From positions 148,487 through 212,486 of the forward strand of contig JBAZMW010000002.1 in assembly GCA_041649575.1 (NCBI GenBank): a stretch of 64,000 nucleotides of DNA. Reading direction: 5' to 3'. How positions within the stretch are numbered: position 1 is the stretch's first letter; each line of letters begins with the position of its first letter. Both the position numbers and the translations under genes were made by a program. Below are positions 1 to 64,000 of this stretch, piece after piece. This DNA comes from Patescibacteria group bacterium (lineage in GTDB: Bacteria > Patescibacteriota > Patescibacteriia > 2-01-FULL-39-33). The notes beneath the pieces are model-generated. The model was not told the DNA's origin. It worked only from the letters and a program-made list of their open reading frames with translations, and did no database searches.

Positions 1-876
1 GGCCTACTCTTTGTGGCCAGTTTGGTTAGTCTTTTCCTTTGGGGCCTAAGACCCGGTTTGGATTTTACCGGCGGCAGTCTCATGGAGCTGTCTTTTGCCA
101 CCAGTCGCCCCGGTTCTCAAGAAGTCTCCGCCGCGCTGGTGCCGTTGAATCTAGGGGATTTGATAGTTCAGCAGGCCGGGGAAAAAGAAATAATGTTGCG
201 TTTTAAGGCCGTTGACGAAGCGACGCATCAGGGTATTTTACAAACTATTAGCGATAAATTTGCCGCTGATTCTCCGGAACAAATCAAAGAATTGCAGTTT
301 GAATCCATTGGTCCGGTTATCGGTAAAGAGTTGCAGCAAAAAGCCTGGTGGCAGATATTTTTGGTTTCTTTGGGCATTATTATTTACATCGCTTTTGCTT
401 TTCGAAAGGTTTCCAAACCGCTGGCCTCCTGGAAATATGGCGTCTCGGCCATTATCGCCTTGCTTCACGACATTGTTATTGTTGCCGGCTTTTTCTCGGT
501 CTTGGGGCATTTCTTTAATGTAGAAATCGACGCCTTGTTTATTACGGCTCTTTTAACCATCATGGGTTTTTCCGTTCATGACACCATTGTGGTTTTTGAC
601 CGTACCAGAGAAAATATCACCCGTCATCATGGCGGCACTTTTGCCGAAGTGGTTAATGATAGCGTCAACCAGACCATTGTTCGCTCCGTCAACACTTCTC
701 TAACGGTGCTATTGGTGTTGTTGTCGCTTTATATTTTGGGAGGCGCGACTATCAAAAACTTTGTTTTGGCTCTGCTTTTTGGCATTGCCATTGGCACTTA
801 TTCCTCTATCTTTGTCGCCAGTCCGGTAATTGTTGACTGGAATAATTTTGGCAAGAAAACAAAATCAGCCAGATAA
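1..876 (+). CDS. secF: Protein translocase subunit SecF, 5' end cut by the window edge (could be the SecF half of a SecDF fusion)
   Basis: Frame is open from nt 1. GLDFTGG motif near the start, multi-TM C-terminal half with FDRTRENI. Stop at 874-876, followed by an AT-rich hairpin and T-run. Confidence 0.85.
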   Translation, partial: GLLFVASLVSLFLWGLRPGLDFTGGSLMELSFATSRPGSQEVSAALVPLNLGDLIVQQAGEKEIMLRFKAVDEATHQGILQTISDKFAADSPEQIKELQFESIGPVIGKELQQKAWWQIFLVSLGIIIYIAFAFRKVSKPLASWKYGVSAIIALLHDIVIVAGFFSVLGHFFNVEIDALFITALLTIMGFSVHDTIVVFDRTRENITRHHGGTFAEVVNDSVNQTIVRSVNTSLTVLLVLLSLYILGGATIKNFVLALLFGIAIGTYSSIFVASPVIVDWNNFGKKTKSAR

Positions 877-929
877 TTATTAATCATTTTAGTCAAGCAA
901 GCTCTAAAAAAATAGAGTTTGTTTTTTTA

Positions 930-958
930 TTGACAAAAATATTTATTTTTGATATAAT
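930..958 (+). promoter_or_regulatory. Sigma70-type promoter: TTGACA, 17-nt spacer, TATAAT
   Basis: TTGACA at 930-935 and TATAAT at 953-958, upstream of the CDS starting at 1024. Confidence 0.6.
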
Positions 959-1023
959 AAAGTAAATAATAAAAAGTTTATTATTTTTTAGCTAGATTTA
1001 GCTGAAATATTTATATTTTTAAT

Positions 1024-2181
1024 ATGTCTATTTTAGATCAAGTTAGAAAAAATCAATTTCAGGACAATTTAGCCGGTTTTAATCCCGTGTCCACTCTTAA
1101 TACTTTATTTTCCAGTCTAAGCGACAAAGAAAGAGATGTTGTTAGGCGGCGTTTTGGCTTGGGTACGGATCGCAAATATACCTTGGAAGAAATCGGCAAA
1201 CAATACGGCATTACTCGGGAAAGAGTGCGCCAGATAGAGAGTTTAAGCATCAAAAAATTAAAAGAACTTCAAGAATTGAAAGAAGAAATCGAAAAAGCCG
1301 AAAAAGTTGTGGTTCAGCTGTTGGAGCAGTATGGCGGCGTTATGGAACAAGATTTCTTTTTGGAAAAAGTCCTTAATTATTTAGAGGCCCAAGAAAATAT
1401 CGAGAATGTCTTGTTGTTTTTGGCCGAACACATTTTTTCCGACAATGTCTCCAAGGTCCGCCAGGACAAGGAATTCAATAATTTATGGAGAACCGATAGC
1501 GCCGATGTCACCTCGCTGAAGGATATTGTTAATGAGATGGTCCGAGTGATCAGTCAAAACAATCAGCCCGTTCAGCTGCAGAACTTGCTTAACAGTTTCA
1601 AAGACTCCGAATTCTATCAAAAAAACAAAGATAAAATTCTTTCTCGGGCGGTTTTTTTGGAAGCCACCGAAGAGGACGTGGATAAAATTTTAGAGAGTTA
1701 TCTGCGCGCTAGCCGCAAAATCAAATCCAATTTGTTTGACGAGTGGGGCTTGGTCTCTTGGGGCACTGTTCAACCCAAGAAGATCAATGATAAAATATAT
1801 ATGGCCCTAAAGAAAGCCGGCAAGCCTTTGCATTTCACCGAGATTGCCAATTTAATCAACGAAACCAAGTTCGACGATAAAATCGCTTATCCGCCCACCG
1901 TTCATAATGAATTGATTTTGGATGACAAATATGTTTTGGTCGGCCGCGGTATTTACGCTCTGAAAGAATGGGGCTATAATCCCGGCAATGTGGCCGATGT
2001 TTTAGAGGAAGTGTTAAAGGAAAATGGTCCTTTAACCCGCGACGAAGTTATCGAAAAAGTTTTGGCCAAGCGCCAAGTCAAGAAATCAACCGTCTATTTG
2101 TCGCTGATGAACAACAGCCAGATCAAGAAAAACGAGCAGGGCAAATACTATTTACTGGACGATACTGCCAAAAGTTTATAA
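1024..2181 (+). CDS. Sigma-70 region-4-like HTH protein with a C-terminal HARE-HTH-like domain
   Basis: N-terminus ERDVVRRRFGL..YTLEEIGKQYGITRERVRQIE matches the sigma region 4 pattern. The C-terminus (KPLHFTEIANLI...VLVGRGIYALKEWGY) resembles the HARE-HTH of RNAP delta-type proteins. Confidence 0.7.
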   Translation: MSILDQVRKNQFQDNLAGFNPVSTLNTLFSSLSDKERDVVRRRFGLGTDRKYTLEEIGKQYGITRERVRQIESLSIKKLKELQELKEEIEKAEKVVVQLLEQYGGVMEQDFFLEKVLNYLEAQENIENVLLFLAEHIFSDNVSKVRQDKEFNNLWRTDSADVTSLKDIVNEMVRVISQNNQPVQLQNLLNSFKDSEFYQKNKDKILSRAVFLEATEEDVDKILESYLRASRKIKSNLFDEWGLVSWGTVQPKKINDKIYMALKKAGKPLHFTEIANLINETKFDDKIAYPPTVHNELILDDKYVLVGRGIYALKEWGYNPGNVADVLEEVLKENGPLTRDEVIEKVLAKRQVKKSTVYLSLMNNSQIKKNEQGKYYLLDDTAKSL

Positions 2182-2256
2182 ACTTTAATTGTCAGCTAAA
2201 GTTAGCGTTTCAGACGCTAATCTAAGATAGTCTAAAACTCAGGAAGGTGACAAGGT

Positions 2257-3804
2257 ATGGGAATTGAACTTAATTTTGATTTGGCTTCAGTTTGGGAAAG
2301 TTTCGTAATTTTTGCTTCCCAGGATCCAATTACCATTGGCATTCAACTGTTTCTTAAAGGTGGTTGGGTGATTTTTTTAATTGTAATACTGACTGTTTTT
2401 TACGATGCGTGGCTAGATGCCCGCCAAGGCCAGTATGCCGGCAAGTGGCAGCATGTTCTCTTGGCTATCGATATTCCCAAAAACAATGAACAAACACCTA
2501 AGGCGGTAGAAAATCTTTTTGTCGCTTTGGCCGGTACGCAATCCAGCGGCAATTTGATTGATCGTTATTGGCATGGCAAAATACAAGAAAGTTTTTCCTT
2601 CGAAATCGTCAGTCTCGAAGGCTATATCCAATTTTTGGTGCGCACTCCCGTTCATTTCAGGGATCTGGTGGAGGCCGCTGTTTATGCCCAGTATCCGGAA
2701 GCGGAAATCACCGAAGTCGAGGATTACGCCAAGGATTATGCCGGATTGCGTTTTCCCAATGAGCAATATAATTTGTGGGGCACCGAATTGGTTCTGACCA
2801 AGGATTACCCCTATCCCATCAAAACTTATATTGATTTTGAACACACTTTGACCGGCAATTTTTTGGATCCCATGGCGGGGTTATTGGAGATTTTGAGCCG
2901 CTTCGGTCCCGGCGAGCAGCTCTGGCTGCAGCTGGTGGTGACGCCGTGGAAGCCGGACTGGGGCGAAAAAGCCAAAAAAGCCATCAAGACTCTTAAAGGA
3001 GAAAATTATGCTCCGCCGACCACCATAGCCGACAGGATAGCCAAACCAATCGAGTGGTTGGGCACTCAGGCCTTAAATGTCGCTAATGAATTTGCCGGCG
3101 GCGGGGGAGAGGGAGCCAGCAAAAAAGAGGAAGATCAGTGGAAAATGTTCAAACTTACTCCTGGAGAAAGACTGGTTTTTGAAAAAATTCAGCATAAATT
3201 GTCCAAAATTCCTTTCCGGGTGAAATTTCGCATGATTTATTTGGCCAAAAAAGATGTTTTTGCCAAAGGCCGGGGCGTAGCGGCTGTGATTGGCAATATT
3301 CAGCAGTTTAATGTCTCCGACGCCAATGGCTTCAAACCCGGCCCGAAAACCAAGACGGCGGTCGATTATTTTCGCGTTAAGAAAAGATTGGCGGAAAGGC
3401 AAAAAAGGATTTTGCGTCGTTTTATTGGCCGCAGTAATTTTTATGGCGAACCGGTCAGTAATATGTTTTTGAGTACCGAGGAATTAGCCACCCTTTGGCA
3501 TTTCCCGGTGATGACCGTTAAGGCGCCCAGGCTGGAAATGATTGGCTCCAGGCGAGCCGTTCCGCCCACTCGTTTGCCCTACAAAAGTCGTGGTTTTACC
3601 GTTGAAAAAGAGAGAGTTAGAACTTTGGCGGAAAGAGACGGCAGGATTGAAGAAAAAATTGAAGGTTCACTGGAATCTCATCCCCGGTCGCCAAAGTTAC
3701 CAGCGGTAGCGCCGCTGGTTCGGCCGGCCAATTTAACGGACAAATCGACCGAACCGCCGCCGCGAAGAAATCCCGAACCGCCGGCCAACTTACCCACTGT
3801 TTAA
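2257..3804 (+). CDS. Membrane-anchored hypothetical protein, partner of the downstream ATPase; Pro/Arg-rich tail
   Basis: AGGAAGGTGA SD upstream and one N-terminal TM helix (GWVIFLIVILTVF). I recognise no motif. Stop is 12 nt before the next gene. Confidence 0.7.
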   Translation: MGIELNFDLASVWESFVIFASQDPITIGIQLFLKGGWVIFLIVILTVFYDAWLDARQGQYAGKWQHVLLAIDIPKNNEQTPKAVENLFVALAGTQSSGNLIDRYWHGKIQESFSFEIVSLEGYIQFLVRTPVHFRDLVEAAVYAQYPEAEITEVEDYAKDYAGLRFPNEQYNLWGTELVLTKDYPYPIKTYIDFEHTLTGNFLDPMAGLLEILSRFGPGEQLWLQLVVTPWKPDWGEKAKKAIKTLKGENYAPPTTIADRIAKPIEWLGTQALNVANEFAGGGGEGASKKEEDQWKMFKLTPGERLVFEKIQHKLSKIPFRVKFRMIYLAKKDVFAKGRGVAAVIGNIQQFNVSDANGFKPGPKTKTAVDYFRVKKRLAERQKRILRRFIGRSNFYGEPVSNMFLSTEELATLWHFPVMTVKAPRLEMIGSRRAVPPTRLPYKSRGFTVEKERVRTLAERDGRIEEKIEGSLESHPRSPKLPAVAPLVRPANLTDKSTEPPPRRNPEPPANLPTV

Positions 3805-3816
3805 ATTTTCTAAAAA

Positions 3817-5418
3817 ATGACAGAAGAAAGCGTCGAACAAAAAAAAGAAATAACCATTTTTGCCGAAACCAATTTCCGCAACCAGCGGCGCAGTTTTGGT
3901 ATTAAGCGCGATGATCGCCGGCGCCATATGTATATTATCGGTAAGACCGGCATGGGCAAAACCACGCTTTTGGAAAACATGATTATTTCCGATATCATCA
4001 ACGGCGAAGGTTGTTGCTATATTGATCCTCATGGCGATACCGCCGAAAAAATTCTAAATTATATTCCTTCCCACCGGGTTAACGACGTGGTCTATTTCAA
4101 CCCGTCCGATACGGATTTTCCCATCGCTTTCAATATTCTGGAGGCGGTTGACGAAAAAAGCAAGCACTTGATCGCTTCCGGCTTGGTCGGAGTTTTCAAG
4201 AAGCAATTCGCCGACAGCTGGGGCCCGCGTTTGGAATATATTTTAAGAAATGCTATTTTAGCTCTTTTGGATTATCCCGGTAGTACGCTTTTGGGTATCA
4301 TGAGGATTTTGGTTGACGCCGATTATCGCGACAAGGTGATTGAGAAAGTCACTGATCCGGTGGTCAGGTCTTTTTGGACCAATGAATACACCAAATGGAA
4401 CGACCGGGTTTTGCAAGAGGTCATTTCGCCGATTCAAAACAAAGTGGGCCAATTTTTATCTAATTTTTTAATTCGCAACATCGTCGGTCAGGTCAAATCG
4501 ACCATTGATATGCGCGAGATCATCGACAACAAAAAAATAATGATAATGAACTTGTCCAAGGGCCGTATCGGCGAAGACACCATGCAGCTTTTGGGATCGA
4601 TGATTGTCACTAAATTGTATTTAGCGGCCATGAGCCGCGTTGATGTTCCCGAGCAGCAGCGCCAAGATTTTTATCTTTACGTTGATGAGTTCCAAAATTT
4701 TGCTACCGACAGTTTTGCCGATATTTTGTCAGAAGCCAGAAAATATCGCCTGAACCTGGTTATTGCCCACCAGTACATCGAGCAACTGCCGGAGCTGGTG
4801 ACTGCCGCGGTTTTTGGCAACGTGGGCACGCTGATCAGTTTCCGGGTGGGCGCTTCCGATGCCGAGAGCTTGGTGCGGGAATTCACTCCTACCTTTACTG
4901 AAGAAGACCTGGTTAACCTGCCTTCTTTTAATGTCTATCTGAAATTAATGATTGACGGCATTTCTTCCGATCCGTTCTCCGCCACCACTTTACCACCACT
5001 TTTCGACGAAATGATCACCGACAGCAGTGAAAAGGTCATTAAAGTTTCTCGCGAACGTTATGCCCATGGTCGTAAGGTAATAGAAGACAAAATTAACCGC
5101 TGGAGTGGCATTGATCTAAGTGAAAAGTTGGCCGAAGCCACCGTGGGCAAGGGAGTGCCGGTTGTCATTTCCGCTTCCGGCGACGGCGCGAAGAAGAAGA
5201 AAAAAAAGAAGAAAAAGAGCCAGGCCACCGCTGGCAATAATTTTTCCGTGGCCTGCGCTTCCTGCGGCACGCCGGTCAAGCTGAACTTTCAGCCCGATGG
5301 CAAGCGCCCGATTTTTTGCGAGAATTGCCTTAATCAAATGGCCAAAGAAGAAGTCAAGTCCGACGAGGACGATGGCTACCAGAGTTTGGAAGATTTAAAA
5401 AAGATTCTGGGCCGATAA
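3817..5418 (+). CDS. TraD/TraG/VirD4-like (type IV coupling-protein-like) P-loop ATPase with a C-terminal zinc ribbon
   Basis: Walker A GKTGMGKT and Walker B-like YLYVDEFQNF. Lys9 run encoded at about 5190-5217. C-terminal CASCG..x17..FCENC zinc ribbon. Confidence 0.75.
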   Translation: MTEESVEQKKEITIFAETNFRNQRRSFGIKRDDRRRHMYIIGKTGMGKTTLLENMIISDIINGEGCCYIDPHGDTAEKILNYIPSHRVNDVVYFNPSDTDFPIAFNILEAVDEKSKHLIASGLVGVFKKQFADSWGPRLEYILRNAILALLDYPGSTLLGIMRILVDADYRDKVIEKVTDPVVRSFWTNEYTKWNDRVLQEVISPIQNKVGQFLSNFLIRNIVGQVKSTIDMREIIDNKKIMIMNLSKGRIGEDTMQLLGSMIVTKLYLAAMSRVDVPEQQRQDFYLYVDEFQNFATDSFADILSEARKYRLNLVIAHQYIEQLPELVTAAVFGNVGTLISFRVGASDAESLVREFTPTFTEEDLVNLPSFNVYLKLMIDGISSDPFSATTLPPLFDEMITDSSEKVIKVSRERYAHGRKVIEDKINRWSGIDLSEKLAEATVGKGVPVVISASGDGAKKKKKKKKKSQATAGNNFSVACASCGTPVKLNFQPDGKRPIFCENCLNQMAKEEVKSDEDDGYQSLEDLKKILGR

Positions 5419-5434
5419 AGCTATAAGCTAAGAG

Positions 5435-5460
5435 AGCGGCGCAGGAGCCGCTTTTATTTA
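5435..5460 (+). terminator. Intrinsic terminator
   Basis: AGCGGC / GCCGCT stem followed by TTTTATTT. Confidence 0.6.
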
Positions 5461-5486
5461 TCTTTAAAATGTGTTAAATTTTTCAT

Positions 5487-6035
5487 ATGTGGTCTGTTGT
5501 TTGGCAAGCTTTTTATTTGGCCTGGCCGGCTTATTTGGCCAATATGGCGCCGGTTATTTTCAAAAATTTTGGTTGGTTAAAATTTTTGGATCGGCCGATA
5601 GATGGCGGCAAAAAATTCGGCGGTGATTATCTTTTTGGACGGCACAAGACTTGGCGCGGGCTCCTGGCCGCTATCGTCGGCGGAGCTTTGGCCAGCTTTT
5701 TTCAGCTGATTCTTTATCGTTATCAGTTTTTCAGTTCTTTTTCTCTTTTTGACTACAACCAGCAGTGGCTGCTGGTCGGTTTACTTGGTGGTCTGGGCGC
5801 TATCCTGGGTGATTTGGCAAAAAGTTTTTTCAAACGTCGCCTGAAGATCGCCTCGGGCCGGTCTTGGCCGGTTTTTGACCAGTTGGATTTTATTTTTGGT
5901 TTTTTTGTTTTTGTTTATCTAACAGTCAGGCCGCCACTATTAGTGGTTGTCGTTGTTTTTCTAATCACCCTTATTCTTCATCCTTTGACTAATGTTTTTG
6001 CTTATCTTTTGAGATTTAAAAAAGTTTGGTGGTAA
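5487..6035 (+). CDS. carS: CDP-archaeol synthase (CarS, DUF46)-family membrane cytidylyltransferase homolog
   Basis: Motifs PIDGGKKF..G.HKTWRG, GDLAKSFFKRR, DQLDF and a C-terminal N..AY..R.KKVWW match the archaeal CarS pattern as I remember it. Confidence 0.7.
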   Translation: MWSVVWQAFYLAWPAYLANMAPVIFKNFGWLKFLDRPIDGGKKFGGDYLFGRHKTWRGLLAAIVGGALASFFQLILYRYQFFSSFSLFDYNQQWLLVGLLGGLGAILGDLAKSFFKRRLKIASGRSWPVFDQLDFIFGFFVFVYLTVRPPLLVVVVVFLITLILHPLTNVFAYLLRFKKVWW

Positions 6036-6040
6036 TCAAG

Positions 6041-6934
6041 ATGAAAAAAGCGTTAATTATTTTTAACCCCACCGCCGGCCTGGTTAGCAGACAGGATGTC
6101 CGCGGGCTGGTGGAAAAAAAATTGAAAGAGCTGGGCTTCGACTGGGAATTGTTTTTGCTTAACTCGGAGTTTGAAAAAAATATCTCCAGCTTTGATTTTT
6201 CCGGGCTCAAGTTGGTGGTGGCGGTGGGCGGTGACGGCACGATCAAGGTGGCGGCCCGCACCATTTTAAAAAACAAACTGACTTGCCCGTTGGCGGTCGT
6301 GCCTTTTGGTTCGGCCAATGTGATAGCTTCCACCCTGGCCATCCCCATTAGTATTAAAGAAGCTTTAAAGCTTTTAGACAAACCTAGTACCAAAAAAATC
6401 GACGTCGGCCTGATTAATGGCAACCGTTATTTTTTGGTCGGTTTTTCCTTGGGCTATATCTCCGACATCGTTATTAATACCGGCAAAGGACTGAAAAATC
6501 GTTTTGGTATGCTGGGCTATTTTTGGCGATTATTTTTTAATAAAATCAGAATCTCCCGGCTTAAATTCAAAATCCAAACCCGCAACAGGACTTTCTGGCT
6601 CAAGGGCAATAGCCTGATAATTTTTAACGCTTTCAATTATTTTGGTTTCCGGCCCAAAAGGCCTATCAGCATCAGCGACGGCATTTTTAATCTCTACGTC
6701 ATTACTAATAAGACTTTTTTTTCTTTGATCCGGGCTGGATTTTATATCCTGCTCTACCACCAGCCGCCGCGTTATGTTTTTACTTTGGATAATAATTTCT
6801 TTAGAATAACTCTGCGCCGTCAACACTTTCTCAAAACCGCTCAAATCGACGGCGATCATCTCAATTTGCCGCGGGAAATAATCATCGAGGTATTGCCCCG
6901 GGCGCTAGAAATGGTGGTAAAAAATAATGGCTAA
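6041..6934 (+). CDS. Diacylglycerol/lipid kinase family protein (DAGK catalytic domain, YegS-like)
   Basis: ALIIFNPTAG and VVAVGGDGTI motifs. ATG at 6041 lies 5 nt after the carS-like stop; the track's TTG at 6026 overlaps that gene. Confidence 0.8.
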   Translation: MKKALIIFNPTAGLVSRQDVRGLVEKKLKELGFDWELFLLNSEFEKNISSFDFSGLKLVVAVGGDGTIKVAARTILKNKLTCPLAVVPFGSANVIASTLAIPISIKEALKLLDKPSTKKIDVGLINGNRYFLVGFSLGYISDIVINTGKGLKNRFGMLGYFWRLFFNKIRISRLKFKIQTRNRTFWLKGNSLIIFNAFNYFGFRPKRPISISDGIFNLYVITNKTFFSLIRAGFYILLYHQPPRYVFTLDNNFFRITLRRQHFLKTAQIDGDHLNLPREIIIEVLPRALEMVVKNNG

Positions 6935-8045
6935 AGAAAAAGTGGTAGTAGCGATGAGTGGTGGCGTTGATTCCTCCGTCGCTGCGGCCTTACTCAAAAA
7001 ACAAGACTATGAAGTGGTTGGAGTTTTTATGCAGTTTTGGTTTCCCTTGTCTCGCCAGGGACAAGCGGAGGCGGGCTCGTTTACTAAAAATAAAACCATT
7101 CAGTCAAGTATAAATACCAAGGTTTACGAAGAAAACCGCTGTTGTAGTTTGAGGTCTTGGAACGAAGCGCAACAAGTGGCGCGAATTCTGGATTTTCCTG
7201 TTCGCAAGGTAAATTTCGGACGGCAATTCAAAAAACTGATTGTTGATGAATTTTTGCGTGAGTACAGACTGGGTCGCACTCCCAACCCTTGTGTCGCTTG
7301 CAATAAATTTATCAAATTTGATTTGTTGTTGAAATATGCGAGAACTGTTTTTGGTGCGGATTATTTGGCTACCGGGCACTATGCTAGCTTGGTGTCATTC
7401 AAATTAGGACGGCCCAAAGACAGACAAAAAGACCAGACTTATTTTTTGTATAATTTAAAACAAGCACAATTAAAGCACCTGCTTTTTCCGCTTGGTAATT
7501 ATACTAAAAATGAGGTCAGAAAATTGGCTAAGAAGTTTAAGCTGCCGGTTTTTGATAAGCCGGACAGCCAGGAAATCTGTTTTGTGGGGCAGTCACATTA
7601 TGATTTTTTGAAGAAATATTTGCGCTTACAGCCGGGTAAAATCATTAGCAACCAAGGAAAAATATTGAGAACGCATCAGGGTCTGCCCTTGTATACCCTG
7701 GGCCAAAGGAGCGGCTTGGGGCTTTCGGGCGGACCGTGGTATGTGGCTGAAATGGATTATAAAAAAAATCGGCTGGTTGTCACCAAAAAAGAAAAGCAGT
7801 CAGCAATCTTTCGAAAAGAATTAGTCGCCCAAAAAGTTAATTGGCTTTTTGGCGAACCAAAATTTCCTCTCATATGCCAGGCGCAAATTCGTTATCATGC
7901 CCGGTCGGCCAGTTGTCTGGTGAAAAAGCAGGACCAAAAGATTGTTGTTGAATTCAGGCAAAAGCAGCGGGCGATAATGCCCGGCCAATCTGTGGTTTTT
8001 TATCAAGGTGATGAGCTGTTGGGCGGGGGAGTGATAGTGGGTTAG
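6927..8045 (+). CDS. mnmA: tRNA 2-thiouridine(34) synthase MnmA
   Basis: PP-loop VVVAMSGGVDSSVAA and PNPCVACNKFIKF. The loop between FW and CCS is unusually long. Confidence 0.9.
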   Translation: MAKEKVVVAMSGGVDSSVAAALLKKQDYEVVGVFMQFWFPLSRQGQAEAGSFTKNKTIQSSINTKVYEENRCCSLRSWNEAQQVARILDFPVRKVNFGRQFKKLIVDEFLREYRLGRTPNPCVACNKFIKFDLLLKYARTVFGADYLATGHYASLVSFKLGRPKDRQKDQTYFLYNLKQAQLKHLLFPLGNYTKNEVRKLAKKFKLPVFDKPDSQEICFVGQSHYDFLKKYLRLQPGKIISNQGKILRTHQGLPLYTLGQRSGLGLSGGPWYVAEMDYKKNRLVVTKKEKQSAIFRKELVAQKVNWLFGEPKFPLICQAQIRYHARSASCLVKKQDQKIVVEFRQKQRAIMPGQSVVFYQGDELLGGGVIVG

Positions 8046-8153
8046 TACAGAAGGAGTCAGGTTAATAATAAAAAAAGAAGACAAAGATCGGGCAGAAGAG
8101 GTTTTAGAAATTGGTAATAAGTAAATTATTAATAATAAACAAAGATTTAACGT

Positions 8154-8182
8154 TTGACATAATTTTGAAAGCATAATAAGAT
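8154..8182 (+). promoter_or_regulatory. Promoter: TTGACA, 17-nt spacer, TAAGAT(AAT)
   Basis: TTGACA at 8154-8159 and TAAGAT at 8177-8182. Same -10 string as the promoter at 9196. Confidence 0.55.
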
Positions 8183-8284
8183 AATATATCTTTCTCCAGA
8201 GAGAATGATTCATAGTCCACTTGTGGTGGAAGATGATTGCACAAAAGACAAGGGAACAGGAACCCAAGAAGGAGGCTGTACGTC

Positions 8285-9106
8285 ATGATTAAAAGAACCG
8301 TCGTGGGGCGACTTTTCCGTGATTCTGGCGCATTCGGCCAGTTGACGCCGCCGCCCGGTCTGGAGGGAACCATTGGTGATCCCGATTGGGATTTCTTCTC
8401 GAAGCTGCCGCCGCGTTTTGATTTTCTGGAACTCTGCGATCGGGTCGGCCACGCTTTTGAGATGTCCGAGTCACCCATCTCGCCCTCCGACTGGGAGGAC
8501 CAGTTCGAAAGTCAGAAGGAGCGGCTGCTCGCTCTGTCCGGCTGCTCTGATGGCCATGGCATCGTGCTTTTGCCCGGCCTATTGCCAGTGGCTCCCGGTG
8601 ATTGTATCAGGAAGAGCCTTTTCAATGTCTACATCCCGGCGGTAGAACGCGGCTACGGGGCGATCTATCCCAAGAGGGCTTTTGAGGATTGGTGTGATGG
8701 TCGGGCGGACAGTGTCGCGGCTTTTCCCGGAGTGGGCCACGAGCATCTAATCCACCTCGCCAGTAAAGGCTTGGTCGCCGTCTTCGTCTACATCGCCCAT
8801 TGTATGCGGGCGTGGCCCGTCTCGACCCAGCGCCGACTGCCACGGAAGTTGTTCAAATCGAATTTCTCCTTGGCCGGCGGCTGTGACACGCTTTCCGTCC
8901 TGTCTCTGCACCCTGATATTCTCGCCGCTGGTTTCTGTAGCCCGACGATCGAGCTCAGTGCCTTGCAGACAGATTCGCCGCGCCTCTCGATCTGCGTGGT
9001 GCCAGAAGACAAACGCCTCAGACTCGACATCTGGGGTAATCCCGACGATTTCGCGCCTGAAGCTTCAGGAGGGCTTTCGTTCTGGAAGGAGCAACCTGTC
9101 TTCTAG
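8285..9106 (+). CDS. GC-rich orphan protein, 273 aa, no recognised domain
   Basis: ATG at 8285 has AAGGAGG 9 nt upstream. The long open frame is in GC-rich DNA where other frames are also open, so the frame choice rests on the SD and on length. Confidence 0.6.
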   Translation: MIKRTVVGRLFRDSGAFGQLTPPPGLEGTIGDPDWDFFSKLPPRFDFLELCDRVGHAFEMSESPISPSDWEDQFESQKERLLALSGCSDGHGIVLLPGLLPVAPGDCIRKSLFNVYIPAVERGYGAIYPKRAFEDWCDGRADSVAAFPGVGHEHLIHLASKGLVAVFVYIAHCMRAWPVSTQRRLPRKLFKSNFSLAGGCDTLSVLSLHPDILAAGFCSPTIELSALQTDSPRLSICVVPEDKRLRLDIWGNPDDFAPEASGGLSFWKEQPVF

Positions 9107-9195
9107 CTGGCGCGCCTTAGCCGGCTGCCGGAGTTCTCTAATTGGGGCTAGTGATCATACCAATCACCGGCCTCTGTTTTTTGTTTTAAGCGTAG

Positions 9196-9224
9196 TTGAC
9201 ATTGATAATGAAAACCCTTAAGAT
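9196..9224 (+). promoter_or_regulatory. Promoter: TTGACA, 17-nt spacer, TAAGAT(AAT)
   Basis: TTGACA at 9196-9201 and TAAGAT at 9219-9224. Confidence 0.55.
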
Positions 9225-9277
9225 AATCTTTCGATCTTTCAAGTTAAACTAGTAAGGCAACCATGGAGGGAGCTGCC

Positions 9278-10015
9278 ATGTTTCTGGTATTATTTTCCAT
9301 TCTGGTCTACCCAGTGGCCTTTGTCACCTTCGTCGTTTGCGCCTCAATCTACCTGGCGTTTGTCTTTGTCTTCAAGTCGCTGGGCTGGGAGCTGCAGTAC
9401 CTGGGGCCGTTGGTTCGGTTTCTGGCTCGCGTGATTCTCTTGAGTTGTGGCCAATGGCTCAAGGTTGGGGGCAACTGGCCCTCTCCGACTATCGGGCCTT
9501 GCATCTTTCTCTTCAACCACAGCTCTATCCTGGATGCTCTGGTGGCTGGCGCGGTGCTAAAAGGACGGTTCACTGGCGTGGCTGCCCAGGAGTATTTCTT
9601 TTGGCCGCTGTGGGGAACCATTATGCGCTGGCACAATATCATTCCCATCAAGCGCAAGTGCCACGACGAGGCCATAGAGAGCATGCGGCGGGCGGAAGAG
9701 GCGATAAAAAACGGCTGGTCAATAGGCGGCTTTCCCGAGGGCACCAGAAGCAAGACAGGAGAGTTGCAGCCGTTCAAAAAGGGCCTTTTCTATGTGGCCA
9801 AGGCCACGGGCGCGCCGATCGTGGTGATAGCCATCAAGGGGGCGTACCGTGCCAAGAGTCGCGTCGGTTGGTGTGTTCGGCCGGGAGTGATAACGGCCAC
9901 TATCGGCAAACCCTGGACCCTGTGGTCTAACGGAAAGCAACGGTATGCGGCCTTGTCGGTGGAAGAGTTAAGGCAACTGGCCGAAGGGCTCATGGCAACC
10001 ATGCTCGAAAGTTGA
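9278..10015 (+). CDS. plsC: 1-acyl-sn-glycerol-3-phosphate acyltransferase-like (PlsC/LPLAT family), GC-rich
   Basis: NHSSILD (H-x4-D) and FPEGTRS motifs. ATG at 9278 is preceded by GGAGGGAG; an alternative in-frame ATG is at 9263. Confidence 0.8.
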   Translation: MFLVLFSILVYPVAFVTFVVCASIYLAFVFVFKSLGWELQYLGPLVRFLARVILLSCGQWLKVGGNWPSPTIGPCIFLFNHSSILDALVAGAVLKGRFTGVAAQEYFFWPLWGTIMRWHNIIPIKRKCHDEAIESMRRAEEAIKNGWSIGGFPEGTRSKTGELQPFKKGLFYVAKATGAPIVVIAIKGAYRAKSRVGWCVRPGVITATIGKPWTLWSNGKQRYAALSVEELRQLAEGLMATMLES

Positions 10016-10045
10016 GCGTCAGGCGGTTCCCGCTAGCGTAAGTAT

Positions 10046-10075
10046 CCGGCAACAGCGATGTTTGCCGGTTTTTCT
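10046..10075 (+). terminator. Intrinsic terminator
   Basis: CCGGCAA / TTGCCGG stem followed by TTTTTCTTT. Confidence 0.7.
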
Positions 10076-10079
10076 TTAC

Positions 10080-10107
10080 TTGATAAAATCTCCTAATTTG
10101 TTATAAT
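10080..10107 (+). promoter_or_regulatory. alaS promoter: TTGATA, 16-nt spacer, TATAAT
   Basis: The -10 box ends 16 nt before the alaS ATG and there is no SD, so the leader is very short. Confidence 0.55.
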
Positions 10108-10123
10108 TCAGTCAAACATTTTT

Positions 10124-11941
10124 ATGACCGCCAAAGAACTCAAACAAAAATATTTAGAATTTTTTGAGCGCCACGGCCACCAGATTATTCCTGGCGCCTC
10201 ACTGATTCCGGAGAACGACCCGACGGTTTTATTTACCACGGCCGGCATGCATCCGCTCGTGCCTTATCTGCTTGGCGAAAAGCATCCCGCCGGCACACGC
10301 CTGGCCGATGTCCAAAAATGCATCAGGACCGGCGACATCGACAGCGTGGGCGACGACTGGCATCTGACTTTTTTTGAAATGCTGGGCAATTGGTCGCTGG
10401 GCGACCCCAAGGATCCCAAAGGGATCGGGGCAGGTTATTTCAAAAAAGAAGCCATTGAGATGAGTTTTGAATTTTTAACCAAAGAGTTAAATATACCTTT
10501 GGAAAAATTGGCGGTTTCTTGCTTCGCCGGCGATGATGATGCGCCAAAAGACGAAGAATCGGCGAGTGCTTGGCGTTCGCTGGGGATCAGTGACAAACGG
10601 ATTGCTTTTTTGAGTAAGGAAGATAATTGGTGGCCGGCCGGTGGCAAAATGCCCGGTCCTCAAGGCCCGGACACGGAGATGTTTTATTGGAACTCGGATG
10701 AGTCGGCGCCGGAAGATTTCGACCCACAGGACAAGCGCTGGGTGGAAATCTGGAATGATGTTTTTATGCAATATAACAAGGCCGCCGACGGCAGCTACCA
10801 GCCGCTGGTGCAACAAAATGTCGATACCGGCATGGGATTGGAGCGTACCGTTGCTATCTTAAACGGCAAAAAAAGCGTCTACGAAATCGAGCCGCTCTTA
10901 ACCGTTTGTTCGCAAGTAACGGCTTTATTCGAGAGCACCCTGGAAGAACTGGAAGCCGAACAAACCAAAGCCGTCAGAATCATTGCCGATCATTTGCGCG
11001 CCGCCGTCTTTATTTTGGCCGAGAGCGTGGCGCCCTCCAACGTTGAACGTGGCTATGTCCTGCGCCGGCTGATTCGGCGCGCTATTCGCTATGGCAAGCA
11101 ACTGGGCATCAAAGACGCTTTCACTGCCAAAGTGGCCGAAGTGGTCATCGCGCAAATGGGCGGATTTTATAAGGAACTAAGAGAACAGCGAGATTTCATT
11201 ATCGATGAATTAAACAACGAAGAAGAAAAGTTTAGCGCTACTTTAGAAAACGGCTTAAAAAAGTTTGAAAAATTAAAAATTGACGAGCAAAAAAAGATCA
11301 GCGGCCAAGATGCTTTTATTCTTTTTTCCACTTATGGTTTCCCTTTGGAGATTACCAAAGACTTGGCCACCGAGCGCGGTTGGCAAGTTGACGAAGAAAA
11401 TTTTAATCTAGAATTTGCCAAGCATCAGGACATTTCCCGAAAAGGCGCCGAGCAAAAATTCAAGGGCGGTTTGGCCGATAATAGCGAAGTGACGGCCAAG
11501 ATGCATACCGCCACGCATTTGATGTTGGCGGCTTTGCGCCGGGTGTTGGGCGATCACGTTTACCAAAAAGGTGCCAACATCACCAGCGAGCGCATTCGCT
11601 TTGATTTTTCCCATGGCGAAAAAATGACAGCAGAACAAATCAAGCAAGTGGAAGACTTGGTCAATGAACAAATTAATAAAAAGATTCCCGTGGTCTGCGA
11701 AGAAATGACGCTAGAAGAAGCCAAGGAGAGGGGAGCGATGGGAGTTTTTAAAAATAAATACGGCGAGCGGGTTAAGGTTTATACCGTCGGCGATCCCTCG
11801 GCAGGATCGGGACAGGTTTTTTCCAAAGAGATTTGCGGCGGTCCGCATGCCGCCAACACCGGTGATCTGGGCCACTTCAAAATCCAAAAAGAAGAATCCA
11901 GCTCCGCCGGAGTCAGAAGAATTAAGGCGGTTCTGGAGTGA
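10124..11941 (+). CDS. alaS: Alanine--tRNA ligase, short form ending after the editing domain (no C-Ala domain)
   Basis: FTTAGMHPLVPY, editing-site HTATHL and CGGPH. 605 aa, versus about 870 aa in typical bacteria. Confidence 0.9.
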   Translation: MTAKELKQKYLEFFERHGHQIIPGASLIPENDPTVLFTTAGMHPLVPYLLGEKHPAGTRLADVQKCIRTGDIDSVGDDWHLTFFEMLGNWSLGDPKDPKGIGAGYFKKEAIEMSFEFLTKELNIPLEKLAVSCFAGDDDAPKDEESASAWRSLGISDKRIAFLSKEDNWWPAGGKMPGPQGPDTEMFYWNSDESAPEDFDPQDKRWVEIWNDVFMQYNKAADGSYQPLVQQNVDTGMGLERTVAILNGKKSVYEIEPLLTVCSQVTALFESTLEELEAEQTKAVRIIADHLRAAVFILAESVAPSNVERGYVLRRLIRRAIRYGKQLGIKDAFTAKVAEVVIAQMGGFYKELREQRDFIIDELNNEEEKFSATLENGLKKFEKLKIDEQKKISGQDAFILFSTYGFPLEITKDLATERGWQVDEENFNLEFAKHQDISRKGAEQKFKGGLADNSEVTAKMHTATHLMLAALRRVLGDHVYQKGANITSERIRFDFSHGEKMTAEQIKQVEDLVNEQINKKIPVVCEEMTLEEAKERGAMGVFKNKYGERVKVYTVGDPSAGSGQVFSKEICGGPHAANTGDLGHFKIQKEESSSAGVRRIKAVLE

Positions 11942-12018
11942 GTTTTTGGTATAATATAGAGTTCTATAAAATAAAACATTTATTTGGAAAGGCAGTGTTG
12001 CCTTTTTGTTTTCATTTC

Positions 12019-12174
12019 TGCGAGCGCATGAAAATTTAGCAACAAAACAGGCGGAGTTCGAGCGTAAATTTTAATTTGTTTGAGCAAAAGCCACCAGTAA
12101 ACTGGTGGCTTTTGCGAGTTATTAAAATTAGCGAGAACAACCCTGTTTTGTCTAAATTTTCATTTAGCTCGCGC
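12019..12174. repeat. Long imperfect palindrome, copy L1 (~156 nt, MITE-like or structured RNA)
   Basis: Arms GCGAGCGCATGAAAATTTAGCAACAAAACAGG... and ...CCTGTTTTGTCTAAATTTTCATTTAGCTCGCGC, centred on CCACCAGTAAACTGGTGG (12091-12108). Confidence 0.75.
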
Positions 12175-12185
12175 TTTTTTCTTTT

Positions 12186-12226
12186 GTGTCAGCTTTTCTT
12201 TTTACTAAAAAAAGAAAAGCTGACAC
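12186..12226. repeat. A/T-rich perfect hairpin H1 (GTGTCAGCTTTTCTTTTT...AAAAAGAAAAGCTGACAC)
   Basis: Perfect inverted repeat. Related left arms occur at 22159 and 24649. Confidence 0.7.
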
Positions 12227-12252
12227 AAAAAAAGAGTATATTTAATAAACTA

Positions 12253-12281
12253 TTGACAGAATTCTAATTATATGCTATTAT
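12253..12281 (+). promoter_or_regulatory. Promoter: TTGACA, 17-nt spacer, TATTAT
   Basis: TTGACA at 12253-12258 and TATTAT at 12276-12281, upstream of the GC-rich two-gene unit. Confidence 0.55.
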
Positions 12282-12357
12282 AATAAGAAGTACCTTTTAC
12301 CACTGTGAGCTGGCCGACTTAGTCGGAAAACTAAGAACGAAGAAGGAGAAACACATC

Positions 12358-12714
12358 ATGAGTCAAAAGACTGGCATACTATTGCTGCTGTTGCGGCCGA
12401 AAGACGGAGCGGCCGTCTTCTTGGACTGGACCCAGAACGCCCTCTTCATGCTGGAGAGCGCGAGTGCCACAGGCGTTTCGCCGTTGGCCGAGAGGGAAGA
12501 TCTGGCCAAGTGTATGAAGGGTTACGAGCTGTGTCCCGCGCTTGGCTACGGCCTATGCGCCAGGTGCCCTATGTCAGTCACCGGCGGTGCTCTCTGTAAT
12601 TTCTGGGCTTCCCAGGGATTCGCCCGCGTGCTCGACGCGCGCACAGAAGAGGAGGCGACCTTTGCCGATCTCGATGCCATGCGCGCCGCGCTCACCGCTT
12701 CCATTACCGGCTGA
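12358..12714 (+). CDS. GC-rich orphan protein, 118 aa
   Basis: AAGGAG SD 9 nt upstream of the ATG. Contains CARCP and other Cys residues. No recognised domain. Confidence 0.55.
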   Translation: MSQKTGILLLLLRPKDGAAVFLDWTQNALFMLESASATGVSPLAEREDLAKCMKGYELCPALGYGLCARCPMSVTGGALCNFWASQGFARVLDARTEEEATFADLDAMRAALTASITG

Positions 12715-12729
12715 AAGGAGAACACGGAC

Positions 12730-13107
12730 ATGCCAACGGTACAAGTGGCCGCGATAAATCTGCCGGCTGGCGCCTTCCTTTTCTTCTATCCGGAACACGC
12801 CACCCCCCAGTACCTTCTGTACAAGAATATCTGGCTGGGACAGACGATGTTCAGGCAGAAGCTAAACGAAGACGAACTTCAGGCTCTCCTCGCCGCCGGT
12901 CGAAATGGGTGGGAGGAAGTGGGCGAGGTGACTCGACGAGAGTTGCAGGCCGCGGATCTCTCTGGACTGGTTCGCAATCTCAAGACCAGGTGCGTCTGGC
13001 CCGAGAATGCGACCGCGTCAATCGCTGTCAGTCCTGACTGCAGCGGACGATGCTCGGAGTGTCGCGGGTGCTATAGCGACATGGAGCCAGTCACAGTAGA
13101 GCGATAG
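12730..13107 (+). CDS. GC-rich orphan protein, 125 aa, with a C-terminal Cys cluster
   Basis: AAGGAG SD 9 nt upstream. C-terminal CSGRCSECRGC (C-x3-C-x2-C-x2-C). Confidence 0.55.
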   Translation: MPTVQVAAINLPAGAFLFFYPEHATPQYLLYKNIWLGQTMFRQKLNEDELQALLAAGRNGWEEVGEVTRRELQAADLSGLVRNLKTRCVWPENATASIAVSPDCSGRCSECRGCYSDMEPVTVER

Positions 13108-13129
13108 TCACACTGTGGTTCGTATCCGG

Positions 13130-13170
13130 GGGTTGTTGGTCGAGAAAGACCGGCAACCCTCTTTTTTTTT
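13130..13170 (+). terminator. Intrinsic terminator
   Basis: GGGTTGTTGGTC / GACCGGCAACCC stem followed by a T-run (about 10 T). Confidence 0.8.
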
Positions 13171-13238
13171 ATTTAAATTTTAGAATCCCATTATTTCCTT
13201 GACATTTTTCGGTTCTTGCTTTAAAATACTTAAAGTTG

Positions 13239-13266
13239 TTGACAAATTAATCAAAATTGCTATAAT
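13239..13266 (+). promoter_or_regulatory. infA operon promoter: TTGACA, 16-nt spacer, TATAAT
   Basis: TTGACA at 13239-13244 and TATAAT at 13261-13266. Confidence 0.55.
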
Positions 13267-13378
13267 TAGCTTGAGCTTAAAAGTTTCAAAATTTAGCTTA
13301 ATTAGTGTAAAATTCTAGGCCGACTAGAAGCTTATAAGTTGCCAAGAATTTTATTTTTATCTAAAATATTTAAGCTGC

Positions 13379-13618
13379 ATGAATCAAAAACAAGGCAATA
13401 CCCCCGATTCCAAAGATTTTTTGGAAGTCGATGGAGAAGTACTGGAGCTTTTGCCGGCCGCCAGTTTCCGGGTGAAGCTGGAAAGCGGCCCGGAAATTTT
13501 GGCCCACTTGTCAGGCAAAATGAGGATGTTTAACATCCGCATCCTGCCCGGCGATCGCGTCAAGATCCAGATGACTCCTTACGATTTGACTCGGGGCAGG
13601 ATAATCTACCGTTATTAA
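13379..13618 (+). CDS. infA: Translation initiation factor IF-1
   Basis: S1-like core: [58 protein letters not shown]. Confidence 0.93.
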
Positions 13619-13623
13619 AAATT

Positions 13624-13737
13624 ATGAAAGTCAGATCATCGGTAAAAAAAATCTGCAAAGATTGCAAGCTTGTCCGTCGCAAAAAACGGCTGGTTGTCAT
13701 TTGCAAAAACCCTAAACATAAACAAAGACAGGGCTAG
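13624..13737 (+). CDS. rpmJ: 50S ribosomal protein L36 (37 aa, absent from the ORF track)
   Basis: My translation is [37 protein letters not shown]. It sits in the canonical infA-rpmJ-rpsM position. Confidence 0.92.
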
Positions 13738-13743
13738 TGGCAG

Positions 13744-13843
13744 ATGGCTTGTGGCATATAGCAAATAGTTAAAACTAAAAAACTATAAGCTATATACTAT
13801 ACGCTATAAGCCATTTGCTATACGCTAATAAATATTATGGCTT
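13744..13843 (+). promoter_or_regulatory. Candidate structured leader of rpsM with a start-codon-masking element
   Basis: ATGGCTT occurs at 13744-13750 and again at the rpsM start (13837-13843). AAGCCAT at 13808-13814 is complementary to both. GGCATATAGCAAAT (13753-13766) is partly complementary to ATTTGCTATA (13813-13822). Confidence 0.3.
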
Positions 13844-14229
13844 TAAGAATTGCCGGTACAACTCTGCCAAACGACAAGCGCATCGAAGTGGGCTTGACTT
13901 ATATTTTCGGCATCGGCCGCAATTTGGCCGTCAAGATTTTGGCCGAAGCCAAAGTCAGTCCCGATATTCGCGTCAAGAACTTGAGCGAAGAGCAAGCCAA
14001 TAAGCTAAGAGTTATTGTCGAAAAGAATTATCGGGTTGAAGGTGAATTAAAAAGAGAAATTTTGGGTAATATCAAAAGATTAAAGGAAATCAAGGCTTAT
14101 CGCGGCACCCGTCATGCCAGAGGCTTGCCGGCTCGCGGCCAACGCACCAAGACCAACAATCGCACCGTGCGGGGCAATGTCAGAAAAACCATGGGTTCGG
14201 GCAAGAAACCGTCCGCTCAGAAGACTTAA
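13837..14229 (+). CDS. rpsM: 30S ribosomal protein S13
   Basis: [27 protein letters not shown]... and the conserved operon position. Confidence 0.93.
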
Positions 14230-14241
14230 TTTATTATCAAC

Positions 14242-14712
14242 ATGACCGAAGAAACAAATCCAATCGAAGAAGCTGCTAAGAGCGCTCCTGTGGCCGAAAA
14301 AGAAAGCGCGGCTGCTGGCAAAAAAGTTATCAAGCCCAGAGCCAAAAAAACCGTCGCTTATCGCCAGGTGAGCTCCGGCCGTGTTTATGTTAAGGCCAGC
14401 TACAACAATACCATGGTGACTTTTACCGATCAGAACGGCAATGTCTTGTCCTGGTCTTCGGCGGGCCAATGCGGCTTTAAGGGTCCCAAAAAAGCTACGC
14501 CCTATGCCGCCACCATTATCGTCAAAAATTGTTTTGAAAAGGTCAAAAATTACGGTTTGAAAGAAGTGGCAGTCTTTGTTAAAGGCATTGGCGGCGGCCG
14601 GGAAGCGGCCATTCGCGCCTTAAATGCCAACGGTTTGATTGTCACCGGCATTAAGGATGTCACTCCCATTCCTCACAACGGTTGCCGTCCCAAGAAACCG
14701 CGGCGCGTCTAA
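14242..14712 (+). CDS. rpsK: 30S ribosomal protein S11 with an N-terminal extension
   Basis: VYVKASYNNTMVTFTDQNGN and PHNGCRPKKPRRV. Confidence 0.93.
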   Translation: MTEETNPIEEAAKSAPVAEKESAAAGKKVIKPRAKKTVAYRQVSSGRVYVKASYNNTMVTFTDQNGNVLSWSSAGQCGFKGPKKATPYAATIIVKNCFEKVKNYGLKEVAVFVKGIGGGREAAIRALNANGLIVTGIKDVTPIPHNGCRPKKPRRV

Positions 14713-14727
14713 TCCTATAAATTATTT

Positions 14728-15330
14728 ATGAAAAAGAGTACTCACAAAGCCTGCCGTCGTTATGGCGTTAAACTGTGCCAATCGGATAAGTGCCCGGTCA
14801 TCAGACGCAATTATCCGCCGGGCATGCATGGTCCTAAAGGCGCCAGAAAACTCACCGAATACGGCCGGCAACTGGCCGAGAAGCAAAAAGCCAAGATTGT
14901 TTATGGTTTAAGAGAGAAACAGTTTGCCAATTATTTTGACGCCGCTTTTAAGAAAGTCGGCAACACCGCCGAACTGTTGTTTAAGCTTTTGGAAAGCCGT
15001 CTGGACAACGTGGTCTATCGGTTCGGCTTTGCCAAAACCAGGACTCAAGCCAGGCAACTGGTCAGCCACGGCCACGTTGAGGTTAACGGCAAGAAAGTCG
15101 ACATCCCTTCTTTTCAAACCAAAATCGGCGATGCCATTTCCCTTAGAGAAAAAACTTTGAAAACCAACGCTTTTGCCAATTTAGCCGAAGCGCTCAAAGA
15201 CAAAGAAGTCATGTCCTGGCTTAGTTTAGACGCCAAGGAACTAAAGGGTAAAATAGTCGATCTGCCTAAATTAGGCGAAGTGGAAATGAATATCGACTGG
15301 CGCATGATTGTCGAATTTTATTCCAAATAA
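14728..15330 (+). CDS. rpsD: 30S ribosomal protein S4
   Basis: YGRQLAEKQKAK, LESRLDNVVYR, and the S4 domain QLVSHGHVEVNGKKV. Confidence 0.93.
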   Translation: MKKSTHKACRRYGVKLCQSDKCPVIRRNYPPGMHGPKGARKLTEYGRQLAEKQKAKIVYGLREKQFANYFDAAFKKVGNTAELLFKLLESRLDNVVYRFGFAKTRTQARQLVSHGHVEVNGKKVDIPSFQTKIGDAISLREKTLKTNAFANLAEALKDKEVMSWLSLDAKELKGKIVDLPKLGEVEMNIDWRMIVEFYSK

Positions 15331-15388
15331 AAAGTTATTTTAAAAATATTAAAATATAAATTAATTAGCTTAAGGAGGAATAAAAATT

Positions 15389-16261
15389 ATGAAATATATT
15401 TCCTTGCCAAAGAAATTCATTGTTGAGGAAGAGGCCAGAGGCACCAAGGCGAAGATCATCATCGAGCCCTGTTATCCCGGCTACGGCTTGACTTTGGGCA
15501 ATGCCTTAAGACGGGTGATGCTGTCTTCTCTGCCGGGCGGCGCTGTCACCGCTGTTAAAATCAAGGGAGTGGGTCATGAGTTTAGCGCCATAAAAAATGT
15601 TTCCGAAGACGTTGTCGATATTATTTTGAACTTAAAGCAGTTGCGCATCAAGGTTTATGCCGATGAACCGGTGACTTTGCAGCTCAAAGCCAGGGGCGAA
15701 AAAAAGGTTACTGGCGCCGATATCGAGCCTTCTTCCGACGCCGAGGTTATTAACAAAGATTGTTTTATTGCCAGCCTCAATGATAAAGACGGCGAGCTGG
15801 AGATGGAGCTGACTGTTGCCAAGGGAGTCGGCTATGTGCCTACCGAAGAACAAGTAAAAAGCAAGGGCAAAGGCGAGATTGGTTTGATTTTGGTCGATTC
15901 TATTTTTACGCCGGTTCTTAATGTTCGTCTGAACATCGAAGCCACTCGTGTTGGTCAGCGCGTCGATTATGACAAGATTGTTTTGGAAATAGAAACAGAC
16001 GGGACCATTTCCCCAGAAGAAGCGTTGCAGAAAGCCGCCGAAATCCTGGCCAATCAGTTCAGCTGGCTGATGGAAGGCGGCAGGCAGGAATTGGTCGAAG
16101 TTGATCTGGAAGCGCCGGTGGCTTTGCCGGAAAACAAAGAAGCGGAGTTATTAAAGGAAGTCGCTTCGTCAGACGGTTTGGACGAAAGCCAAGTAGCGGC
16201 CGAGACAGAAGTTGTCGAAGACAAACCCAAAAAACGAGGTCGTCCCAAGAAAGTTGAATAA
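15389..16261 (+). CDS. rpoA: RNA polymerase alpha subunit: N-terminal domain only, acidic tail ending in an AT-hook
   Basis: GYGLTLGNALRRVMLSSLPG. No helix-hairpin-helix CTD is recognisable. The tail ends KPKKRGRPKKVE. AAGGAGG SD upstream. Confidence 0.9.
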   Translation: MKYISLPKKFIVEEEARGTKAKIIIEPCYPGYGLTLGNALRRVMLSSLPGGAVTAVKIKGVGHEFSAIKNVSEDVVDIILNLKQLRIKVYADEPVTLQLKARGEKKVTGADIEPSSDAEVINKDCFIASLNDKDGELEMELTVAKGVGYVPTEEQVKSKGKGEIGLILVDSIFTPVLNVRLNIEATRVGQRVDYDKIVLEIETDGTISPEEALQKAAEILANQFSWLMEGGRQELVEVDLEAPVALPENKEAELLKEVASSDGLDESQVAAETEVVEDKPKKRGRPKKVE

Positions 16262-16270
16262 AGCGTTTTT

Positions 16271-16621
16271 ATGAAACATCAGAAAAGAGGAAAAACTTTA
16301 GGCAGAACCAGATCGGTGCGTGAAGCGTTGATGAGAAATCTAACGACCAGTTTTATAATTTATGAAAAAATAAAAACCACCAAAGCCAAAGCCAAACTAT
16401 TGAGGCCTAAAGTGGAAAAGCTGATTACTTTGTCCAAGCATGACACCCTGACCAATCGGCGACAGGCCTTAAGGGTTTTATATTTTGATAAAGCGGTCAA
16501 AAAATTGTTTGAGGTTTTGGGTCCTCGGTATCAAGAAAGAAATAGCGGCTATACCAGGATTGTCAAGTTGCCGCCGCGCAAAGGCGATGCCGCTGAAATG
16601 GCAATTTTGGAATTAGTTTAA
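16271..16621 (+). CDS. rplQ: 50S ribosomal protein L17
   Basis: MKHQKRGKTLGRTRSVREALMRNL and YTRIVKLPPRKGD. Confidence 0.92.
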   Translation: MKHQKRGKTLGRTRSVREALMRNLTTSFIIYEKIKTTKAKAKLLRPKVEKLITLSKHDTLTNRRQALRVLYFDKAVKKLFEVLGPRYQERNSGYTRIVKLPPRKGDAAEMAILELV

Positions 16622-16628
16622 TTCAAGT

Positions 16629-16985
16629 ATGAAAAAAATAGAAAGAAAAATTCATTCACTAGATGCCAGCGGCCGGCCGCTGGGCCGATTGGCCAGTCAG
16701 GTGGCGATGATTTTGATGGGCAAAAATCGGCCCGATTATCAGCCCCAATTGGATAACGGCGATATAGTAGAAGTTGTTAATTGCGATAAAATCAAGCTGA
16801 CCGGTAAAAAGCTGGAGCAGAAGGAATATATCTGGCATTCTCATCATCCGGGCGGCTTAAAACGCAAGAAAGTCAAATTGGTTTTGGCGGCAGATCCGGG
16901 AGAAGTCTTGCGCCGGGCGGTAGTCGGCATGTTGCCCAAAAACCGGTTGCAACGGCCGCGGCTTAAACGCCTGAAAATAAAATAA
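16629..16985 (+). CDS. rplM: 50S ribosomal protein L13 (short, 118 aa)
   Basis: DASGRPLGRLASQVAMILMGK and GMLPKNRL. Confidence 0.9.
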   Translation: MKKIERKIHSLDASGRPLGRLASQVAMILMGKNRPDYQPQLDNGDIVEVVNCDKIKLTGKKLEQKEYIWHSHHPGGLKRKKVKLVLAADPGEVLRRAVVGMLPKNRLQRPRLKRLKIK

Positions 16986-16992
16986 TTTTATT

Positions 16993-17433
16993 ATGGAGAA
17001 AGAAAAAAAAGAGAAAATAGAAAAAGAAAAGAAGGTGGTTAAGAATAAGTATCTTTATGCCAAAGGCGCCAGAAAAACCTCGGTAGCCCAGGTGCGTTTG
17101 TATAGAAAGGGTAGCGGCAATTTTGAAGTTAATGGCAAAAAGTTTAATGAATATTTTAGAACCGAAAATCTGCAGAGAATTTTTTTGGCCGCTTTGACTG
17201 CCGTCAACCATCTGCAAGATATTGACCTTACTATCAAAACCCAGGGCGGCGGAATCACCTCGCAGTCGCAGGCTTGCCGACATGGCATTGCTCGCGCCTT
17301 GGTTGAACTGGATAAGGAATTGCGGCCGCTCTTAAGAGCCGAAGGCTTTTTGACCCGCGATCCGCGCGTCAAAGAAAGAAAGAAACCGGGCCTGAAGCGC
17401 GCCAGAAAAGCGCCGCAATGGAGCAAACGTTAA
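16993..17433 (+). CDS. rpsI: 30S ribosomal protein S9 with a Lys/Glu-rich N-terminal extension
   Basis: GARKTSVAQVRLY, GGGITSQSQACRHGIARAL and KKPGLKRARKAPQWSKR. Confidence 0.92.
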   Translation: MEKEKKEKIEKEKKVVKNKYLYAKGARKTSVAQVRLYRKGSGNFEVNGKKFNEYFRTENLQRIFLAALTAVNHLQDIDLTIKTQGGGITSQSQACRHGIARALVELDKELRPLLRAEGFLTRDPRVKERKKPGLKRARKAPQWSKR

Positions 17434-17446
17434 GGGAAAATTTATC

Positions 17447-17479
17447 AGCTGGGGCCAAAATTGGCCCCAGCTTTTTTTA
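17447..17479 (+). terminator. Intrinsic terminator
   Basis: AGCTGGGGCCAA / TTGGCCCCAGCT stem followed by T7. Confidence 0.85.
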
Positions 17480-17520
17480 TTATTGTTAATCTGTTAGAAT
17501 TACTTTAGTTTTAAGCAGCT

Positions 17521-20500
17521 ATGCCAGAAAAAGGACTATCTTTAAATGCCGAGCAACAAGCCGCGGTTCTTCATGATCAAGGGCCGCTTTTAATCGTGGC
17601 TGGCGCCGGCACCGGCAAAACCACGGTGATTACCGAAAGAATAGCTTATTTGATAAAAAACAAAAATTGCCGGCCGGAGGAAATTTTGGCCCTAACCTTT
17701 ACCGACAAAGCCGCCGGTGAAATGGAGGAGAGAGTCGATCGTCTTTTGCCTTACGGTTATGTCGATTTATGGATTCACACCTTTCACGCTTTTGCCGAAA
17801 AAGTTTTACACGACCACGGCCTGGAAATTGGTCTGCCCAATGATTTTAAGCTGCTCAGTACCACCGAGCAATGGCTTTTGGTTCGTCAAAATTTGGAAAA
17901 ATTTCCACTGGATTATTACCGGCCGCTGGGCAACCCGGTCAAGTTTATCCATGCCTTGTTAAAACATTTTTCGCGCGCCAAGGACGAGAATATTTCTCCC
18001 GCAGATTATCTAAATTATGTCCAGGAATTAAAGCTTAATGCCGATGGCGCAGAATTTATTAAAACCATCATCGACGAAGAGACCAAAAAACAATTAAGCA
18101 AAAAAGAACTTAAAGAAATTTTGGCCCAGGAAATCGCCAAGCAGACAGAGGTGGCCGAAGCCTATCACAGCTATCAGCAGTTGCTTTTGGCCAACAGCGC
18201 GCTGGATTTTGGCGATCTAATCAATTACGCCCTGAAACTCTTTACCACCAGAAAGAATATTCTTTTGAAATACCGCAACCAGTTCAAATATATTTTGGTT
18301 GATGAATTTCAAGACACCAATTACGCTCAATATGAATTATTGAAGCTTTTGGTCGGGCCTCAAAGCAACCTGACGGTGGTCGGCGATGACGACCAGTCGA
18401 TTTATAAGTTTCGGGGCGCTTCCATTTCCAATATTTTACAGTTCAAAGACGATTATCCGCAGGCCAAAGAAATTTTTCTCAACCAGAATTACCGCAGTTG
18501 TCAGAATATTTTAGATTTGGCTTATCGTTTTATCAAGCAGAACGATCCTTATCGTTTGGAAGTCAAGCTGGCTGGCGCCAGACAGCTTTCCAAAAAGCTC
18601 TCGGCTCAAAAGGACGGCCAAGGGGAAATCATTCATCTCCATGGCCGCCAGTTGGCCGACGAAGTGAAACTGGTGGTGGAAAAAATAATCAAGCTTTATA
18701 ACAACTCTCAAGCCGTCTCCTGGTCGGACTTCGCCGTTCTGGTTCGAGCCAATTCCAGCGCCGATGATTTTTGCTACGCTCTGGAAATGGCTGGCGTTCC
18801 TTTTAATTTTGTCGCTTCCAAGGGCCTCTATTCCAAGGCGGTGGTTTTGGATCTTTTGGCATACCTGAAACTATTGGACAATTATCACGAGGGGCCGGCT
18901 ATGTATCGCTTTTTGACGTTGCCGGTTTGGCAGATAAGTCAGAGCGATATCGTCAACTTGAATTATTGGGCCAAGAGGAAAGGCCAGTCGCTTTATGAGA
19001 CTCTCAAGCAGTCGGCGGCTCTAAACAATTTTACCCCAGATTTCCAGAGGCAGATTGGTCAGCTTTTGGCGGTGCTGGAGAAGCACGCCCAGCTGGTCAG
19101 AGAAAACAAAAAAACCACCGAAATTGTCCAAGCTTTTCTGGGCGACACCGGATATCTGAAGCAGCTTTCGGCCACGGATTCTCTGGCCAGTCGCGAACAG
19201 CTCGGCTATCTCAATCAGTTCTATAAAAAAATCCAAAATTTTGAACAGACTAGCGCCCACAACTCGGTTAAAGATTTTTTGTCTCTGGTGGAGCTGGAGC
19301 TGGAAGCTGGCGAAGAGGGGAGTTTGGAGGTCAACCTGGAGGAAGAAGGCCCCGATACCGTGAAAATCATGACCATTCATGCCGCCAAAGGCTTGGAATT
19401 CAAATATGTTTTTATCTCTAATTTGGTTGACAAGCGTCTGCCGACAATCGAGAGAAAAGACCCGATAGAATTGCCGGACAAGCTGGTCAAAGAAATTATT
19501 CCCGAGGGCGATATTCATTTACAGGAAGAGAGACGGCTGATGTATGTGGCCATGACTCGCGCCAAAGACGGTCTGTACCTGACTTCGGCCGCTGATTATG
19601 GCGGCGTCAGAAAAAAGAAACTCTCTCGTTTTCTGACGGAGCTTGCCGATTTGGGTTTGCCGCTGGCGGCCGAAATCAAAGCCGAGAGAGTCGGCGATTT
19701 GTCGGCCCGCCGACCTGCTCTAAGCGATAAGACCAGAGAAAAGGCCCCCGGCTTTTTACCCAGTAAATTCTCTTTTACCCAACTCAAGGCTTTTGAGAGC
19801 TGCCCTTATCAATATCGCTTCGCCCATGTCTTGAAGATCCCAGTCAAAGGCAAGGCCCAATTTTCTTTTGGCAAAAGCATGCACGGAACTTTGCAGAAAT
19901 TTTTTCTGTTGCTTAAGACCAAGCAAAACAAACGCCAGGGTGATTTGTTCGGCGCTAAAGATGGCAGTTCTGTCGAGGCCAGCGAAGCCGAGCTCTTAAA
20001 GATTTATCAAGAGACTTTTATCGACGATTGGTATGCCAGCAGAAAGGAGCGTGACGAATATTTTGCCAAAGGCCAGAGGGCGCTTAAAGGATTTTTTGCC
20101 CTGCACCAGCTCAACTGGCCAAGGGTGGCGGCGCTGGAACAGTCTTTTAATTTTAAGATTGCCGACGGCGGCGTTTATACTCTTTACGGTTTTATGGATC
20201 GTCTCGACGAGGTCGAGGGCGGCCTAAGAATCGTCGATTATAAAACCGGCCAGGCCAAAACCAAACTCTCCCCGGAAGACAAGGAACAGCTTTTGATTTA
20301 TCAGCTGGCGGCCGAAAAGGTGCTGGCCGAAAAAGTCAAAGAGTTGGTTTTCTATTATCTCGATGAAAACAAAGCGGTTTCTTTTTTGGGCGACGATAAA
20401 GAGCTGGCCGCTCTAAGGAAAAAAATCATGGCCATCATAGATGAGATCAAAAAAGGGGAATTCCCGCCCAAGCCGGGAGAAATCTGCAAGTATTGTGATT

Positions 20501-20532
20501 TTAATGGTATTTGCGAATATCGTTATAAATAA
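17521..20532 (+). CDS. UvrD/PcrA-type superfamily-1 helicase fused to a C-terminal PD-(D/E)XK (Cas4/AddB-like) nuclease with a Cys cluster
   Basis: AGAGTGKTT, VDEFQDTN and TIHAAKGLEF helicase motifs. C-terminal part has SCPYQYRF, VDYKTG and CKYCDFNGIC. Confidence 0.85.
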   Translation: MPEKGLSLNAEQQAAVLHDQGPLLIVAGAGTGKTTVITERIAYLIKNKNCRPEEILALTFTDKAAGEMEERVDRLLPYGYVDLWIHTFHAFAEKVLHDHGLEIGLPNDFKLLSTTEQWLLVRQNLEKFPLDYYRPLGNPVKFIHALLKHFSRAKDENISPADYLNYVQELKLNADGAEFIKTIIDEETKKQLSKKELKEILAQEIAKQTEVAEAYHSYQQLLLANSALDFGDLINYALKLFTTRKNILLKYRNQFKYILVDEFQDTNYAQYELLKLLVGPQSNLTVVGDDDQSIYKFRGASISNILQFKDDYPQAKEIFLNQNYRSCQNILDLAYRFIKQNDPYRLEVKLAGARQLSKKLSAQKDGQGEIIHLHGRQLADEVKLVVEKIIKLYNNSQAVSWSDFAVLVRANSSADDFCYALEMAGVPFNFVASKGLYSKAVVLDLLAYLKLLDNYHEGPAMYRFLTLPVWQISQSDIVNLNYWAKRKGQSLYETLKQSAALNNFTPDFQRQIGQLLAVLEKHAQLVRENKKTTEIVQAFLGDTGYLKQLSATDSLASREQLGYLNQFYKKIQNFEQTSAHNSVKDFLSLVELELEAGEEGSLEVNLEEEGPDTVKIMTIHAAKGLEFKYVFISNLVDKRLPTIERKDPIELPDKLVKEIIPEGDIHLQEERRLMYVAMTRAKDGLYLTSAADYGGVRKKKLSRFLTELADLGLPLAAEIKAERVGDLSARRPALSDKTREKAPGFLPSKFSFTQLKAFESCPYQYRFAHVLKIPVKGKAQFSFGKSMHGTLQKFFLLLKTKQNKRQGDLFGAKDGSSVEASEAELLKIYQETFIDDWYASRKERDEYFAKGQRALKGFFALHQLNWPRVAALEQSFNFKIADGGVYTLYGFMDRLDEVEGGLRIVDYKTGQAKTKLSPEDKEQLLIYQLAAEKVLAEKVKELVFYYLDENKAVSFLGDDKELAALRKKIMAIIDEIKKGEFPPKPGEICKYCDFNGICEYRYK

Positions 20533-20709
20533 CGAGTGTTTTTAGATAATTTTTTTGAATAATATTAAAACTTTTGTTATTGTGGATAATTTTTGGTATT
20601 TTCATTTGACATACAATAAAAAAAATTTTATATTTTAAAATTATAATGATTATTATAATTTTATTTTGTTTAAATTTAGCTAAATTATTGGTATTTTAAA
20701 AAAATTACT

Positions 20710-20738
20710 ATTGACAAATATTTATCTATATGATATAA
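20710..20738 (+). promoter_or_regulatory. Promoter: TTGACA, 17-nt spacer, TATAAT
   Basis: TTGACA at 20710-20715 and TATAAT at 20733-20738, at the downstream end of a very A+T-rich ~230-bp spacer. Confidence 0.55.
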
Positions 20739-20744
20739 TTATAA

Positions 20745-21314
20745 TTGTAAAAAGATAAATAAGATATTTTTCGAATCTCCTTGCTCATGGCGTTACGCCA
20801 GTTATCTGGATGTATCGCCATTGACAAGGGTCTTTGAAAGGCGTTAGAACTATAATTTAGAGGAGGATGGCGCTTTATACGCTGCCAGTCCTGGCTTCAA
20901 GATAACTTCTTGAGGCGAGGCGGCCGGCTAAGCGCCCTGGGAAATCAGGTCACAAAATATAATTTTGCGGGCCGTACGATTCTCCCGCCAATCACCCTCT
21001 AATAATTGTTCTAAAAAATCAGGCGGGGATCTTGTCCCTGCCGCGATGCGAAGGAAGCCAGTGCCCGTAAATCTGCGCCTGTTTGGCGCAGATCAGGGCA
21101 GTCAGAAAAAGTTCGGCAAGTAGCAAAACAAACATCTTTACCGTGGCCGGCAACTTTTTCTCAAGTTTTATTCGTATCGTGGCAGAGGTAAGCGGCCACT
21201 GCCCTCTCCTTGGTGGCAAGCCGGTTTGGTTTGTATGACCGACCGGCTTGCCTCTCTACTTTAGTCAACAAGATTTGTTGACTGGGGCAGGGAAGTCAAC
21301 GAGGAGGGCGAGTC
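20745..21314 (+). other. GC-rich, hairpin-dense ~570-nt untranslated region (long leader or independent RNA)
   Basis: I found no SD-preceded ORF on the plus strand. Perfect hairpins at 21071-21093 (9 bp), 21215-21252 (11 bp) and 21264-21282 (8 bp). Confidence 0.4.
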
Positions 21315-21503
21315 ATGATTGTACAATGTTGTAAGTGCCTTCGCGTACGCGAAGGTACACAAGGTAGTGAGTGGAGCCAGGAGCCCGGAGAACGTTTGAC
21401 TGAAACAGACGTCTCCCATGGGTACTGCCCCGCTTGCACCGAGAAGGCGTTGGCAGAAGTACGCCAACACCATGGACAGAAGGAGGATACGCGGACCGAA
21501 TAG
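21315..21503 (+). CDS. Small zinc-ribbon-like protein, 62 aa (CxxC ... SHGYCPAC)
   Basis: GGAGGG SD 6 nt upstream. Sequence begins MIVQCCKCLRVREG...W...SHGYCPACTEKAL. Confidence 0.6.
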   Translation: MIVQCCKCLRVREGTQGSEWSQEPGERLTETDVSHGYCPACTEKALAEVRQHHGQKEDTRTE

Positions 21504-21520
21504 GACCGCGTTTTAATTTT
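21489..21520 (+). terminator. Intrinsic terminator overlapping the stop codon
   Basis: ACGCGG / CCGCGT stem followed by TTTTAATTTT. Confidence 0.5.
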
Positions 21521-21776
21521 CTCAAAAATTATCAATAAATTTTTAAAGCACTCTTGACAACATCTTGTTTTTGATTTTTTTTCTGTGTTATAATTTTTTT
21601 GCAGGGAAGGATTATCACTCGTCATATTACCAGTTACACTTTAAACTCTCTCCCCTTAGTGTGGCCTGGCAATATCCAGAGTGCCTTCTCTAAATCCCGC
21701 CTTTACGGCGGGATTTATATTTTTTATTTTGTTAGTGTTTTATTTTGTGTTATAATAAGCCCATAAAAGGAGCGTT

Positions 21777-22157
21777 ATGACCATTAAGCAATTGCTTTAT
21801 ACCATTATTTTTGCCACTTTGGTTTGCTGGCTGGTGTGGTTTTTTGTTTTGTTTCAGATAGACCCGACCAGTAGCGGCCTCTTTGGTTTTTTTCTGTTTT
21901 ATGCCAGTTTGTTTTTTGGACTAGCAGGCGCTTTTTTTCTGCTTAGCTTTGCCTGGCGCAAGGTTTTCGGCAAGCTGAATTTGGAATATAAGATTGTCGG
22001 CACTTCTTTCCGCCAATCGATTTTTTTGGCGCTACTGATAGTCGGCTTGCTGTTTTTACAAAGCAAGAATTTTTTGAGCTGGTGGAATGTTATTTTACTG
22101 GTGGTGGTGGTTAGTATTTTGGAGTATTTTTTCTTGACTACCAAGAAGACAATTTAG
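21777..22157 (+). CDS. Small integral membrane protein (about 4 TM)
   Basis: Four hydrophobic segments and A+T-rich host-like composition. Confidence 0.7.
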   Translation: MTIKQLLYTIIFATLVCWLVWFFVLFQIDPTSSGLFGFFLFYASLFFGLAGAFFLLSFAWRKVFGKLNLEYKIVGTSFRQSIFLALLIVGLLFLQSKNFLSWWNVILLVVVVSILEYFFLTTKKTI

Positions 22158-22158
22158 G

Positions 22159-22224
22159 CTGTTGTCACCTTTCTTTTTTTAGAAAATTATTTTTAATGCC
22201 GCTTCTTTTCTAAAAAGAAGCGGC
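22159..22224. repeat. H-type element remnant plus a terminator-like hairpin
   Basis: GTTGTCACCTTTCTTTTTTTAG matches the left arm of the element at 24649. It is followed by GCCGCTTCTTTT / AAAAGAAGCGGC. Confidence 0.55.
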
Positions 22225-22410
22225 AGAAGAAAATCGCAGCTATTGTAAAATCCAGACAAAATTAGGTGAGTTTTCGCTAAGGCCATTAACTCCCCGCTCA
22301 GGCGCTAGCGCGCTGAGCGGGTCAAACATAATGGCCTTTGGCCTGCGGCCACCGCTCAAACTCCCAGCCAATTTTGTTCCTGGATTTTCCAGCGCTGCCT
22401 TTTTTGATCT
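22225..22410. repeat. Long imperfect palindrome, copy L2
   Basis: AAAATCCAGACAAAATTAGG... pairs with ...CCAATTTTGTTCCTGGATTTT. Centre is CCCCGCTCAGGCGCTAGCGCGCTGAGCGGG. TTTTCATAGGCTCGC follows at 22414-22428. Confidence 0.7.
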
Positions 22411-22454
22411 GCTTTTCATAGGCTCGCCGTAATGATTTAAATAGGACAATAACG

Positions 22455-22484
22455 TTGACTAAAGCAGCGCAAAAAGGTTATAAT
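22455..22484 (+). promoter_or_regulatory. pheS promoter: TTGACT, 18-nt spacer, TATAAT
   Basis: The -10 ends at 22484 and the ATG is at 22494, so the mRNA is leaderless or nearly so. The track's TTG start at 22455 is the -35 hexamer itself. Confidence 0.6.
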
Positions 22485-22493
22485 ATTTTTATT

Positions 22494-23543
22494 ATGAAAG
22501 AAAAGCTCAAGCAGTTAAAAATCGAATTTTTTGAGGCGATCAAGAAAATAAAAACCGCCTCTGATTTGGAAAATTTAGAAAATAAATTTTTGAGCCGTAA
22601 AAACGGCTTGCTCACCAATCTAATGAAAGGCCTGAAAGAGGTGGCGCGTGAAGAGGTGGCGGAGATCGGCCAATTAGCTAATGAGGTAAAAATCCAAATC
22701 ACCGATGAATTAGAGGGCCTCAAAAGCAAGCTTTCCGACCAGAGAGTCGGTGATTTTGATTTTTCTCTGCCGGGCGAGATGCCGCCCATTGGTCATTTGC
22801 ATTTGGTCACCGAGGCCATTCGCGAAATCGCTTCGATTTTTGAGGGTGTCGGCTTCCAGCGGGTCAGCTATCCGGAGGTAGAGTGGGATTATTATGCTTT
22901 TGAGGCCCTAAACATGCCCTCTGATCATCCAGCCCGCGATGAGTGGGAAACGTTTTTTATCGACCGTGAAGCTGTCAGCAAAAAGTATGGTAAGAGGATT
23001 TTGACGCCCCATACCTCTAACGCCCAGGTGCGGGAAATGGAAAAAGGCAGGTTGCCAATCCGCATGATGAATATCTCCAAAACCTATCGCCGGCAGATAG
23101 ACATTTCTCATACCCCCATGTTTCATCAGTTCGAAGGCTTGGTGATTGATAAGGATATCAATATCACTCATCTCAAAGGCACGATCGATTACTTTGTTAA
23201 GAAATTTTTTGGAGCCGACAGGACAATTCGCCTAAGGCCGCATCATTTTCAATTCACCGAGCCGAGTTTTGAAGTGGATATTTCTTGCGGCTTGTGCCAC
23301 GGTACCGGCAAGTTGGTGGATGGCTCGGCGTGTCGTATGTGCAAAGAGGGTTGGCTGGAGCTGGCTGGCGCTGGCATGGTGCATCCCAATGTCTTGAAAT
23401 TTGGCGGTATCGACTCGGGCAAATACAGCGGTTTTGCTTTTGGCTGGGGCGTGGAGCGGTGTTATACCATGAAAGCAGGATTAAACATCGATGATATTCG
23501 ACTGTTGTATAAGAATGATTTGCGGTTCAATACGCAGTTTTAA
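22494..23543 (+). CDS. pheS: Phenylalanine--tRNA ligase alpha subunit
   Basis: HPARDEWETFF, FRLRPHHFQFTEPS and GFAFGWGVER. Confidence 0.92.
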   Translation: MKEKLKQLKIEFFEAIKKIKTASDLENLENKFLSRKNGLLTNLMKGLKEVAREEVAEIGQLANEVKIQITDELEGLKSKLSDQRVGDFDFSLPGEMPPIGHLHLVTEAIREIASIFEGVGFQRVSYPEVEWDYYAFEALNMPSDHPARDEWETFFIDREAVSKKYGKRILTPHTSNAQVREMEKGRLPIRMMNISKTYRRQIDISHTPMFHQFEGLVIDKDINITHLKGTIDYFVKKFFGADRTIRLRPHHFQFTEPSFEVDISCGLCHGTGKLVDGSACRMCKEGWLELAGAGMVHPNVLKFGGIDSGKYSGFAFGWGVERCYTMKAGLNIDDIRLLYKNDLRFNTQF

Positions 23544-23569
23544 TAAATTTATAAATAAGGCTGGTTTTC

Positions 23570-24649
23570 ATGAATTATATTAAACAACCAATTGGCTACA
23601 TTAAAGCAGAGGGTTCTGGTCCTGATATAGTGGGTTCGGCTATTCGTATTTTAAAAGAAGTCGAAAAAAAGATGGATGTAAGATTTAAACTAATAGAGTA
23701 TAAAGGCCAAGCGCCAGCACTGAAATATACCACTAAATCATTTACTGAACTAAAAAATTTTTATAAAAGAATTCGAGAAAGAAAGGGATGTATTATTCGT
23801 GGAGGAATTTACGCTAGACAGGTTTATAGATTGCGACACGATTTTAGGCTGACATATAAACCAATCTTAATCAACCCCATACCGGAATTGTTTGAAAATT
23901 CTCCTTTTAAGGCAGCCTTTGCCAAAAAAATAAACTTATTAATAGCCAGAGAAAACGCGCAAGGGCTATTGGTTTCCAAAGAGATATTAAAGAAAACAAA
24001 AACTAACGAGATATTTGAGGGAAAATTTTTTTACGACAAAAATCTTTGCCGAAAGTTTATAGAAATGTGCTATCAGGCCGCTAGTAAAAGGAAGAAAAAA
24101 ATCATGTTTTTAATTAAGGGTGATGTTTGGAGTCGTCAGAGTTTTGGTGGTATGTGGTTTAGTTTATGGAAGGAGGTTGGAAAAAAATATCCAGAAGTGG
24201 AATTTGATTGGGAACACGACGACACTTGGCTTGGCTATTTTATGAATCATCCAGAAAAATATGATATGGTAGTAGCTTTGGGCATTAGTGGCGATTTAAT
24301 TACCGATCCGATTGCCACTTTAGCTTATGGCACCAGAGCAATTACTCCTAGCGCTAACATTGCTCCAGACGGTTTTATGACTGTTCAAACCATTCATGGC
24401 GCCGGAACCGGTATACCAAAAGGTAAGGCCAATCCCATCGCCATGATTAGAGGCATTGGTCTATTGATGGAATATTTTTTTGAAATGCCAGAGATGAAAA
24501 ATCTTATCGATCTATCTATAAGAAAGGTACTGGCCAGAGGATATAGAACAATAGATATTTATCTTAGTAATAATCCCAAACACAAATTGATCGGCTGTAA
24601 AGAAATGACCAGCTTAATAGTAGAAGAGATGCAAAAACTAACCAGTTAA
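23570..24649 (+). CDS. Divergent isocitrate/isopropylmalate dehydrogenase-family (beta-decarboxylating dehydrogenase-like) protein, low GC
   Basis: ARENAQGL and GDLITDPIATLAYGTRAITPSANI....QTIHGAGTGIPKGKANPIAMI resemble the Iso_dh family pattern. Visibly more A+T-rich than pheS and pheT. Confidence 0.55.
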   Translation: MNYIKQPIGYIKAEGSGPDIVGSAIRILKEVEKKMDVRFKLIEYKGQAPALKYTTKSFTELKNFYKRIRERKGCIIRGGIYARQVYRLRHDFRLTYKPILINPIPELFENSPFKAAFAKKINLLIARENAQGLLVSKEILKKTKTNEIFEGKFFYDKNLCRKFIEMCYQAASKRKKKIMFLIKGDVWSRQSFGGMWFSLWKEVGKKYPEVEFDWEHDDTWLGYFMNHPEKYDMVVALGISGDLITDPIATLAYGTRAITPSANIAPDGFMTVQTIHGAGTGIPKGKANPIAMIRGIGLLMEYFFEMPEMKNLIDLSIRKVLARGYRTIDIYLSNNPKHKLIGCKEMTSLIVEEMQKLTS

Positions 24650-24690
24650 GTTGTCACTTTTCTTTTTTTAGTAAAAAGAAAAGCTGACGC
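24649..24690. repeat. A/T-rich hairpin H3, same family as 12186-12226
   Basis: GTTGTCACTTTTCTTTTTTTAGTAAAAAGAAAAGCTGACGC. Confidence 0.65.
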
Positions 24691-24701
24691 AAAAGAAAAA
24701 A

Positions 24702-24842
24702 GCGCGATCTAATGAAAATTTGGCGCTTTAAGTCAAAATCCTAACAAAATTTTTAAACTCGCTTCGCCTACGGCTCGCTCAAACAGTAAAAATTTAGTAA
24801 CGGATTTTGCCTTACGCTTATTCCAAATTTTCATAGGCTCGC
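24702..24842. repeat. Long imperfect palindrome, copy L3
   Basis: GCGCGATCTAATGAAAATTTGG... pairs with ...CCAAATTTTCATAGGCTCGC. Confidence 0.7.
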
Positions 24843-24853
24843 ATTGTAAAAAA

Positions 24854-25345
24854 ATGAGAAGAATTAATAAAAATACATTGAAATGGATAATAGGAACGAT
24901 AATCGTACCTATTATTATAGCTGTAATAATGGTTAGTAATCAAGTACAGCAAAGCATAACTAATAGTGACAATTCTATTATGGCTGGTATAAATATTGCT
25001 AAAACCACTGGTGACAATAGTCCAGCCGTGGTTGGTGATAATAATAATTTTGAATACCATGTTAGTACTACAAGCACGCCTCAAAGACATGTTGATCAAA
25101 AGGTTATCGATTATTTAAATAGAGAAATACCCAAAGATGATCAAATAAAAATATTTATTGGGGCTGTTGCTCTTGATTCGGAAGCGTATATTTTTGCACA
25201 AGAAATATTTCATTATTTAACTGGTAAGTATAAAAATGTATATGGCATTGAATCTTTGGTGAATGATAATATGTCCCCAGGAATTCATATACACAAAAAG
25301 TTACAAGAAAAAAATATTTATATTGATATTCAAACTCATGAATAA
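24854..25345 (+). CDS. Hypothetical membrane-anchored protein, very low GC
   Basis: One N-terminal TM helix. No recognised motif. This looks like the most A+T-rich coding region in the window. Confidence 0.55.
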   Translation: MRRINKNTLKWIIGTIIVPIIIAVIMVSNQVQQSITNSDNSIMAGINIAKTTGDNSPAVVGDNNNFEYHVSTTSTPQRHVDQKVIDYLNREIPKDDQIKIFIGAVALDSEAYIFAQEIFHYLTGKYKNVYGIESLVNDNMSPGIHIHKKLQEKNIYIDIQTHE

Positions 25346-25389
25346 TATAAAATACAGCCCTGTTTTGATAAAAATAGATTAAATAAAAT

Positions 25390-34002: not shown

Positions 34003-34968
34003 ATGAAGAAATCAAATCTGCCTATTCTCAGTCAGTTTTCGGACTTTCTGGCCTATTGCGAGGTAGAAAAAGGTCTTAGCCCCATTTCTACCAGAAATTA
34101 CCACAATTTTTTGAGAATGTTCGAAGGTTGGCTAAAAATCAAACATTTAACGCAGCTCAAGCCGCATGAGCTCACTCCAGAGCATGTCTGGGACTACCGG
34201 CTTTATCTTTCCCGTCGGCAAGACCGCTCTGGTCGCTATATCAAAAAAACCACTCAAAATTATTATTTAATCGCCCTTAGGAACCTTTTGAACTACTTCG
34301 CCGATAAAGATATTATCTCTTTGCCTTCAGAAAAAGTTAAATTACCAAAATTAACCGAAAAAGACAAAGCGATAAAGTTTCTAAAGTTTGATCAGATAGA
34401 AAAGTTATTACAGGTGCCGGATGTCACCACTCTTGAAGGCCTAAGGGACAGAACGATTCTCGAAATTCTCTTCTCTACTGGTATGCGGGTTTCGGAGTTA
34501 ACGTCGCTTAATATCAAACAGTTTGATCGCCTAGCTTTACTAAAAAATAATTTTTCTGATCAAGAGTTAAGCATCGCTGGTAAAGGTGGTAGAACAAGAA
34601 CGGTTTATTTTTCTCATCGAGCTTTGGGTTGGCTGGCTAGATACTTAAAAAACAGAAACGACCTCTATCCCCCGCTTTTTATTAACTATCGTCCCCATAA
34701 TGACAGAGATGACGAGCACCGTTTAACGCCTCGTTCGGTTGAAAGATTGGTAAAAAGACACACCGTGATGGCCGGGTTGCCTGTTGATGCCACGCCGCAC
34801 ACCCTGCGTCATAGCTATGCCACGGATTTATTGGATCAGGGAGCAGATTTGCGCAGTGTCCAGGAGCTTTTGGGGCATAAAAATATTGTTACCACTCAAA
34901 TTTATACTCACGTCACCAATCAAAAGCTTCGCTCCATTCATAAAAAATTTCATAGTGGCAATCATTGA
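34003..34968 (+). CDS. xerC: Tyrosine recombinase XerC/XerD family
   Basis: TPHTLRHSYATDLLDQGADLRSVQELLGHKNIVTTQIYTHV. Confidence 0.88.
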   Translation: MKKSNLPILSQFSDFLAYCEVEKGLSPISTRNYHNFLRMFEGWLKIKHLTQLKPHELTPEHVWDYRLYLSRRQDRSGRYIKKTTQNYYLIALRNLLNYFADKDIISLPSEKVKLPKLTEKDKAIKFLKFDQIEKLLQVPDVTTLEGLRDRTILEILFSTGMRVSELTSLNIKQFDRLALLKNNFSDQELSIAGKGGRTRTVYFSHRALGWLARYLKNRNDLYPPLFINYRPHNDRDDEHRLTPRSVERLVKRHTVMAGLPVDATPHTLRHSYATDLLDQGADLRSVQELLGHKNIVTTQIYTHVTNQKLRSIHKKFHSGNH

Positions 34969-34979
34969 AATAAAAACTA

Positions 34980-35006
34980 CGTCCCGATAACCGGGACGGA
35001 GTTTTT
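34980..35006. terminator. Bidirectional hairpin terminator
   Basis: CGTCCCG / CGGGACG stem with T-runs on both strands. Confidence 0.7.
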
Positions 35007-35029
35007 CAGAGAATAAAATCGTCTTTTGT

Positions 35030-35158
35030 TTATTCTTTCTCTTTGCAACCGCAGCCGCAACCGGCCCCGCAGGAACAGCAATGAAAACAAACCTCCGGCT
35101 CGCAGGAACAGCGGGTTTCTTCGTCTATGGGCATCTCGCATTTAGCGCATTTATCCAT
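35030..35158 (-). CDS. Cys-rich 42-aa ORF (11 Cys), metallothionein-like or peptide precursor; absent from the ORF track
   Basis: My translation is MDKCAKCEMPIDEETRCSCEPEVCFHCCSCGAGCGCGCKEKE. GC-rich. Possible promoter TTGCCT, 16-nt spacer, TATTAT. No SD. Confidence 0.4.
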   Translation of the reverse strand: MDKCAKCEMPIDEETRCSCEPEVCFHCCSCGAGCGCGCKEKE

Positions 35159-35197
35159 AAAATTTGGTTAATTATTTAATAATATCTAATTTCTAGT

Positions 35198-36451
35198 TTA
35201 AGGCAAGTAGGTCGAGGGGCTGACTGGGATGCCATTAGAGCGCACCTCGAAATGTAAATGGGGACCGGTAGAAAATCCCGTGTTGCCGCTGTAACCGATA
35301 ATTTGTCCTTTGGTGACATATTGATCACCTTTAACATTAATACTGCTTAAATGGCCATATAGAGTCGAGAGATTGTTGTTATGAATGATCATGACGTAGG
35401 TGCCATACCAGCGGGTGTTGGCGGCTACTTTGGCCACATAGCCGGATTCGGCCGCTTTTACTGGTGTGCCGATTTTGGCCGCTAGGTCGATTCCCGAATG
35501 TTCAAAGAGATTACGAAACGGGTAATCGGGATCATGAAAATAACAAGTAATCCGGGGATTGTTAATGGGCCAGATCAAAGCGGCTTCTCCCAGAGAATTA
35601 AATTTTTCCTGACTCCCCTTTTTTTCCAGCTCTTGTCGAATTTTTCTTTCCAAGGCGGCGATTTGATTATTGGCCGCCGTTTGTTCTTTTTTGAGATCGG
35701 TAATCAGGTTTTGAAATTTGACCTCCGATTTTTTGGTCTCGACAATCAGATACTGTTTGGCGCCCTTTTGTTCGCCCAGCGCCGTCTTTTCCTGTTCCAG
35801 CTTGTTTAGCAAGTCTGAAAGTTGATCGCGTTCGCCGTTTAATTTTTCTTTTTGCTTGTTCAAAGTTTCTACCAGTTCTTGCACGCGGTTCAGGGTTTTT
35901 TGTAAATCACCTTCTATATTTTCCAAAGCTTTTACCTGATCGAAAAATTCCGAAAAAGAATTGTTGCTTAGTAAAACAAAAAGATAATTTTTGTCGTCAT
36001 AATGATCGAGAGCGCGGATAAAAGCGGCCAGCCGTTCCTTGTCTTTATTGATCATCAGCTCATTTTCTTTGATTTTCAGGCCGATTTTTTCTATTTCCAG
36101 TTCGGTTGATTTAATCTCCTCTTCTTTGGCGGTGATGTCTAGTCCCATTTTGGCGATCTGATTATCCAAAATATAAACTTGATTTTTAAAGTTGGCCGCT
36201 TGGCCCTGGGCTTTTTTGATGCTGTCTTTGTGCTTGTTTATCTCCTCGGCTAATTTGTCTATTTTTTCCTGTTGGGCTTCAATTTGCTTGTTTAAATTGG
36301 CTATCAAAGCTTCATTAGAGCCGGAGTCGCCAGCTGTCTCTTGCGCTCGCCCTATTTCTCTGGACATCAAAAAAACACCGCCAAAAATAATTAACGGCAT
36401 CAAAATTGACGCTAAAATATGATATTTTAGCTTTTTCAGTTCGGCAAGCAT
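35198..36451 (-). CDS. M23 family metallopeptidase with an N-terminal coiled coil (EnvC-like)
   Basis: HSGIDLAA, YGHLS and GNTGFSTGPHLHFEVR, plus a long coiled-coil region. Confidence 0.88.
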   Translation of the reverse strand: MLAELKKLKYHILASILMPLIIFGGVFLMSREIGRAQETAGDSGSNEALIANLNKQIEAQQEKIDKLAEEINKHKDSIKKAQGQAANFKNQVYILDNQIAKMGLDITAKEEEIKSTELEIEKIGLKIKENELMINKDKERLAAFIRALDHYDDKNYLFVLLSNNSFSEFFDQVKALENIEGDLQKTLNRVQELVETLNKQKEKLNGERDQLSDLLNKLEQEKTALGEQKGAKQYLIVETKKSEVKFQNLITDLKKEQTAANNQIAALERKIRQELEKKGSQEKFNSLGEAALIWPINNPRITCYFHDPDYPFRNLFEHSGIDLAAKIGTPVKAAESGYVAKVAANTRWYGTYVMIIHNNNLSTLYGHLSSINVKGDQYVTKGQIIGYSGNTGFSTGPHLHFEVRSNGIPVSPSTYLP

Positions 36452-36500
36452 GGAAAGAAGATTATTTTAATCTTATTCTACAAGAATTATATAACAATTC

Positions 36501-36529
36501 TTGACAAAAATCAATCTCAAAGCTATTAT
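36501..36529 (+). promoter_or_regulatory. Promoter: TTGACA, 17-nt spacer, TATTAT
   Basis: TTGACA at 36501-36506 and TATTAT at 36524-36529. Confidence 0.55.
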
Positions 36530-36584
36530 TTTTATTAAGTTGTCCTTTGGCTTTTGGTGAAGTTTCAACAACGGAGGGAGAAAC

Positions 36585-36848
36585 ATGGGACTCGTCGCTC
36601 CTGACACTCGCGGCAACGCGTGCTGGCTGATTAAATGCAACAACTGCGGCCATCAGGCGGCTTGGGATGGCTCCAATGCCGAGCAAACCCTTAGCCTGGC
36701 CGAGAATGATGGTTGGACGGTAACTCGAGGCAAGGGCCCAGGTGAGGTGGTCGCTCTGTGCCCCGAATGCAGGAAGAAACAACAGAAAGTCACTCCAGCC
36801 GCCATTGTCAGCCTGATGGATTTCCGCCAAGCATTGCCCAGGCGGTGA
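36585..36848 (+). CDS. GC-rich small zinc-ribbon protein, 87 aa
   Basis: GGAGGGAGAAAC directly precedes the ATG. CNNC ... CPEC pair. Confidence 0.55.
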   Translation: MGLVAPDTRGNACWLIKCNNCGHQAAWDGSNAEQTLSLAENDGWTVTRGKGPGEVVALCPECRKKQQKVTPAAIVSLMDFRQALPRR

Positions 36849-36888
36849 GCCGCGGGAGGTTTCCGAGATTCCCAACGTCAAAGGTTTC

Positions 36889-36928
36889 AAGGCTTGGACC
36901 GAGCGCGGTTCAAGCCTTTTCTGTCTTT
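36889..36928 (+). terminator. Hairpin terminator overlapping the gltX 3' end
   Basis: AAGGCTTGGACC / GGTTCAAGCCTT stem followed by TTTTCTGTCTTT. Confidence 0.55.
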
Positions 36929-38418
36929 AAGCGCTCCAGCGCTTGCCTGATTCTTAGTAAACTTTTTTCTGGTCCCAAAATTTCCGCCACCTCAAACGGC
37001 GTTGGCGATTTTTCCATTCCCGTCAGCGCCACTCTCATCGGCCACAGCACTTCGCCGTTGGTCAGATTGTTTTTAGTGATAAAAGTTTTTAATTTATTTT
37101 CCAATACTCCCCTTTCCCAGTCGCTGGCAGAATATTTTTCCAACTCCTGCAAAGTTAATTGCAAATTTTTTTTAGCCGCTTCCGCGCTAGATTTTTTCCA
37201 GACCAGCAAGCTCGGGTTATAACTTAGCTCAGCGGTAAAGAAAAAATTTATCCTCCCCCCTACTTCGTTCAAGCGGCTAACCCTTTCTTGTTCTAGTTTT
37301 AGTATTTTTTCCAAATCCAAATCAGTTGGCATTTGACCGACATTCTTTTCCAAATACGGCTTGGCTAGTTGGGCAAATTTAGTATTGGTCAGTTTCTTAA
37401 GGTATTCGCCATTGAGCCAGTCTAGTTTGGCTAGATCAAAAATGGCTCCGGCCTTGTGCACCTTGGCCAGAGAAAAAGCCTGAATAAGTTCTGGCAGGAG
37501 AAAAATTTCTTGTTCAGTGCCCGGATTCCAACCCAAAAGCGCCACAAAATTTAGGAGCGCTTCCGGCAAATAGCCTTTGTCGCGGTAATCCTCCACCGCC
37601 ACGTCGCCTTGTCGTTTGGACAGTTTGCTGCGGTCGGCGTTTAAGATCAGAGGCAAATGGGCAAACAGCGGCGGCGTCCAGCCCAAAAATTTGTACAACA
37701 ATAAATGCTTTGGCGTCGAAGACAGCCACTCTTCGCCGCGAATGACATGGGAGATTTTCATCAGATGGTCGTCAACCACCGAAGCCAAGTGATAAGTCGG
37801 AAAGCCATCGGCTTTCAAGATCACTTGGTCGTCTATTTCCCGGCTACGAAATTTTATTTCGCCGCGAATCAAATCATTAAAAACCACTTCTTGATTTTCC
37901 GGCACCTTCATTCTGATGGTGTATTTTTCGCCGGCCGCCAACTTATTTTGCACTTCATCTGGCAACAGATGGCGGCAATGCCAATCATATCTGGTTGGCT
38001 GTTTGGCGGCCTCTTGCTGTCGGCGTAAATTTTCTAACCTTTCCTCACTGCAGAAGCAATAATAGGCCAAACCCTTATTTACTAGCTCGGAGGCGTATTT
38101 CTGATAGATTTCGAGCCTTTTAGACTGCGTGTAGGGCCCAAAATGGCCTTTTTCAACGGCTTTTCCGGCTTTATCGAGTATTACGCCCTCGTCGGGTTTT
38201 AGGCTCGCCCAAGCCAAATTTTTGAGCAAATTTTCTACCGCCCCCGGCACTTCCCTGGTTTGGTCGGTATCTTCGATTCTCAGCACAAAAGACCCTTTAT
38301 TTTGTTTGGCAAAAATATAGGCATAGAGCGCGGTGCGTAGTCCCCCGACATGCAAATAGCCAGTCGGACTCGGCGCAAAGCGGGTGCGGACCTTTAATTT
38401 GTTTAGAAAAGAAAACAT
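36910..38418 (-). CDS. gltX: Glutamate--tRNA ligase
   Basis: RFAPSPTGYLHVGGLRTALY (HIGH motif) and KLSKRQGD (KMSKS motif). Confidence 0.93.
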   Translation of the reverse strand: MFSFLNKLKVRTRFAPSPTGYLHVGGLRTALYAYIFAKQNKGSFVLRIEDTDQTREVPGAVENLLKNLAWASLKPDEGVILDKAGKAVEKGHFGPYTQSKRLEIYQKYASELVNKGLAYYCFCSEERLENLRRQQEAAKQPTRYDWHCRHLLPDEVQNKLAAGEKYTIRMKVPENQEVVFNDLIRGEIKFRSREIDDQVILKADGFPTYHLASVVDDHLMKISHVIRGEEWLSSTPKHLLLYKFLGWTPPLFAHLPLILNADRSKLSKRQGDVAVEDYRDKGYLPEALLNFVALLGWNPGTEQEIFLLPELIQAFSLAKVHKAGAIFDLAKLDWLNGEYLKKLTNTKFAQLAKPYLEKNVGQMPTDLDLEKILKLEQERVSRLNEVGGRINFFFTAELSYNPSLLVWKKSSAEAAKKNLQLTLQELEKYSASDWERGVLENKLKTFITKNNLTNGEVLWPMRVALTGMEKSPTPFEVAEILGPEKSLLRIRQALERLKTEKA

Positions 38419-38421
38419 AAA

Positions 38422-39291
38422 TTATTTTTTCTTTACCACCAGCCACCCAAATTTAATGGTGGCATTATAAATCCTACTTAACCGGCGCGGTTCTTGGATT
38501 AGCCGATATAGCCATTCTAACCCCAATCGCCTCAAAAATAAAGGCGCGCGTCTCACCTGTCCCGACAAAAAATCAAAAGTCCCGCCGACGCCAATCGCCA
38601 CTTTAATTTTTGGCACTTTGGCTAAGTTGTCTCTGATCCACTTCTCCTGCCTCACTTGCGGCAAGGCCACCAACAGAATATTGGCTTCGCTGGCATTAAT
38701 TTTTTCCAGCACCTGATTGTTGTTTTCAAATTGCCAACATTTGTTTTCTATGGGATCCCCACGGCCGGCTTCGCCGGCCTCGGGATGACATTGTAGAAGC
38801 GGCCCGCCTTGGTCAAAGCCAGCCACTTTGCCAATATATTTTTCTGCCACTTGTTTTGCCGCTCCTTCTTTTCCGCCCAGTAAATAAATTTTATAAATGT
38901 CATTGCGAGGGAGCGCGAGCGACCGTCCGCCTAGGCTCGGCGAGACTGGTGGCAATCCCGTGGGATCACCGCGTTGCCCGGTCATTTGACCGGGCTCCTC
39001 GGGATGACAACTTAGAAGTGCCTCTATTAGATCCACGCCCGTCACTCTCTCTAATTTTTCTTGTTTTAAAAATTTAGCCGCCCAAACCAGCCCAGCGCCA
39101 TCGCAGGTGGCCAAATCAGCATTATTTAAAATATTTCTGAAAACTTCGTCTTTTTGCGCCGCCACCACAAATTCCGGATTAATCGTCACCACCTGCCTTT
39201 GGCCTTCCGCTGTCAGCCATTTTTTAATTAACTTCAAGGCTTCTGGCAAATTGACCTGATCGATTTTTATTCCCAGTATTTCTATTTTCAT
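38422..39291 (-). CDS. WecB/TagA/CpsF-family glycosyltransferase carrying three in-frame repeat insertions
   Basis: VTINPEFVVAAQKD and DLATCDGAGLVWAAKF. 289 aa, versus about 240-250 aa that I recall as typical for the family. Confidence 0.85.
   Translation of the reverse strand: MKIEILGIKIDQVNLPEALKLIKKWLTAEGQRQVVTINPEFVVAAQKDEVFRNILNNADLATCDGAGLVWAAKFLKQEKLERVTGVDLIEALLSCHPEEPGQMTGQRGDPTGLPPVSPSLGGRSLALPRNDIYKIYLLGGKEGAAKQVAEKYIGKVAGFDQGGPLLQCHPEAGEAGRGDPIENKCWQFENNNQVLEKINASEANILLVALPQVRQEKWIRDNLAKVPKIKVAIGVGGTFDFLSGQVRRAPLFLRRLGLEWLYRLIQEPRRLSRIYNATIKFGWLVVKKK
38751..38799 (-). repeat. GC-rich CHPE-type element, copy a, in frame in the wecG-like gene
   Basis: Sense strand reads CTTCTACAATGTCATCCCGAGGCCGGCGAAGCCGGCCGTGGGGATCCCA and encodes LLQCHPEAGEAGRGDP. 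Confidence 0.7.
38898..38958 (-). repeat. Second copy of the ~60-nt pheT element, in frame in the wecG-like gene
   Basis: The reverse complement matches 25978-26037 except for a 1-nt indel plus a substitution near the 3' end. Encodes GLPPVSPSLGGRSLALPRND. Confidence 0.85.
38961..39017 (-). repeat. GC-rich CHPE-type element, copy b
   Basis: Sense strand reads CTTCTAAGTTGTCATCCCGAGGAGCCCGGTCAAATGACCGGGCAACGCGGTGATCCCA. Termini match copy a; the central hairpin has a different sequence. Confidence 0.7.
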
Positions 39292-39294
39292 AAG

Positions 39295-39984
39295 CTACTT
39301 TTTTAGATAATTCACGATGATTTTGGCCTGGCTCTGGTTTTCTTTGTCGTCCTTAAAAGACATCAGGCCAAAAATGTCGCCTTTCCAAAAGCCCAAATTA
39401 ATTTCATAATCTGCCAGATTTTCCTTAAACTCAAAGCCGCTTTCCTTCAGCTTGTTTTTGTAGTAGCCGGCCACCTCTTCTTTCGGCTGGCTTATCTGTT
39501 TCCAGGACAAAGAGGTTGTTTCCATTTTTTTCAGTTCCGGCGAGCTTAGGGCTTTTTTTAATTCCTCCGGCGTAAAACCGCGCGACAAGTCTATTTTATC
39601 GGCAAAACTTTGGCTTAATTTAGCTTTCAAATCATTGGATAAATAAGCCAAAGTCGGCTTAAGCAGCCAGTTTGGTAAAAGGCCCATGATTTTCAAAAGT
39701 TTTTCCTTGCCTTCTGGCGTCTGCAGTTCAATCTCGGCTTTTTCCGGCAGATAAATGGCCAGTTCTTCCGGGAAATCACCCGGCAACTGGTTGACTTTTT
39801 CCACCACCGGAGAGACCGCCAATCTGACAGCGGCAAAAAGAGTAATGAAGATAATTACCAACGCCAAAATTAAACAACCGAAAAATTTGATAAATTCTCG
39901 GCTTCTATTTTTTTCCGGATTGTTCAGGTTGAGTTCCTGCCAATTTTTCATTATTTCCTGGCTAATTTTATTATATTCTAGCAA
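39295..39984 (-). CDS. Membrane-anchored hypothetical protein
   Basis: One TM helix (FGCLILALVIIFITLFAAV). No recognised domain. Confidence 0.65.
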   Translation of the reverse strand: MLEYNKISQEIMKNWQELNLNNPEKNRSREFIKFFGCLILALVIIFITLFAAVRLAVSPVVEKVNQLPGDFPEELAIYLPEKAEIELQTPEGKEKLLKIMGLLPNWLLKPTLAYLSNDLKAKLSQSFADKIDLSRGFTPEELKKALSSPELKKMETTSLSWKQISQPKEEVAGYYKNKLKESGFEFKENLADYEINLGFWKGDIFGLMSFKDDKENQSQAKIIVNYLKK

Positions 39985-40026
39985 ATACCAGCCTTTTTTG
40001 CAAAAGTAAATCAGTCTTGTTATAAT
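39975..40026. promoter_or_regulatory. Divergent promoter pair sharing one palindromic -35 hexamer TTGCAA
   Basis: TTGCAA at 39998-40003. Plus strand: 17 nt to TATAAT (40021-40026). Minus strand: 17 nt to TAGAAT (reverse complement of 39975-39980). Confidence 0.5.
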
Positions 40027-40030
40027 AAAA

Positions 40031-40240
40031 GTGGTTCATTTCCTCGAGACCCGAACTGGTCATTTGGGTCTCACCGCTCCGGTGGGGAAGCGAAACCAGC
40101 GCCTTCGCTTCCCCTCTGGCTTAACCAAAGCACCTTGGTAGCACTTCCCGGGTCTACTGAAAGCCGCATCCAGGCAAGCATTAGACCCGTTCCCGCTGTG
40201 GCGGCCGATGGCATCAGTCATCAGCCGTCCTTTTTGTTTA
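40031..40240 (+). ncRNA. Candidate GC-rich structured RNA R1 (~210 nt, class unknown)
   Basis: Has its own promoter and terminator (40200-40240). Perfect stems at 40046-52/40066-72, 40084-94/40104-14 and 40150-56/40182-88. I found no SD-preceded ORF. Confidence 0.45.
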
Positions 40241-40289
40241 TCCACAGTTAAATATTTATAACCAAAGAAATCTTTGCTATAATAAAATC

Positions 40290-40622
40290 ACATTGGACAT
40301 GGGGCTTGTCAAATGGCCCTGCAACCAGTCCGAACGGAGAACGAGCCATGAGAACAAAGACAACGAAGCGAGCAGCAGTGGGCGTGATGGTCGATGGCAC
40401 CGGCGGAACAGCGTACTTGGCGACGTCCTGACCTAACGAGAACGGTCGGACTGGGCGTCAAAGAAGTTCTCCGAGACGCTTGACTCAACCCAAGCGTCTC
40501 GCCGCACCTTAACTCTCCTCGGAGAGTTGTGACTATAGGTTTTCACGCTTTGACAAAGCGTGGACATCCCCCTAAGGTGAGCAGTCGGTTGCTGACAGGT
40601 AGCCGACTCTCTTTTTGTTTTT
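40290..40622 (+). ncRNA. Candidate GC-rich structured RNA R2 (~330 nt, class unknown)
   Basis: Promoter TTTATA, 17-nt spacer, TATAAT (40255-40283). 9-bp long-range helix 40325-33/40446-54. Hairpins at 40473-40500, 40511-28 and 40544-62. Terminator at 40583-40622. Confidence 0.45.
40348..40431 (+). CDS. Possible 27-aa mini-ORF inside R2
   Basis: MRTKTTKRAAVGVMVDGTGGTAYLATS with GGAG 8 nt upstream. It is enclosed by the long-range helix. Coding status is uncertain. Confidence 0.2.
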   Translation: MRTKTTKRAAVGVMVDGTGGTAYLATS

Positions 40623-40767
40623 AAAAAATTTAGTTATCCACAGGTACTATTTATTTCTTTAAAAAATAGTTATATAATGAAAGTGCGGAAGGTATTTACG
40701 ATAGCGTACAACCGAAGCAGGCCATCGGCCAAACGATCGGCCAAACGAAAGAAAGGTGGGACGGAAG

Positions 40768-41259
40768 ATGAGAAAGTTCGTGTTTTGTACGGTAGTACTG
40801 GCGTTCGCGTTTGTGATGATTCCGGCGACGAATACTCCGGCATACGCGACGCAACTCGATCAAGGCAAGGCAGTGGCGACGGCTCCGACGACGATGGGGA
40901 CGACGCAGCAGGACGTGCAGACGGCGATGAAGAGCAACCTGGTCCTCGACGGCACCGGGCAGAAAGTCGCTGAAGTGATGAAGGCGCCGACTCTTGACTC
41001 CGGACGAGTGATTGCGCAGACGGCGACGACGAAGACGGCACGCGAAGAGCAGACGAAGATCACGGCGAAGAGTGACACGGTTGTAACGGCGAAGATCGAA
41101 GCGCAAGGCATGGGCGAGCAGATGGCAGCGGCTGGCGAAGATGACGCTGGCACGATCATCGTGGCGACGAAGAGTGACACCTATGCGACGAGAATCGAGG
41201 GCCGTATCGCTCACGACGCGGACGCGACCTTCAATGCGAACGTTCTGATCATCGGCTAA
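40768..41259 (+). CDS. GC-rich secreted Thr/Ala-rich protein, 163 aa
   Basis: AAGGTGGG SD. Signal peptide MRKFVFCTVVLAFAFVMIPATNTPAYA. Internal repeat CGAAGAGTGACAC at about 41069 and 41168. Confidence 0.6.
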   Translation: MRKFVFCTVVLAFAFVMIPATNTPAYATQLDQGKAVATAPTTMGTTQQDVQTAMKSNLVLDGTGQKVAEVMKAPTLDSGRVIAQTATTKTAREEQTKITAKSDTVVTAKIEAQGMGEQMAAAGEDDAGTIIVATKSDTYATRIEGRIAHDADATFNANVLIIG

Positions 41260-41349
41260 CCACGCGGGCAGCGCCGAAAGTCAGAACGAGTAGTACCTTG
41301 GATACACAACCGATACCGGCCAACAGTCGGATCGGCCACCTCCAGAGTT

Positions 41350-41388
41350 GGGTCAGCTGGCAACGGCGACCCTCTCTTTTTTTGTTTT
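41350..41388 (+). terminator. Intrinsic terminator
   Basis: GGGTC.GC / GC.GACCC stem followed by TCTCTTTTTTTGTTTT. Confidence 0.65.
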
Positions 41389-41396
41389 GAAAAAAT

Positions 41397-41425
41397 TTGC
41401 CAAAATTTTATAAATTTTTTATACT
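41397..41425 (+). promoter_or_regulatory. Promoter: TTGCCA, 17-nt spacer, TATACT
   Basis: TTGCCA at 41397-41402 and TATACT at 41420-41425. Confidence 0.5.
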
Positions 41426-41431
41426 ATAAGC

Positions 41432-41756
41432 AAGCGGTTCCTGCTGTGGGAACCGTGCACATTGGGTCAACGGGTCAACCGGAGGGTACAAGCAATATGA
41501 AAAAGGAAATGAGAGCGCAGGGTTTGGTCGTGGCGAAATGGAAGTAGGCTAGACCGTAGCAAGGCAACTTAGCGTTGTTGGGCGGAGGCCCCAACTAACA
41601 GTGGGCCTCCGCTGAATCTTTCCCTCGCTTGAGCGGGGTGCTGGTATATCCTTCTCTGAAGGGGTTCCCCCGTTGGGAAGTGTTGCCCATTCAACGCCTC
41701 CTGACCGCACAGGCTGCAATTTGTCGCAAGACGAAGGGCAGCCTGAATTATTTTTT
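41432..41756 (+). ncRNA. Candidate GC-rich structured RNA R3 (~320 nt) with a possible 16-aa mini-ORF at 41497-41547
   Basis: Hairpins at 41435-55 and 41582-41612 (10 bp). Terminator CAGGCTGC / GCAGCCTG followed by T6. Mini-ORF MKKEMRAQGLVVAKWK has GGAGGG 10 nt upstream. Confidence 0.4.
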
Positions 41757-41781
41757 GCTATACTTAATTTATACTGAATTT

Positions 41782-42657
41782 ATGAGAGCAGCCAAATTTT
41801 ACAAAAAATCAGGGGCTAATGTTAAATGTCAGCTTTGTCGGCATTTTTGTCTGATTGCCCCAGCCAAGTTCGGCCTCTGCGGCATGAGGAAGAATATCGA
41901 CGGCCGGCTTTATTCTCTTAATTACGGTAAAATCATTGCCAGCCAGATTGACCCGATCGAAAAAAAACCGCTCTATCATTTTTTGCCAGGCAGTTTTGCT
42001 TATTCTTTGGCTTGCCCCGGCTGTAATTTTAAATGCCTTAATTGCCAAAATTCCGATCTTTCCCAAATCACCCCGGCTTTACAAAAGGCCGTTGATTCTT
42101 TGCCGGAAACCAGGCCGGAAGAGATTGTCGAGGCGGCCTGGGAAAACAATTGCCCGTCAATCGCTTATACCTATACCGAGCCCACCATTTTTGCCGAGTT
42201 TGCTCTCGACTGCATGGAGCTGGCCAGAGACAGTAATCTAAAAAATATCTGGGTTTCCAATGGCTATCTGTCGCCCGGTTGTCTGGAGGCCATCAGCCCC
42301 TATCTTGACGCCATTAATATTGATTTGAAATTTTTTAGCGATAAAAATTATCAAAAAATTTGCGGCGCTCGCCTAAAACCAGTCTTGGATAATCTGGTTG
42401 CTTTTAAAACAGCCAAAATTCATTTGGAAATCACCACTTTAATCATTCCCTCACTTAATGATAGCGATGAAGAGTTAACCGCTCTGGCAGAGTTTATTTA
42501 TCAAAAATTGGGCGACGACACGCCCTGGCATCTGGGCGCCTTTCACCCCGCTTACAAATTAAAAAATTTACCGGCTACGCCGACAGAAACCATCAAGCGG
42601 GCCCAGGCAATCGGGAAAAATATCGGCCTGAAATATGTTTATCCGGGAAATGTTTGA
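41782..42657 (+). CDS. AmmeMemoRadiSam-system-type radical SAM enzyme (PFL-activase-like)
   Basis: KCQLCRHFC...GLCGMRKN...DPIEKKPLYHFLPGS...GCNFKCLNCQN. ATG at 41782; the track's TTG at 41629 would run through the upstream terminator. Confidence 0.8.
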   Translation: MRAAKFYKKSGANVKCQLCRHFCLIAPAKFGLCGMRKNIDGRLYSLNYGKIIASQIDPIEKKPLYHFLPGSFAYSLACPGCNFKCLNCQNSDLSQITPALQKAVDSLPETRPEEIVEAAWENNCPSIAYTYTEPTIFAEFALDCMELARDSNLKNIWVSNGYLSPGCLEAISPYLDAINIDLKFFSDKNYQKICGARLKPVLDNLVAFKTAKIHLEITTLIIPSLNDSDEELTALAEFIYQKLGDDTPWHLGAFHPAYKLKNLPATPTETIKRAQAIGKNIGLKYVYPGNV

Positions 42658-42753
42658 CTCTAATTTAAACCGGATTGTTTTTTTGGCTGTCTTAACGCCT
42701 GAATTTTTGTTATAATGATTTATGGTGCATGAAAGATTAGTAAACAAAATTAA

Positions 42754-44109
42754 ATGAGAAAAAACTACCAATTAGCGGTATTATTTTGTTTTTTGCTTTT
42801 TTTGCTTTTACCCTTTACGGTTGGGGCGGCCGATTTCGATCCCGATTATCTGATTTCTGATACCGAATTGGCCAATCACAATTCTTTGGACCTGTCTGAT
42901 ATTCAAAGATTTTTGGACAAAAGAAATGGCACGCTCAAGGGTTATGTCACCCTTGATAAAGAAGGCAACCTAAAAACCGCCGTCCAGGCTTTTTTCGAGG
43001 TGGCGCAGAAGTGGCTGATCAACCCCAAATATTTGTTGGTGTTGGTACAAAAAGAGCAAAGCTTACTCGAAGATACCAATCCCTCCCAGGGCCAATATGA
43101 CCGCGCTACCGGTTATGGTTGTCCCGATACCGGCGGTTGCGACGACCGCTGGAAGGGCTTCTATCGCCAGGTAAATTCCGCCGCGGCTCAAACCCGCTAT
43201 TATCTGGACAATATTAATGAGTTTACTTATCAGCCGGGAAAGGCCTATAATATTGACGGGCAGTCTGTCACTCCCAAAAACACCGCCACCGCCGGTTTGT
43301 ACAATTATACCCCCCATCTTCACGGCAATCAGAATTTCTGGAACCTTTGGAACCAGTATTTTGGCAAAAAATGGCCTAATGGCGCCCTGTTGCAAGCCGA
43401 AGGCGACGCTAGCAAGGTTTATTTGATTGAAAACGAAGAAAAACGCGAAATTATATCCAAAGCGGTTTTTGCCTCCCGCTTCGACAGTAAAAAAATAATC
43501 ACTGTCGGCCAGGAAGATCTGGATTCTTATGACTCTGGCGTGCCCATAAAATACCTCAATTTTTCCCTGCTTAAAAGCAGCCGCGGCGACATTTACATGA
43601 TCGTTGACGACCAAAAAAGAAAAATTGCCAGTCAGGAAGTTTTCAAAAAAATCGGTTTTATGGAAGATGAGGTGATTCCGGCGGATGACAGCGAGCTGGG
43701 CCTTTATAAAGACGGTCCCGAGATTACCAGCTATACCCTTTATCCCGCCGGGACGCTTTTGCAAGACAGCCAGACTAAACAAATTTTTTATGTCATCAGC
43801 GGCAAGAAGCGGCCAATAATCAATAAAGAAATCCTGGCTTTTAATTTTAACGGCTTGCCGGTCAAAAAAGTTTCTCCCGTCGAACTGGAATCGTACCGCT
43901 CTGGCAATCCCGTCACCTTGCCCGATGGTGAACTGGTCAAAATCAAGGGAGCCAATACGGTTTACGTGATTTCCAATGGCAAACGTCTGCCGATTTTCAA
44001 CGCCAAGATTTTCGAAAAAATGAATTATAAATGGACTAACGTCAAAACCGTTTCCAAAGAGACCCTGGAAGTTCATGAGCTGGGTCAAACCATCACCGGC
44101 GATTGGTAA
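42754..44109 (+). CDS. Secreted protein with a lysozyme/PG-hydrolase-like N-terminal region and four C-terminal repeat modules
   Basis: Signal peptide, then LVQKEQSLLED...ATGYGCPD. Four modules of the form hhYhIxxxxKRxIxxxxhF. Confidence 0.6.
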   Translation: MRKNYQLAVLFCFLLFLLLPFTVGAADFDPDYLISDTELANHNSLDLSDIQRFLDKRNGTLKGYVTLDKEGNLKTAVQAFFEVAQKWLINPKYLLVLVQKEQSLLEDTNPSQGQYDRATGYGCPDTGGCDDRWKGFYRQVNSAAAQTRYYLDNINEFTYQPGKAYNIDGQSVTPKNTATAGLYNYTPHLHGNQNFWNLWNQYFGKKWPNGALLQAEGDASKVYLIENEEKREIISKAVFASRFDSKKIITVGQEDLDSYDSGVPIKYLNFSLLKSSRGDIYMIVDDQKRKIASQEVFKKIGFMEDEVIPADDSELGLYKDGPEITSYTLYPAGTLLQDSQTKQIFYVISGKKRPIINKEILAFNFNGLPVKKVSPVELESYRSGNPVTLPDGELVKIKGANTVYVISNGKRLPIFNAKIFEKMNYKWTNVKTVSKETLEVHELGQTITGDW

Positions 44110-44138
44110 AGATTGCTATCTAAATTAATCAAAAACAT

Positions 44139-44930
44139 ATGTCTCTAGTTTTCGCGGCCATTGTGCCGCATCCGCCAATTCTCATACCCACCATTGGCAA
44201 AGAAAATTTGGAAAAGATACAAAAAACCCAAAAAGCCATGGAGCGTTTGGAGCAAGACCTTTATGCTTCCAAACCAGACATTCTAATCATAATTTCCCCT
44301 CATGGCGAAGTTCAGCATGATTTTTTTACCATCAACTTGTCTAATCAGTACCAAATTAGTTTTAACGACTTCGGCGATTTTGCCACCAAATTAGAAACCG
44401 GTGGCGACACTATCCTTATCTCGGTCAATAAAGAAAAAATCAACAGCCGCTCCCCTATCAATATTATTTCCGAGCCTAACTTGGACCACGGAATTGGCGT
44501 CCCTTTTTATTATTTGGGCCAACACCTCAAGGAAACCAAGCTGATCCCGATTTATTTTTCTTTGCTGGATAATTTGGCTCATTTGGAATTCGGCAAAAAT
44601 CTGAAAGAGGCCATTATGGGCACCGAAAAAAGAGTGGCCGTGGTGGCTTCCGGCGATTTGTCGCACTGCCTGACCGAAAACGCGCCAGCGCCTTTTAGTC
44701 CGGCTGGCAAAGAATTTGATGAAAAATTAATCGCTTTGCTCAAAAATGGCGATACCCAGGGGGTGATTAATCTGGAACCAAAATTCATCGAAAGCGCCGC
44801 CGAATGCGGCCTGCGTTCGATTTTAATTCTTTTGGGAGTTTTGAATAACATTAGCTTTCAATCGGAAATCTTGAGTTATGAGGCGCCTTTCGGCGTCGGC
44901 TACCTGGTGGCGAATTTCAAATTGGAATAA
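44139..44930 (+). CDS. Class III extradiol dioxygenase-like (LigB/MEMO superfamily) protein
   Basis: AAIVPHPPILIP, ISPHG, DHGIGVPFYYL and ASGDLSH. Confidence 0.65.
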   Translation: MSLVFAAIVPHPPILIPTIGKENLEKIQKTQKAMERLEQDLYASKPDILIIISPHGEVQHDFFTINLSNQYQISFNDFGDFATKLETGGDTILISVNKEKINSRSPINIISEPNLDHGIGVPFYYLGQHLKETKLIPIYFSLLDNLAHLEFGKNLKEAIMGTEKRVAVVASGDLSHCLTENAPAPFSPAGKEFDEKLIALLKNGDTQGVINLEPKFIESAAECGLRSILILLGVLNNISFQSEILSYEAPFGVGYLVANFKLE

Positions 44931-44968
44931 AGATTAATTTTTTAAAACCGCCCTCGTTGGCGGTTTTT

Positions 44969-45229
44969 TTATTTGTCTGCCAGTACTTTAAAAAAATATT
45001 TCCACCTCTCTTTTTGCGCCAGTTCCTTGGTCTCGTTTAAGGCTCTCTCTATTATAATCTGGTTATTTTCTTTGCAAACCTTAAAAACAGAATTCCGCTT
45101 AAAAGCCGGCACGCCCAGCTCCTTGATTATTTTTAGAGCCAGTTCTTGCCATTGGTAAGCGGGCGGCTTTTTTGACTGCCGATTGGTAAAAATATCACTT
45201 AATGATTGAAGTCCTTTATTGTCTTTCAT
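44969..45229 (-). CDS. Hypothetical small protein, 86 aa
   Basis: ATG at 45229 (MKDNKG...). The longer TTG-initiated version in the track is less likely. Confidence 0.45.
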   Translation of the reverse strand: MKDNKGLQSLSDIFTNRQSKKPPAYQWQELALKIIKELGVPAFKRNSVFKVCKENNQIIIERALNETKELAQKERWKYFFKVLADK

Positions 45230-45317
45230 ACCTAAGGAATTGTAATGGGATTTCTTTAAAAAGTTAAGAGGTGCGAAAATCAAGTAATATTTTGCACCTC
45301 GTTTTTATTTAAAAAAA

Positions 45318-45347
45318 TTGACAAAACTTAGTATAAATTAATATAAT
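45318..45347 (+). promoter_or_regulatory. def promoter: TTGACA, 17/18-nt spacer, TATAAT
   Basis: TTGACA at 45318-45323 and TATAAT at 45342-45347. Confidence 0.55.
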
Positions 45348-45368
45348 ATAAAAAACTTAAATAAATTC

Positions 45369-45827
45369 ATGCTTCAAATACTAACCAATCCCAATCCAAT
45401 TTTGCGCCAAAAATCAGTCTTGGTCGCCGATTTTACTAATGAAGAAGTCCAGAAACTGGTGCCGGAAATGGCCGAGACTATGCTCAAAAAAGACGGGCTC
45501 GGTCTGGCCGCGCCACAAATTGGTAAAAATATCAGATTGATAGTAGTGAGCCATAAGGATGGTGTTTTGGCTCTGTTTAACCCAAAAATTATTAAAAAAT
45601 CTTGGTTTAAAGAATGGGGCGAAGAGGGTTGTTTGTCTCTGCCGGATAAATACGGCGAAGTCAAACGTCATAAGAATATAACTGTAAAATTCGATGATAC
45701 CACAGGCAAATCAGAATGTTTGGAAGCCAAGGGTTTATTGGCCAGAGTAATTCAGCATGAAATCGACCACTTGGACGGAGTTTTGTTTATTGATAAAGCT
45801 AGAAAAATCGTAAATATCGACAAATAA
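45369..45827 (+). CDS. def: Peptide deformylase
   Basis: GLGLAAPQIG, EGCLSLP and QHEIDHLDG. Confidence 0.93.
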   Translation: MLQILTNPNPILRQKSVLVADFTNEEVQKLVPEMAETMLKKDGLGLAAPQIGKNIRLIVVSHKDGVLALFNPKIIKKSWFKEWGEEGCLSLPDKYGEVKRHKNITVKFDDTTGKSECLEAKGLLARVIQHEIDHLDGVLFIDKARKIVNIDK

Positions 45828-45892
45828 AACACGAAGAACGGGCACCGGTTGGCACCCGTTCGGTTCCACAGAACAAACTCACGTCGCCTTGA

Positions 45893-46093
45893 TCACGCTG
45901 GCTCCAGCAGTCTGAAGCATATCATCATGCCGATGAAGCAACAGGCCGCCACAACCATTAAGCGCTCGATTCTCCTTTCCCAACCATGCCTCATGTTTTC
46001 ATAGACGAGTGGGATCGCAAAGCCGGAGAATAAGCCAATTAGGCCAAGAACCACCATGACCACTAGCAATGCACCGTGATATGCGGTAAACAT
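45893..46093 (-). CDS. GC-rich small two-TM membrane protein, 66 aa
   Basis: ATG at 46093 with AGGAGGG 8 nt upstream (the track's TTG at 46099 is too close to the SD). Hairpin and T-run on the minus strand at about 45845-45880. Confidence 0.55.
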   Translation of the reverse strand: MFTAYHGALLVVMVVLGLIGLFSGFAIPLVYENMRHGWERRIERLMVVAACCFIGMMICFRLLEPA

Positions 46094-46157
46094 GTCCAAG
46101 ACCCTCCTGTGTCTGTTGAAATTGTGCTTGTCAAAAACATACCATTAAAATTTACAA

Positions 46158-47096
46158 ATGTCAAAAACAAAAATCATCTTTGCCGGCACGCCGGAATTCG
46201 CCGTGCCGTTTTTAAAAGCTCTGACCGAAGACTCCGATTTTGAAATTATTGGCGTCATTACTCAACCTGATAAGCCTTCCGGCCGAAAACAAGAATTTGT
46301 CCCCTCACCTATCAAACAACTGGCTCTGAAACTTGGTTTAAAAATTTGGCAACCAGGCAGTGTTAAGAATAATCCCGAGTTAGAAAAAGAATTAAAACAA
46401 GTTAGTCCGGATTTATTAGTAGTAGTCGCCTTCGGTCAAATTATTCCGCAAGAAATTTTGGACTTAGCCAAATTTGGCAATATTAATGTCCACCCCTCTC
46501 TTTTACCCAAATACCGCGGGGCTTCTCCGGTTCAGAGTGCCATTTTGACCGGCGAAACAAAGACGGGTGTCACTATCATGCTGATGGACCAAAAAATGGA
46601 TCACGGGCCAATTTTGAGCCAAAAAACCCTACTCCTTAATAGCGAAGAAACCAATCAATCCCTACACCAGGCCTTGGCAGAGCTGGGGGTGCCGCTTTTA
46701 CTGACCACCATCAAAGGCTTTTTGGGGGGTAAAATTAAGCCCCAGGAACAAAATCACGAGTCAGCCACTTTTTGCCAGACCATAACCAAAGACAGTGCCA
46801 AAATTGATTGGTCCAACGCGGCAATTGAGATCAAAAGAAAAATTTATGCTTTTTATCCCTGGCCAGGCGTTTGGGCTATTTGGGGTGGCAAGAGGATCAA
46901 GTTTTTTCCGCCAGCAGAAATCGTCAATGATTCAAAAAAACCGGGTGAAATTTTTTTGTCTGGAGACGGCTTAGCTGTTGGTTGTGGCCAAGGGTCGTTG
47001 AAAATTTCCAAGTTGCAACTGGAAGGCAAAAAAGAAATGACCGCCCAAGAGTTTTTGCGCGGCTATAACAAAGTTGTTGGTGAAATTCTAAAATAA
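46158..47096 (+). CDS. fmt: Methionyl-tRNA formyltransferase
   Basis: IIFAGTPEFAVP and HPSLLPKYRGASPVQSAIL. Confidence 0.93.
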   Translation: MSKTKIIFAGTPEFAVPFLKALTEDSDFEIIGVITQPDKPSGRKQEFVPSPIKQLALKLGLKIWQPGSVKNNPELEKELKQVSPDLLVVVAFGQIIPQEILDLAKFGNINVHPSLLPKYRGASPVQSAILTGETKTGVTIMLMDQKMDHGPILSQKTLLLNSEETNQSLHQALAELGVPLLLTTIKGFLGGKIKPQEQNHESATFCQTITKDSAKIDWSNAAIEIKRKIYAFYPWPGVWAIWGGKRIKFFPPAEIVNDSKKPGEIFLSGDGLAVGCGQGSLKISKLQLEGKKEMTAQEFLRGYNKVVGEILK

Positions 47097-47134
47097 AACT
47101 ACGGCTTCCGATGATTTATAATATACTATCTAAG

Positions 47135-48424
47135 TCAAGCTCGTTTTGTCAATTTATGGCTGATAGGCAGCCCAACCAGCAGGATTAAAATTATATCCAA
47201 ATAAAATTCTTCGCGCATCAAATAATTGGTATAAATGCTCATAACCGTCACGAAGCTGAAATAAGCAAAAAGCATAACCGACAAAACAGTCGGTTTTTTG
47301 GTCACCCAGTTATAAATAACAGCCAAAAGCACTCCCCAAAAAATTGCCGCCACGATTATCCCCAGCCAGCCGAAATCTACCCAATAATTGAACAAAAAAG
47401 TCGCTGTCACCCACCAGGGCAAAAACATTTCTTTCCAAGCAATGGCGCCGTTTAGCTCCGGAGCGCCGAAAATTTTTAAGAACGAATTGAAAGTCGATAA
47501 ACCGTAACCGCCCCAGTGCCAATTAGCATAACTGAAATAATCGGTAGCCCTGAAAAACGCTTGCAGATTAAAGGCGGGAATCAAATAAAGCGGAATCAGG
47601 AAGTCGAGTTGGGCGGGCAGATTAAGTTTTGACAGGTCGGCCAAGTAGGTAAAAGCGTTGTAATCGACATCCGCATAATAATCGCGGTAAGTGATAAAAT
47701 GTCTGAACATCGGTATGGCCACAGAGATCACCAAGACCAAAATAAGCACCACCATCGAAGCCACAGCGATTTTGCGCCAATTGATTTTTTTAATCTTTAT
47801 AATCAGATAACCGAAATAGCTCATCAGTATCGGTAAAATTATCACCAGGCGCGAGGCATAAAGCGACAAGAGCAAAAAGCCCAACAAAATGTTAATAAAA
47901 ATTATTATTTTGACCACCCGGCTTCTGCGGCCGCTCAAGAGGAAGATAAAAGCCAGAGGAATAATAATTCTGGGCAGTAGCGCGGCATATTCCCAAAGTC
48001 CGAAAACTTGTTTGTTGATAATAAAACGCATTTTGTCGGGAACCGACGAGAGTATCGGCAAAGTGCCAAAACGGCTGAAAATATAAGCGTTAGCCGCCAA
48101 ACTCAGAATTGTTAAAATTAGAATCGTTATTAAAAATATTTTACTATTGGTCGTCTCTATTATCTGGCCAGCTTTAATTTTTCGGTTAGCCAACCGGCTG
48201 AAAATCACGTAACTCAAATAAAAAAGTAAAAAAAATAAGGCTAAAATCAGCCAGAATTTGCCGCTCCAGGCCGCTTCATACGGACTAAGCCGCAACTGCG
48301 CTACACCAATCGCCAGGAGCCACAGCGACAAGAGCAATTTGGCCGGGGAAAATTTATTGTTGCCAAAAAAATAGCTCAAACCGACGGCCATGCCCAAGAT
48401 TATAAAAACAAAAAATAGAACCAT
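47135..48424 (-). CDS. Polytopic membrane protein, O-antigen/oligosaccharide repeat-unit polymerase (Wzy)-like
   Basis: About 10-12 TM segments. Located in the GT2/Wzx cluster. Confidence 0.5.
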   Translation of the reverse strand: MVLFFVFIILGMAVGLSYFFGNNKFSPAKLLLSLWLLAIGVAQLRLSPYEAAWSGKFWLILALFFLLFYLSYVIFSRLANRKIKAGQIIETTNSKIFLITILILTILSLAANAYIFSRFGTLPILSSVPDKMRFIINKQVFGLWEYAALLPRIIIPLAFIFLLSGRRSRVVKIIIFINILLGFLLLSLYASRLVIILPILMSYFGYLIIKIKKINWRKIAVASMVVLILVLVISVAIPMFRHFITYRDYYADVDYNAFTYLADLSKLNLPAQLDFLIPLYLIPAFNLQAFFRATDYFSYANWHWGGYGLSTFNSFLKIFGAPELNGAIAWKEMFLPWWVTATFLFNYWVDFGWLGIIVAAIFWGVLLAVIYNWVTKKPTVLSVMLFAYFSFVTVMSIYTNYLMREEFYLDIILILLVGLPISHKLTKRA

Positions 48425-48427
48425 AAA

Positions 48428-49201
48428 TCAATTTTTAAAACCATATTTTTTAAAATACAACCAAGCGCTTTTGAAAAACTGCCATTGCTTGTTTATCACG
48501 CCTTGCTGAGAAAAACTCTGGCCGCCATGATGAATTATTTGCGCCTGGGGCGTGTAGAAAACCTGATAGCCTTTTTGTCTGGCCCGGCGGCAAAAATCAA
48601 CTTCCTCAAACCAGATAAAAAATCTTTCATCGAGCGGGCCAATCTCGCCGATAACCCTCTTGGGCAGCAGCATAAAAGCGCCCATTACCTGATCGACCGT
48701 CTGTTCTTTCTGATAATCAAAATCCTTAGCCAGATAGCGGTTGACTGATTTAAAACTAAAAAACTTTGGCAGTTTTAGAAACAGCAGCAGTATCGGCCAA
48801 AGTCGCGGAAATCGCCGTACCGATGGCTGGACGCTTTTGTCGGAATTTAATAACTGGCAGCCCAAAATTCCTATCCGGGGATTATCTTTTATGATTGCCA
48901 AACATTTTTCTAAACTTCCAGACAAAACTTCCGTATCGGGATTTAGCAGTAGAATAAATTCGCCCTGGGCTTCTTTCAGGGCTAGGTTGTTGGCCTTGGC
49001 AAAACCCAAGTTTTGTTTATTGGCTATCAGTTTCACCTCAGGGAATTTTTGCCTGACCGTTTCCACTGTGCCGTCTGAAGAAGCATTGTCTACTAATACG
49101 ATTTCCCAACTCAAGCCAGCGCTGTTTTTGCTGATAGTTGTCAGGCATTTATTTAATAATTCTTTGACATTCCAGGAAACTATGACAATTGATAAATCCA
49201 T
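48428..49201 (-). CDS. Family 2 glycosyltransferase
   Basis: LSIVIVSWN...EIVLVDNASSDGT. Confidence 0.85.
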   Translation of the reverse strand: MDLSIVIVSWNVKELLNKCLTTISKNSAGLSWEIVLVDNASSDGTVETVRQKFPEVKLIANKQNLGFAKANNLALKEAQGEFILLLNPDTEVLSGSLEKCLAIIKDNPRIGILGCQLLNSDKSVQPSVRRFPRLWPILLLFLKLPKFFSFKSVNRYLAKDFDYQKEQTVDQVMGAFMLLPKRVIGEIGPLDERFFIWFEEVDFCRRARQKGYQVFYTPQAQIIHHGGQSFSQQGVINKQWQFFKSAWLYFKKYGFKN

Positions 49202-49202
49202 A

Positions 49203-49886
49203 CTAAGTTAGTTGGTGTTTTTTTTGTATTAATTCTTTGGCTTTCAGATATTTTTCTTTATTTTTTGTTTTTACCGGCAACTGATAAATAAAACTGGGCA
49301 GCCAGTGGCTCATGGTGCCGCCGGTTTTAATTGTAAACAAAACCTCATCCAGCCAAATTCCCCGTCCGCCTCGCTCGCTGATGGTTAAAAACAAATCCCA
49401 GTCCTGAAATTTTTTTAAACTCTCGTCCCAACCAGGAAAAAACTTTCTTCTAATCAGCGAGGTGGAATGAATATAAGGAAGCTGTTTTAACTTTTCGGAG
49501 TCAAACGGCCAAAGTCTGAACTTCTTCCAGCCGAATTTAAACGAAGAATAAGCAAAAGCCGCTGACTCATCGTTTTCCAAAGCCGTCAGCATCTTTTCTA
49601 GGGCCGAGAGTTTCAGAATGATATCGGCATCGCAAAAAAACAAATACTGGCCGCCGCTTTCTTTAAAGCCGGCGTTTCTGGCCGCCGCCGCGCCTTTGTT
49701 TTCCTGGCGGATTAATCTGATCCCCTCTTGCCAGGGAGCTACGGCCGTAGCGATAGCCTCTTTTGATCCATCGTCGACAATGATCAGCTCGAAATCCCTA
49801 AAAGTCTGGCTAAAAAGACTAACCAAACACTTCTGGAGCGACTTGGCCTGGTTGTAAACAGGTATAATGATGCTAATTTTTGGCAT
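49203..49886 (-). CDS. Family 2 glycosyltransferase
   Basis: ISIIIPVYNQ...ELIIVDDGS and FCDAD. Confidence 0.85.
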   Translation of the reverse strand: MPKISIIIPVYNQAKSLQKCLVSLFSQTFRDFELIIVDDGSKEAIATAVAPWQEGIRLIRQENKGAAAARNAGFKESGGQYLFFCDADIILKLSALEKMLTALENDESAAFAYSSFKFGWKKFRLWPFDSEKLKQLPYIHSTSLIRRKFFPGWDESLKKFQDWDLFLTISERGGRGIWLDEVLFTIKTGGTMSHWLPSFIYQLPVKTKNKEKYLKAKELIQKKHQLT

Positions 49887-50730
49887 TCTGTTTGTATTTT
49901 AAATAACCCCGGACAGCGCCCATAAAATGATACCAGCCTCCCAGCTTGGCTATCATTTTGACCTTAAGTCTGTCTGATAAAGACGGCTTTTGGAATGGAG
50001 TAAAACTATTTAAACTGTCACCGCTCTTGATTTTTTGATAGTTAAAAATTAAATCGCCAAAGTTTTTTATCTCTTTGATTTTTAAATAAGCTGTTTTTTC
50101 GCCGAATTTCCTTTGTTTGTCAAGATAATTTTTTATACTACTGGCGTAATCATGATAAATTATTACATCGGGATAATACCTTATTTTGTATTCTTTTCGA
50201 CAACGGCCAATAAATTCCCGGCCCTCATGGCCATAATCAAGATTGGCGTCGAACAAGCCTACTTTAGCAAAAACTTCGCGCTTAATGGCGCAATTACCCT
50301 CGAGCAGCACTGGCGATTCAGTCGGCTGGTCTCCCTGATAATAATGAGGCGCAAAGTATTGCCAAAGATTATTATTTAACGGTTTGACTCGGCCGGTAAT
50401 TATCGCTTCGTGGAGCATAATTTCGCTGATGTTTTTTAGCCAGTTTTTGTCGGCCAAGGCGTCGTCGTCAAAAAAAACAATTATTTCTCCGCCAGAATTT
50501 TTAACGCCACTGTTTCTGGCCTGCGACACGCCGCCGTGTTCTTCCTTTAAATATTTCAAACTCAACCTATCTTTAAACTGCTTGGCTGTTTTTTCCGTGT
50601 CATCAATACTGCCGTCATCGACAACTATCACCTCGAATTTCTCCTTGGCAAAATCCTGCTCTACCAAGCTTGCCAGAGCCTTGGATAAATAGTTGGCCCG
50701 ATTATAAGTTGGAATCACTACTGACAGCAT
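49873..50730 (-). CDS. Family 2 glycosyltransferase
   Basis: LSVVIPTYNR...EVIVVDDGSIDDT and FFDDDA. Confidence 0.85.
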   Translation of the reverse strand: MLSVVIPTYNRANYLSKALASLVEQDFAKEKFEVIVVDDGSIDDTEKTAKQFKDRLSLKYLKEEHGGVSQARNSGVKNSGGEIIVFFDDDALADKNWLKNISEIMLHEAIITGRVKPLNNNLWQYFAPHYYQGDQPTESPVLLEGNCAIKREVFAKVGLFDANLDYGHEGREFIGRCRKEYKIRYYPDVIIYHDYASSIKNYLDKQRKFGEKTAYLKIKEIKNFGDLIFNYQKIKSGDSLNSFTPFQKPSLSDRLKVKMIAKLGGWYHFMGAVRGYLKYKQNAKN

Positions 50731-52168
50731 TTTCTTTTTTGAATAATAATGATTTAGTCTGCATGATATCTTTTTTTGAAAAACCCCCCACCAGTACCAG
50801 CGTAACCAGATAAACCAGTGCTCCTAGCGGCGCAGTTATTACAAAAGACCAATAACCTTTTAGCCACACAACCACCAGACTCATCACCAGACAGCTAAAG
50901 GTTATTTTGGCAAAAGAAATCAATAAATATTTTTTATCATATTTGACGATTTTTTCAATCACCACTATGCCCAGAGCAAACAAAACAACATAACTGATCA
51001 AAGCGGCTACGGCAGCCCCATTATAACCGTAAAGCGGTATTAGAATTAAATTTAAAATTATATTCAAAACGGCGATAATGCCCAGATGAACGGTGTTTCT
51101 GGTTTGTTTGTCGCAGGCGTTGAGCATGGCGCCTATCGGAAAGCACAAAAAAACCAAAACCAAAGAAGAAATCAGGATTTGCAAAGGCAAAATCGCCCCT
51201 TGATATTCTTGGCCGAAAATCGGCGGCAGGAATTTATCCGCCAGAACAATTACCCCGAAAGATATGGGCAAAGAAATCAACATCAGAAAATACATCGATT
51301 TGGCGAAAGTTTTAGACAACAATTCCTTGGAAGCGACAAAATATCTGCAAAAAGCCGGATAAATGCTGGCCGAAAAAGCCACGGCTACAAACTGCAGGGC
51401 AAAAGTGATTTTGTAAGCCACGCTATAGAGGCCAACCGCTTTATCATTAGCCAGCTTGGACAATAACACGATATCCATCGAAGAATAAATTCTGATAAAA
51501 AATCCGGCGATGGCAAAAGGCAGAGCCAGCCGAAAGAGTTCTTTGATTATTTTTTTATCAAATCGGAAAATGGTTAGAATTTTTAATTTTATTTTCAAAA
51601 ATAGCGCGGCATAAAAAAAGTTGAACAGACTGCCCAGTAGATAAGCGCCCATCAAAATTACCAAGCCCAACTGCAATTTTATAATTACCAGTCCCGCCCC
51701 CAAAACGATCAGTTGGTTTAAAATCACACCGTAGCTCTCGAATCTCAAGTTTTGGTGGCCGCGTAAAATGCCGTAAAAACTCAAGGCGAATGAATCCAAA
51801 AGCATCACAAAACCGGAAACATAAACTAATTGTTTGGTGATTTCCGGATAACCCATCAGATTGATAACCACTATTACCAAAGCATAAATTATTACCGACC
51901 CAAGAAGCTTGAGGCCCAGGACATTGGCCAGGTATTTTTGAGAATTTTTTATATCCCGGGCGCTTTCTCGAATAAGTATTTGCGTCAGACCAAAATCGAG
52001 AAACATGGCAAAAATAGTGGTAAAACTCAAAGCGAAAGAATATTTGCCGGTGTTTTCCACGCCGATGCTTCGCGCTACCAGAATAAAATATACAAAAGAA
52101 AGAATCTTTTGTATGGTTAGGGCGGCAGTAAAAAAAGTAGTATTTTTGACGAGGTTGCTGCTAGACAT
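50702..52168 (-). CDS. wzx: Polysaccharide flippase (MOP/Wzx family)
   Basis: 488 aa with about 14 TM segments. N-terminus NTTFFTAALTIQKILSFVYFILVARSIG is typical of this family. Confidence 0.8.
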   Translation of the reverse strand: MSSSNLVKNTTFFTAALTIQKILSFVYFILVARSIGVENTGKYSFALSFTTIFAMFLDFGLTQILIRESARDIKNSQKYLANVLGLKLLGSVIIYALVIVVINLMGYPEITKQLVYVSGFVMLLDSFALSFYGILRGHQNLRFESYGVILNQLIVLGAGLVIIKLQLGLVILMGAYLLGSLFNFFYAALFLKIKLKILTIFRFDKKIIKELFRLALPFAIAGFFIRIYSSMDIVLLSKLANDKAVGLYSVAYKITFALQFVAVAFSASIYPAFCRYFVASKELLSKTFAKSMYFLMLISLPISFGVIVLADKFLPPIFGQEYQGAILPLQILISSLVLVFLCFPIGAMLNACDKQTRNTVHLGIIAVLNIILNLILIPLYGYNGAAVAALISYVVLFALGIVVIEKIVKYDKKYLLISFAKITFSCLVMSLVVVWLKGYWSFVITAPLGALVYLVTLVLVGGFSKKDIMQTKSLLFKKENAVSSDSNL

Positions 52169-52196
52169 GCGGTTGATTATAATAAGCTAACTTTCC

Positions 52197-52895
52197 TTAA
52201 CCAAAATAGATATTTTTCAACTCTTTATTATTTAAGATGTCTTTATTTCCCTCAAGCGCCACTTGACCATTTTCTAAAACATAAGTCCGATTGGCCAGCT
52301 CTACGGCCTGTCTGGCATTTTGTTCAACAATCATAATCGAAACACCGGTGCTACTTATTTGTTTTATAGTAACAAAAATTTCTTTCATGGCTCTTGGAGA
52401 TAAACCTAGCGACGGTTCGTCTAAAAGCAATAATTGCGGGCTCTGTATTAACGCTCGGCTAATGGCCAAAAGTTGCTGTTGACCTCCCGATAGATTAGCG
52501 GTTCTTTGTTTTTGTTTTTCTTTTAAAATTGGGAATTGATTAAAAATCTTTTTTATTTTCTCAGCCACGCTTTTTCTGTCTTTAAAAATAAATGCCCCCA
52601 TTTCTAAATTCTCTTTTACGGTCATATTGCCAAAAACTTGCCGACCCTGTGGAACATAGCTTATACCTAATTCAATTAGTTTGTAGGTGGGAATCTTGGT
52701 GATTTCCCGATCATTCCAGATTATTTGGCCAGCATAAATATCGCACTGGTTGAAAATGCTTTTTAGAACCGTGGATTTACCAGCCCCATTGGGTCCGATT
52801 ATGGCCACTATCTCCCCTTCTTTGACTGTAATATCAACACCAAAGAGAATTTGCAGTTTTTCGTAGCCGGATTCGATTTTTTTTAGCTCCAACAT
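52197..52895 (-). CDS. livF: Branched-chain amino acid ABC transporter ATP-binding protein (LivF-like)
   Basis: GPNGAGKST, LSGGQQQ and LLLLDEPS. Confidence 0.88.
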   Translation of the reverse strand: MLELKKIESGYEKLQILFGVDITVKEGEIVAIIGPNGAGKSTVLKSIFNQCDIYAGQIIWNDREITKIPTYKLIELGISYVPQGRQVFGNMTVKENLEMGAFIFKDRKSVAEKIKKIFNQFPILKEKQKQRTANLSGGQQQLLAISRALIQSPQLLLLDEPSLGLSPRAMKEIFVTIKQISSTGVSIMIVEQNARQAVELANRTYVLENGQVALEGNKDILNNKELKNIYFG

Positions 52896-52964
52896 GCTTT
52901 TATCTTAGCAAAATTTCTATAATTTTAAAACCCCGCCACGGGGGCGGGGCTTAGGACTAACTTA

Positions 52965-54116
52965 TTAGTTTTGATAAGGCACGAATTGGCCGTTTTTGAT
53001 TTGTTGCATCATAGAAGTCATGTGGGAGTCGCCATTACTGTCGATAGTGATGGGTCCACTGACGCCATCATAATTTTTTACCCCATACAGGTAGTTTTTT
53101 ACGCCATCAGGATTATAGCCGCTACTCTTTATGGCGTTTAGTAACAGATTAGTGCCATCATAGGAATTGGCCACGGCGCTCATAATCGGCGGATCTTGAT
53201 TGTAGGCGGAGATGTATTTTGTTTTGAGGTCTTTGACTTTTTGATTTTGATCATCTAGGGCGGAGGTGATAAAAATTGCTCCTTCGGCGGCGCTGTCGCC
53301 GGCTGTCACCACTTCTTTGACACCAAAATTGTCAGAGCCAATAATTTGAGCATTAATTCCCAGCTCTCTGGCTTGTTTGGCGATCAATCCCCCTTCGCTG
53401 CCATAACTTATAATCACTAATGATGTCGGATTTTTTTCTTTTATTTTTGTCAGGGCGGTTCGGAAGTCAGTCGCTTCCGGCAAGTAGGTTTCGGCATCTA
53501 AAATTTTTCCGCCGCTAGCTTCATAGGTGCTTTTAAAATTATCGAAAAAACCGACGCCGTAGTCATTGCTGGCATAAATGACGGCCACCTCTGGAGTGTT
53601 TAACTGGTGGTAAAGAAAATCGGCCAGATTAGCGCCTTGCACCGCGTCAGAAATGCAAGTCCGAAAAATATAATTGCCAGCTTGGGAGATTTTGGCAGCT
53701 GAAGCCAGCGTGGTCAGTAGGATAACCTTACTTTGTTCAGCAATGGGAGCTGTGGCCAAGACCGACCCGGAACAGCCAACCATGGTGGCTTTGACTTTAT
53801 CAACACTGATTAATTTATTAAAAGCAGTGACGGCCTCGGTTTTGTCGCAAGTCTTATTATCCTCAAAAATCAATTGGATTTGTTGGCCATTTATTCCGCC
53901 GCGATCGTTCCATTCTTTGACGGCGATTTCTATACCACCCTTCATTGATCCACCCCAATTAACTAAGTCACCAGTCAGCGGCGCAATCACCCCGATTTTT
54001 ATAGGCTCGGTATCTTGCGAATTAGCTTTGTTGGTGAGTGCCAAGGCATAGCCAATGATGGCGATAATCACCACCAGAGCAATTATCAGCCAGATAATTT
54101 TTGTTTTCTTTGACAT
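52965..54116 (-). CDS. LIV-type (type I periplasmic) substrate-binding protein, paralog 1
   Basis: N-terminal TM anchor, then IKIGVIAPLTGD.....G, typical of Leu/Ile/Val-binding proteins. Confidence 0.8.
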   Translation of the reverse strand: MSKKTKIIWLIIALVVIIAIIGYALALTNKANSQDTEPIKIGVIAPLTGDLVNWGGSMKGGIEIAVKEWNDRGGINGQQIQLIFEDNKTCDKTEAVTAFNKLISVDKVKATMVGCSGSVLATAPIAEQSKVILLTTLASAAKISQAGNYIFRTCISDAVQGANLADFLYHQLNTPEVAVIYASNDYGVGFFDNFKSTYEASGGKILDAETYLPEATDFRTALTKIKEKNPTSLVIISYGSEGGLIAKQARELGINAQIIGSDNFGVKEVVTAGDSAAEGAIFITSALDDQNQKVKDLKTKYISAYNQDPPIMSAVANSYDGTNLLLNAIKSSGYNPDGVKNYLYGVKNYDGVSGPITIDSNGDSHMTSMMQQIKNGQFVPYQN

Positions 54117-54215
54117 GGTTCTTGGGATATTTTATTTGTCTTGAATTCAAGAATAATGAAATATGGGACTTATCGTCAATTTATATTACAGAAATTTAGT
54201 GATATTTTAGCTAAT

Positions 54216-54244
54216 TTGACAAATATTTAGCTATATTATATAAT
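54216..54244 (+). promoter_or_regulatory. Promoter TTGACA, 17-nt spacer, TATAAT, with phased TTTAGCTA repeats
   Basis: TTGACA at 54216-54221 and TATAAT at 54239-54244. TTTAGCTA at 54206 and 54226, and TTTAGTGA at 54196. Confidence 0.55.
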
Positions 54245-54269
54245 ATCTGTAAATATTTTTTACAACAAT

Positions 54270-55001
54270 ATGCTGGACAAAATTATTGATTATTTCAATT
54301 TAGAAGAAAAAGAAGCCAAAGTCTATCTGGCTGCTCTGGAATTGGGCAATTCTAAGGTCAGTGAAATAGCCAAAAAAGCCGGTTTAAATCGCATTACGGC
54401 TTATGAAATTTTGAAACGATTAAGACAAAAGGGGTTGGCCGTGAGCTTAACTAGAAATAACGTTTTGACTTTTCGGGTGATTGATCCTGAAAAAGTTATT
54501 AAGAAAATGGAAAGCAAGTTATCCTTGTCTCGGGAGCTTTTGCCGGCGCTGGTGCTACTAAAAAATAACAGCGGCAAAAAGCCGAAGATCGAGTACTTTG
54601 ACGGTCGTGAAGGATTAAGGGCTTTGTGCAACGATTCCTTAAACTGTCAAGAAAAAATAATTTATGATTTGGCGGAACCCACCAATCTGTTGAAAACTAT
54701 CGGCGAGGATTTTTTTAATTCTTTTGTCAGACAAAGAGTCAAAAAAGGAATAAAGGTCAAGTTGTTGCTGCCTAAAAACAAAGAGAACAAAAAATATCTC
54801 GGGGTAGTAAAAAGAGATTTAAGAGAATTAAGATTTATTGATGATGATTTGTATCCCAATGAGTTTTATATTTATGACAATAAAGTCGCCATACTCTCCT
54901 TCTCCGGCAAGATGGGAGTATTAATTGAAGACGAGGAAATCGCCAAATCAATGAAGTCCATCTGGAGATTCTTATGGAATCACTCTGACAAAAATTTTTA
55001 A
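54270..55001 (+). CDS. TrmB-family transcriptional regulator
   Basis: N-terminal winged HTH: FNLEEKEAKVYLAALELGNSKVSEIAKKAGLNRITAYEILKRL. Confidence 0.8.
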   Translation: MLDKIIDYFNLEEKEAKVYLAALELGNSKVSEIAKKAGLNRITAYEILKRLRQKGLAVSLTRNNVLTFRVIDPEKVIKKMESKLSLSRELLPALVLLKNNSGKKPKIEYFDGREGLRALCNDSLNCQEKIIYDLAEPTNLLKTIGEDFFNSFVRQRVKKGIKVKLLLPKNKENKKYLGVVKRDLRELRFIDDDLYPNEFYIYDNKVAILSFSGKMGVLIEDEEIAKSMKSIWRFLWNHSDKNF

Positions 55002-55052
55002 CTTAAAACACCCGCCAATGAGGCGGGTGTTTTAAGAATATGTGGTTTTTAA

Positions 55053-56102
55053 CTAATTTACCTTCTCCAGATACATCGGAATAACAATATCATTATTTGT
55101 AATATCTTTGGCTACTCCAGTCACGCCACTGACTTCTTTTTTGTTGGTCAGACAGCTTTCAATACTATCTTTGGGACAAGTGGCCAAAAGGTTGACAATA
55201 TCAAAACCAAAGGCGGCCACGAAGTTGGGTTCTTTGCCATATTTGGCTTTGTATCTGGTTTTGAACTGCTCGCTATTACCGGGAATAGAAAAAGCAAATT
55301 GATTGGTGTAGAAAGTCATTTTGGGAGCTTTGGCTTGCGTTTCCGGATCGGATTGGACATTAGAGACTTCAACTATCGGGATATTAAACTTTAATTCTTC
55401 TATTTTTTTCAAAATGCCCAGTGATTCGCTTGGTGGTGTTGGGACGAATAACAGAGCTTCCGGTCCAGCGTCTTTGGCCTTACTAACGATGGTGGAAAAG
55501 TCAGTCGTGTTGGGAACATATGATTCCATGAAGACTATCTTTTTGCCGGATTCATCACAGAGTTGTTTGATTTTGTCAGCCACCGATTGGGCATACTCGT
55601 CTTTTCTGTAGATGACTGCTATTTTCTTGACGTTTTTGAGCGGTGAAATGTCTGATTCAAATGATGGCGTGGCAAAATGACTGGCGTCGGTATAATATCT
55701 GAAAGCATAATCATTAGTAATATTGTTAGCCGCGCTTTGAGTGATAACCATGGGAATTTTGTCCTCTTTGGCGAGTGAGGCCAGCGGCACGCTGACAATA
55801 CTAAGAGCTGTCACAAAAACATCCGGCTTTTGGAGTTTTAGTTTTTGATAGGCGGTCAAACCATCGGCGGCAGCGCCTTTGCTATCCTCATAGGTGACGG
55901 CAAGATTGGGGTGGTCTTCCAGCGCTAGATCCATGCCGTTCTTGACACTTTCGCCCCAGATGGCCGATGGGCCGCTTAGAGCCAAAATGGCTCCGATTTG
56001 GGTTTTATCATCACTGGTAGCAGCTTTATTGCCCAAGCCACAGCCGGCTAACACTACGCTTGCCATTAAGGCAACGACAATAATCAAAAATTTTGTTTTC
56101 AT
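55053..56102 (-). CDS. LIV-type substrate-binding lipoprotein, paralog 2
   Basis: Lipobox VLAGCG, then IGAILALSGP. Confidence 0.8.
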   Translation of the reverse strand: MKTKFLIIVVALMASVVLAGCGLGNKAATSDDKTQIGAILALSGPSAIWGESVKNGMDLALEDHPNLAVTYEDSKGAAADGLTAYQKLKLQKPDVFVTALSIVSVPLASLAKEDKIPMVITQSAANNITNDYAFRYYTDASHFATPSFESDISPLKNVKKIAVIYRKDEYAQSVADKIKQLCDESGKKIVFMESYVPNTTDFSTIVSKAKDAGPEALLFVPTPPSESLGILKKIEELKFNIPIVEVSNVQSDPETQAKAPKMTFYTNQFAFSIPGNSEQFKTRYKAKYGKEPNFVAAFGFDIVNLLATCPKDSIESCLTNKKEVSGVTGVAKDITNNDIVIPMYLEKVN

Positions 56103-56126
56103 ACGACGTTTTATTATTGTTTAGTT

Positions 56127-57254
56127 TTAATAAGGTATTATTTCACTATTTTTAATCTGATAAAGAATAAAATGTGCATTTTTTCTGTCATTGTTCTTAT
56201 CGAAGCTAATTTCGCCGCCAGCTCCAGAGTAATTAATATTTTTTAGAGACTCTACTGCCTGACTCATGTCCATATTATTTTTTCCAGCTGCTTCGGCCAA
56301 GATATAGATGTCATCGTACATGCCGATACAGGCGTTTTGCTGGGGACAATCGGCGCCGTATTTTTCTTTGTAAGTGTCTAATAAATTTTTTACTGAAACG
56401 ATATTTTCTATGGCAAAATCAGTACTAATAGCCCCATCTAAATAATTTTTATATTTTGAATTTAAATCGGCCGAATGCATAATTGCCTCATTTACTAACA
56501 AAGTTTTAGGTCGAAAATTAATTTCTTTTGCCTCCTTCAAAACTTTATCACCAGAAGTTGGGCTTTGAACGCTCATTAATAAAACATCGGGGTTAGCGTT
56601 TTTGAGTTTTAAAAGTGGGGTGCGGACATCGGTGGCATCCGTTGTAAAGCCCTCGCTTACAATTTTTACTTCCTTATTTTCAAGATTTTTTTCCAGCATC
56701 AATTTCATGCCTTTAGCGTAATCCGTTTCTTCATAGATAATCGCAATTTTTCTTAAATTATTATTAACAATATATTCTCCAAATAAGCGAGCCCCGTCAG
56801 CATCAGAAGCATAATTTCTAAAAACCGAGGGAGAAACCCCGGTCACCTTAACCGAGCTCACAACTGTGGCAATTAAGATCTGATCTGACTTTAATAAAGG
56901 CGCGATTCCTAATACTGTTCCACTACAGGCCACGGAAGAAAAAAGCTTTAGGCCGTTTACATTTGAAAGTTGTTGAAAGGCTGAAATGGCCGCTTGAGGG
57001 GCGCATTGATGGTCTTGATAATTAATTTCTATTTTGTGTCCATTTATTCCGCCTTTGGCATTTATTTCCTCTACAGCGATTTCAGCCGCTTTTTGCGCTG
57101 AGTCGCCATAAATAGCTGCTCCTCCGGTCAAAGGTAATAAAGCCCCGATTTTGATAGTTTCTTTATTGTTTTTGCTAATATTGCTCAGGCTGCAACCGGC
57201 CGTGGCCACGACAATTAACGCCAAAATGATGATGAATAGGGATTTTCTTTTCAT
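56127..57254 (-). CDS. LIV-type substrate-binding lipoprotein, paralog 3
   Basis: Lipobox ATAGCS, then IKIGALLPLTGG. Confidence 0.8.
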   Translation of the reverse strand: MKRKSLFIIILALIVVATAGCSLSNISKNNKETIKIGALLPLTGGAAIYGDSAQKAAEIAVEEINAKGGINGHKIEINYQDHQCAPQAAISAFQQLSNVNGLKLFSSVACSGTVLGIAPLLKSDQILIATVVSSVKVTGVSPSVFRNYASDADGARLFGEYIVNNNLRKIAIIYEETDYAKGMKLMLEKNLENKEVKIVSEGFTTDATDVRTPLLKLKNANPDVLLMSVQSPTSGDKVLKEAKEINFRPKTLLVNEAIMHSADLNSKYKNYLDGAISTDFAIENIVSVKNLLDTYKEKYGADCPQQNACIGMYDDIYILAEAAGKNNMDMSQAVESLKNINYSGAGGEISFDKNNDRKNAHFILYQIKNSEIIPY

Positions 57255-57277
57255 GATTTTACTATATTATTATTATA

Positions 57278-58015
57278 TTAACTCCCCAGATACGCCTCTA
57301 ATACCAGCTTATTCTCCCTTATATCTTTGGGCTTGCCTTCGGCAATAACTTTTCCTGCGTCCATAACAATTATATAATCTGCCACCGTAAAAGTAAAATT
57401 CATATCATGTTCAATCAGTAGGACAGTCTCGCCCTGTTTTTTTAAGTCCTTTAGGATGCTTTTAATACGGTCGCGCAACACCGGATTTACTCCGGCTACC
57501 GGTTCGTCCAGGATGAGCAGCTGATGCGGATTGAGGATCGCTCGCGCTAGCTCCACCAGCCGTTTCTGTCCGTAGCTTAATTCTCCGCAAAGATGCTTGG
57601 GCGATTTATCCAAGCCAATCAGATCCAGGACATCTTGGATTTTTTTCTTTTTTTTCGAGCCGTAATAATTCAGGCCCAAAAGATTTTTGGCAAACTTCAT
57701 GTCTTCATTGTCAAGAGCAATGGATAAGTTTTCTTCTATGCTTAAGTTATTAAATAAATGCGCTTGCTGGAAAACACGGGATAGGCCCAGATTGGAAATT
57801 TTGTCAGGTGATAGGTTGGTGATATTTTTTCCAGCTAAAACTATCTCGCCGCTTTCGGCTTTTAAAATGCCGGAAATTAAGTTAAAGATGGTGGTTTTAC
57901 CGCTACCGTTGGGACCAATGAGCGCCGTGATTTGATTTTGGCCAATCTCAAAACTGCAGTCGTCGACCGCATGCACCCCGCCAAAATATTTTTTTAAGTG
58001 TTGAATTTTGAGCAT
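57278..58015 (-). CDS. livG: Branched-chain amino acid ABC transporter ATP-binding protein (LivG-like)
   Basis: GPNGSGKTT, LSYGQKR and LLILDEP. Confidence 0.88.
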   Translation of the reverse strand: MLKIQHLKKYFGGVHAVDDCSFEIGQNQITALIGPNGSGKTTIFNLISGILKAESGEIVLAGKNITNLSPDKISNLGLSRVFQQAHLFNNLSIEENLSIALDNEDMKFAKNLLGLNYYGSKKKKKIQDVLDLIGLDKSPKHLCGELSYGQKRLVELARAILNPHQLLILDEPVAGVNPVLRDRIKSILKDLKKQGETVLLIEHDMNFTFTVADYIIVMDAGKVIAEGKPKDIRENKLVLEAYLGS

Positions 58016-58020
58016 TATTA

Positions 58021-59127
58021 TTAATACAGCACGAATTGGCCGTCTTTTATTATTTTAATGACTATCGGCTTGATGGCATCGCCATTGCTGTCGAAAGTGG
58101 TGGAACCGGACACGCCAGAATAATCTTTTATTTTATACAAGCCGTCTTTAATGCAGGTTGAGTCCACTGTTGGGCAGCTTTCTTTAATAATTTTGGCCAA
58201 AATTATTAAAGAATCGTAGCCCTGCGCGGCAAAAATATTGGGGTCTTTACCGAATCTATTCTTATACAGATCCCAAAATTCTTGATTTGTTTCTCGTTTA
58301 AAATCAGAAGCAGCGAAGATGATGCCTTCGGCCAAGGGCCCGACCGCAGAAAGAAATTTGCTATCGGTCACTGTATTGTCAGAAATTATCTGGGCATTAA
58401 TTCCCATTTCTTTTATTTGCTTAATAATAAGAGCGACCTCCGGCATTAGGGCCCCGACATAAACTACTTGAGGATTTTTTTCTTTGATTTTTATGAGCTG
58501 GGATCGAAAATCGGTGGAGTTTTTTTGATATGATTGGCGTTCGACAATGACGCCCCCGTCTTTTTGAAAGGAATCAGTGAAGGTCTTCTCACCGATTACA
58601 TAAGCATCGCTTGACTGGTCGAAGATGGTAGCCGCTGTTTTATATTTTTGGGCCACAAATTCAGCCATTTTCTTTTGTTCGGTGCTTTCTAGGATGTGAT
58701 TTCTAAAAATATAATCCCCTGCTTGGCTAATTGAATCGGCCGCTGAAGCCGGGGTCAAGATAATCATCTTGGCTTTTTCGGCCAGTGGGGCGATAGCCAA
58801 AGTGCTTTGAGAGCAGACCGGACCAATGATTATTTTGGCGCCCTTAATGGCGGTAGAGTTATAAGCGTTTATAGCTTCCTTGGGGTCGCATTTTTCGTCT
58901 TCAAGCAATAAGTCTATTTTAAGACCAGAGAGAGCTGTTTTTTCGTTAGCTAATACAATGCCATCTTTTATGTCATCACCCAGGGAAGCCATGTTTCCGC
59001 TAAGCGGCAGAATTACGCCGATTTTTATTGTTTGATTTTGGTGAAGTTTTTTGCTGGAGACAAAAATTGCAACTGCAATAATCGCCAGCACAATGATAAT
59101 TACTATGAGCCAAAATTTTGTCTTCAT
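58021..59127 (-). CDS. LIV-type substrate-binding protein, paralog 4
   Basis: TM anchor, then IKIGVILPLSGN. Confidence 0.8.
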   Translation of the reverse strand: MKTKFWLIVIIIVLAIIAVAIFVSSKKLHQNQTIKIGVILPLSGNMASLGDDIKDGIVLANEKTALSGLKIDLLLEDEKCDPKEAINAYNSTAIKGAKIIIGPVCSQSTLAIAPLAEKAKMIILTPASAADSISQAGDYIFRNHILESTEQKKMAEFVAQKYKTAATIFDQSSDAYVIGEKTFTDSFQKDGGVIVERQSYQKNSTDFRSQLIKIKEKNPQVVYVGALMPEVALIIKQIKEMGINAQIISDNTVTDSKFLSAVGPLAEGIIFAASDFKRETNQEFWDLYKNRFGKDPNIFAAQGYDSLIILAKIIKESCPTVDSTCIKDGLYKIKDYSGVSGSTTFDSNGDAIKPIVIKIIKDGQFVLY

Positions 59128-59144
59128 AAAATTTTGTATTTTAG

Positions 59145-60017
59145 TTATTCCAATTTAACTTTGCCAAAAAAACCCGTTGGTTTGAAGATCAAGATTAGTA
59201 TAAGGATTAGGGCATAAATTATCTGTCGGGCCGGGCCGACAATCGACGAAGGAAAACCGATGAACCTCAGTGGTTCCGGCAATAAGATCAAAATAATCGC
59301 GGCAATAATTGTGCCCCTCAGCGAAGCCAGGCCGGCAATAATTACAATAGCCAAAACAGGAATCAACTGCATGATAGTAAATGAGGAGGGATCGATAAAA
59401 GTAACATAATGCGCGTACAAACTACCGGCAATACCGGCAAAAAAAGCCGAGGTCGCCAAAGAATAACTTTTTAGCTTGAAAGTATTTTTGCCCAGCACTT
59501 GCGCGGCCAACTCATCATCTCGGACAGCTTGAAGCGCTTTGCCAAATGGCGATCGGGTAATTTGTTTGATTATTAGGTAAGTAATGAGCGCAATAGCTAT
59601 GGTCAAAAATAAAAAATTAAAATTACTACTGAAGTCCAGGCCGAATAAATTCGGTTTGGGTATGCCGGGTAGTCCCAGCGGTCCGCGAGTCAAATCAGTC
59701 CAATTGAGAGCCACGGCATAAACTACAAAAGTAAAGCCCATGGTAGCCAGAGCCAGATAGTCCCCTTTCAGCTTGTGGGTGGGTATGGCCAGTAGATGGC
59801 CGAAAGCCATAGCCAACAAGCAGGCGCATAAAATACAAAGCCAAAAGGGGCAGCCAGCTAGAGCCAGCAAGGCCGAAGTATAAGCGCCGATGGCATAGAA
59901 AGCGATATGGCCGAGATTAAGCAAACCGGAAAAACCCATGGCCAATTGCAAAGACATGGCCAGAATGAGATAGATGCCGATTAAAATTAGGAGATGAATA
60001 ATATAAGCAGAAAGCAT
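59145..60017 (-). CDS. livM: Branched-chain amino acid ABC transporter permease (LivM-like)
   Basis: GLLNLGHIAFYAIGAYTSALL. Confidence 0.85.
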   Translation of the reverse strand: MLSAYIIHLLILIGIYLILAMSLQLAMGFSGLLNLGHIAFYAIGAYTSALLALAGCPFWLCILCACLLAMAFGHLLAIPTHKLKGDYLALATMGFTFVVYAVALNWTDLTRGPLGLPGIPKPNLFGLDFSSNFNFLFLTIAIALITYLIIKQITRSPFGKALQAVRDDELAAQVLGKNTFKLKSYSLATSAFFAGIAGSLYAHYVTFIDPSSFTIMQLIPVLAIVIIAGLASLRGTIIAAIILILLPEPLRFIGFPSSIVGPARQIIYALILILILIFKPTGFFGKVKLE

Positions 60018-60020
60018 AGA

Positions 60021-64000: not shown

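Follow-up and report, generated by a model that had tools for sequence, protein, structure and literature searches.

A conserved three-domain structured RNA precedes the gene of a Cys-rich microprotein in a sub-clade of Patescibacteria

Results

An unannotated gap carries a promoter, a structured region and a small ORF

The locus lies in the genome of a member of the Patescibacteria (CPR), on a 64-kb stretch of DNA that was analysed as a whole and is referred to below as the window. Standard annotation leaves 1.2 kb empty here; the gap holds an A+T-rich spacer, a promoter, a structured RNA and a 62-aa ORF, and the unit that spans 20711-21520 is missed by public annotation. All the elements that an earlier note on this DNA had described in the gap are present. 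The spacer (20533..20710) lies 3' of the stop codon of a UvrD-type helicase gene and contains one perfect DnaA-box match, TTATCCACA, on the minus strand (20581-20589). The G+C content of 20533-20745 is 13.1%, compared to a window mean of 43.7%, in agreement with the ~230 bp of extremely A+T-rich DNA reported before, and the only repeat array near the RNA consists of A+T low-complexity sequence (20622-20677). The G+C content then rises to 49% (20746-21314). This second region had been called GC-rich, which holds in comparison with the spacer but only in that relative sense, the adjoining helicase gene being at 46%.

A sigma-70 promoter of the form TTGACA-17-TATAAT with an extended -10 element (TGaTATAAT) is found on the plus strand at 20711..20739. 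It matches the consensus at 12 of 12 positions, as the earlier note had it, and is near-identical in four other lineages, TTGACAAA and ATGTGATATAAT being invariant in all five. Transcription would start near 20746. An operator-like palindrome (20668..20686; inverted repeat I16) is located ~25 nt 5' of the -35 hexamer. In the L055 lineage it reads TAGCTAAATTTAGCTA; the window copy has an intact right half, TTTAGCTA, and a degenerate left one, and the alignment shows that its position is kept in all five lineages having the promoter region. The promoter scan found no promoter on the minus strand in the region.

At the 3' end of the gap, a Shine-Dalgarno (SD) sequence, GAGGAGGG (21301..21308, plus strand), is placed 6 nt before the ATG of an ORF encoding a 62-aa Cys-rich microprotein (21315..21503, plus strand; MIVQCCKCLRVRE..W..SHGYCPACTEKALAEVR). 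Equivalent SD sequences are present in L001, L181, L187, L055 and L188. A terminator-like hairpin, read from the sequence as CGCGG-11 nt-CCGCG followed by TTTTAATTTT, overlaps the stop codon (21490..21520, plus strand); it was missed by the terminator scan because its loop exceeds 8 nt.

The region between the promoter and the ORF is a conserved structured RNA of three domains

Folding of 20746-21314 on the plus strand yielded a minimum free energy (MFE) of -250.3 kcal/mol, compared to -176.9 ± 6.0 kcal/mol in shuffled sequences (z = -12.2), whereas the z-score on the minus strand was -8.9. When the L001 (z = -11.8) and L181 (z = -6.9) sequences were folded separately, the same three domains were obtained. 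The perfect hairpins noticed earlier are indeed there, with stems of 9-11 bp at four sites (21071-21093, 21104-21161, 21215-21252 and 21263-21283), and so is the lack of a gene-like ORF on the plus strand: the ORFs of 20746-21314 are all of 52 aa or less and none is conserved. Small upstream ORFs that follow internal SD-like sequences (UAGAGGAGG-AUG and GAAGGAGGCAAUG) were considered and rejected, as their peptides are not conserved and their spacing is 0-3 nt.

The first domain, P1 (20770..20838, plus strand), is a long 5' hairpin of ~30 bp with the conserved apex GGCG..CCAG-UYAU-CUGG..CGCC. D2 (20847..21012, plus strand) is a multi-branch domain with a closing helix of ~20 bp (..UAGAGGAGG / CCUCUA..) and contains the invariant block CAGGUCACAAA; it recurs when the window, L001 and L181 are each folded independently by MFE, its inner helices being less certain and poorly resolved. 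The two most conserved blocks, GAUGCGAAGGA and UUAUUCGUAUC, form the long closing helix (20-27 bp) of D3 (21031..21192, plus strand); of the two inner arms of the domain, one is a variable hairpin and the other a covarying helix that ends in a UCGGC..GCCGA hairpin with an A-rich loop. Strong conservation of paired blocks is equally expected for a trans-acting RNP and for a leader. D3 is followed in the window by a 3' leader extension (21193..21300, plus strand) that includes the perfect hairpins 21215-21252 and 21263-21283 and that is missing from L001, L187 and L055. A single-sequence prediction, for the window only, pairs GCCCUCUCC (21200-21208) with the SD sequence; in the other lineages, no conserved partner that would sequester it was observed.

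The covariation analysis that the earlier note had proposed revealed compensatory changes in each domain. In P1, 10 of the 30 pairs show compensatory changes and 96% of the cells are paired, versus 40-49% when the partners are slid against each other. The corresponding values for D3 are 17 of 49 pairs and 90.5% paired (44-53% when slid), a level reached in none of 500 shuffles, and 6 of the 21 pairs of the D2 closing helix show compensatory changes. As the six lineages amount to an effective sequence number of only 1.5-1.7 in the covariance models, these shuffle controls overstate the significance. Covariance models scored 75-157 bits on the plus strand versus 23-40 bits on the minus strand; model R2 (P1) scored 74.8 versus 25.4 bits and model R1 (D3) 115.9 versus 26.3 bits. 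With homologues in six lineages, compensatory changes and strand asymmetry, 20746-21314 is a conserved, plus-strand structured RNA of ~450-570 nt with the three domains P1, D2 and D3.

This RNA did not correspond to a known family. Rfam 15, including OLE, ROOL, GOLLD, raiA, RNase P, tmRNA, SRP, 6S, T-box, riboswitches, group I/II introns and ribozymes, gave no match at E ≤ 1 within 20745-21314; the sole gathering-level match in the 64 kb is a tRNA-Gln, neither L001 nor L055 has one, and ARAGORN detected no tmRNA. The D3 and P1 covariance models, run over 0.86 Mb of related loci, recovered the known copies only. A metagenome scan with GATGCGAAGGA-N95-125-TTATTCGTATC returned three matches, all near-identical to L001 and adding no diversity (contigs of the L001 type recur across several samples of digester type), and a scan of viral contigs with a 15-mer from D2 returned 79 matches that, given so short a pattern, were judged to be chance. 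A literature search on the motif strings and on structured RNAs of Patescibacteria found nothing relevant.

The RNA and the small ORF co-occur in six lineages

Six lineages (the window, L181-184, L188, L001/L087-089, L187 and L055) have both the RNA and the small ORF, in the same orientation, and both are missing from the other 78 helicase loci and from L185. The cassette always lies 5' of a gene for a 126-aa membrane protein and of pheS, and 3' of the UvrD-type helicase wherever the contig reaches it (the L188 sequence breaks off 5' of D2). Relatives without the cassette have other genes, or nothing, at the helicase-pheS site; the 126-aa membrane protein is also present in lineages without the RNA. 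PADLOC gave only generic UvrD matches for the helicase and no match for the microprotein. A type III (ToxIN-like) toxin-antitoxin arrangement was considered as a candidate and rejected on that lack of a PADLOC match and on the absence of tandem repeats in 20745-21314.

The spacing between the domains varies. ORFs for membrane proteins of 118 aa and 282 aa are inserted between P1 and D2 in L055 and L188, respectively; they are unrelated to each other and belong to no Pfam family. In L181, an ORF for a 33-aa TM peptide lies between D3 and the Cys ORF. These inserts indicate that the RNA does not strictly need to lie close to the Cys ORF. The end of the D3 helix is ~10 nt or less from the SD sequence in L001 and L187 and ~35-45 nt in L055 and L188, and no terminator was found between D3 and the SD sequence in these four lineages; the window has the extra hairpin 21215-21252 with a weak U-tract. 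A conserved promoter occurs only 5' of P1, and none is conserved for the ORF itself. This single conserved promoter, together with the lack of terminators, suggests that the RNA and the ORF are co-transcribed.

The 62-aa protein belongs to a widespread, uncharacterised family

An exact look-up found no record of the 62-aa ORF, which is unannotated in the source metagenome-assembled genome, and neither a word-indexed protein search nor Pfam-A, NCBIfam or PDB sequences gave a family match, the best NCBIfam E-values (0.002-0.09) lying far below the cut-offs. The HMM search proposed in the earlier note placed it in a genuine Cys-motif family: phmmer retrieved at least 172 clusters at E ≤ 1e-3 (best 1.7e-9) and a search with the family profile 278 proteins. 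The members are of ~60 aa with the motif MxVQCCVCKKVR..W..SHGYCPxC. E-values against the family HMM are 1.6e-23 for the window, 6e-23 for L055, 3e-17 for L001, 3e-18 for L187 and 5e-16 for L181. The window protein aligns with the family over its full length and has C6, C8, W20, H35, C38 and C41 (window numbering); among 100 family sequences the invariant columns are C5, C6, C8, W20, H35 and C41, with Tyr in place of C5 in the L188 member. The ORF is a real gene of a widespread, uncharacterised family. A confident AlphaFold2 model (pLDDT 82) predicts a treble-clef-like Zn(Cys)4 finger with a helix after it, and the protein may bind metal; structural and profile similarities to treble-clef and zinc-ribbon proteins are weak.

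Outside this clade, family members occur without the RNA, and the protein thus does not need it. The leaders of Hydrogenedentes-type homologues could not be aligned to the CPR RNA; they have a conserved motif that resembles a sigma-54 promoter. The earlier note had pointed to a similar Cys motif at the C-termini of some PAS or response-regulator proteins. For response regulators there is one direct, weak example: at L090, a REC-like protein of 192 aa, encoded immediately 5' of a stand-alone family member and overlapping its start, carries at its C-terminus VCGRCQKVCQDGTWQQL...EHSCCPVCRS, for which hhalign gives an alignment to the family profile (E = 5e-5, probability 67%), its REC match (E = 0.028) being sub-threshold for Pfam. 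No PAS fusion was found among the 150 best representatives.

Discussion

We propose that 20711-21520 forms one transcription unit, in which the strong, conserved promoter, with the conserved operator-like site before it, would drive a transcript of ~0.78 kb. The first 450-570 nt of this transcript would fold into P1, D2 and D3, and its last part would encode the microprotein and end at the terminator-like hairpin. The RNA may then be a structured 5' leader of unusual size, through which the translation of the microprotein ORF, its stability or both would be set, mainly in cis, a reading to which we give about an even chance. In the window, sequestration of the SD sequence by the additional anti-SD segment is predicted. 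A protein would plausibly bind the conserved paired blocks; it might be the microprotein, acting in a feedback loop. Neither alternative SD-occluding and SD-exposing structures nor a terminator/antiterminator pair is conserved across the members.

The serious rival is a large, stand-alone non-coding RNA that acts in trans, perhaps as an RNP with the adjacent microprotein, the ORF then riding on the same transcript or on its processed 3' part. The size of the RNA, its multi-domain architecture with invariant blocks within helices and junctions, and its strict co-occurrence with the protein would all suit such a role. The inserts in L055, L188 and L181 also suggest modular domains instead of a switch close to the SD sequence; in addition, the ~30-bp P1 hairpin could be an RNase III processing site, and the window hairpin 21215-21252 with its U-containing tract might be a partial terminator. 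However, neither a terminator nor a 3' end is conserved between D3 and the ORF, the SD sequence following D3 directly in L001 and L187, the ORF has no conserved promoter of its own, and the microprotein family is widespread without the RNA. We regard this trans-acting reading as possible, though doubtful. The wider proposal of a new class, a large three-domain RNA with a ~450-nt core, specific to this sub-clade of Patescibacteria and functioning in its own right and not just passively as a leader, for instance in an RNP with the treble-clef microprotein, is put forward just as tentatively. The cassette could also be a lineage-specific insertion left behind by a selfish or mobile element, with an RNA structure that benefits this element and not the cell: it is patchy, occurring in six lineages and missing from close relatives in which the helicase-pheS site has other genes or none, variable inserts are tolerated at the locus, and one member of the protein family lies in a phage-like gene array (L094). 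Yet no transposase, integrase, reverse transcriptase, flanking repeats or tandem repeats accompany it, and a tblastn search of the phage and plasmid collections with a family-consensus peptide composed from the alignment gave no match. Moreover, the chromosomal site and the orientation are always the same and the divergence tracks that of the neighbours (65-67% identity for the helicase, 54-64% for the membrane protein), which fits vertical descent with loss. A mobile origin is improbable.

Three further readings are very unlikely. The earlier note had named a decayed protein-coding gene as the outcome that would overturn its description, and the coding-like G+C content and the short ORFs on both strands of the 570 nt are compatible with one; but every frame is interrupted in all lineages, no peptide conservation is seen among the short ORFs, the conserved ATG within GATGCG is lost in L181 (GATACG), the ORF translations that were searched have no Pfam match, and the substitutions are compensatory within helices, so that a pseudogene is excluded for practical purposes. 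We give as little credence to a type I toxin-antitoxin system, with the minus-strand 38-aa ORF (21019-21135) as toxin and the plus-strand RNA as antisense antitoxin. The ORF exists, its peptide is hydrophobic (GRAVY 0.48) and it is antisense to a structured RNA that would be transcribed, but the toxin reading that had been attached to it fails: it lacks an SD, as had been noted (the upstream sequence is CACGGTAAAG), its start codon falls in a variable loop, it opposes a domain that covaries on the plus strand, the strand also favoured by the covariance models and the MFE, and it is served by no detected minus-strand promoter. It has no positional counterpart in the five other sequences that were compared; no ATG-initiated hydrophobic ORF is found at the equivalent position in L181, L001, L087 and L187, and the only antisense ORF over D3 in L055 encodes 87 aa and is not hydrophobic (GRAVY -0.28). 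That the spacer belongs to a replication origin or to a DnaA-regulated promoter is hardly more credible: the DnaA box is perfect and lies in DNA of 13% G+C, but it is single and occurs at chance frequency, the window containing 16 matches with at most one mismatch versus 13.0 ± 4.1 expected (24 of 100 shuffles reach this count). The box is absent from L001 and only partial in L055; the cumulative GC skew shows a steady rise that does not turn at the spacer; the neighbours are the helicase gene and pheS, with no adjacent dnaA or dnaN; and positions 40238 and 40634, each with a perfect box, make a better candidate.

To our knowledge, large structured bacterial RNAs are rare outside the universal ones, and each of the classes OLE, GOLLD, ROOL and raiA opened new biology. 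Patescibacteria have tiny genomes, and the retention in such genomes of a conserved structured RNA of 450-570 nt under a consensus promoter implies selection for some function. The microprotein family counts hundreds of clusters, from Hydrogenedentes-type bacteria among others; it lacks a name, a domain model and a structure, and annotation often passes over its members. Should the RNA function in its own right as an RNP, it would provide the first functional handle on this family. The locus thus offers a concrete, experimentally tractable RNA-protein pair, together with a covariance model for wider searches.

Among known systems, the microprotein as modelled resembles treble-clef and zinc-ribbon Zn(Cys)4 modules (the C-terminal domain of PerR/Fur/Zur, ZAD domains, YacG and eL34/eL42) and the haloarchaeal zinc-finger microproteins (NCBIfam NF041911, HVO_0649 family) in having its first Cys pair on a knuckle or beta-hairpin, CPxC at the N-terminus of a helix and a length of ~60 aa, with weak similarity in structure and profile. 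It differs from the C-terminal Cys motif of the REC-like protein at L090 in being stand-alone; the earlier note named PAS proteins as further carriers of such a motif. The RNA, for its part, occupies the same promoter-to-SD position as the 5' leaders of ribosomal-protein genes, the cspA 5' UTR thermosensor, T-boxes and riboswitches, and its structure is likewise conserved with the ORF; the possible SD sequestration in the window, and a possible feedback by the encoded protein of nucleic-acid-binding type, recall autoregulatory leaders. Unlike typical leaders, it is 2-5 times larger and has three autonomous domains inside which ORFs can be inserted; it also lacks known ligand or specifier features, an Rfam match and a conserved regulated terminator. 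It differs from OLE (RF01071), ROOL (RF03087), GOLLD (RF01998) and the raiA motif in matching none of their models at E ≤ 1, in abutting an SD sequence and an ORF with no terminator between, in its patescibacterial host and in its neighbouring membrane protein, which also occurs in RNA-less lineages. With these RNAs, however, it shares the 450-600 nt size class, a covariation-backed multi-domain fold and a narrow phylogenetic range, as well as a position beside genes for small or membrane proteins: OLE adjoins oapA, and the RNA described here adjoins the microprotein gene, with the 126-aa membrane protein encoded downstream.

A conserved promoter in an A+T-rich spacer

The locus belongs to a Patescibacteria (CPR) MAG, in which the window helicase and the 126-aa membrane protein match MFA5029495.1 and MFA5029496.1 exactly (235-kb contig). 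The gene order is rpsI, a UvrD-type helicase gene with a PD-(D/E)XK domain (1003 aa; 17521-20532, 3' of rpsI), the studied interval, the membrane-protein gene (21777-22157) and pheS. As the two accessions are consecutive, nothing is annotated between these genes: the 1.24-kb interval 20533-21776, 62-aa gene included, is unannotated in the NCBI entry for the source MAG and, consistent with this gap, a look-up in the gene-position index returned no record for the 62-aa ORF. The helicase has strong PADLOC matches to GajB/UvrD-type models (E = 1e-98); however, because its synteny with rpsI and pheS is kept across many CPR genomes, the most probable reading is a housekeeping UvrD/PcrA/AddA-like enzyme, not a defence gene.

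The very A+T-rich spacer described in the earlier note (20533-20745) has 13% G+C, compared with a window mean of 43.7%, and the consensus promoter proposed there (20711-20739; TTGACA-17-TATAAT with a TG upstream of the -10) matches at 12/12 positions. The element TTGACAAA...ATGTGATATAAT upstream of P1, the first domain of the RNA described below, is the sole conserved promoter and is invariant in five lineages. About 25 nt 5' of the -35, at a spacing fixed in the five lineages (alignment A8), lies a conserved, TAGCTAAATTTAGCTA-like 16-bp palindrome (20668-20686 in the window), which reads TAGCTAAATTTAGCTA in the comparison locus L055, TAGCTAAAAATAGCTA in L181 and GGCTTATTTAAGCYA in L001 and L187; the window copy is half-degenerate. 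This palindrome is a candidate regulator binding site and suggests a dimeric regulator.

The DnaA box reported in the spacer is a perfect match (20581-20589, minus strand), but the signal is not above chance: boxes with at most one mismatch number 16 in the window versus 13.0 ± 4.1 expected. L001 lacks the box, and no GC-skew switch was found at the spacer. We treat the box as a chance occurrence, and a replication origin here is unlikely. Elsewhere in the window, two perfect DnaA boxes on the plus strand (40238-40246 and 40634-40642), 400 bp apart, sit in a divergent intergenic region (minus-strand genes end at 39984, plus-strand genes start from 41629); this pair is a better candidate for an origin or a dnaA promoter.

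The interval encodes a three-domain RNA

The stretch 20746-21314, previously called GC-rich, has 49% G+C, which is high relative to the spacers but otherwise like coding DNA. The perfect hairpins noted there are present (9-11 bp), and its MFE is -250.3 kcal/mol, compared with -176.9 ± 6.0 kcal/mol in shuffles (z = -12.2 on the plus strand, -8.9 on the minus strand). Folded independently by MFE, the window, L001 and L181 yielded the same three domains, all on the plus strand. P1 (20770-20838), a hairpin of ~30 bp, has the conserved apex GGCG...CCAG-UYAU-CUGG...CGCC; both partners have changed in 10 of its 30 pairs, pairing holds in 96% of cells versus 40-49% with slid partners, and the observed covariation was reached by none of 500 shuffles. 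D2 (20847-21012) includes the invariant block CAGGUCACAAA and is closed by a helix (..UAGAGGAGG / CCUCUA..) in which 6 of 21 pairs are compensatory; its inner helices are resolved in part, one hairpin being present in L001, L187 and L055 and absent from the window, L181 and L188. The two blocks of highest conservation, GAUGCGAAGGA and UUAUUCGUAUC, pair to close D3 (21031-21192; closing helix of up to 27 pairs), which contains a variable hairpin, a covarying helix in which 5 of 7 pairs are compensatory, and a UCGGC...GCCGA hairpin whose loop is A-rich; 17 of its 49 pairs are compensatory, and 90.5% of cells are paired versus 44-53% when slid. As the effective sequence number in the covariance models is only ~1.6, the covariation statistics are indicative, not final. 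The D3 and P1 models scored 75-157 bits on the plus strand and 23-40 bits on the minus strand, and found nothing beyond the known copies in 0.86 Mb of related loci; the Rfam scan matched the RNA to no curated family. These data establish a conserved, plus-strand structured RNA of three domains with its own conserved promoter.

A decayed gene is an unlikely source of these ~570 nt: all frames through the RNA are interrupted in every lineage, and ORFs from conserved ATGs (GATGCG...; AGGATGGC, minus strand) share only nucleotide-dictated residues before diverging, the GATGCG start itself being lost in L181 (GATACG). For the 38-aa hydrophobic minus-strand ORF, put forward as a type I toxin, no SD and no counterpart elsewhere were found, and its start falls within a variable loop; this element is noise, and a type I toxin-antitoxin system is unlikely. 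No tandem repeats were found in the RNA stretch, and a mobile-element remnant is likewise improbable.

The RNA is coupled to a microprotein gene

The 62-aa ORF (21315-21503, plus strand) is real, with an SD (GAGGAGGG) 6 nt upstream of the start; read from the sequence, a terminator-like hairpin (CGCGG-11-CCGCG, then TTTTAATTTT; 21490-21520) lies at its 3' side. A phmmer search of 1.84 billion representatives yielded 172 clusters at E ≤ 1e-3, with lengths of 55-75 aa and alignments starting at residue 1 in nearly all of them, and the profile HMM matched 278 proteins, the named ones from Hydrogenedentes-type MAGs; no Pfam, NCBIfam or PDB-sequence match was found. In the consensus, MxVQCCVCxKVRxxxxW...VSHGYCPxCAxxAFxEIR, C38 is almost invariant and C5, C6, C8, W20, H35 and C41 are fully so. 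Because the L188 protein reads QYCVC, without C5, the metal ligands are likely C6, C8, C38 and C41. An AlphaFold2 model (100 sequences; pLDDT 82, pTM 0.63), with three short strands and a helix starting at CPxC, predicts a treble-clef-like fold.

Among 80 loci gathered via helicase homology, RNA-like DNA and relatives of the small protein occur in the same two alone, L001 and L055 (helicase identity 65-67%). Three further lineages (L181-184, L187 and L188) were found via the downstream membrane protein, by which L185/L186 are equally close and carry neither; a pattern scan of metagenomes yielded strain variants of L001 and nothing further. RNA and ORF occur together in six lineages and singly in none, always 5' of the membrane-protein gene and pheS and, where the contig extends, 3' of the helicase. 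In other relatives pheS lies 0.45-5 kb past the helicase with different intervening genes or none; in L003 the interval holds three protein genes, one of Memo/AMMECR1 type. The RNA is established as physically and evolutionarily coupled to a real microprotein gene; the weight of the finding is limited by its very restricted distribution, in six lineages from a single CPR sub-clade.

Two other elements lie downstream. A separate conserved small RNA or leader occupies 21553-21756 (plus strand): a promoter (TTGACA...TGTTATAAT) is followed by ~125 nt of RNA beginning GAGGGAAGGAU and by a strong terminator (21691-21717, plus a U-tract), and a further promoter (21729-21756) precedes the membrane-protein gene and pheS. 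This small RNA is kept in every lineage that has the big RNA, and L185/L186 carry it as well; it matches no Rfam family, and the terminator alone accounts for a weak resemblance to the rnk leader. Between the Cys ORF and this RNA, L001 (9790-9960), L187 (1950-2100) and L055 (11010-11165) carry a conserved structured element of ~170 nt with a terminator at its end, missing from the window and without Rfam match at the gathering threshold.

Possible function and relatives of the microprotein

The function we consider most likely, at about even probability, is that of an unusually large, structured, cis-acting leader of the microprotein ORF, which the microprotein or another factor may bind at the sequence-invariant helices. 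The D3 helix leads, by its 3' strand, into the SD in L001 and L187 (...CGUAUCAGGGGGAAGAAAAGGAGGGCAAUG), and in L055 and L188 35-45 nt separate them; no terminator was found between D3 and the SD in these four loci. In the window, D3 is followed by an additional 108 nt with two perfect hairpins, within which GCCCUCUCC (21200-21208) is predicted, from this single sequence, to pair with the SD. The RNA also accepts inserts: L187 has an extra 150-nt element 3' of P1; in L055 this element is accompanied by a 118-aa membrane/zinc-ribbon ORF (9832-10188; C-terminal CPNC...C..C ribbon); L188 has a 282-aa membrane ORF (63-911) at the same point; and in L181 an ORF for a 33-aa transmembrane peptide (1739-1840) lies between D3 and the Cys ORF. 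The three inserted ORFs are unrelated and each has a good SD. Such modularity makes a strict SD-proximal switch less convincing and keeps alive a trans-acting RNA or RNP, which we rank second, as a tentative possibility. The finding is real and of more interest than the earlier note's composite description implied.

The CPR RNA is missing from the other microprotein loci compared. In Hydrogenedentes-type loci 430-525 nt separate a divergent ABC-transporter operon from the gene, which is preceded, by 30-60 nt, by GGCAC-N5-ATGC(T) (L081 ~2930-2950, L085 ~2940-2960, L095, L096, L099), which looks like a sigma-54 (-24/-12) promoter; in L094 a family member lies within a phage-like array. In L090 (2426-3186) a stand-alone family member is translationally coupled to an upstream 192-aa REC-like protein (ATGA overlap), and a 434-aa ORF and a Memo/LigB-type gene come next. 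The likeness to Cys motifs at response-regulator C-termini, proposed in the earlier note, is borne out in part: the REC match reaches only E = 0.028, but the L090 protein carries the motif at its own C-terminus (hhalign E = 5e-5).

Follow-up and report, generated by a model that had tools for sequence, protein, structure and literature searches.

Integration hot spots and hypervariable islets between conserved core genes are a familiar concept from the comparative genomics of horizontal gene transfer: the flanks remain the same, and the low-GC cargo between them differs among relatives, is rich in ORFans and in defense- or mobility-type genes, and requires no adjacent integrase. Intergenic, multicopy repeats with conserved termini and strong hairpin potential, such as REP/BIME-type or MITE-like repeats, are likewise found between co-transcribed genes. 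Islands of horizontally transferred genes have been reported in Patescibacteria (PMC12455944), and integrons—small, promoterless, co-oriented, mostly orphan ORFs lying by imperfect palindromes, with cross-domain capture of cassettes—are documented in DPANN-group archaea (PMC9668308). Because horizontal transfer, hot spots and exchange between CPR and DPANN are already documented, what follows does not overturn current views; it concerns one place in one genome, the spacer between pheS and pheT of a Buchananbacteria-related Patescibacterium, and how that spacer resembles, and departs from, each of these systems.

In the 64-kb stretch of DNA that we analyzed (the window), pheS (22494..23543; the PheRS alpha subunit, Pfam PF01409 and PF02912) and pheT (25390..27858; the beta subunit, with the full five-domain architecture of tRNA_bind, B3_4, B5, tRNA_synthFbeta and FDX-ACB in Pfam) are separated by 1,846 bp. 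Within it are an Iso_dh-family gene (23570..24649; 359 aa, PF00180), an A/T-rich hairpin (24652..24690), a 139-nt imperfect palindrome built of the nested inverted repeats I3, I21 and I4 (24704..24842), and a 163-aa ORFan, an open frame with no family match (24854..25345). All four genes lie on the plus strand (26, 204 and 44 nt apart, in order), so that the word “divergent,” which the initial annotation used of the Iso_dh gene, is right for its sequence and wrong for its direction of transcription. The ATG at 22494 agrees with the N termini of PheS homologues (the ORF list gives a TTG at 22455), and a promoter scan found a promoter-like TTGACT-18-TATAAT with 11 of 12 matches at 22455 to 22484, ending 9 nt upstream of that ATG. 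The neighbors within 10 kb on either side of the Iso_dh gene are ribosomal protein genes, rpoA, a UvrD-family helicase gene, pheS, pheT, lysS, serS and hypotheticals.

How unusual is it, then, for pheS and pheT to be apart? We compared the junction in 126 non-redundant relatives, 28 of them close (PheS identity of at least 67%) and 98 more distant. The expectation that the two genes are normally adjacent is borne out in the distant relatives, where the gap has a median of ~10 nt and exceeds 300 nt in 14 of 98, and fails in the organism’s own lineage, where it exceeds 300 nt in 19 of 28 (median 517 nt). The occupied junctions of close relatives contain 0.3 to 2 kb of low-GC, co-oriented and mostly orphan genes, and nearly all gaps above 300 nt are lower in GC than their flanks (typically 0.24–0.39 vs. 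0.41–0.51). The gaps contain 51 ORFs of 60 aa or more, every one on the same strand as pheS and pheT; these ORFs make up 43 families (37 with a single member), and TM-like segments occur in 27 of the ORFs. The cargo that can be named in relatives includes NUDIX, Mrr, GIY-YIG and 23S-IVS proteins, an IS200 transposase, a reverse transcriptase and peptidases. Neither the Iso_dh gene nor the ORFan lies between pheS and pheT in any of the 126 relatives, and the three closest (L092, L007/L091 and L093) have other cargo there.

The pheS-pheT junction is, in other words, a standing variable slot throughout the lineage and not a one-off disruption. The same core flanks enclose different cargo in related genomes, as at an integration hot spot, a term that we use by comparison with this junction in more distant relatives and not with a genome-wide background. 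The slot differs from described hot spots in its position between two genes that elsewhere form an operon for both subunits of a single enzyme, in the strict co-orientation of its cargo, and in the conserved module of hairpin and palindrome that is found there in the three closest lineages. Even the operon for an essential aminoacyl-tRNA synthetase of two subunits can be a stable platform for fast turnover of co-oriented accessory genes, and the slot should be useful for understanding the plasticity of streamlined genomes.

Both genes in the slot are, as had been claimed, clearly more A+T-rich than pheS and pheT. GC and GC3 are 0.358 and 0.317 for the Iso_dh gene and 0.291 and 0.189 for the ORFan, against 0.465 and 0.554 for pheS and 0.465 and 0.505 for pheT; measured by the GC3 of the other 51 genes of the window (0.486 ± 0.056), the Iso_dh gene stands at z = −3.0 and the ORFan at z = −5.3. 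Among all 53, the ORFan is lowest in GC3 (and no gene of the window deviates more in codon usage), and the Iso_dh gene is third lowest. Homologues of the Iso_dh gene in nine other loci are within 0.05 of the GC of the surrounding locus; only in the window does the gene deviate (0.358 vs. 0.439 for the rest of the locus). These statistics support the conclusion that both genes are compositionally foreign, although the low GC could partly reflect weak selection instead of foreign origin, especially in the ORFan. That is, the pair is neither lineage-wide at this junction nor host-like in composition.

The ORFan fits its first description as a very A+T-rich, membrane-anchored orphan gene. It encodes one hydrophobic segment, at residues 9 to 27 (mean of 2.56 in a 19-residue Kyte-Doolittle window), which would form an N-terminal TM helix followed by a low-complexity N/S/T/G linker and an alpha/beta C-terminal region of ~80 aa. 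Among 5.8 billion proteins we found no homologue besides itself; Pfam and NCBIfam gave no family, and BLASTP linked it to none of the 51 ORFs in the slots of relatives. A single-sequence AF2 model was poor (pLDDT 58), too weak for a fold search, and the computed chance of an open frame of 163 codons in DNA of 29% GC is ~1e-6. The protein is probably a strain-specific, single-pass membrane protein typical of the fast-turnover slot cargo seen in relatives.

The hairpin and palindrome appear to have a different history. The hairpin begins right after the Iso_dh stop codon (GTTGTCAC...), has a 15-bp stem (CTTTTCTTTTT/AAAAAGAAAAG) with a GTCAC/CTGAC extension, and folds at −15 kcal/mol (z = −3.1); there is no T-run 3′ of the stem, and it is therefore not a canonical intrinsic terminator. 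A 27-mer of it recurs identically at 12193 to 12219, with 0 such repeats expected by chance, and the motif GTTGTCAC-TTTC recurs at 22161 to 22182. The palindrome has a folding energy of −39.8 kcal/mol (z = −4.9; none of 200 shuffles is as stable), has the termini GCGATCTAATGAAAATTT and AAATTTTCATAGGCTCGC around an interior of AAACTCG, a GC-rich tip hairpin and CTCAAAC, and ends 11 nt before the ATG of the ORFan; its terminus motif occurs four times, against 0.21 expected. The window holds three such modules. One, on the minus strand downstream of alaS (identified by Pfam) at 12020..12233, matches 24657 to 24721 at 95% identity over 66 nt, and its palindrome, with 25-nt arms that are 96% complementary, folds at z = −9.7. 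Another, recognized from its motif and terminus copies on the plus strand directly upstream of the pheS promoter (22161..22430), has a degenerate hairpin, a second hairpin at 22190 to 22232, and a longer palindrome that ends in TTTTCATAGGCTCGC.

The same module directly follows the pheS stop codon in the closest relatives, L007/L091, at 78% nucleotide identity (pheS itself is 75% identical, and 53% at third positions), with compensatory changes in the palindrome arms, and L092 has the same architecture, with the module after pheS. Orthologous and paralogous copies of the palindrome fold at z = −5.6 to −9.7. Judged by these comparisons, hairpin and palindrome are native repeats of the genome, inherited and under constraint on both sequence and structure; that L007/L091 and L092 have them at the orthologous position speaks against the palindrome copy at pheS having moved recently. 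RNAalifold recovered just 13 outer pairs from four palindrome copies, whose MAFFT alignment was poor, and the copies were folded individually. No known RNA accounts for the element: Rfam 15, T-box included, gave nothing at gathering score in the region, and the sole match at E ≤1 was to an Enterococcus sRNA model (23.9 bits against a cut-off of 100). Like REP or MITE-like repeats, the module has multiple copies, conserved termini and stable hairpins (z = −4.9 to −9.7). It departs from them in its much longer unit (~140 nt plus a separate 39-nt hairpin), in its conserved position between genomes, and in having no Rfam match. A conserved structured repeat thus adjoins a site of rapid gene turnover.

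The initial annotation had seen one low-GC island of 1.8 kb, hairpin and palindrome included, splitting pheS from pheT. The separation is real and so are the hairpin and palindrome, but the single island is not: because those two elements are native and not imported, the 1.8 kb is a composite of three layers of different origin, namely a 1,106-bp insertion of a single gene, the native structured module and a fast-turnover ORFan. Alignment with L007/L091 places the insertion at 23544..24649: it consists of the Iso_dh ORF and a leader of 26 nt, has no 3′ UTR, and fits cleanly into the point where the pheS stop codon and the hairpin would otherwise meet.

Taken together, the most probable account, and one that we hold with reasonable confidence, is of a slot that contains a native module, a strain-specific ORFan and a horizontally acquired Iso_dh gene. 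The spacer would be an operon-embedded slot for accessory genes between conserved core genes; its oldest layer, hairpin and palindrome, would come from an ancestor common to the closest relatives, and the Iso_dh gene would have arrived horizontally, as a single gene, from a clade that seems to circulate between DPANN archaea and CPR bacteria. Its composition would still be that of a donor with ~32–35% GC, and it is from composition alone that we call the import recent. The inserted genes, all co-oriented with pheS and pheT, most likely owe their expression to read-through from the pheS promoter.

As to the route of insertion, the default would be homologous exchange through the pheS and pheT flanks, or illegitimate recombination beside the hairpin. 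The insert shares the atypical composition and sporadic distribution of a classical genomic island and lacks its integrase, tRNA and flanking direct repeats. We found no integrase, attC, tRNA or target-site duplication flanking it; the only tRNA in the window is at 62620 to 62690, and the nearest recombinase, XerC/D-like, is 8.6 kb away (34003..34965). A 17-nt direct repeat of 88% identity (23568/25336) and an 8-nt CAGTT(TT)AA microhomology at the two junctions could be chance in A+T-rich DNA.

What does the inserted gene encode? The protein matches PF00180 at 132.6 bits (cut-off 27), with residues 8 to 349 covering profile positions 2 to 347 of 348. Structure prediction and inspection of the active site, both of which had been proposed for it, gave an AF2 model of high quality (pLDDT 92.4, pTM 0.90) that shows the full predicted IPMDH fold: Foldseek aligned it to IPMDH structures at a TM of ~0.83 with 20–23% identity, and the top 50 hits were all IPMDH, IDH or HICDH-type structures (TM 0.75–0.85). 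With LeuB (Thermus thermophilus IPMDH, PDB 1HEX/2Y41) and the PF00180 superfamily, it shares the fold over its full length, and with LeuB the dimer “arm” hairpin, the N-terminal GxGxGP motif and the HG...ANP cofactor loop; it differs in being 20–27% identical only, in having “REN” for “REL,” and in a 9-residue deletion before the equivalent of R94.

The differences reach into the active site, where we take the residue roles from PMC9041340. The metal-binding Asp triad is kept (D218, D242 and D246, equal to D217, D241 and D245 of T. thermophilus), as are the catalytic Lys, K183 (K185), and two of the three arginines for the substrate carboxylate, R89 (the R94 equivalent) and R127 (R132); the equivalent of R104 is K97. 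In IDH and IPMDH, C3 is protonated after decarboxylation by a Tyr (PMC9041340), Tyr139 in T. thermophilus and Tyr160 in Escherichia coli IDH; here it is replaced by Leu134 in an ungapped alignment (ARENAQGLL vs. VRELTGGLY), and the Asp of NAD specificity (D278) is not conserved. Of 19 clade members, 17 have Leu in the Tyr position, as does P0060, and deeper relatives keep Tyr.

Such a replacement could mean that the protein is not catalytic at all, perhaps a ligand-binding or regulatory, non-redox subunit like the regulatory subunits of eukaryotic NAD-IDH. To this, the near-uniform loss of Tyr and the missing specificity Asp lend some weight. Regulatory IDH subunits also lose metal ligands. 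Here, 49 columns are invariant across the clade, among them K183, the three metal Asp, the two substrate Arg and the HG...NP loop, and no partner catalytic subunit is encoded nearby, all of which makes a pseudo-enzyme unlikely. From the residues that are kept and lost, we infer instead a stand-alone, Mg/Mn- and NAD(P)-dependent 2-hydroxy-acid oxidoreductase whose substrate is neither isocitrate nor 3-isopropylmalate and which may oxidize it without the canonical decarboxylation step. With its catalytic Tyr gone, the enzyme is predicted to differ in its chemistry, which can be tested in vitro.

It is also conceivable that the gene (and perhaps the ORFan) was resident in the ancestor of the lineage and was lost or replaced in the sampled relatives, its A+T-richness reflecting relaxed selection and mutational bias. 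The slot and its module are themselves ancestral, cargo is A+T-rich in every relative, as drift of weakly selected genes to A+T would have it, and the insert bears no mobility signature. We nevertheless consider this a rather remote prospect. Many independent losses would be needed, with the gene absent from the junction in every relative compared; dN of 0.16–0.22 and omega of ~0.1 or lower (dS being saturated in three of four comparisons) indicate purifying selection, which, with the intact active-site set, makes relaxed selection unlikely for this gene; its GC departs from that of its locus only here; and its nearest homologues are in archaea and an unrelated Patescibacterium, in different contexts.

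The clade to which the protein belongs by sequence is rare, with ~19 close members and a few dozen proteins among billions, and is found in Patescibacteria and DPANN archaea: its contexts are archaeal in L005, L087, L088, L089 and L090 and bacterial in the window, L003 and L173. A neighbor-joining tree places the window protein in a crown group of mixed archaeal and bacterial hosts (bootstrap 100% for the crown with P0012), and the next branches out with a known host are archaeal, which suggests conflict with the host phylogeny and thus speaks against ancestral residence. The direction from archaea to bacteria is only suggested, because bootstraps within the tree are 11 to 54 and many members are on contigs too short to show the host, and we name no donor, because identity to the nearest homologue sampled is no higher than 76%.

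The integron comparison deserves the same scrutiny. The Iso_dh gene might be a promoterless cassette, of an integron or a related CPR-specific system, with the palindrome as recombination site: the insert is a single ORF, tightly bounded, co-oriented and without a promoter, beside an imperfect palindrome, the slot cargo of relatives is co-oriented throughout, and the family is, like integron cassettes, common to both domains. A 69%-identical homologue (P0007) lies in L003 within a cassette-like array of >20 co-oriented small genes, where two repeat types alternate and their cores, GCCCAAC and GTTAGGC, fit the attC R″/R′ consensus. Neither the window nor any other locus has those repeats, however, and the archaeal homologues are embedded without spacers. 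Read by eye, the spacers after the two ORFs (24650 to 24853, with hairpin and palindrome, and 25346 to 25389) contain no RYYYAAC/GTTRRRY cores; one palindrome serves two ORFs; and palindrome and hairpin pre-date the gene, since they are orthologous in relatives without it. The recombinase at 34003..34965 scores 101 bits on TIGR02249 (cut-off 265) and 221 on XerD, in the 64 kb of the 235-kb contig covered by the window, and is no IntI. We have therefore rejected the cassette for this locus as improbable, and we return to the slot with a horizontally acquired single gene.

A bolder reading would join a new enzyme activity to an undescribed site of gene capture, and we put it forward as speculation with little expectation that it is right. 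The Tyr-less clade may represent an activity specific to ultra-small episymbionts, CPR and DPANN alike, which could be a non-decarboxylating oxidation or salvage of a host-derived hydroxy-acid or amide together with a RutB/BiuH-like amidohydrolase, and the clade would spread across domains as a single-gene cassette. Hairpin and 140-nt palindrome may mark a capture site that is integrase-independent or served in trans. If so, co-oriented cargo would enter essential operons there and be expressed from the operon promoter.

That assembly or binning joined the low-GC DNA of a co-occurring organism to a Patescibacteria contig would suit the abrupt change of composition at both gene boundaries, and low-GC Pacearchaeota and Patescibacteria with homologues are present in related samples, but it is scarcely believable: the separate Logan assembly L002 (SRR8542065) matches at 100% identity from the 3′ end of pheS through the Iso_dh gene to the first 34 nt past its stop, into the hairpin, so that the junctions are independent of the assembler; host sequence (the pheS stop, the host-specific repeated hairpin) lies within a few bases on both sides; and pheT is intact after the ORFan. 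Hardly more credible is that the gene is the organism’s own LeuB or Icd, whatever its Pfam family, fold and NCBI name (“isocitrate/isopropylmalate family dehydrogenase”) suggest, because it scores far below every curated subfamily cut-off (112.7 bits against 353.2 for the LeuB equivalog TIGR00169; at most 90 against 432–680 for Icd/HICDH models, the best NCBIfam scores among isocitrate, homoisocitrate and tartrate dehydrogenase models being 89.6, 84.4 and 85.1 for cut-offs of 509, 500 and 501), lacks the catalytic Tyr, has no leuA, leuCD or TCA genes within 10 kb on either side, and belongs to so small a clade. The early remark that a beta-decarboxylating dehydrogenase homologue is unexpected in a reduced, CPR-like metabolism was well taken; the gene is atypical for a CPR genome.

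Two peptide patterns specific to the clade were run against the viral contigs of IMG/VR and brought up no relative, and we set aside a phage-borne auxiliary gene. The gene remains a concrete case of a metabolic-type gene common almost only to CPR bacteria and DPANN archaea, whose metabolism is so minimal that each acquired enzyme hints at what hosts or surroundings supply. A search of the literature on Tyr-less beta-decarboxylating dehydrogenases and on pairing of Iso_dh with isochorismatase found nothing relevant, and an isochorismatase partner gene is absent from the 64-kb window. In L172 and L090, an isochorismatase-family gene overlaps the stop codon of the Iso_dh gene, the two copies being 55% identical, and in some genomes the Iso_dh protein presumably works with a RutB/BiuH-like cysteine amidohydrolase.

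The window is part of a Patescibacteria contig of 235 kb (ENA ERZ27247363 k141_2894300). Between pheS, which ends at position 23543, and pheT (25390-27858) lie two genes, and all four are on the plus strand. An isocitrate/isopropylmalate-dehydrogenase-superfamily (Iso_dh) gene of 359 codons (23570-24649) follows pheS after 26 nt; an ORFan of 163 codons (24854-25345) is separated from it by 204 nt, which hold a hairpin (24652-24690) and a 139-nt imperfect palindrome (24704-24842), and from pheT by 44 nt. Gene calling and the Pfam layout reproduce the coordinates that the initial annotation gave this island; its word “divergent” for the Iso_dh gene is apt for the sequence and wrong for the orientation. 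The pheS ORF is listed from a TTG at 22455, and its homologues begin at the ATG at 22494. That TTG is the −35 hexamer of a near-consensus sigma-70-type promoter at 22455-22484 (TTGACT, 18 nt, TATAAT; 11 of 12 matches), which ends 9 nt 5′ of the ATG, so that the pheS mRNA would be leaderless or nearly so. Upstream, about 1.2 kb (20533-21776; GC varying from 0.25 to 0.51) has no convincing ORF and no Rfam match at the gathering score; it could harbor a gene in decay or an ncRNA too diverged to match.

Both island genes are indeed more A+T-rich than pheS (GC 0.465, GC3 0.554) and pheT (0.465 and 0.505), as had been claimed. In a window with a GC of 0.437, the Iso_dh gene has 0.358 (GC3 0.317) and the ORFan 0.291 (GC3 0.189); against the remaining 51 window genes (GC3 0.486 ± 0.056), these GC3 values give z scores of −3.0 and −5.3, the third lowest and the lowest among 53, and the ORFan is also the most deviant gene in codon usage. 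The compositional mosaic of the genome also extends in the other direction, with high-GC ORFs (0.57–0.61) at 8237-10015, 12358-13107, 32453-32950 and 40696-41214. One of these (9263-10012) encodes an acyltransferase (PF01553), the other ORFs of the four patches matched no family in a Pfam search, and an Rfam search indicated that the patches are not rRNA.

Is the split between pheS and pheT peculiar to this genome? Our survey covered 160 pheS loci (126 after removal of duplicates), drawn from species-representative genomes and from JGI metagenomes, which we searched by tblastn for pheT, the Iso_dh gene and the ORFan; the MAGs closest in PheS bear the label Candidatus Buchananbacteria or Parcubacteria. 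The reading that both genes sit at this junction throughout the lineage fails at once, because tblastn found neither of them there in any of the 160 loci. The opposite reading, a unique disruption of a pair that the initial annotation took to be normally adjacent, fares no better: at PheS identities of at least 67%, 19 of 28 loci hold more than 300 nt between the two genes (median 517 nt, maximum about 2 kb), and below 67%, 14 of 98 do (median about 10 nt). Where the gap exceeds 300 nt, its GC is, in almost every locus, below that of pheS and pheT (as a rule 0.24–0.39 vs. 0.41–0.51), and its content differs nearly every time. Of the gap ORFs, 51 reach 60 aa or more; BLASTP sorts them into 43 families (37 singletons), a TM-like segment is present in 27, and all 51 lie on the pheS/pheT strand. 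What can be recognized includes two NUDIX proteins, an Mrr restriction enzyme, a GIY-YIG nuclease, a 23S-rRNA-IVS four-helix-bundle protein, an IS200-type transposase, a reverse transcriptase and several peptidases. Other cargo is also found in the three closest relatives: L092 (PheS identity 83%) has genes for a NUDIX protein and a lipoprotein together with a TM ORFan, L007/L091 (82%) has a multi-TM ORFan, and L093 (78%) has a small ORF and the same lipoprotein as L092. Large gaps with differing, co-oriented cargo make the junction a standing accessory-gene slot in this lineage, across which its content varies.

The gaps of several relatives also contain GC-rich palindromic repeats, GTCATTCC(G/C)..CGAAGCGG..GGAATCC, another repeat family associated with the slot (L092:6071-6108; L009:8489-8699, in three tandem copies; L013:7096-7150; L019:7106-7140), which translate to spurious “SFRP/HSREGGNP”-like peptides in ORF lists.

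Compared with L007/L091, the window has one additional segment, 23544-24649, which comprises a 26-nt leader and the Iso_dh ORF. Right after the Iso_dh stop codon begins the hairpin–palindrome module with its own 5′ end (GTTGTCAC..., also found at 22161), and an independent Logan assembly reproduces both insertion junctions. The Iso_dh gene is a lineage-specific, compositionally foreign and clean single-gene insertion. The hairpin and palindrome, which had been counted as parts of the island, are native to the lineage and not imported: in L007/L091, which have no Iso_dh gene, they start 2–3 nt past the pheS stop codon. Over 201 aligned positions, the two modules are 78% identical (pheS is 75% identical, with just 53% at third codon positions), the arm changes are partly compensatory (e.g., AAAATCC/GGATTTT vs. 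AAAATTC/GAATTTT), and another hairpin, a perfect one, stands in place of the GC-rich tip hairpin of the window palindrome. The hairpin is present in L092 as well, where the palindrome shares the GCGAGC...GCTCGC termini and differs in its interior.

The window holds three such modules, with palindromes of roughly 140–200 nt and no Rfam family match: one at 12020-12233, in reverse orientation after alaS, which over its hairpin plus 66 nt matches the island copy at 95% identity; one at 22161-22430, just upstream of the pheS promoter; and the island copy at 24652-24842. Their termini are conserved (GCGAGC..ATGAAAATTT / AAATTTTCAT..GCTCGC), a variable GC-rich tip hairpin lies between AAACTCG and CTCAAAC, and over all module copies, the fold against shuffled controls gives z scores of −4.9 to −9.7. 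This constraint on sequence and pairing indicates that the module has some function; the hairpin has no 3′ T-run and so is not a canonical intrinsic terminator. Genes of atypical composition adjoin two of the three modules, namely the low-GC island and the high-GC ORFs at 12358-13107.

How might the gene have arrived? It could have been acquired by recombination through the conserved flanks or beside the hairpin. No integrase or tRNA adjoins the insert (the sole tRNA found by a window scan is at 62620), and the recombinase at 34003 is XerC/D-like by profile scoring. We found no convincing target duplication; a 17-nt, 88% repeat at 23568/25336 could be chance, as could the CAGTT(TT)AA microhomology at both junctions. 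Once in place, the island genes would be expressed by read-through from the pheS promoter, a proposal that draws on the uniform orientation of the cargo, the tight leader and an insert without a 3′ UTR.

The Iso_dh protein matches PF00180 over its full length and falls far under the cut-off of every NCBIfam equivalog (LeuB, 112.7 vs. 353; best Icd, HICDH and TDH models, 80–90 vs. about 470–560). AlphaFold with a family alignment gives a model of pLDDT 92.4, for which Foldseek finds IPMDH structures at a TM of about 0.83 and 20–23% identity. We mapped the active site by HMMER alignment to PDB IPMDHs, by family alignments and by pairwise alignment to a T. thermophilus (Tt) IPMDH sequence that agrees with the published residue numbers. 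With residue roles as described for IPMDH (PMC9041340), Tt R132, K185, D217, D241 and D245 are kept as R127, K183, D218, D242 and D246, and R94 is kept as R89 in the family alignment (a gap-free pairwise alignment pairs it with R87 instead). R104 is replaced by K97, the catalytic Y139 by L134, and D278, of NAD specificity, is not conserved (G281). Leu takes the place of the catalytic Tyr in 17 of 19 close homologues and in the protein P0060; Tyr persists in the deepest members of the clade and in the broader subfamily. Those 19 sequences (37–76% identity) are the close clade among 5.8 billion, with ordinary LeuB next at about 27%, and when 1.84 billion cluster representatives were searched with a profile, about 15 more scored above about 240 bits. 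The clade has 49 invariant columns, and its comparisons give a dN of 0.16–0.22 with saturated dS and an omega of about 0.1 or less, which indicates purifying selection. The clade of this protein is a CPR/DPANN one in which the catalytic dyad is altered. We infer that the protein is a 2-hydroxy-acid oxidoreductase that needs a metal and NAD(P) and whose decarboxylation chemistry would be modified or absent.

Who carries this clade? The context is archaeal in L005 (Pacearchaeota; FtsZ, TrmB, HTH_10, ThrRS editing domain), L089 (Diapherotrites; Hjc, PTH2) and L090 (single-cell genome AQRS01; geranylgeranyl reductase, TrmB), and probably in L087 and L088; it is bacterial in the window, in L003 (Patescibacteria) and in L173 (GAD-containing AspRS, GatCAB). 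At nine other loci, the gene lies within 0.05 of the GC of the remaining locus (0.31–0.53), and the window alone deviates by more (0.358 vs. 0.439). A neighbor-joining tree places the window protein in an unresolved crown where a Pacearchaeon and a Patescibacterium mix (bootstrap 100% for the crown with P0012, 93% for the next node), and the successive outgroups of known host are archaeal, which suggests that the gene originated in DPANN archaea and passed from them to CPR bacteria. Published work documents CPR–DPANN exchange and physical associations of CPR bacteria with archaea (PMC12455944; PMC9600506, PMC10936435). The initial annotation stands in its observation and, in part, in its interpretation. 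The best reading of the case is horizontal acquisition into an operon-embedded hot spot (hot by comparison with the same junction in more distant relatives), and events of this kind are already known. Two aspects are unusual: the enzyme clade is Tyr-less and crosses domains, and the cargo next to the conserved palindrome is strictly co-oriented.

In two divergent genomes, an isochorismatase-family cysteine hydrolase gene overlaps the stop codon of the clade gene by 4 nt (L172:1342-1932 and L090:6520-7098) and is predicted to be translationally coupled to it. The clade proteins there are 76% (P0002) and 48% (P0017) identical to the window protein, and the hydrolases, 55% identical to one another, are nearest RutB and BiuH yet under those cut-offs; the 64-kb window has no such gene. 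Other clade neighbors are an SDR (L003, L004), a Ddl-like ATP-grasp protein (L173) and a LivK-like binding protein (L171).

An integron cassette would be an attractive reading of the insert, since archaeal integrons exist (PMC9668308) and the homologue in L003 (P0007, 69% identity) sits in a cassette-like array, but the window failed the defining tests. The array itself (L003:540-15300; JGI Ga0265297_10000249) has more than 20 co-oriented small genes, including those for P0007 and SDR, SET, Fic, NUDIX and 4HBT proteins, between which two repeat types strictly alternate: A (about 105–150 nt, ending ...CAGATACGCTTGTCTGTTAGGCG) and B (about 45–70 nt, starting ...CGCCCAACACCGCGTATCTGG). The head of B is the inverted complement of the tail of A, the pair around any one gene has additional gene-specific complementarity, and the cores agree with the consensus of attC sites (R″ RYYYAAC, R′ GTTRRRY). 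A CPR genome may here carry a cassette array of the integron-like or CALIN kind, although two alternating site types are not classical.

The ORFan has no Pfam or NCBIfam match, and a search among 5.8 billion proteins returned only the identical sequence from its own contig. Hydropathy and predicted structure show a single TM helix at the N terminus, then a linker rich in N/S/T/G and, over about 80 aa, a C-terminal part of alpha/beta type (at pLDDT 58, the single-sequence model is weak). By our arithmetic, such an open frame would arise by chance in DNA of 29% GC with a probability of about 1e-6, which makes a real gene probable; it may have been imported, have diverged past recognition from an older slot gene or have arisen de novo. 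An A+T-rich, 188-aa orphan ORF directly 3′ of lysS (30084-30650; GC 0.333, GC3 0.307), also with an N-terminal TM anchor, is of the same gene class and likewise adjoins an aminoacyl-tRNA synthetase gene.

Follow-up and report, generated by a model that had tools for sequence, protein, structure and literature searches.

Within the window analysed here, a 64-kb stretch of a Patescibacteria contig, a gene for a WecG/TagA/CpsF-family glycosyltransferase (wecG hereafter) carries extra in-frame segments that have similar ends and central hairpins of different sequence. What are these segments, and why is a structure kept when its sequence is not? A sequence-only reading of this DNA had described them as three elements of two different kinds, CHPE-type and pheT-type. 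We examined the segments at the level of the protein, of the repeat unit and of its distribution among genomes, and compared them with known families of palindromic repeats.

The glycosyltransferase carries two lineage-specific inserts

When the wecG product was aligned with 23 homologues (234-261 aa long), its residues 95-132 and 168-180 fell opposite gaps, the latter segment (copy a) in 22 of the 23. The family-invariant residues T36, N38, D64, R82, Q215 and E216 were all retained and the reading frame was intact. Copies a and b are true inserts, specific to this lineage; these gaps contradict the possibility that they are conserved parts of the family, which the sequence-only reading had named as its own refutation. 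A single frame reads both CC-type copies, as CHPE...RGDP.

We then mapped the inserts on an AF2 model of the product (pLDDT 87), as had been suggested. The best PDB matches of this model were TagA/TarA (TM 0.85), and the TagA-like fold was modelled confidently outside the inserts, both of which appeared as disordered loops: pLDDT was about 59 for residues 171-180 in the copy a insert and below 50 for residues 97-109 and 112-128 in the other. Judging from the model, the inserts would add floppy loops and leave the protein unbroken.

Table 1. Host gene and repeat units in the window. Scores in bits are from R1, the covariance model used for scoring units.
Feature	Position	Strand	Length	Coding or sequence	Support
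WecG/TagA/CpsF-family glycosyltransferase gene, insert host	38422-39291	-	289 aa		Pfam PF03808, E = 1.3e-45
Single CC-type unit (copy a)	38752-38790	-	39 nt	encodes CHPEAGEAGRGDP (aa 168-180)	37.6 bits, E = 1e-9
Inverted doublet in wecG, TGTC tags outward	38898-39009	-	112 nt	encodes aa 95-132 (CHPEEPGQMTGQRGDPTGLPPVSPSLGGRSLALPRNDI)	terminal inverted repeats TGTCAT..CGAGG / CCTCG..ATGACA
CC-type unit of the wecG doublet (copy b)	38962-39009	-	48 nt		29.7 bits, E = 4e-7
TG-type unit of the wecG doublet ("pheT-type element")	38898-38959	+	62 nt	read antisense by the gene	32.1 bits
TG-type unit inside pheT	25977-26037	-		aa 196-216 (KGLPPVSPSLGGRSRRSLAMT)	27.4 bits
Short unit in pheT	26916-26944	+	29 nt	aa 509-519; TGTCAT-TC-CGAGCGAAGTCGAG-AA-ATCCC	23.2 bits, E = 5e-5, filters off

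All units follow one plan with a free centre

Read on the sense (minus) strand, the sequence of copy a is TGTCATCCCGAGG-CCGGCGAAGCCGGCCGT-GGGGATCCC and that of copy b is TGTCATCCCGAGG-AGCCCGGTCAAATGACCGGGCAACGC-GGTGATCCC. The central hairpins were as originally described, with arms GGCCGGC/GCCGGCC in copy a and GCCCGGTCA/TGACCGGGC in copy b. The string GTCATNNCGAG occurs five times in the window against 0.19 expected, a count that no shuffle reached. All units share a common plan, which runs from a TGTC tag through a 5-bp outer stem (AT-NN-C/G-N'N'-AT), an internal loop and an inner hairpin of variable length to a CCC tail (the consensus of the model has CCC, and the two CC-type copies in wecG have CCCA). 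Tag and tail are unpaired and the internal-loop bases CGAGG ... GTGG are conserved, while the central part, 9-60 nt long, is free; whole units measure 29-62 nt. In each of the five window units, and in every aligned unit, TGTC stands upstream of the stem, whose first pair is A-U in 124 and whose second pair is U-A in all of the 126 distinct units. The true unit boundaries are TGTC...CCC; CTTCTA, which had been counted as a shared terminus, is flanking gene sequence, and its LL at copy b is conserved in homologues.

The variable NN of the outer stem covaries, being either CC/GG or TG/CA, so that from CC type to TG type the pairs change jointly from C-G/C-G to U-A/G-C. The TG-type unit in wecG has the head TGTCAT-TG-CGAGG and the tail GG-CA-ATCCC. 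CHPE-type and pheT-type, previously regarded as different elements, are two subtypes with a single unit plan.

Counts of paired positions supported this plan. In a set of 16 distinct units of 44 nt, 94% of cells were paired and five of the ten pairs varied on both sides, with none of 500 shuffles as high. The larger set of 126 distinct units gave 95.7% paired cells with 166 compensatory cells, again reached by 0 of 500 shuffles, and sliding the partner columns lowered pairing to 19-66%. The proposal that the ends are conserved while the central stems differ and still pair was therefore borne out in both sets, as was the expectation of compensatory changes. Some stems hold unrepaired mismatches; the outer stem of copy b has one C.T mismatch because its tail reads GGTGAT.

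As single-stranded DNA, copy a folded at -13.4 kcal/mol (z = -3.9) and copy b with z = -2.6; the wecG doublet folded as a cruciform at -31 kcal/mol (z = -4.3). Folding of the central region against mononucleotide shuffles was weak on average (mean z about -0.6 to -0.8), and short units possess no more than a GNA-type mini-hairpin, a structure to which the energy model gives no credit. Pair counts are a better test than central-region folding energies.

Units occur as singlets and inverted doublets in many genomes

Copy b does adjoin the pheT-type unit, at a distance of 2 nt, but the two are halves of one inverted doublet and not separate elements. A CC-type copy b followed by GGGATTGCC..., a reversed TG-type unit, is a fixed doublet that recurs in many Patescibacteria and Gammaproteobacteria MAGs. 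Because this arrangement recurs as a fixed one, wecG holds one singlet and one doublet instead of three independent elements. We collected 44 distinct doublets of the same build, including that of wecG, either heterotypic (CC+TG) or homotypic, with tags outward, lengths of 76-196 nt and 13-nt terminal inverted repeats that start with TG and end with CA. None of the 44 showed a target-site duplication beyond three chance 2-mers. We also found no fixed element length modulo 3 among in-ORF copies, doublet lengths falling in all three classes. Together, these two results indicate that insertion is not simple precise cut-and-paste.

The window contains five units in all, every one of them intragenic and confined to two genes, with none in intergenic DNA. 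In keeping with its earlier name, pheT-type, the TG-type unit of wecG is a near copy of the longer unit in pheT (94% over 49 nt). The two differ by a 1-nt indel and two substitutions, their similarity extends into ..TGGGCTC, and they have in common a private 22-nt core present in 0 of 144 other loci. The pheT unit is adjoined by a remnant of about 9 nt of a CC-unit tail, and its region aligns poorly or with gaps to solved PheT chains. They are sister copies, and their common private core points to past copying within the source genome. With five units in just two genes, unit activity in this genome may be long past.

The anticipated further copies were found in pheT and in other genomes, and nowhere else in the window. 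The exact CC-type pattern matched 62 loci in other genomes, mainly MAGs of Patescibacteria, Gammaproteobacteria and Acidobacteriota, related MAGs having at least 11-13 exact-pattern copies each; viral contigs gave no match to it. R1 detected 152 units in the 517 kb made up of the window and the 62 loci. In-ORF copies in other MAGs lay in genes for PolA, Dus, Tgt, MnmA, TruB-Sua5, LeuRS and UvrB, names that we assigned by reading the translations. The frame and strand used vary between genes, and hence the copies encode no common peptide.

A GIY-YIG gene lies between inverted units

Clustering of ORFs over all loci brought up a cluster of GIY-YIG genes. In two related Patescibacteria MAGs, a gene of about 99 aa (PF01541) sits between inverted units: in locus L003, units at 4842-4889 (+) and 5223-5266 (-) bracket the 99-aa ORF, and the layout of L012 is identical. 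At a further locus, L060, a PF01541 gene lies directly 3' of a unit. GIY-YIG was the sole gene type that we observed between inverted units. No NCBIfam model matched these proteins, and a PDB sequence search returned only the uncharacterised UPF0213 protein 1ZG2 (E = 0.002).

To place the flanked protein, we examined 80 metagenomic relatives of 46-61% identity. A (C/T)GTC-tagged hairpin lay within 160 nt in 51 of the 75 usable relatives, on both sides in 32, compared with 4.1% of control windows; most of these hairpins were canonical NTS (CGTCATTCCCGCGAAGGCGGGAATCCA). Ssn binds NTS hairpins in single-stranded DNA and cuts a few nucleotides upstream, the hairpin loop being dispensable and extendable, and the NTS-ssnA-NTS arrangement has been called IS-like (Chenal et al. 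2025, PMC11893778). The loci L003 and L012 resemble this arrangement, as a small GIY-YIG gene with a single domain lies there between inverted hairpins that carry the tag; so do the relatives flanked by canonical NTS. By analogy, the conserved parts of the unit (tag, stem and first tail C) would be those that SsnA needs, and the free part the loop that SsnA ignores. Unlike canonical NTS, which served as a control and did match, the units described here escape the published SRM pattern HGTCWYN(0-2)YYVSBRHN(0-5)WNVSBRGN(0-2)RNCYNB: it matched 0 of 134 CC/TG heads and none of the four window units tested among the five. That study also focuses on repeats around genes and on ssnA association, not on in-frame intragenic copies (PMC11893778). 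The 64-kb window itself contains no ssn gene; the source genome presumably has, or once had, its own Ssn.

The units probably extend a known superfamily of tagged repeats

The repeat is already known in kind, as CGTC/TGTC-tagged REPs and as Ssn targets, a link that the sequence-only reading had missed (PMC3733652, PMC11893778). CGTC REPs have a tag that may be TGTC or CCTC, TGTC being frequent, a stem that starts with AT and a CCA tail; they form dimers, occur in microorganisms of five phyla, mostly alpha-Proteobacteria, and include intragenic copies such as RPE-4 and RPE-6 (Di Nocera, De Gregorio and Rocco 2013, PMC3733652). Their intragenic copies are in-frame singles and dimers, sometimes two per ORF, often in repair or translation genes (PMC3733652). 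Our units agree with this superfamily, which also includes Neisseria dRS3, in the unpaired tag, the A-T then T-A stem start, the tail near CCA, the inverted homo- and heterodimers with spacers of 1-2 nt or conserved longer ones, and the in-frame intragenic copies. In contrast, stems of 8-9 bp with loops of 4-5 nt characterise the four described families; our units exceed these dimensions and would constitute a further, expanded family; their hosts differ as well, being Patescibacteria, several Gammaproteobacteria MAGs and Acidobacteriota.

Rickettsia palindromic elements (Ogata et al. 2000, reviewed in PMC10969869) likewise are in-frame palindromes in unrelated housekeeping genes, tolerated as added loops, and the wecG inserts show the features that define them: in-frame insertion, absence from homologues and compatibility with the fold. 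RPE-1, however, is about 150 bp long with a conserved peptide, whereas our units measure 29-62 nt and our doublets 76-196 nt and, being read in varying frames and orientations, they encode no common peptide. The link to RPE-4 and RPE-6 rests on the equation of both with CGTC families in PMC3733652. Coxiella QMITE1 and QMITE2 were set aside, as they are 150-400 bp long with direct repeats and QMITE2 contains a GTAG REP. A scan of positions 38300-39400 against Rfam at E <= 1 gave no match, full-text literature searches with the motif strings returned only chance primer matches, and nothing relevant was found on REPIN/RAYT or in-frame palindromes in Patescibacteria. New is the expanded unit type itself, missed by the published Ssn-motif pattern and lying in frame within Patescibacteria housekeeping genes.

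Alternative explanations

The units work in some respects like REPINs and E. coli BIMEs: hairpins bear a tag, doublets are inverted, spacers are conserved, and the enzyme is encoded by a single-copy gene with its own repeats on either side. The units could be classical REPINs, that is, GTAG-type REP doublets mobilised by RAYT, an IS200-like tyrosine transposase; short imperfect palindromes with a conserved unpaired head, found as singlets and inverted doublets with short or conserved spacers and no target duplication, are common to REPINs (PMC3116915). However, REPINs carry a GTAG tag, not TGTC, depend on an HUH tyrosine transposase and are described as extragenic. Searching every ORF of the window and the 62 loci with E. 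coli RayT (phmmer) gave nothing below E = 2.9, nothing other than a GIY-YIG nuclease gene was seen between inverted units, and Di Nocera et al. found that no tyrosine transposase adjoins CGTC REPs (PMC3733652). We regard this origin as very improbable. Much the same holds for an origin of the doublet as an ordinary MITE, derived from an IS by internal deletion and moved by a DDE transposase that recognises the TG...CA inverted ends: the length and terminal repeats of the doublets would fit, but they lack target-site duplications, lone single units show the full conserved plan, and ORF clustering over all loci gave no transposase-like family. Least credible of all is that the segments are native to a WecG subfamily or an assembly artefact of a repeat-rich MAG. 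The exact protein does occur in one assembly only, and since its nearest homologue is about 50% identical, an empty site is not demonstrable at the DNA level. Nevertheless, both segments are absent from the 23 homologues and are GC-rich repeats with further copies in pheT and, elsewhere, in dozens of unrelated genes and spacers, and an intact frame with all invariant residues would be a rare outcome of a chimeric join.

Selection deserves somewhat more attention. Intragenic copies could be kept for a function, be it Ssn marking against incoming single-stranded DNA in the control of transformation or recombination, an mRNA hairpin or a useful peptide loop. Transforming DNA integrates less well in N. 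meningitidis where NTS repeats surround genes, an effect mediated by SsnA (PMC11893778). A function would also accord with the exclusively intragenic position of the window units, and the same gene classes (uvrB, polA, tRNA enzymes and aminoacyl-tRNA synthetases) are affected here as in Rickettsia and others (PMC3733652). Yet the use of different frames and strands leaves no common peptide, the inserts are modelled as disordered, and unrepaired stem mismatches are what decaying passengers would show. We consider retention for function improbable; the inserted peptides are more plausibly neutral passengers.

Proposed origin and significance

The inserts are, in our view, likely copies of a palindromic repeat tagged with TGTC that belongs to the CGTC-tagged REP superfamily, and predicted targets of a small Ssn-family GIY-YIG nuclease acting on single-stranded DNA. 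By analogy with the Neisseria enzyme, the protein would read the tag, the outer stem and the first tail C and leave the loop unread. The centre could then drift or grow as long as it stays self-complementary and lets the outer stem close, which would explain why structure is kept while sequence differs. As for the route of spread, an autonomous element appears to consist of an ssn gene between two inverted units; doublets look like its internal-deletion derivatives and singlets like remnants, and Ssn cleavage would drive the copying of units. That such an arrangement is a true autonomous mobile element, moved via single-stranded DNA by its GIY-YIG nuclease, is a tentative idea that we doubt more than we believe. 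GIY-YIG nucleases are not known to join DNA, nor Ssn elements to transpose; nor is any prokaryotic transposon class known to use this type of enzyme. In wecG, the sites where a singlet and a doublet would have inserted are two loops of the TagA fold that vary in length. The copies may persist there because they are free of stops in the frame used and preserve it, and because imprecise loss would destroy the gene.

If the idea of an autonomous mobile element holds, the expanded TGTCAT-CC/TG subtype would be active, or would have been so recently, in Patescibacteria, where it would insert with a weak preference for T-rich...AA sites and remodel surface loops of essential enzymes. In 2013 CGTC-tagged REPs had no enzyme, and in 2025 Ssn nucleases were linked to hairpins of this kind, chiefly those around genes of Proteobacteria. 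The expanded type is present in the small genomes of Patescibacteria MAGs, in frame in essential genes as RPEs are in Rickettsia, and counts of Ssn-related repeats are probably too low because the published pattern cannot see it. For annotation, a peptide of the form CHPE...RGDP or ...LPRND within an enzyme should be treated as a loop derived from a repeat and not as a family feature. The free inner hairpin also supplies natural variants for probing what an Ssn enzyme reads.

Inserts in the wecG-like gene

The wecG-like gene encodes a 289-aa protein (Pfam Glyco_tran_WecG, E = 1.3e-45) that is recorded in identical form from one Patescibacteria MAG only, on a 235-kb contig (ENA ERZ27247363 k141_2894300); its closest relatives share ~50% identity with it and measure 234-261 aa. 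When 23 relatives were aligned to it, residues 95-132 and 168-180 were gapped regions, and the complete set of family-invariant residues was kept. The AlphaFold2 model computed from this alignment was confident overall (mean pLDDT 87), with pLDDT <50 at residues 97-109 and 112-128 and a mean of 59 at ~171-180, and its top matches among solved structures were TagA/TarA (TM 0.85 on target length). Because the segments are gapped in the relatives and are low-pLDDT stretches of a confident model, we conclude that the inserts are real and lineage-specific, which bears out the suspicion of the sequence-only reading that they are foreign to the family. Both are located in loops of the TagA/TarA-like fold. 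The databases searched held no close relative of the window's wecG, and for this reason no empty site can be demonstrated at the DNA level. A few Patescibacteria homologues (P0018, P0020, P0028, P0095) also have extra residues at these two sites; their peptides, e.g. VETLHSTSLQNAEK and SPPFQGGVRGG, are unrelated to the window's and resemble further insertions derived from repeats. This pair of loops apparently serves as a general landing place.

The inserted DNA consists of copies of a TGTC-tagged hairpin unit, a structured and dispersed repeat. Copies a and b read TGTCATCCCGAGG CCGGCGAAGCCGGCCGT GGGGATCCC and TGTCATCCCGAGG AGCCCGGTCAAATGACCGGGCAACGC GGTGATCCC, respectively, and are translated alike, as CHPE...RGDP. 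CTTCTA, previously taken as their shared terminus, is instead gene sequence, which at copy b encodes an LL conserved in homologues. Five occurrences of the head GTCATNNCGAG were counted in the window vs 0.19 expected. With filters off, our covariance model of the units (R1) found exactly five units in the 64 kb; wecG contains three of them and pheT two, and none is in an intergenic position.

Features discussed in the text (window coordinates unless a locus is named; L-numbers are loci found in other genomes)
Feature	Position	Strand	Remarks
wecG-like ORF	38422-39291	minus	
Copy a	38752-38790	sense strand of wecG	39 nt
Copy b	38962-39009	sense strand of wecG	48 nt
wecG doublet	38898-39009		112 nt, 2-nt spacer
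pheT	25390-27858		
pheT units	25977-26037; 26916-26944		R1, filters off
pheT GC-rich stretch	26741-26795		encodes aa 451-469
SRM match in gltX	37718-37747	minus	
AT-rich repeat	12155-12219; 24657-24721	inverted	65 nt
Palindrome in AT-rich repeat	12179-12233		
L003 small ORF			between forward unit 4842-4889 and reverse unit 5223-5266
L012 small ORF			between 3426-3464 and 3800-3843
L060 small ORF			start ~60 nt past a unit
Tandem unit arrays	L044 ~4000-4320; L051 ~4750-4975 (contig CAYLUK010000028.1)		
QueA-looking ORF	L053 3541-4818		

A singlet and a doublet with a shared, covarying plan

We scanned one genome per species, in a collection outside which the window's own genome lies, with the pattern TGTCATCCCGAGG-N(10-40)-GGKGATCCC. 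This census revealed 62 loci. Three MAGs of Patescibacteria, with about 11, 13 and 6 copies, and several of Gammaproteobacteria account for the majority; the remainder are in Acidobacteriota and Thermoanaerobaculia. In about twenty copies the unit was directly followed on its 3' side by GC GGGATTGCCA..., the start of what had been named the pheT-type element. The three elements described earlier in wecG are therefore one singlet and one doublet, copy b and the pheT-type element forming a recurring pair of inverted units. Extraction with TGTCAT..CGAG...CTCG..ATGACA yielded 44 distinct doublets, including the window's, with lengths of 76-196 nt; they combine the two outer-stem subtypes (CC + TG) in Patescibacteria and Gammaproteobacteria and are homotypic in Acidobacteriota. 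As single-stranded DNA, the wecG doublet folds into a cruciform (-31 kcal/mol, z = -4.3). Two loci contain tandem unit arrays with a repeated spacer (...CGCAATGACAGCGGTGGCAAACGGGATTGCCACG...), resembling repeat clusters reported from Neisseria and Wolbachia.

All units follow the plan TGTC / AT-NN-C / GAGG... centre ...GTGG / G-N'N'-AT / CCC, where NN is CC with partner GG or TG with partner CA. The proposal of a retained structure despite differing sequence held when we looked for compensatory changes. Among 16 distinct 44-nt units, a gap-free set not fitted to the model, 94.4% of cells were paired and 5/10 pairs had changed on both sides; among 126 distinct units (150 model hits), whose fitting to the model favours the structure, the values were 95.7% and 8/10, with 166 compensatory cells. 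None of 500 shuffles equalled either result, and pairing in the 126-unit alignment fell to 19-66% when the 3' partners were slid. Besides the window's two, the inner stems include GTTG/CAAC, TCTG/CAGA, GCTG/CAGC, TCCGCC/GGCGGA, CCCCGC/GCGGGG and GCCGCC/GGCGGC. In short units the centre is just GCGNAGC, which we take to be a GNA-type DNA mini-hairpin.

A GIY-YIG nuclease gene between units

Clustering the ORFs of the loci revealed a small ORF in three unrelated MAGs (L003, L012, L060), in each case a GIY-YIG domain (PF01541, E ~1e-13). In related Patescibacteria, a gene like ssn, which encodes a GIY-YIG nuclease of single-stranded DNA, is bracketed by unit types identical to the window's. In L003, the unit on the right side of the gene joins a CC-type head (TGTCATCCCGAG) to a TG-type tail (GGCAATCCC), so that its outer stem is not fully pairable; it looks like a recombinant of the subtypes. 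A scan of metagenome contigs with an alignment of the three ORFs gave 80 relatives (46-61% identity), many with R1 units immediately upstream (forward) and downstream (reverse). By a strict test (GTC, a perfect 6-bp stem and its complement, <=160 nt from the gene), 51 of 75 usable relatives had a tagged hairpin nearby and 32 had one on both sides, vs 4.1% of control windows. Most of these hairpins read CGTCATTCCCGCGAAGGCGGGAATCCA, and part of them have long self-complementary loop expansions, like the window's units. The 64-kb window itself contains no ssn gene.

The units invite comparison with the CGTC-tagged REPs, a class defined by Di Nocera et al. (PMC3733652), which have CCA-fitting tails, frequent dimers and no dedicated transposase found (PMC3733652). 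Intragenic copies peak in R. conorii, where they are RPE-4 and RPE-6, and a single and a dimer sometimes share one ORF, often a repair gene (PMC3733652). In Neisseria, the 94-aa GIY-YIG protein SsnA binds the repeat CGTCATTCCCGCGMAVGCGGGAATCYRG (NTS, which includes dRS3) in single-stranded form and cuts a few nt upstream of it (Chenal et al., PMC11893778). Cleavage is governed by the three bases before the palindrome and binding by the C after it, and the loop tolerates change, removal and extension (PMC11893778). The wecG units agree with both systems in tag, stem start, tail, dimer habit and enzyme association, but differ in size and internal build, departing from the 8-9-bp stems and 4-5-nt loops of the four described CGTC families (PMC3733652). 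Their conserved parts are those that the Ssn enzyme reads in Neisseria.

The published pattern for SRM, as the Ssn hairpin repeats are also called, matched 0/134 units of the wecG type. Its sole match in the window (TGTCATTCGCGGCGAAGAGTGGCTGTCTTC, inside gltX) shows no hairpin evident by eye, is unlisted by R1 and looks like a chance match, illustrating how loose the pattern is.

Flanks, spread and in-frame copies

In 84 distinct 5' flanks of units, taken from the window and from loci L002-L063 (AT-rich genomes), T makes up ~50% of positions -8 to -4, where G hardly occurs, and A makes up 54-57% of positions -3 and -2. This preference, weak overall, is followed by all three wecG units and may reflect insertion-site choice; the region corresponds to that cut by SsnA in Neisseria.

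No target-site duplication was present at the 44 distinct doublets, whose lengths represent all classes modulo 3, in-ORF copies included. Comparing E. coli RayT, a RAYT transposase, with every ORF in the window and the loci gave no relatives, and ORF clustering of the loci gave no transposase family. The window's two TG units have in common a private 22-nt core, absent from all 144 other loci, and beside it the remains of a CC-unit tail; for this reason we judge, from sequence, that copying took place within this lineage, either of one unit from the other or of both from a single source. Where doublets have a ~30-nt spacer, it starts with GTRG.A and ends with TCCAC, as do the insert ends of L003 and L012. 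On our reading, ssn with its two units would be the autonomous form and doublets with such spacers its internal deletions. Spread would proceed via single-stranded DNA, by Ssn cutting and then repair, which would explain the absent duplications and ragged lengths.

In the AT-rich MAGs, long ORFs traverse units in various genes. Judged from the look of their translations, not from profile searches, these encode PolA (L004), Dus (L033), Tgt (L036), MnmA (L039), a TruB-Sua5 fusion (L042), a U32 peptidase (L048), LeuRS (L055), UvrB (L057) and glycosyltransferases (L020, L021). Every sense and antisense frame is in use, and a doublet as a rule leaves two or three of six frames open. Despite these cases, the majority of copies in those MAGs are intergenic. 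In a compact genome, intergenic copies would be quickly lost, and in-frame copies in needed genes would be trapped because precise deletion alone is harmless. A QueA-looking ORF in L053 carries several different in-frame repeat-derived peptides (SPPFSKGEIKRG..., LLCHPDRARGEWRDP...GLGRNDN). It seems that proteins in these MAGs are decorated by several repeat families.

Other repeats in the window

In addition to its two units, pheT (PheT beta chain) has one more palindromic, GC-rich stretch in frame, ACCCTGTTAAATCCCGCTCTAAGCGGGACGGCTCTGCCGTACTTAACGGGGTA; it encodes YPVKSRSKRDGSAVLNGVK and is gapped when aligned with solved PheT chains. On the minus strand the stretch reads CGTC-CCGC-TTAGA-GCGG-GAT and gets no score from R1; it is perhaps a degenerate CGTC unit. 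An AT-rich sequence, itself palindromic, is present as two inverted copies that are 91% complementary. It is different from and unrelated to the TGTC units, and is possibly a terminator-like element.

Follow-up and report, generated by a model that had tools for sequence, protein, structure and literature searches.

The island described here occupies positions 39985-41781 of the window (the whole 64-kb stretch of a 235-kb Patescibacteria contig that was analysed) and holds, within 1.8 kb, four plus-strand units, each of which runs from a promoter to a terminator made of a hairpin and a U-run. Three of the units, R1, R2 and R3, have GC contents of 0.54-0.57 vs 0.437 for the window, and an orphan secreted-protein gene stands between R2 and R3. 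The first-pass annotation had described four consecutive promoter-to-terminator units on this strand, and they are confirmed at essentially the coordinates given. The neighbours of the island are a membrane-protein/WecG operon on one side and the AmmeMemoRadiSam rSAM-p451-Memo operon on the other. The conserved chromosomal genes that flank it (GltX, WecG, rSAM, Memo, Def and Fmt) belong to a housekeeping region, not a prophage.

The island fills a divergent promoter gap which, as judged by synteny, measures just 60-370 nt in other Patescibacteria. The rSAM orthologs have AT-rich upstream gaps of 0-110 nt in most of the 24 Patescibacteria loci compared, WecG stands directly upstream of rSAM in five of these 24, and R3-like sequence is absent from all of them. 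The island is a lineage-specific, compositionally foreign insertion, whose only other copies are found in 100% identical assemblies of the same genome (two assemblies being identical).

All features of the island that follow lie on the plus strand. The R1 promoter (39998-40026), found by the promoter scan, combines TTGCAA, a 17-nt spacer and a TG-extended TATAAT. The extended -10 modules of R1 and R2 are nearly identical, and TTGNTATAATAAAA has exact matches in the promoters of these two units only in the 64 kb. The putative R1 RNA (40033-40236, about 200 nt, its start placed from the position of the -10 element) is predicted to form four stem-loops and a terminator and carries no SD-led ORF; R1 is the sole unit among R1-R3 that is clearly ORF-free. 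Its intrinsic terminator (40200-40235) consists of a hairpin at 40200-40229 with a 13-bp interrupted stem (-18.9 kcal/mol), followed by U5. The stretches of R1 predicted to be unpaired are C/U-rich (UUCAUUUCCUC, ACCAGCGCC, AGCACC, ACUUCC, GCAUCCA and UUCCC).

Between R1 and R2, at 40238-40246, lies a perfect match to the DnaA-box consensus, TTATCCACA, placed 8-9 nt upstream of the -35 element of R2 in a homologous junction (repeat D8). The R2 promoter (40255-40283) consists of TTTATA, a 17-nt spacer and a TG-extended TATAAT. It would drive an RNA of about 330 nt (40290-40620) with perfect 11-, 7- and 8-bp hairpins and a predicted long-range helix of 12 bp that pairs 40325-40336 with 40443-40454. 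The calculated folding energy of R2 is -121.7 kcal/mol on the plus strand vs -108.9 kcal/mol on the minus strand, the former being more stable by 13 kcal/mol. R2 has a candidate short ORF (40348-40431) for a 27-aa peptide, MRTKTTKRAAVGVMVDGTGGTAYLATS, with a GGAG 8 nt upstream of its ATG. The unit ends in an intrinsic terminator (40579-40616) with a hairpin at 40579-40611 (-20.7 kcal/mol, GACA loop) followed by U5GU5, the only terminator of the island that was caught by a generic terminator scan.

A second perfect TTATCCACA (40634-40642) precedes the -35 position of the protein unit by the same distance as the first does in R2. The protein unit has a perfect TATAAT (40673-40678) and a poor -35; this -10 element was read in the sequence and is not listed by the promoter scan. 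The gene itself (40768-41259) is an intact ORF of 163 aa preceded by the SD AAAGGUGGGA, has a GC3 of 0.74 and favours G-ending codons. Its product has a predicted Sec-type signal peptide, MRKFVFCTVVLAFAFVMIPATNTPAYA, with cleavage before TQ, and a Thr/Ala-rich, repetitive mature part. Neither a full phmmer search of 1.84 billion representatives nor a word-indexed search of 5.8e9 proteins found any homolog other than the protein itself, nothing meaningful was obtained from Pfam, PHROGs and NCBIfam, and the AF2 single-sequence model (pLDDT 43) was too poor for a fold search. The terminator of the unit (41344-41384) has a hairpin at 41344-41377 (-18.9 kcal/mol, GCAA loop) followed by U7. A replication origin, which the DnaA boxes brought to mind, was rejected, as the cumulative GC skew peaks near 34 kb in a terminus-like manner and gene orientation converges at the same place, as at a terminus.

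The R3 promoter (41397-41425) is composed of TTGCCA, a 17-nt spacer and TATACT. The R3 RNA, of about 325 nt (41432-41756), would start with a 5' hairpin at its predicted first position and contains, among other hairpins, a perfect one of 10 bp (41582-41612). Its folding energy is -133.2 kcal/mol on the plus strand vs -107.2 kcal/mol on the minus strand, a difference of 26 kcal/mol in favour of the plus strand, and its shuffle z-scores are -4.5 and -2.6, respectively. A candidate short ORF (41497-41547) for a 16-aa peptide, MKKEMRAQGLVVAKWK, follows a GGAGGG at 10 nt, with its start codon in a stretch predicted to be unpaired. The terminator (41710-41756; hairpin at 41710-41745, -24.7 kcal/mol, GCAA inner loop) is less canonical, its U6 run beginning 5 nt past the stem. 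At the right edge of the island (41756-41784) the 5' context of rSAM carries a TG-extended TATACT, duplicated as TATACT(G/T)AATT (repeat D6). This TG-TATACT element, which is rSAM's own, stands 3' of the R3 terminator, and the rSAM ATG at 41782 is a near-leaderless start that lacks an SD.

The order of promoter, structured leader, terminator and gene that characterizes riboswitch and leader-peptide attenuators recurs from R2 to the secreted-protein gene and from R3 to rSAM, and R2 and R3 could be cis leaders of these two genes, working by conditional read-through of the terminator in the manner of a riboswitch or a leader peptide. The terminators do stand directly upstream of the genes, the Thr/Gly/Ala-rich R2 peptide resembles the downstream protein, the promoter of the protein unit has a weak -35, and the SD-less rSAM ATG lies 25 nt past the R3 terminator. 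Such attenuators are, however, unlike R2 and R3, which match no riboswitch or leader family in Rfam and have no conserved leader at orthologs: the secreted protein has no orthologs, and the rSAM orthologs have no consistently placed leader, most of their 24 loci having only the short AT-rich gaps described above. Separate -10 elements, moreover, lie downstream of each terminator of the island, between it and the next gene (145 nt and a separate -10 in the case of the R2 terminator and the start codon of the protein), R1 precedes another RNA unit and not a gene, and the island is an insertion. We consider a role as cis leaders improbable.

The region from 39000 to 42500 holds 11 promoter-like sites vs 3.6 ± 1.7 in shuffles, and the -35/-10 pairs of R1, R2 and R3 match the sigma-70-type consensus at 10 of 12 positions. 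The terminator hairpins of all four units, with energies from -19 to -25 kcal/mol, are followed by U-runs. R1-R3 have the architecture expected of sRNA genes, a putative sigma-70-type promoter and a predicted Rho-independent terminator on the same strand, and transcription of the units is what this arrangement would suggest.

The first-pass annotation had pointed to GC-richness and to many perfect stems in R1-R3, and both are confirmed: perfect Watson-Crick stems of at least 7 bp number three in each unit, nine in total vs about 1.2 expected (R1 0.27, R2 0.50 and R3 0.44 expected; p = 0.003, 0.023 and 0.010, respectively). Folding z-scores against shuffles are -6.8 for R1, -2.6 for R2 and -4.1 for R3 (-5.0, -2.5 and -4.5 with a second shuffle set), whereas GC-rich coding controls from the same window give values near 0 or positive and no stem excess, the gene of the 163-aa protein scoring +3.9/+2.1. 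Set against dinucleotide shuffles and coding DNA of the same composition, the predicted structures are more stable, as is expected of structured ncRNAs, strongly so for R1 and R3 and moderately for R2. The greater stability of the plus strand of R2 and R3 fits the predicted direction of transcription. Complementarity between R1, R2 and R3 is no better than in shuffled controls. Many of the stems are perfect, which would also be expected of palindromic DNA that is young or non-functional.

None of the units could be assigned to an RNA family. Rfam 15, whose families include 6S, SRP, RNase P, tmRNA, riboswitches, T-box, group I/II introns and OLE/GOLLD/ROOL/HEARO/raiA, yields at the gathering threshold only a tRNA-Gln (62620-62690) in the whole window, and at E <= 10 only four chance-level hits in 39800-41900, all far below threshold, of which three lie in AT-rich spacers or on the minus strand. 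No tmRNA is detected by ARAGORN anywhere in the window. The absence of RNase P, tmRNA, SRP, 6S and riboswitches, which the first reading of the sequence had noted, is borne out by Rfam at both thresholds and by ARAGORN. One or more of the units might still be such a housekeeping RNA (6S, SRP, RNase P or tmRNA) too divergent for the Rfam models: R1, at about 200 nt, has a 6S-like size, R2 and R3, at about 330 nt, are of RNase P- or tmRNA-like size, and Rfam leaves the other structured units of the window without a name as well. The permissive search of these 2.1 kb, however, gave no sub-threshold match to these families, the predicted folds consist of local hairpins in a row and show neither the rod of 6S nor closure by a tRNA-like domain, and a housekeeping RNA is not expected in an insertion missing from all relatives, all of which makes a divergent housekeeping RNA very improbable indeed.

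Searches at the DNA level with blastn (word size 7) and with nhmmer for each unit found nothing similar to R1-R3 in 169 related loci (among them 80 rSAM-anchored loci from genomes, 80 from metagenome contigs and 5 membrane-protein-anchored ones), and a single-sequence covariance model of the R1 core matched only itself over 567 kb. Phage (50,697 records) and plasmid (72,556 records) collections gave no match by blastn in 'distant' mode, nor did IMG/VR viral contigs when scanned for peptide and hairpin patterns. A lack of conservation in relatives had been put forward earlier as grounds for refuting the RNAs, and such a lack is indeed the outcome: none of the collections searched yielded a homolog, which leaves no helix backed by conservation or covariation. 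Its cause is that the insertion is missing from all relatives sampled, and the result does not count against function. The possibility that R1-R3 are decayed protein genes, which the first reading would have counted against the RNAs, was rejected as far as these searches reach: Pfam finds nothing at E < 0.05 in long stop-free translations, tblastn with the 163-aa protein, of which the units might have been paralogs, gives only E > 0.3, and a weak codon-usage model detects no coding signal in R1 or R2. R1-R3 show no similarity to one another or to the other structured units of the window either, and no frame is opened by reassigning one stop codon, as an alternative genetic code would require.

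The island might be non-functional or decaying foreign GC-rich DNA, one or several recently acquired fragments whose promoters, terminators and palindromes are fossils of a donor or a mobile element; any RNAs made from it would then have no effect. No sampled relative has the island, the gap that it occupies is normally short, it is foreign in composition, codon usage and SD usage, all its components are orphans, and the perfect stems fit young palindromes. The genome, furthermore, tolerates GC-rich palindromic insertions elsewhere, even in frame within WecG. On the other hand, small Patescibacteria genomes seldom retain 1.8 kb of junk, all four units have kept complete pairs of promoter and terminator on one strand, the protein ORF is intact and has a textbook signal peptide, and the sequence is identical in two assemblies. 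R1-R3 are, moreover, single-copy in the window and unrelated to the palindromic elements of WecG, and a REP/MITE-like repeat was rejected on the same ground, no second copy of any unit being present in the window. We regard decay as rather unlikely, while granting it an appreciable chance.

The island is one among several: the window holds several GC-rich orphan cassettes and structured non-coding units elsewhere, the latter also without an Rfam name. The tandem, independently terminated layout, which the first-pass annotation had called unusual, is thus not peculiar to the island. The products of neighbouring cassettes include small orphan proteins (62, 66 and 87 aa), and a strict SD (GGAG or GAGG) precedes 5 of 8 GC-rich cassette ORFs vs about 2 of 48 native genes. 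The protein-coding orphan cassettes are equally GC-rich, hence GC-richness is no clean RNA signature here. The earlier interpretation of R1-R3 as structured RNAs is partly supported, by the four units, the significance of the structure and the lack of matches to known RNAs and protein domains. An attempt to trace the donor through the GC-rich acyltransferase at 9263-10015 was uninformative, its best non-self matches being 49% identical metagenome proteins.

The earlier claim that three of the units have no convincing ORF holds for R1 but not for R2 and R3, given their SD-led ORFs of 27 and 16 aa. R2 and R3 could be mainly mRNAs for these small proteins, with long structured 3' UTRs, and the island would be a group of cassettes for small and secreted proteins in which R1 alone is non-coding. 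Each of the two ORFs is preceded by a properly spaced SD of the kind found in the other GC-rich cassettes of the genome, some of which nearby do encode orphan proteins (those of 62, 66 and 87 aa), and their start-codon regions are predicted to be unpaired. An SD-ATG-ORF combination such as that of R2 has a chance probability of 0.11 in shuffles and that of R3 one of 0.17, jointly about 0.02, which speaks for at least a partial role in coding peptides. The ORFs, however, cover only about 25% (R2) and 15% (R3) of the transcripts, and the structure excess lies mostly downstream of them. The codon model (a weak one) is negative in all frames of R1 and R2 and weakly positive for the R3 frame, the peptides have neither homologs nor recognisable features, and R1 is without any ORF. 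That R2 and R3 serve mainly as mRNAs is, in our judgement, unlikely.

We tentatively propose, with somewhat less than even confidence, that R1-R3 are autonomous structured small RNAs, possibly with a dual function. The island would consist of four autonomous cassettes, one for an orphan secreted repeat protein and three for discrete, stable, hairpin-rich small RNAs, of which R1 (about 200 nt) would be purely non-coding, while R2 and R3 would be structured and perhaps also translated from the SD-led short ORFs in their 5' thirds. These RNAs may act in trans and not in cis, through accessible single-stranded loops; the C/U-rich loops of R1 would be complementary to purine-rich SD-like sequences, which are nearly confined to the mRNAs of the GC-rich cassettes, and base pairing with these might be their mode of action.

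Known RNAs offer partial parallels. RNAIII of S. aureus carries the 26-aa hld ORF, SR1/SR1P of B. subtilis is likewise dual-function, and RsaE/RoxS are sRNAs with C-rich loops. These trans-acting and dual-function sRNAs are, like the predicted R1-R3, discrete promoter-to-terminator units of 200-500 nt with several stem-loops; they have accessible C-rich loops, as predicted for R1, and some of them enclose a short SD-led ORF within a strongly structured molecule, as R2 and R3 do. R1-R3 have, however, no sequence or structural homology to RNAIII, SR1 or RsaE/RoxS according to Rfam, no conservation marks out seed regions in them, and R1 differs from RNAIII/RsaE-type sRNAs in that its loops are predicted to pair with translation start regions no better than shuffled loops do. 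In the tandem sRNA clusters that are known, for instance Qrr and LhrC, the members are paralogs, whereas R1-R3 have no relation to each other.

Phage morons are single genes with their own promoter and terminator and atypical composition, located between conserved genes. The units of the island share with them the own promoter and terminator, the deviant composition and the place between conserved syntenic genes, and several comparable cassettes occur in this one window. Morons sit in phages or prophages, whereas the island is in a chromosomal housekeeping region with no phage genes nearby, the cassette proteins have no PHROG matches, and three of the four island cassettes are without a substantial ORF. 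The term 'moron' is used in PMC2920897 and PMC4378225. The GC-IGR and DIMPL pipelines (PMC11109978, PMC8723152) collect long IGRs that are much GC-richer than the genome, with predicted stable structure and no known-RNA match, as 'Unnamed' or low-ranking candidates, which R1-R3 resemble in GC-richness, predicted stable structure and the lack of a known-RNA match. These pipelines need several representatives for a consensus and covariation, whereas the island is one representative, a case that corresponds to the class 'Unnamed: insufficient evidence to classify' (PMC11109978); when GC-rich intergenic regions are surveyed, candidates that have too few representatives mostly remain 'unnamed' or 'low-ranking' (PMC11109978). 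Literature searches found nothing specific on CPR ncRNAs or on similar islands, and no study of regulatory RNAs in Patescibacteria.

A bolder form of our proposal is that R1-R3 are three unrelated new classes of structured RNA, captured together with the secreted protein in a self-contained regulatory module within a reduced episymbiont genome. The loops of R1 might, for example, act as an anti-SD-like repressor of the SD-bearing mRNAs of GC-rich cassettes, and TTATCCACA, present upstream of both the R2 and the protein-unit promoter, might serve to co-regulate the set. We consider a module of this kind quite unlikely.

The genomes of Patescibacteria (Candidate Phyla Radiation, CPR) are tiny. 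Should the island prove to be junk, it would show that intergenic DNA which is GC-rich and folds well does not, in an AT-rich genome, suffice to call an RNA gene. The GC-rich, mostly SD-bearing orphan cassettes amid SD-poor native genes are a lead on the uptake and expression of foreign genes. If R1-R3 are real RNAs, they would represent new classes of sRNA or dual-function RNA in Patescibacteria, and unrelated tandem RNAs beside an orphan secreted protein would, if the reading is true, point to a horizontally acquired module for regulation or host interaction.

The island of four plus-strand units (39985-41781) lies between a minus-strand gene for a 229-aa membrane protein (39295-39984), which adjoins it, and a radical SAM gene, rSAM (41782-42657, plus), the first gene 3' of it. 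Beyond the membrane-protein gene, both on the minus strand, are the genes for a WecG-family glycosyltransferase (38422-39291) and GltX (36910-38418). rSAM, the radical SAM component of an AmmeMemoRadiSam system (TIGR04337, 293.9 bits against a cut-off of 220), is followed by the genes for a 451-aa protein (p451) and a LigB/Memo-family protein, in that order. The window is carried on a 235-kb contig of a Patescibacteria MAG, whose proteins are named at NCBI 'MAG: ... WC518_020xx [Patescibacteria group bacterium]', and a Logan assembly contains the identical sequence. The closest relatives of the membrane protein and of rSAM share at most 49% and 59% identity, respectively, and no close relative of the source genome has been sampled so far.

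In three syntenic loci of Buchananbacteria-like relatives (L165, L166, L169) the membrane-protein and p451 genes are immediate neighbours transcribed divergently, with an AT-rich spacer of 196-373 nt between them, and rSAM is absent. In loci of other Patescibacteria (L005, L090, L098, L102, L155) WecG (minus) stands immediately 5' of rSAM (plus), with gaps of ~60-95 nt. The rSAM-p451-Memo order is common in other Patescibacteria, and this order together with the WecG/rSAM adjacency argues that rSAM is ancestral at this position. Judged from sequence comparison, the 1.8-kb island is extra DNA within a normally short divergent promoter region, that is, a lineage-specific insertion. Searches of the 169 loci retrieved (1.57 Mb in total) with blastn, with nhmmer and with a covariance model built on the R1 core returned no island-like sequence; the lack of conservation in relatives follows from the insertion and does not speak for decay. 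In the equivalent divergent gap of L165 (7628-8000 of that locus), a short GC-rich hairpin repeat (…GATACCCCGCTCTAAAGAGCGGGGT…) is present three times; a different palindromic element, in multiple copies, occupies the gap there.

The first-pass annotation had described four consecutive plus-strand promoter-to-terminator units here, and this layout is confirmed by their promoters (identified by sequence reading combined with a consensus scan) and by four hairpin/U-run terminators. R1 (40033-40236) is preceded by TTGCAA-17-TATAAT (39998-40026, plus) and R2 (40290-40620) by TTTATA-17-TATAAT (40255-40283, plus), both with a TG-extended -10, and R3 (41432-41756) by TTGCCA-17-TATACT (41397-41425, plus). 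Exact matches to TTGNTATAATAAAA occur in the 64 kb only in the R1 and R2 promoters. The protein unit (ORF 40768-41259) has a perfect -10 at 40673-40678 and a poor -35. The transcripts of R1, R2, the protein unit and R3 are predicted to start near 40033, 40290, 40684 and 41432 and to end near 40235, 40616, 41384 and 41756. Between 39000 and 42500 there are 11 promoter-like sites, against 3.6 ± 1.7 in shuffled sequences. The terminator hairpins have energies of -18.9 (R1), -20.7 (R2), -18.9 (protein unit) and -24.7 kcal/mol (R3), with GNRA loops in three of the four; the U-run of R3 begins 5 nt beyond the stem. That these hairpins belong to cis-acting attenuators of the protein and rSAM genes is improbable, since orthologous rSAM genes have no leader and a -10 element is present 3' of each terminator.

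Perfect TTATCCACA 9-mers (the DnaA-box consensus) occur only three times in the window, each just 5' of a promoter. Two, at 40238-40246 and 40634-40642 (plus), precede the -35 positions of R2 and of the protein unit by 8-9 nt, both within a homologous junction of ~24 nt; the third (20581-20589, minus) lies 19 nt before a TTGACA promoter heading a non-coding region with a structured unit at 20770-21300. TTATCCACA may be a shared regulator site. A replication origin at these sites was rejected, GC skew and gene orientation here being terminus-like. The cumulative GC skew peaks at ~33000-36000, where gene orientation changes from plus to minus and which a XerC/D-type tyrosine recombinase gene (34003-34968) adjoins; a replication terminus, possibly with a dif site, may be located there.

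R1-R3 had been singled out as GC-rich and full of perfect stems, which proved correct. Their GC content is 54-57% (43.7% in the window), and in each, three perfect Watson-Crick stems reach 7 bp or more (the longest 11 bp), where 0.27, 0.50 and 0.44 are expected for R1, R2 and R3 (p = 0.003, 0.023 and 0.010). The predicted stems include those at 40046-40072, 40079-40119, 40472-40501 and 41582-41612. Compared with dinucleotide shuffles, they fold with z = -6.8, -2.6 and -4.1 (-5.0, -2.5 and -4.5 in a second shuffle set). Equally GC-rich coding controls from the same window (the 163-aa gene of the protein unit and ORFs 12358-13107, 32453-32950, 8237-9106 and 9263-10015) gave z-scores around 0 or above it and were not enriched in stems; composition therefore does not account for the structure of R1-R3. 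The plus strand is more stable than the minus strand by 13 (R2) and 26 kcal/mol (R3), a bias that, in the folding model, agrees with G-U pairing in RNA transcribed in the predicted direction.

No known RNA was recognized. Rfam at its gathering threshold returned from the 64-kb window tRNA-Gln alone, far from the island; at E <= 10 the island by itself gave four matches, all at chance level, and ARAGORN found no tmRNA. Divergent housekeeping RNAs are accordingly given a very low probability. By blastn no second copy of R1-R3 exists within the window, and the three show no similarity to one another. R1-R3 cannot be assigned to any known family on these searches. Nor do they look like remnants of protein genes: Pfam found nothing in ten stop-free translations, no fragments paralogous to the 163-aa protein were present, and a codon model trained on GC-rich ORFs was negative in all six frames of R1 and of R2, and weakly positive in one frame of R3. 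A recoded gene was rejected, as no single stop-codon reassignment opens a frame.

The proposal that the three units lack a convincing ORF is strictly true of R1 alone, in which no SD-led ORF was found. R2 contains a 27-aa ORF (40348-40431, plus) with GGAG 8 nt upstream, and R3 a 16-aa ORF (41497-41547, plus) with GGAGGG 10 nt upstream, both with start-codon surroundings predicted to be unpaired. In shuffles, an SD-ATG-ORF of 15 aa or longer arises by chance with a frequency of 0.11 (R2) and 0.17 (R3), jointly ~0.02. The structured-RNA reading is partly supported: it is favored by thermodynamics and architecture and complicated by these ORFs. R2 and R3 could be peptide mRNAs with long 3' UTRs, which the short ORFs suggest and which we regard as unlikely; alternatively, they may be dual-function RNAs.

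The 163-aa ORF of the protein unit is preceded by the SD AAAGGUGGGA and encodes a textbook Sec signal peptide (MRK, a hydrophobic core and AYA/TQ) followed by a repetitive, Thr/Ala/Lys/Asp-rich mature part. Its GC3 of 0.74 and G3 of 0.49, against ~0.5 and ~0.22 in native genes, indicate a foreign codon usage. Searches among 5.8e9 clustered proteins and, by phmmer, 1.84e9 representatives returned only the protein itself, and its AF2 model is unreliable (pLDDT 43). A ~20-nt motif, ACAACCGAnnCnGGCCA...GATCGGCCA, brackets the ORF at 40706-40745 (5' UTR) and 41304-41343 (3' UTR) and is absent from the rest of the window (2 matches, 0.42 expected); the 5' UTR also contains 2.1 tandem repeats of ATCGGCCAAACG.

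The island is the densest case of a wider pattern of GC-rich orphan cassettes in the window. The others (57-61% GC) have their own sigma-70 promoter, G/C-ending codons and, wherever the 3' end was read, a terminator; they lie at 8237-10015, 12260-13170 (two Cys-rich ORFs), 21315-21503 (a 62-aa Zn-ribbon-like (CxxC) protein), 32453-32950 (minus) and 36585-36848 (an 87-aa Zn-ribbon-like protein). Cassette products are small Cys-rich or Zn-ribbon-like proteins, one secreted protein (40768-41259) and proteins without assigned function, with no counterparts in the syntenic loci of relatives and no matches in PHROGs. Strict SD motifs (GGAG or GAGG) precede 5 of 8 cassette ORFs and ~2 of 48 native genes, the latter having mostly AU-rich upstream regions without an SD; several, such as rSAM at 41782, have a TATAAT-like element ~10-25 nt from the ATG, so that their transcripts would be leaderless or have short 5' UTRs. 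In composition, codon usage and translation signals, the GC-rich material is thus set apart from its host, and the genome has the appearance of a patchwork in which GC-rich lineage-specific insertions lie among AT-rich conserved genes. That the island is simply inert foreign DNA is rather unlikely in our estimate. No phage or plasmid DNA in the collections searched matched it.

Promoter-led, very strongly structured, ORF-poor units also occur at 20770-21300 (z -7 to -8), 5' of the 62-aa CxxC protein gene, and at 21596-21725 (z -9), 5' of gene 21777; an ORF-poor unit at 28330-28545, 5' of gene 28571, looks similar by sequence reading alone. None matched Rfam, permissive thresholds included for the first two. 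The WecG gene carries in-frame GC-rich palindromic elements of the GTCATTGCGAGG.../GTCATCCCGAGG... type at 38752-38791 and 38898-39010, unrelated in sequence to R1-R3, which extend the protein to 289 aa (237-239 aa in relatives) with peptides including CHPEEPGQ... and CHPEAGEAGRGDP. Another orphan cassette, between def and fmt (45860-46110, minus), is a small GC-rich ORF preceded by the SD CAGGAGGG and followed by a terminator of its own; its product, a hydrophobic protein of 66 aa (MFTAYHGALLVVMVVLGLIG...), is reminiscent of a type I toxin.

We tentatively propose that R1-R3 act as RNAs in trans, the likeliest of the readings weighed here. They would be transcribed as discrete RNAs of ~200, ~330 and ~325 nt, which would accumulate because they are compact and terminator-ended. 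In known sRNAs, e.g. RsaE/RoxS and RNAIII, C/U-rich surfaces pair with purine-rich SD regions. The predicted accessible stretches of R1 (UUCAUUUCCUC, ACCAGCGCC, AGCACC, ACUUCC, GCAUCCA and UUCCC) are all C/U-rich, and such loops could pair with purine-rich SD regions, which here occur almost only on cassette mRNAs. This pairing is the weak step of the proposal; duplex energies of the R1 loops with the translation start regions of the window were no better than those of shuffled loops, and no special complementarity was found between the island units.

In function, R1-R3 compare best with sRNA genes of the stand-alone and dual-function kinds. The architecture of the cassettes is similar to that of phage morons; however, they are not within a prophage. 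Like the GC-IGR candidates, the island is GC-rich and intergenic, but it has a single representative, and in the GC-IGR scheme such cases are labelled 'Unnamed: insufficient evidence to classify'; strong candidates were few in that survey (PMC11109978). For a streamlined genome the island is genuinely odd, yet it is a singleton. If real, R1-R3 would be additions to the broad class of small structured bacterial RNAs, and three unrelated structured RNAs in tandem would be unusual.

Follow-up and report, generated by a model that had tools for sequence, protein, structure and literature searches.

In our most likely reading, the stretch that we call R1 (40031-40240, plus strand) is a lineage-specific gene for a small non-coding RNA, which carries a promoter and a terminator of its own and belongs to an uncultured Patescibacteria bacterium. 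Positions refer to the window, the whole 64-kb stretch of DNA that we analyzed. R1 is a well-delimited candidate sRNA gene that is not annotated as RNA and is mis-annotated as a protein. It has the features expected of an independent sRNA gene, as read from its sequence: its own promoter, a Rho-independent terminator, an intergenic position, and no translatable ORF. To the fuller reading, in which R1 is an independent structured sRNA gene, the first of a tandem pair (R1/R2) in a hot-spot, and in which we infer action in trans, we assign a probability of roughly 0.5. The window lies in a 235-kb metagenomic contig (ENA ERZ27247363 k141_2894300), of which an identical copy is present in Logan SRR8542065 and which carries NCBI locus tags with the prefix WC518_. 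The features discussed below are collected in Table 1.

Table 1. Features of R1, its surroundings, the GC-rich cassettes of the window, and the RNA units of related loci.
Feature	Position	Strand	Description
R1 promoter	39998-40026	+	−35 TTGCAA, 17-nt spacer, TG-extended −10 TGTTATAAT; promoter scan, 10/12 matches with TG
R1 −10 hexamer	40021-40026	+	TATAAT
R1 transcript (predicted)	40031-40240	+	~205-210 nt; start inferred at 40031-40034, 3' end in the U-tract
5' C/U-rich stretch	40036-40045	+	UCAUUUCCUC, unpaired; mean unpaired probability 0.99
Hairpin H1	40046-40072	+	10 bp, GAGACCCGAA/UUUGGGUCUC, 7-nt loop
61-aa ORF	40060-40245	−	NCBI PGAP hypothetical protein WC518_02040 / MFA5029515.1; antisense to R1; judged spurious
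UCUCACCGC	40069-40077	+	3' end of H1 and H1-H2 linker; degenerate form of the relatives' UCUCCUUCCGC
Hairpin H2	40079-40119	+	4 + 11 bp, core GGGGAAGCGAA/UUCGCUUCCCC
Hairpin H3	40124-40139	+	5 bp; linker CUUAA, common to R2, directly before it
Linker ACUUCC	40143-40148	+	unpaired; unpaired probability 0.98
Hairpin H4	40149-40189	+	GGGUCUAC.../...UAGACCC, internal loop
C-rich linker	40189-40199	+	GUUCCCGCUGU, immediately before the terminator; partly unpaired
Intrinsic terminator (H5)	40200-40239	+	hairpin 40200-40229, −18.9 kcal/mol, then UUUUUGUUU
TTATCCACA	40238-40246	+	DnaA-box consensus; just after the R1 terminator, 40 nt upstream of the R2 −10
R2 promoter	40255-40283	+	TTTATA-17-TGCTATAAT, TG-extended −10 at 40276-40283; promoter scan
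R2	40290-40620	+	GC-rich non-coding unit, 330 nt; whole-unit fold z = −2.9
TTATCCACA repeat	40634-40642		after the R2 terminator, 39 nt before the R3 −10
R3	40680-41395		mRNA for a 163-aa signal-peptide protein (gene 40768-41259)
R4	41428-41780		GC-rich unit, promoter TTGCCA-17-TATACT; ends ~30 nt before the radical-SAM start
Cassette genes	12358-12714, 12730-13107		orphan small proteins
Cassette gene	36585-36848		87-aa protein; faint sub-threshold zinc-ribbon matches
UCUCCUUCCGC units of relatives	L084 391-546; L086 541-804; L087 5552-5828; L088 5408-5598	− of locus	RNA units carrying the 11-mer

The TATAAT from which the preliminary description had predicted the transcript is present and forms part of a TTGCAA-17-TATAAT promoter with a TG extension. 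This promoter resembles that of unit a in the relative L088 (TTGACAAAAATTATTAATCTTGTATTATAAT), and the promoter scan finds 10 promoter-like sites in the 2.5-kb region around R1, where 1.8 are expected. Folding of the plus strand, the check that had been proposed for R1, yields five hairpins (four internal ones and the terminator) with a free energy of −89.1 kcal/mol. Shuffled sequences average −64.5 ± 3.6 (z = −6.76), and none of 200 was equally stable; the minus strand folds less exceptionally, with z = −4.4. The helices of this minimum free energy (MFE) structure have pairing probabilities near 1. The three perfect stems described earlier are all borne out: GAGACCC/GGGTCTC at 40046-52/40066-72, GGGGAAGCGAA/TTCGCTTCCCC at 40084-94/40104-14, and GGGTCTA/TAGACCC at 40150-56/40182-88. 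So is the terminator at 40200-40240, with a hairpin of about −19 kcal/mol followed by a U-tract, and so is the statement that no plus-strand ATG is preceded by a Shine-Dalgarno (SD) sequence, the only plus-strand ATG (40208) sitting inside the terminator stem. The motif TTCC occurs four times in R1, once in the linker at 40189-40199, against 1.27 expected (about 3-fold, P = 0.03). Together, the promoter, the terminator, the fold (z = −6.8), and the lack of a start-signaled plus-strand ORF support the proposed structured non-coding RNA of ~210 nt.

R1 does not belong to a described RNA class among those searched. In Rfam 15 it matches no family at gathering score or at E ≤ 10 in three ranges; the best match on 40000-40270 at E ≤ 10, P26, scores 17.4 bits against a threshold of 36 and lies on the wrong strand, over the terminator. 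The sole gathering-level Rfam match in the 64 kb is a tRNA-Gln, and ARAGORN finds no tmRNA and neither a tRNA nor a tmRNA at the R1 locus. Judging by a search for repeats of R1 in the window, which found none, we also rejected an origin of R1 as a DGR template, a retron, or a repeat-based element.

R1 occupies a 1.83-kb gap between a gene for a 218-aa membrane protein (39295-39951, minus strand) and a radical-SAM gene (41782-42657, plus strand), the latter followed by a gene for a 451-aa protein and a Memo/LigB gene in an AmmeMemoRadiSam-type operon. Four GC-rich blocks lie in this gap, R1 being the first; each has a promoter-like site on one side and a terminator-like hairpin or T-run on the other. 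In R2, the fold of the 3' part (40454-40625) reaches z = −5.9. The protein encoded by R3 has no homolog in 5.8 billion clusters, and R4 carries a 16-codon ORF (41497-41547) with a GGAGGG Shine-Dalgarno. At the corresponding junction of L088 (5641-5649, minus strand), the same 10-mer (TTATCCACA plus G) stands at the same 40-nt offset before TATAATAAAATCAC. The occurrence of this DnaA-box 9-mer at matching offsets in the window and in L088 suggests a conserved regulator site, here a predicted one, on the promoters of these RNA units. A replication origin at the two exact 9-mers was considered and rejected, there being only two boxes and a skew and gene orientation that look terminus-like. Cumulative GC skew peaks at ~33-35 kb (31000-36000), where gene orientation converges from plus to minus, consistent with a replication terminus region at 31000-36000; a gene for a XerC/D-type recombinase (34003-34968) is located in the skew-peak region.

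The second element of our reading, the pairing of R1 with R2, comes from structure-aware comparison. A covariance model built from the single R1 sequence was run without filters over 82 kb, and its best non-self match, with the reverse complement excluded, is the 3' part of R2 (40458-40621; 21 bits, E ~1e-4). Conversely, the model of the R2 3' part has R1 as its best non-self match (18.6 bits, E ~1e-3), with a noise match at 16 bits. In the alignment produced by the R1 model, H1, H3, H4, and H5 are kept in R2 with 4, 3, 2, and 4 double-sided changes, respectively; for H1, this amounts to 10 of 10 pairs kept, four of them changed on both sides. R2 lacks H2 in this alignment, whereas the model of the R2 3' part pairs the first hairpin of R2 with H2 of R1 rather than with H1. 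The alignment of CUUAAC and the hairpin that follows it (H3) is identical under both models. Unpaired segments common to R1 and R2 are UUCYYC before GAGAC, CCGC, CUUAAC, and the CUUUUUGUUU tail. A plain sequence alignment of R1 with R2 is not significant. The reciprocal best matches of the covariance models suggest a tandem duplication, and the view that R1 and the 3' part of R2 are tandem duplicates is moderately supported by them.

Tandem pairs of paralogous sRNAs are familiar from OmrA/OmrB and PrrF1/PrrF2. Like the members of those pairs, R1 and R2 are adjacent on one strand, possess their own promoters and terminators, appear related by duplication, and share short conserved segments. Unlike them, R1 and R2 are far more diverged, being related through structure-aware models only (18-21 bits), and are of unequal length (210 versus 330 nt).

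The alternative that survives best is that R1 is a decayed remnant of a horizontally acquired GC-rich cassette, probably transcribed and without function. The window contains cassettes of 58-61% GC in a genome of ~43% GC (12260-13170, 36500-36910, and 40680-41395), each with a strong promoter, a strong SD of the GGAGAAAC type, and a terminator, and together coding for orphan small proteins of 118, 125, 87, and 163 aa. The promoter/terminator framing shared by the cassettes at 12358-13107, 36585-36848, and 40768-41259, the orphan status of their proteins, the lack of any homolog of the R3 protein, and a gap content that is entirely different among relatives would all suit such an origin. Five clean hairpins spanning nearly the whole transcript (z = −6.8), however, are unexpected for a degraded coding sequence, R1 retains no residual frame or codon-position signal, and its paralog R2 keeps helices through double-sided changes. 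We therefore regard decay as unlikely, although it deserves more weight than the other alternatives below.

The lineage is sparsely sampled, and no relative of the flanking membrane protein exceeds 52% identity. Twelve related metagenomic loci (~64% GltX identity) keep the order memo-p451-(rSAM)-gap-memb-tagA-gltX. Their gaps range from a 180-nt AT-rich spacer to ~600 nt and hold from zero to several analogous RNA units; six contain GC-rich RNA units with a promoter at one end and a terminator at the other. The units of four relatives have an 11-mer, UCUCCUUCCGC, in common, which is invariant and mostly unpaired; the hairpin that comes next differs in sequence from one unit to another. The L084 and L086 units have no Rfam match, and the units of the four relatives look like an undescribed RNA family. 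On the opposite strand, the 11-mer was considered as the ribosome-binding site of a small ORF and rejected, an ATG being present there in L088 only (19 codons). A further RNA was observed in L095 at 2017-2215 (plus strand), downstream of the Memo gene: it is ~200 nt long, has five hairpins, its own promoter and terminator, a fold of z = −7.4, and the C/U-rich linkers UGCCUUCCUCC and CUUCCCCGG, and its model matches L087 2178-2365 (minus strand), at the corresponding position, with 12.3 bits.

R1 resembles the relatives' UCUCCUUCCGC units in kind. Like them, it lies in the gap between memb and rSAM-p451, on the rSAM strand, with promoter and terminator framing of its own, a GC-rich multi-hairpin fold, and a pyrimidine motif between hairpins that ends in CCGC. 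The window and L088 also share two flanking features, a promoter of the R1 type and a junction in which a terminator T-run is followed by TTATCCACAG, 30 nt, and TATAATAAAATCAC, so R1 stands at the position of 'unit a' of L088 and R2 at that of 'unit b'. R1 differs from the relatives' units in carrying UCUCACCGC in place of the invariant 11-mer and in covariance scores near noise. With up to two mismatches, UCUCCUUCCGC is not found in 39952-41781, where only the gapped variant UCUCACCGC occurs, in R1. The pattern TCTC.{0,3}CCGC, which was defined post hoc, occurs 17 times in 293 kb, seven of them inside RNA units. On the relatives' units, the R1 model scores 11.5-13.8 bits (E 0.01-0.06, roughly calibrated), which makes them the top matches in their loci and places them near noise, and neither the model of L095 2026-2215 nor that of the R2 3' part confirms the link between R1 and the relatives.

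Two candidate homologies were rejected. For the interior of L088 unit a, MAFFT was suggestive, but the local-alignment score with R1 falls below the shuffle mean and only the flanks are homologous; for L095 2026-2215, the linkers resemble those of R1, but R1 is not recovered by the reciprocal model. MAFFT alignments of the RNA units are structurally meaningless and were left out of covariation. No match was obtained with nhmmer for R1-R4 in 83 loci or with blastn in phages and plasmids. A search of genome contigs with the radical-SAM protein gave a best relative of 56% identity that lacks R1, and a degenerate six-pattern probe of the R1 DNA, designed through the 61-aa ORF, found nothing in viral and JGI metagenome contigs and did not recover the source contig itself. 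Given the unalignable interiors, the missing 11-mer, the near-noise scores, and the failed models, conservation of R1 beyond its own genome is not demonstrated. The conservation of stems in homologous loci, on which the preliminary description had staked its candidate, is ambiguous: the relatives yield no detectable R1 ortholog, whereas the paralog R2 keeps H1, H3, H4, and H5. Conservation among relatives concerns the locus and the type of element rather than the R1 sequence.

How R1 might act is suggested by its unpaired segments and by the translation signals of its host. An SD, defined by an anti-SD pairing energy of −6 kcal/mol or lower, is present in 18% of the window's 56 start regions and in all five tested ORFs of GC-rich units (12358, 12730, 36585, the R3 gene at 40768, and the 16-aa ORF of R4 at 41497). 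Acting in trans as a small RNA, R1 would use its stretches UCAUUUCCUC, ACUUCC, and GUUCCCGC to pair with purine-rich ribosome-binding sites (RBSs), which are rare in the genome and concentrated on GC-rich accessory cassettes. The first two of these stretches have unpaired probabilities of at least 0.98, and GUUCCCGC is only partly unpaired. Because the host genome is SD-poor, the target set of R1 would be unusually narrow. In the relatives, the motif with its 5' flank, GUUUCUCCUUCCGC, is a near-exact complement of the RBS ACGGAGGGAGAAAC of the 87-aa cassette gene at 36585 (−23.7 kcal/mol) and is complementary over 11 nt to the RBS at 12345 (gene 12358). When R1 is cofolded with each of the 56 start regions, its top three partners all bear an SD (ddG −20.2, −19.4, and −15.2; mean −5.8 ± 3.9); the complementarities behind the anti-RBS idea are 7-8 nt long, and a search of this extent should produce such lengths by chance. 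R1 is possibly a trans-acting sRNA of the anti-RBS type.

In Gram-positive bacteria, RsaE/RoxS and other Rsa sRNAs pair with G-rich ribosome-binding sites through unpaired C-rich motifs. Like RsaE/RoxS, R1 falls in or near the 100-200-nt range, has its own promoter and intrinsic terminator, and exposes several unpaired C/U-rich motifs between or in its hairpins. Unlike them, it carries UUCC(U/C)C rather than CCCC or UCCC, shows no sequence or covariance similarity to them (Rfam, E ≤ 10), and has targets that are only predicted.

Core genes for the most part have no SD, and start regions of another type were seen alongside the SD-led ones. A TAnnnT hexamer lies 6-7 nt before the ATG of the radical-SAM gene in the window (41782) and in four of five relatives (L084, L086, L087, L095, and L096), L095 being the exception with a distance of 8 nt; such hexamers precede the start of 11 of 55 window genes. 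A hexamer so close to the ATG suggests that the radical-SAM mRNA may be leaderless.

The same C/U-rich single strands can be viewed as protein sites, with R1 serving as a protein-binding or sponge RNA whose repeated modules of C/U-rich single strand plus GC hairpin are recognized by an RNA-binding protein. Such a module occurs three times in R1 (40036-72, 40143-89, and 40189-229) and once in each relative's unit, there with the invariant 11-mer, but no candidate protein is encoded nearby. The 11-mer, moreover, almost perfectly complements a cassette RBS, which favors base pairing over protein binding and leaves the protein-binding alternative doubtful.

The preliminary description had also proposed a switch-like alternative fold, in which GAGACCC pairs with the second GGGTCT. 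The complementarity is real as sequence because GGGTCT (40066 and 40150) and AGACCC (40047 and 40183) each occur twice; the pairing itself is thermodynamically uncompetitive. Forcing AGACCC(40047-52):GGGUCU(40150-55) gives −74.5 kcal/mol, and forcing GGGUCU(40066-71):AGACCC(40183-88) gives −76.2 kcal/mol, versus −89.1 kcal/mol for the MFE structure, a cost of 13-15 kcal/mol each. R1 would be, on this proposal, a cis-acting switch or attenuator that toggles through the duplicated GGGUCU/AGACCC and whose terminator gates read-through into R2 and R3. The opposite order of the duplicated hexamers makes alternative pairing possible on paper, and the R1 terminator does lie directly upstream of more units on the same strand. 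The two alternative pairings would, however, cross each other and cannot coexist, the MFE helices have probabilities near 1, and neither alternative involves the terminator stem. R2 and R3 each have a strong promoter of their own, no downstream gene is placed under the R1 terminator, and a search at E ≤ 10 gives no match to any riboswitch or leader family. Like riboswitches and attenuators, R1 is structured and has an intrinsic terminator at its end; unlike them, it has no fold of comparable energy that includes the terminator, no anti-terminator, no Rfam match, and no regulated gene directly downstream, nor any downstream ORF that lacks its own promoter. The uncompetitive pairings, the promoter of R2, and the missing riboswitch or leader match therefore lead us to reject the switch as highly improbable.

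The 61-aa minus-strand ORF had been described as devoid of expression signals, and the minus strand indeed has neither a promoter nor an SD. Its NCBI annotation was found by exact-sequence look-up, and the ORF forms a singleton cluster; in the ENA and Logan copies of the contig, no gene is called in the R1 gap. A full HMMER search of 1.84 billion (1.84e9) representative proteins returned no homologs, the matches being the ORF itself and two weak ones (E 6e-8 and 8e-5) to proteins in which the match is split into several segments. There is likewise no Pfam match, and pattern and tblastn scans of viral and JGI contigs recovered no relatives. Shuffling of the GC-rich block yields an ORF of 61 aa or more in 22% of cases. 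The GC1/2/3 values of the ORF are flat (0.57/0.57/0.62); in the genuine GC-rich cassette genes, GC3 is 0.64-0.74 and GC2 is lower. The call of WC518_02040 is probably false, made across a GC-rich gene for an RNA. That the region codes for protein, through this ORF or through a short peptide on the plus strand, for example from the GTG frame of 36 codons at 40031, is the least credible alternative of all: PGAP did call the ORF and one plus frame is open over the entire R1 block, but the call is NCBI's only, its length and composition are as just described, and the plus-strand GTG stands 4 nt after the −10, too close for a leaderless start when compared with the 6-7 nt of the radical-SAM genes.

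Overall, an independent sRNA gene remains our preferred reading of a locus at which the NCBI annotation places a hypothetical protein on the wrong strand. In a limited literature search, we found no publication on regulatory small RNAs in Patescibacteria/CPR, and to our knowledge members of this group do not grow in pure culture; a confidently delimited sRNA locus, with counterparts of the same kind in related genomes, would offer metatranscriptomics a concrete target. The more interesting lead is the wider pattern, in which relatives have an RNA family that resembles an anti-SD, GC-rich orphan cassettes are SD-led, and core genes are possibly leaderless. A speculative extension, which we hold to be rather improbable as it stands, is that SD-poor Patescibacteria with possibly leaderless mRNAs maintain a conserved hot-spot of fast-diversifying sRNAs in which an anti-SD-mimicking pyrimidine motif (UCUCCUUCCGC and variants such as that of R1) would selectively silence the few SD-led mRNAs, most of them from orphan GC-rich cassettes acquired horizontally; such a system would be an RNA-based layer of control directed specifically against translation signals of foreign type. 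If true, the anti-RBS idea would link scarce SD use, GC-rich orphan cassettes, and unannotated structured RNAs in reduced genomes.
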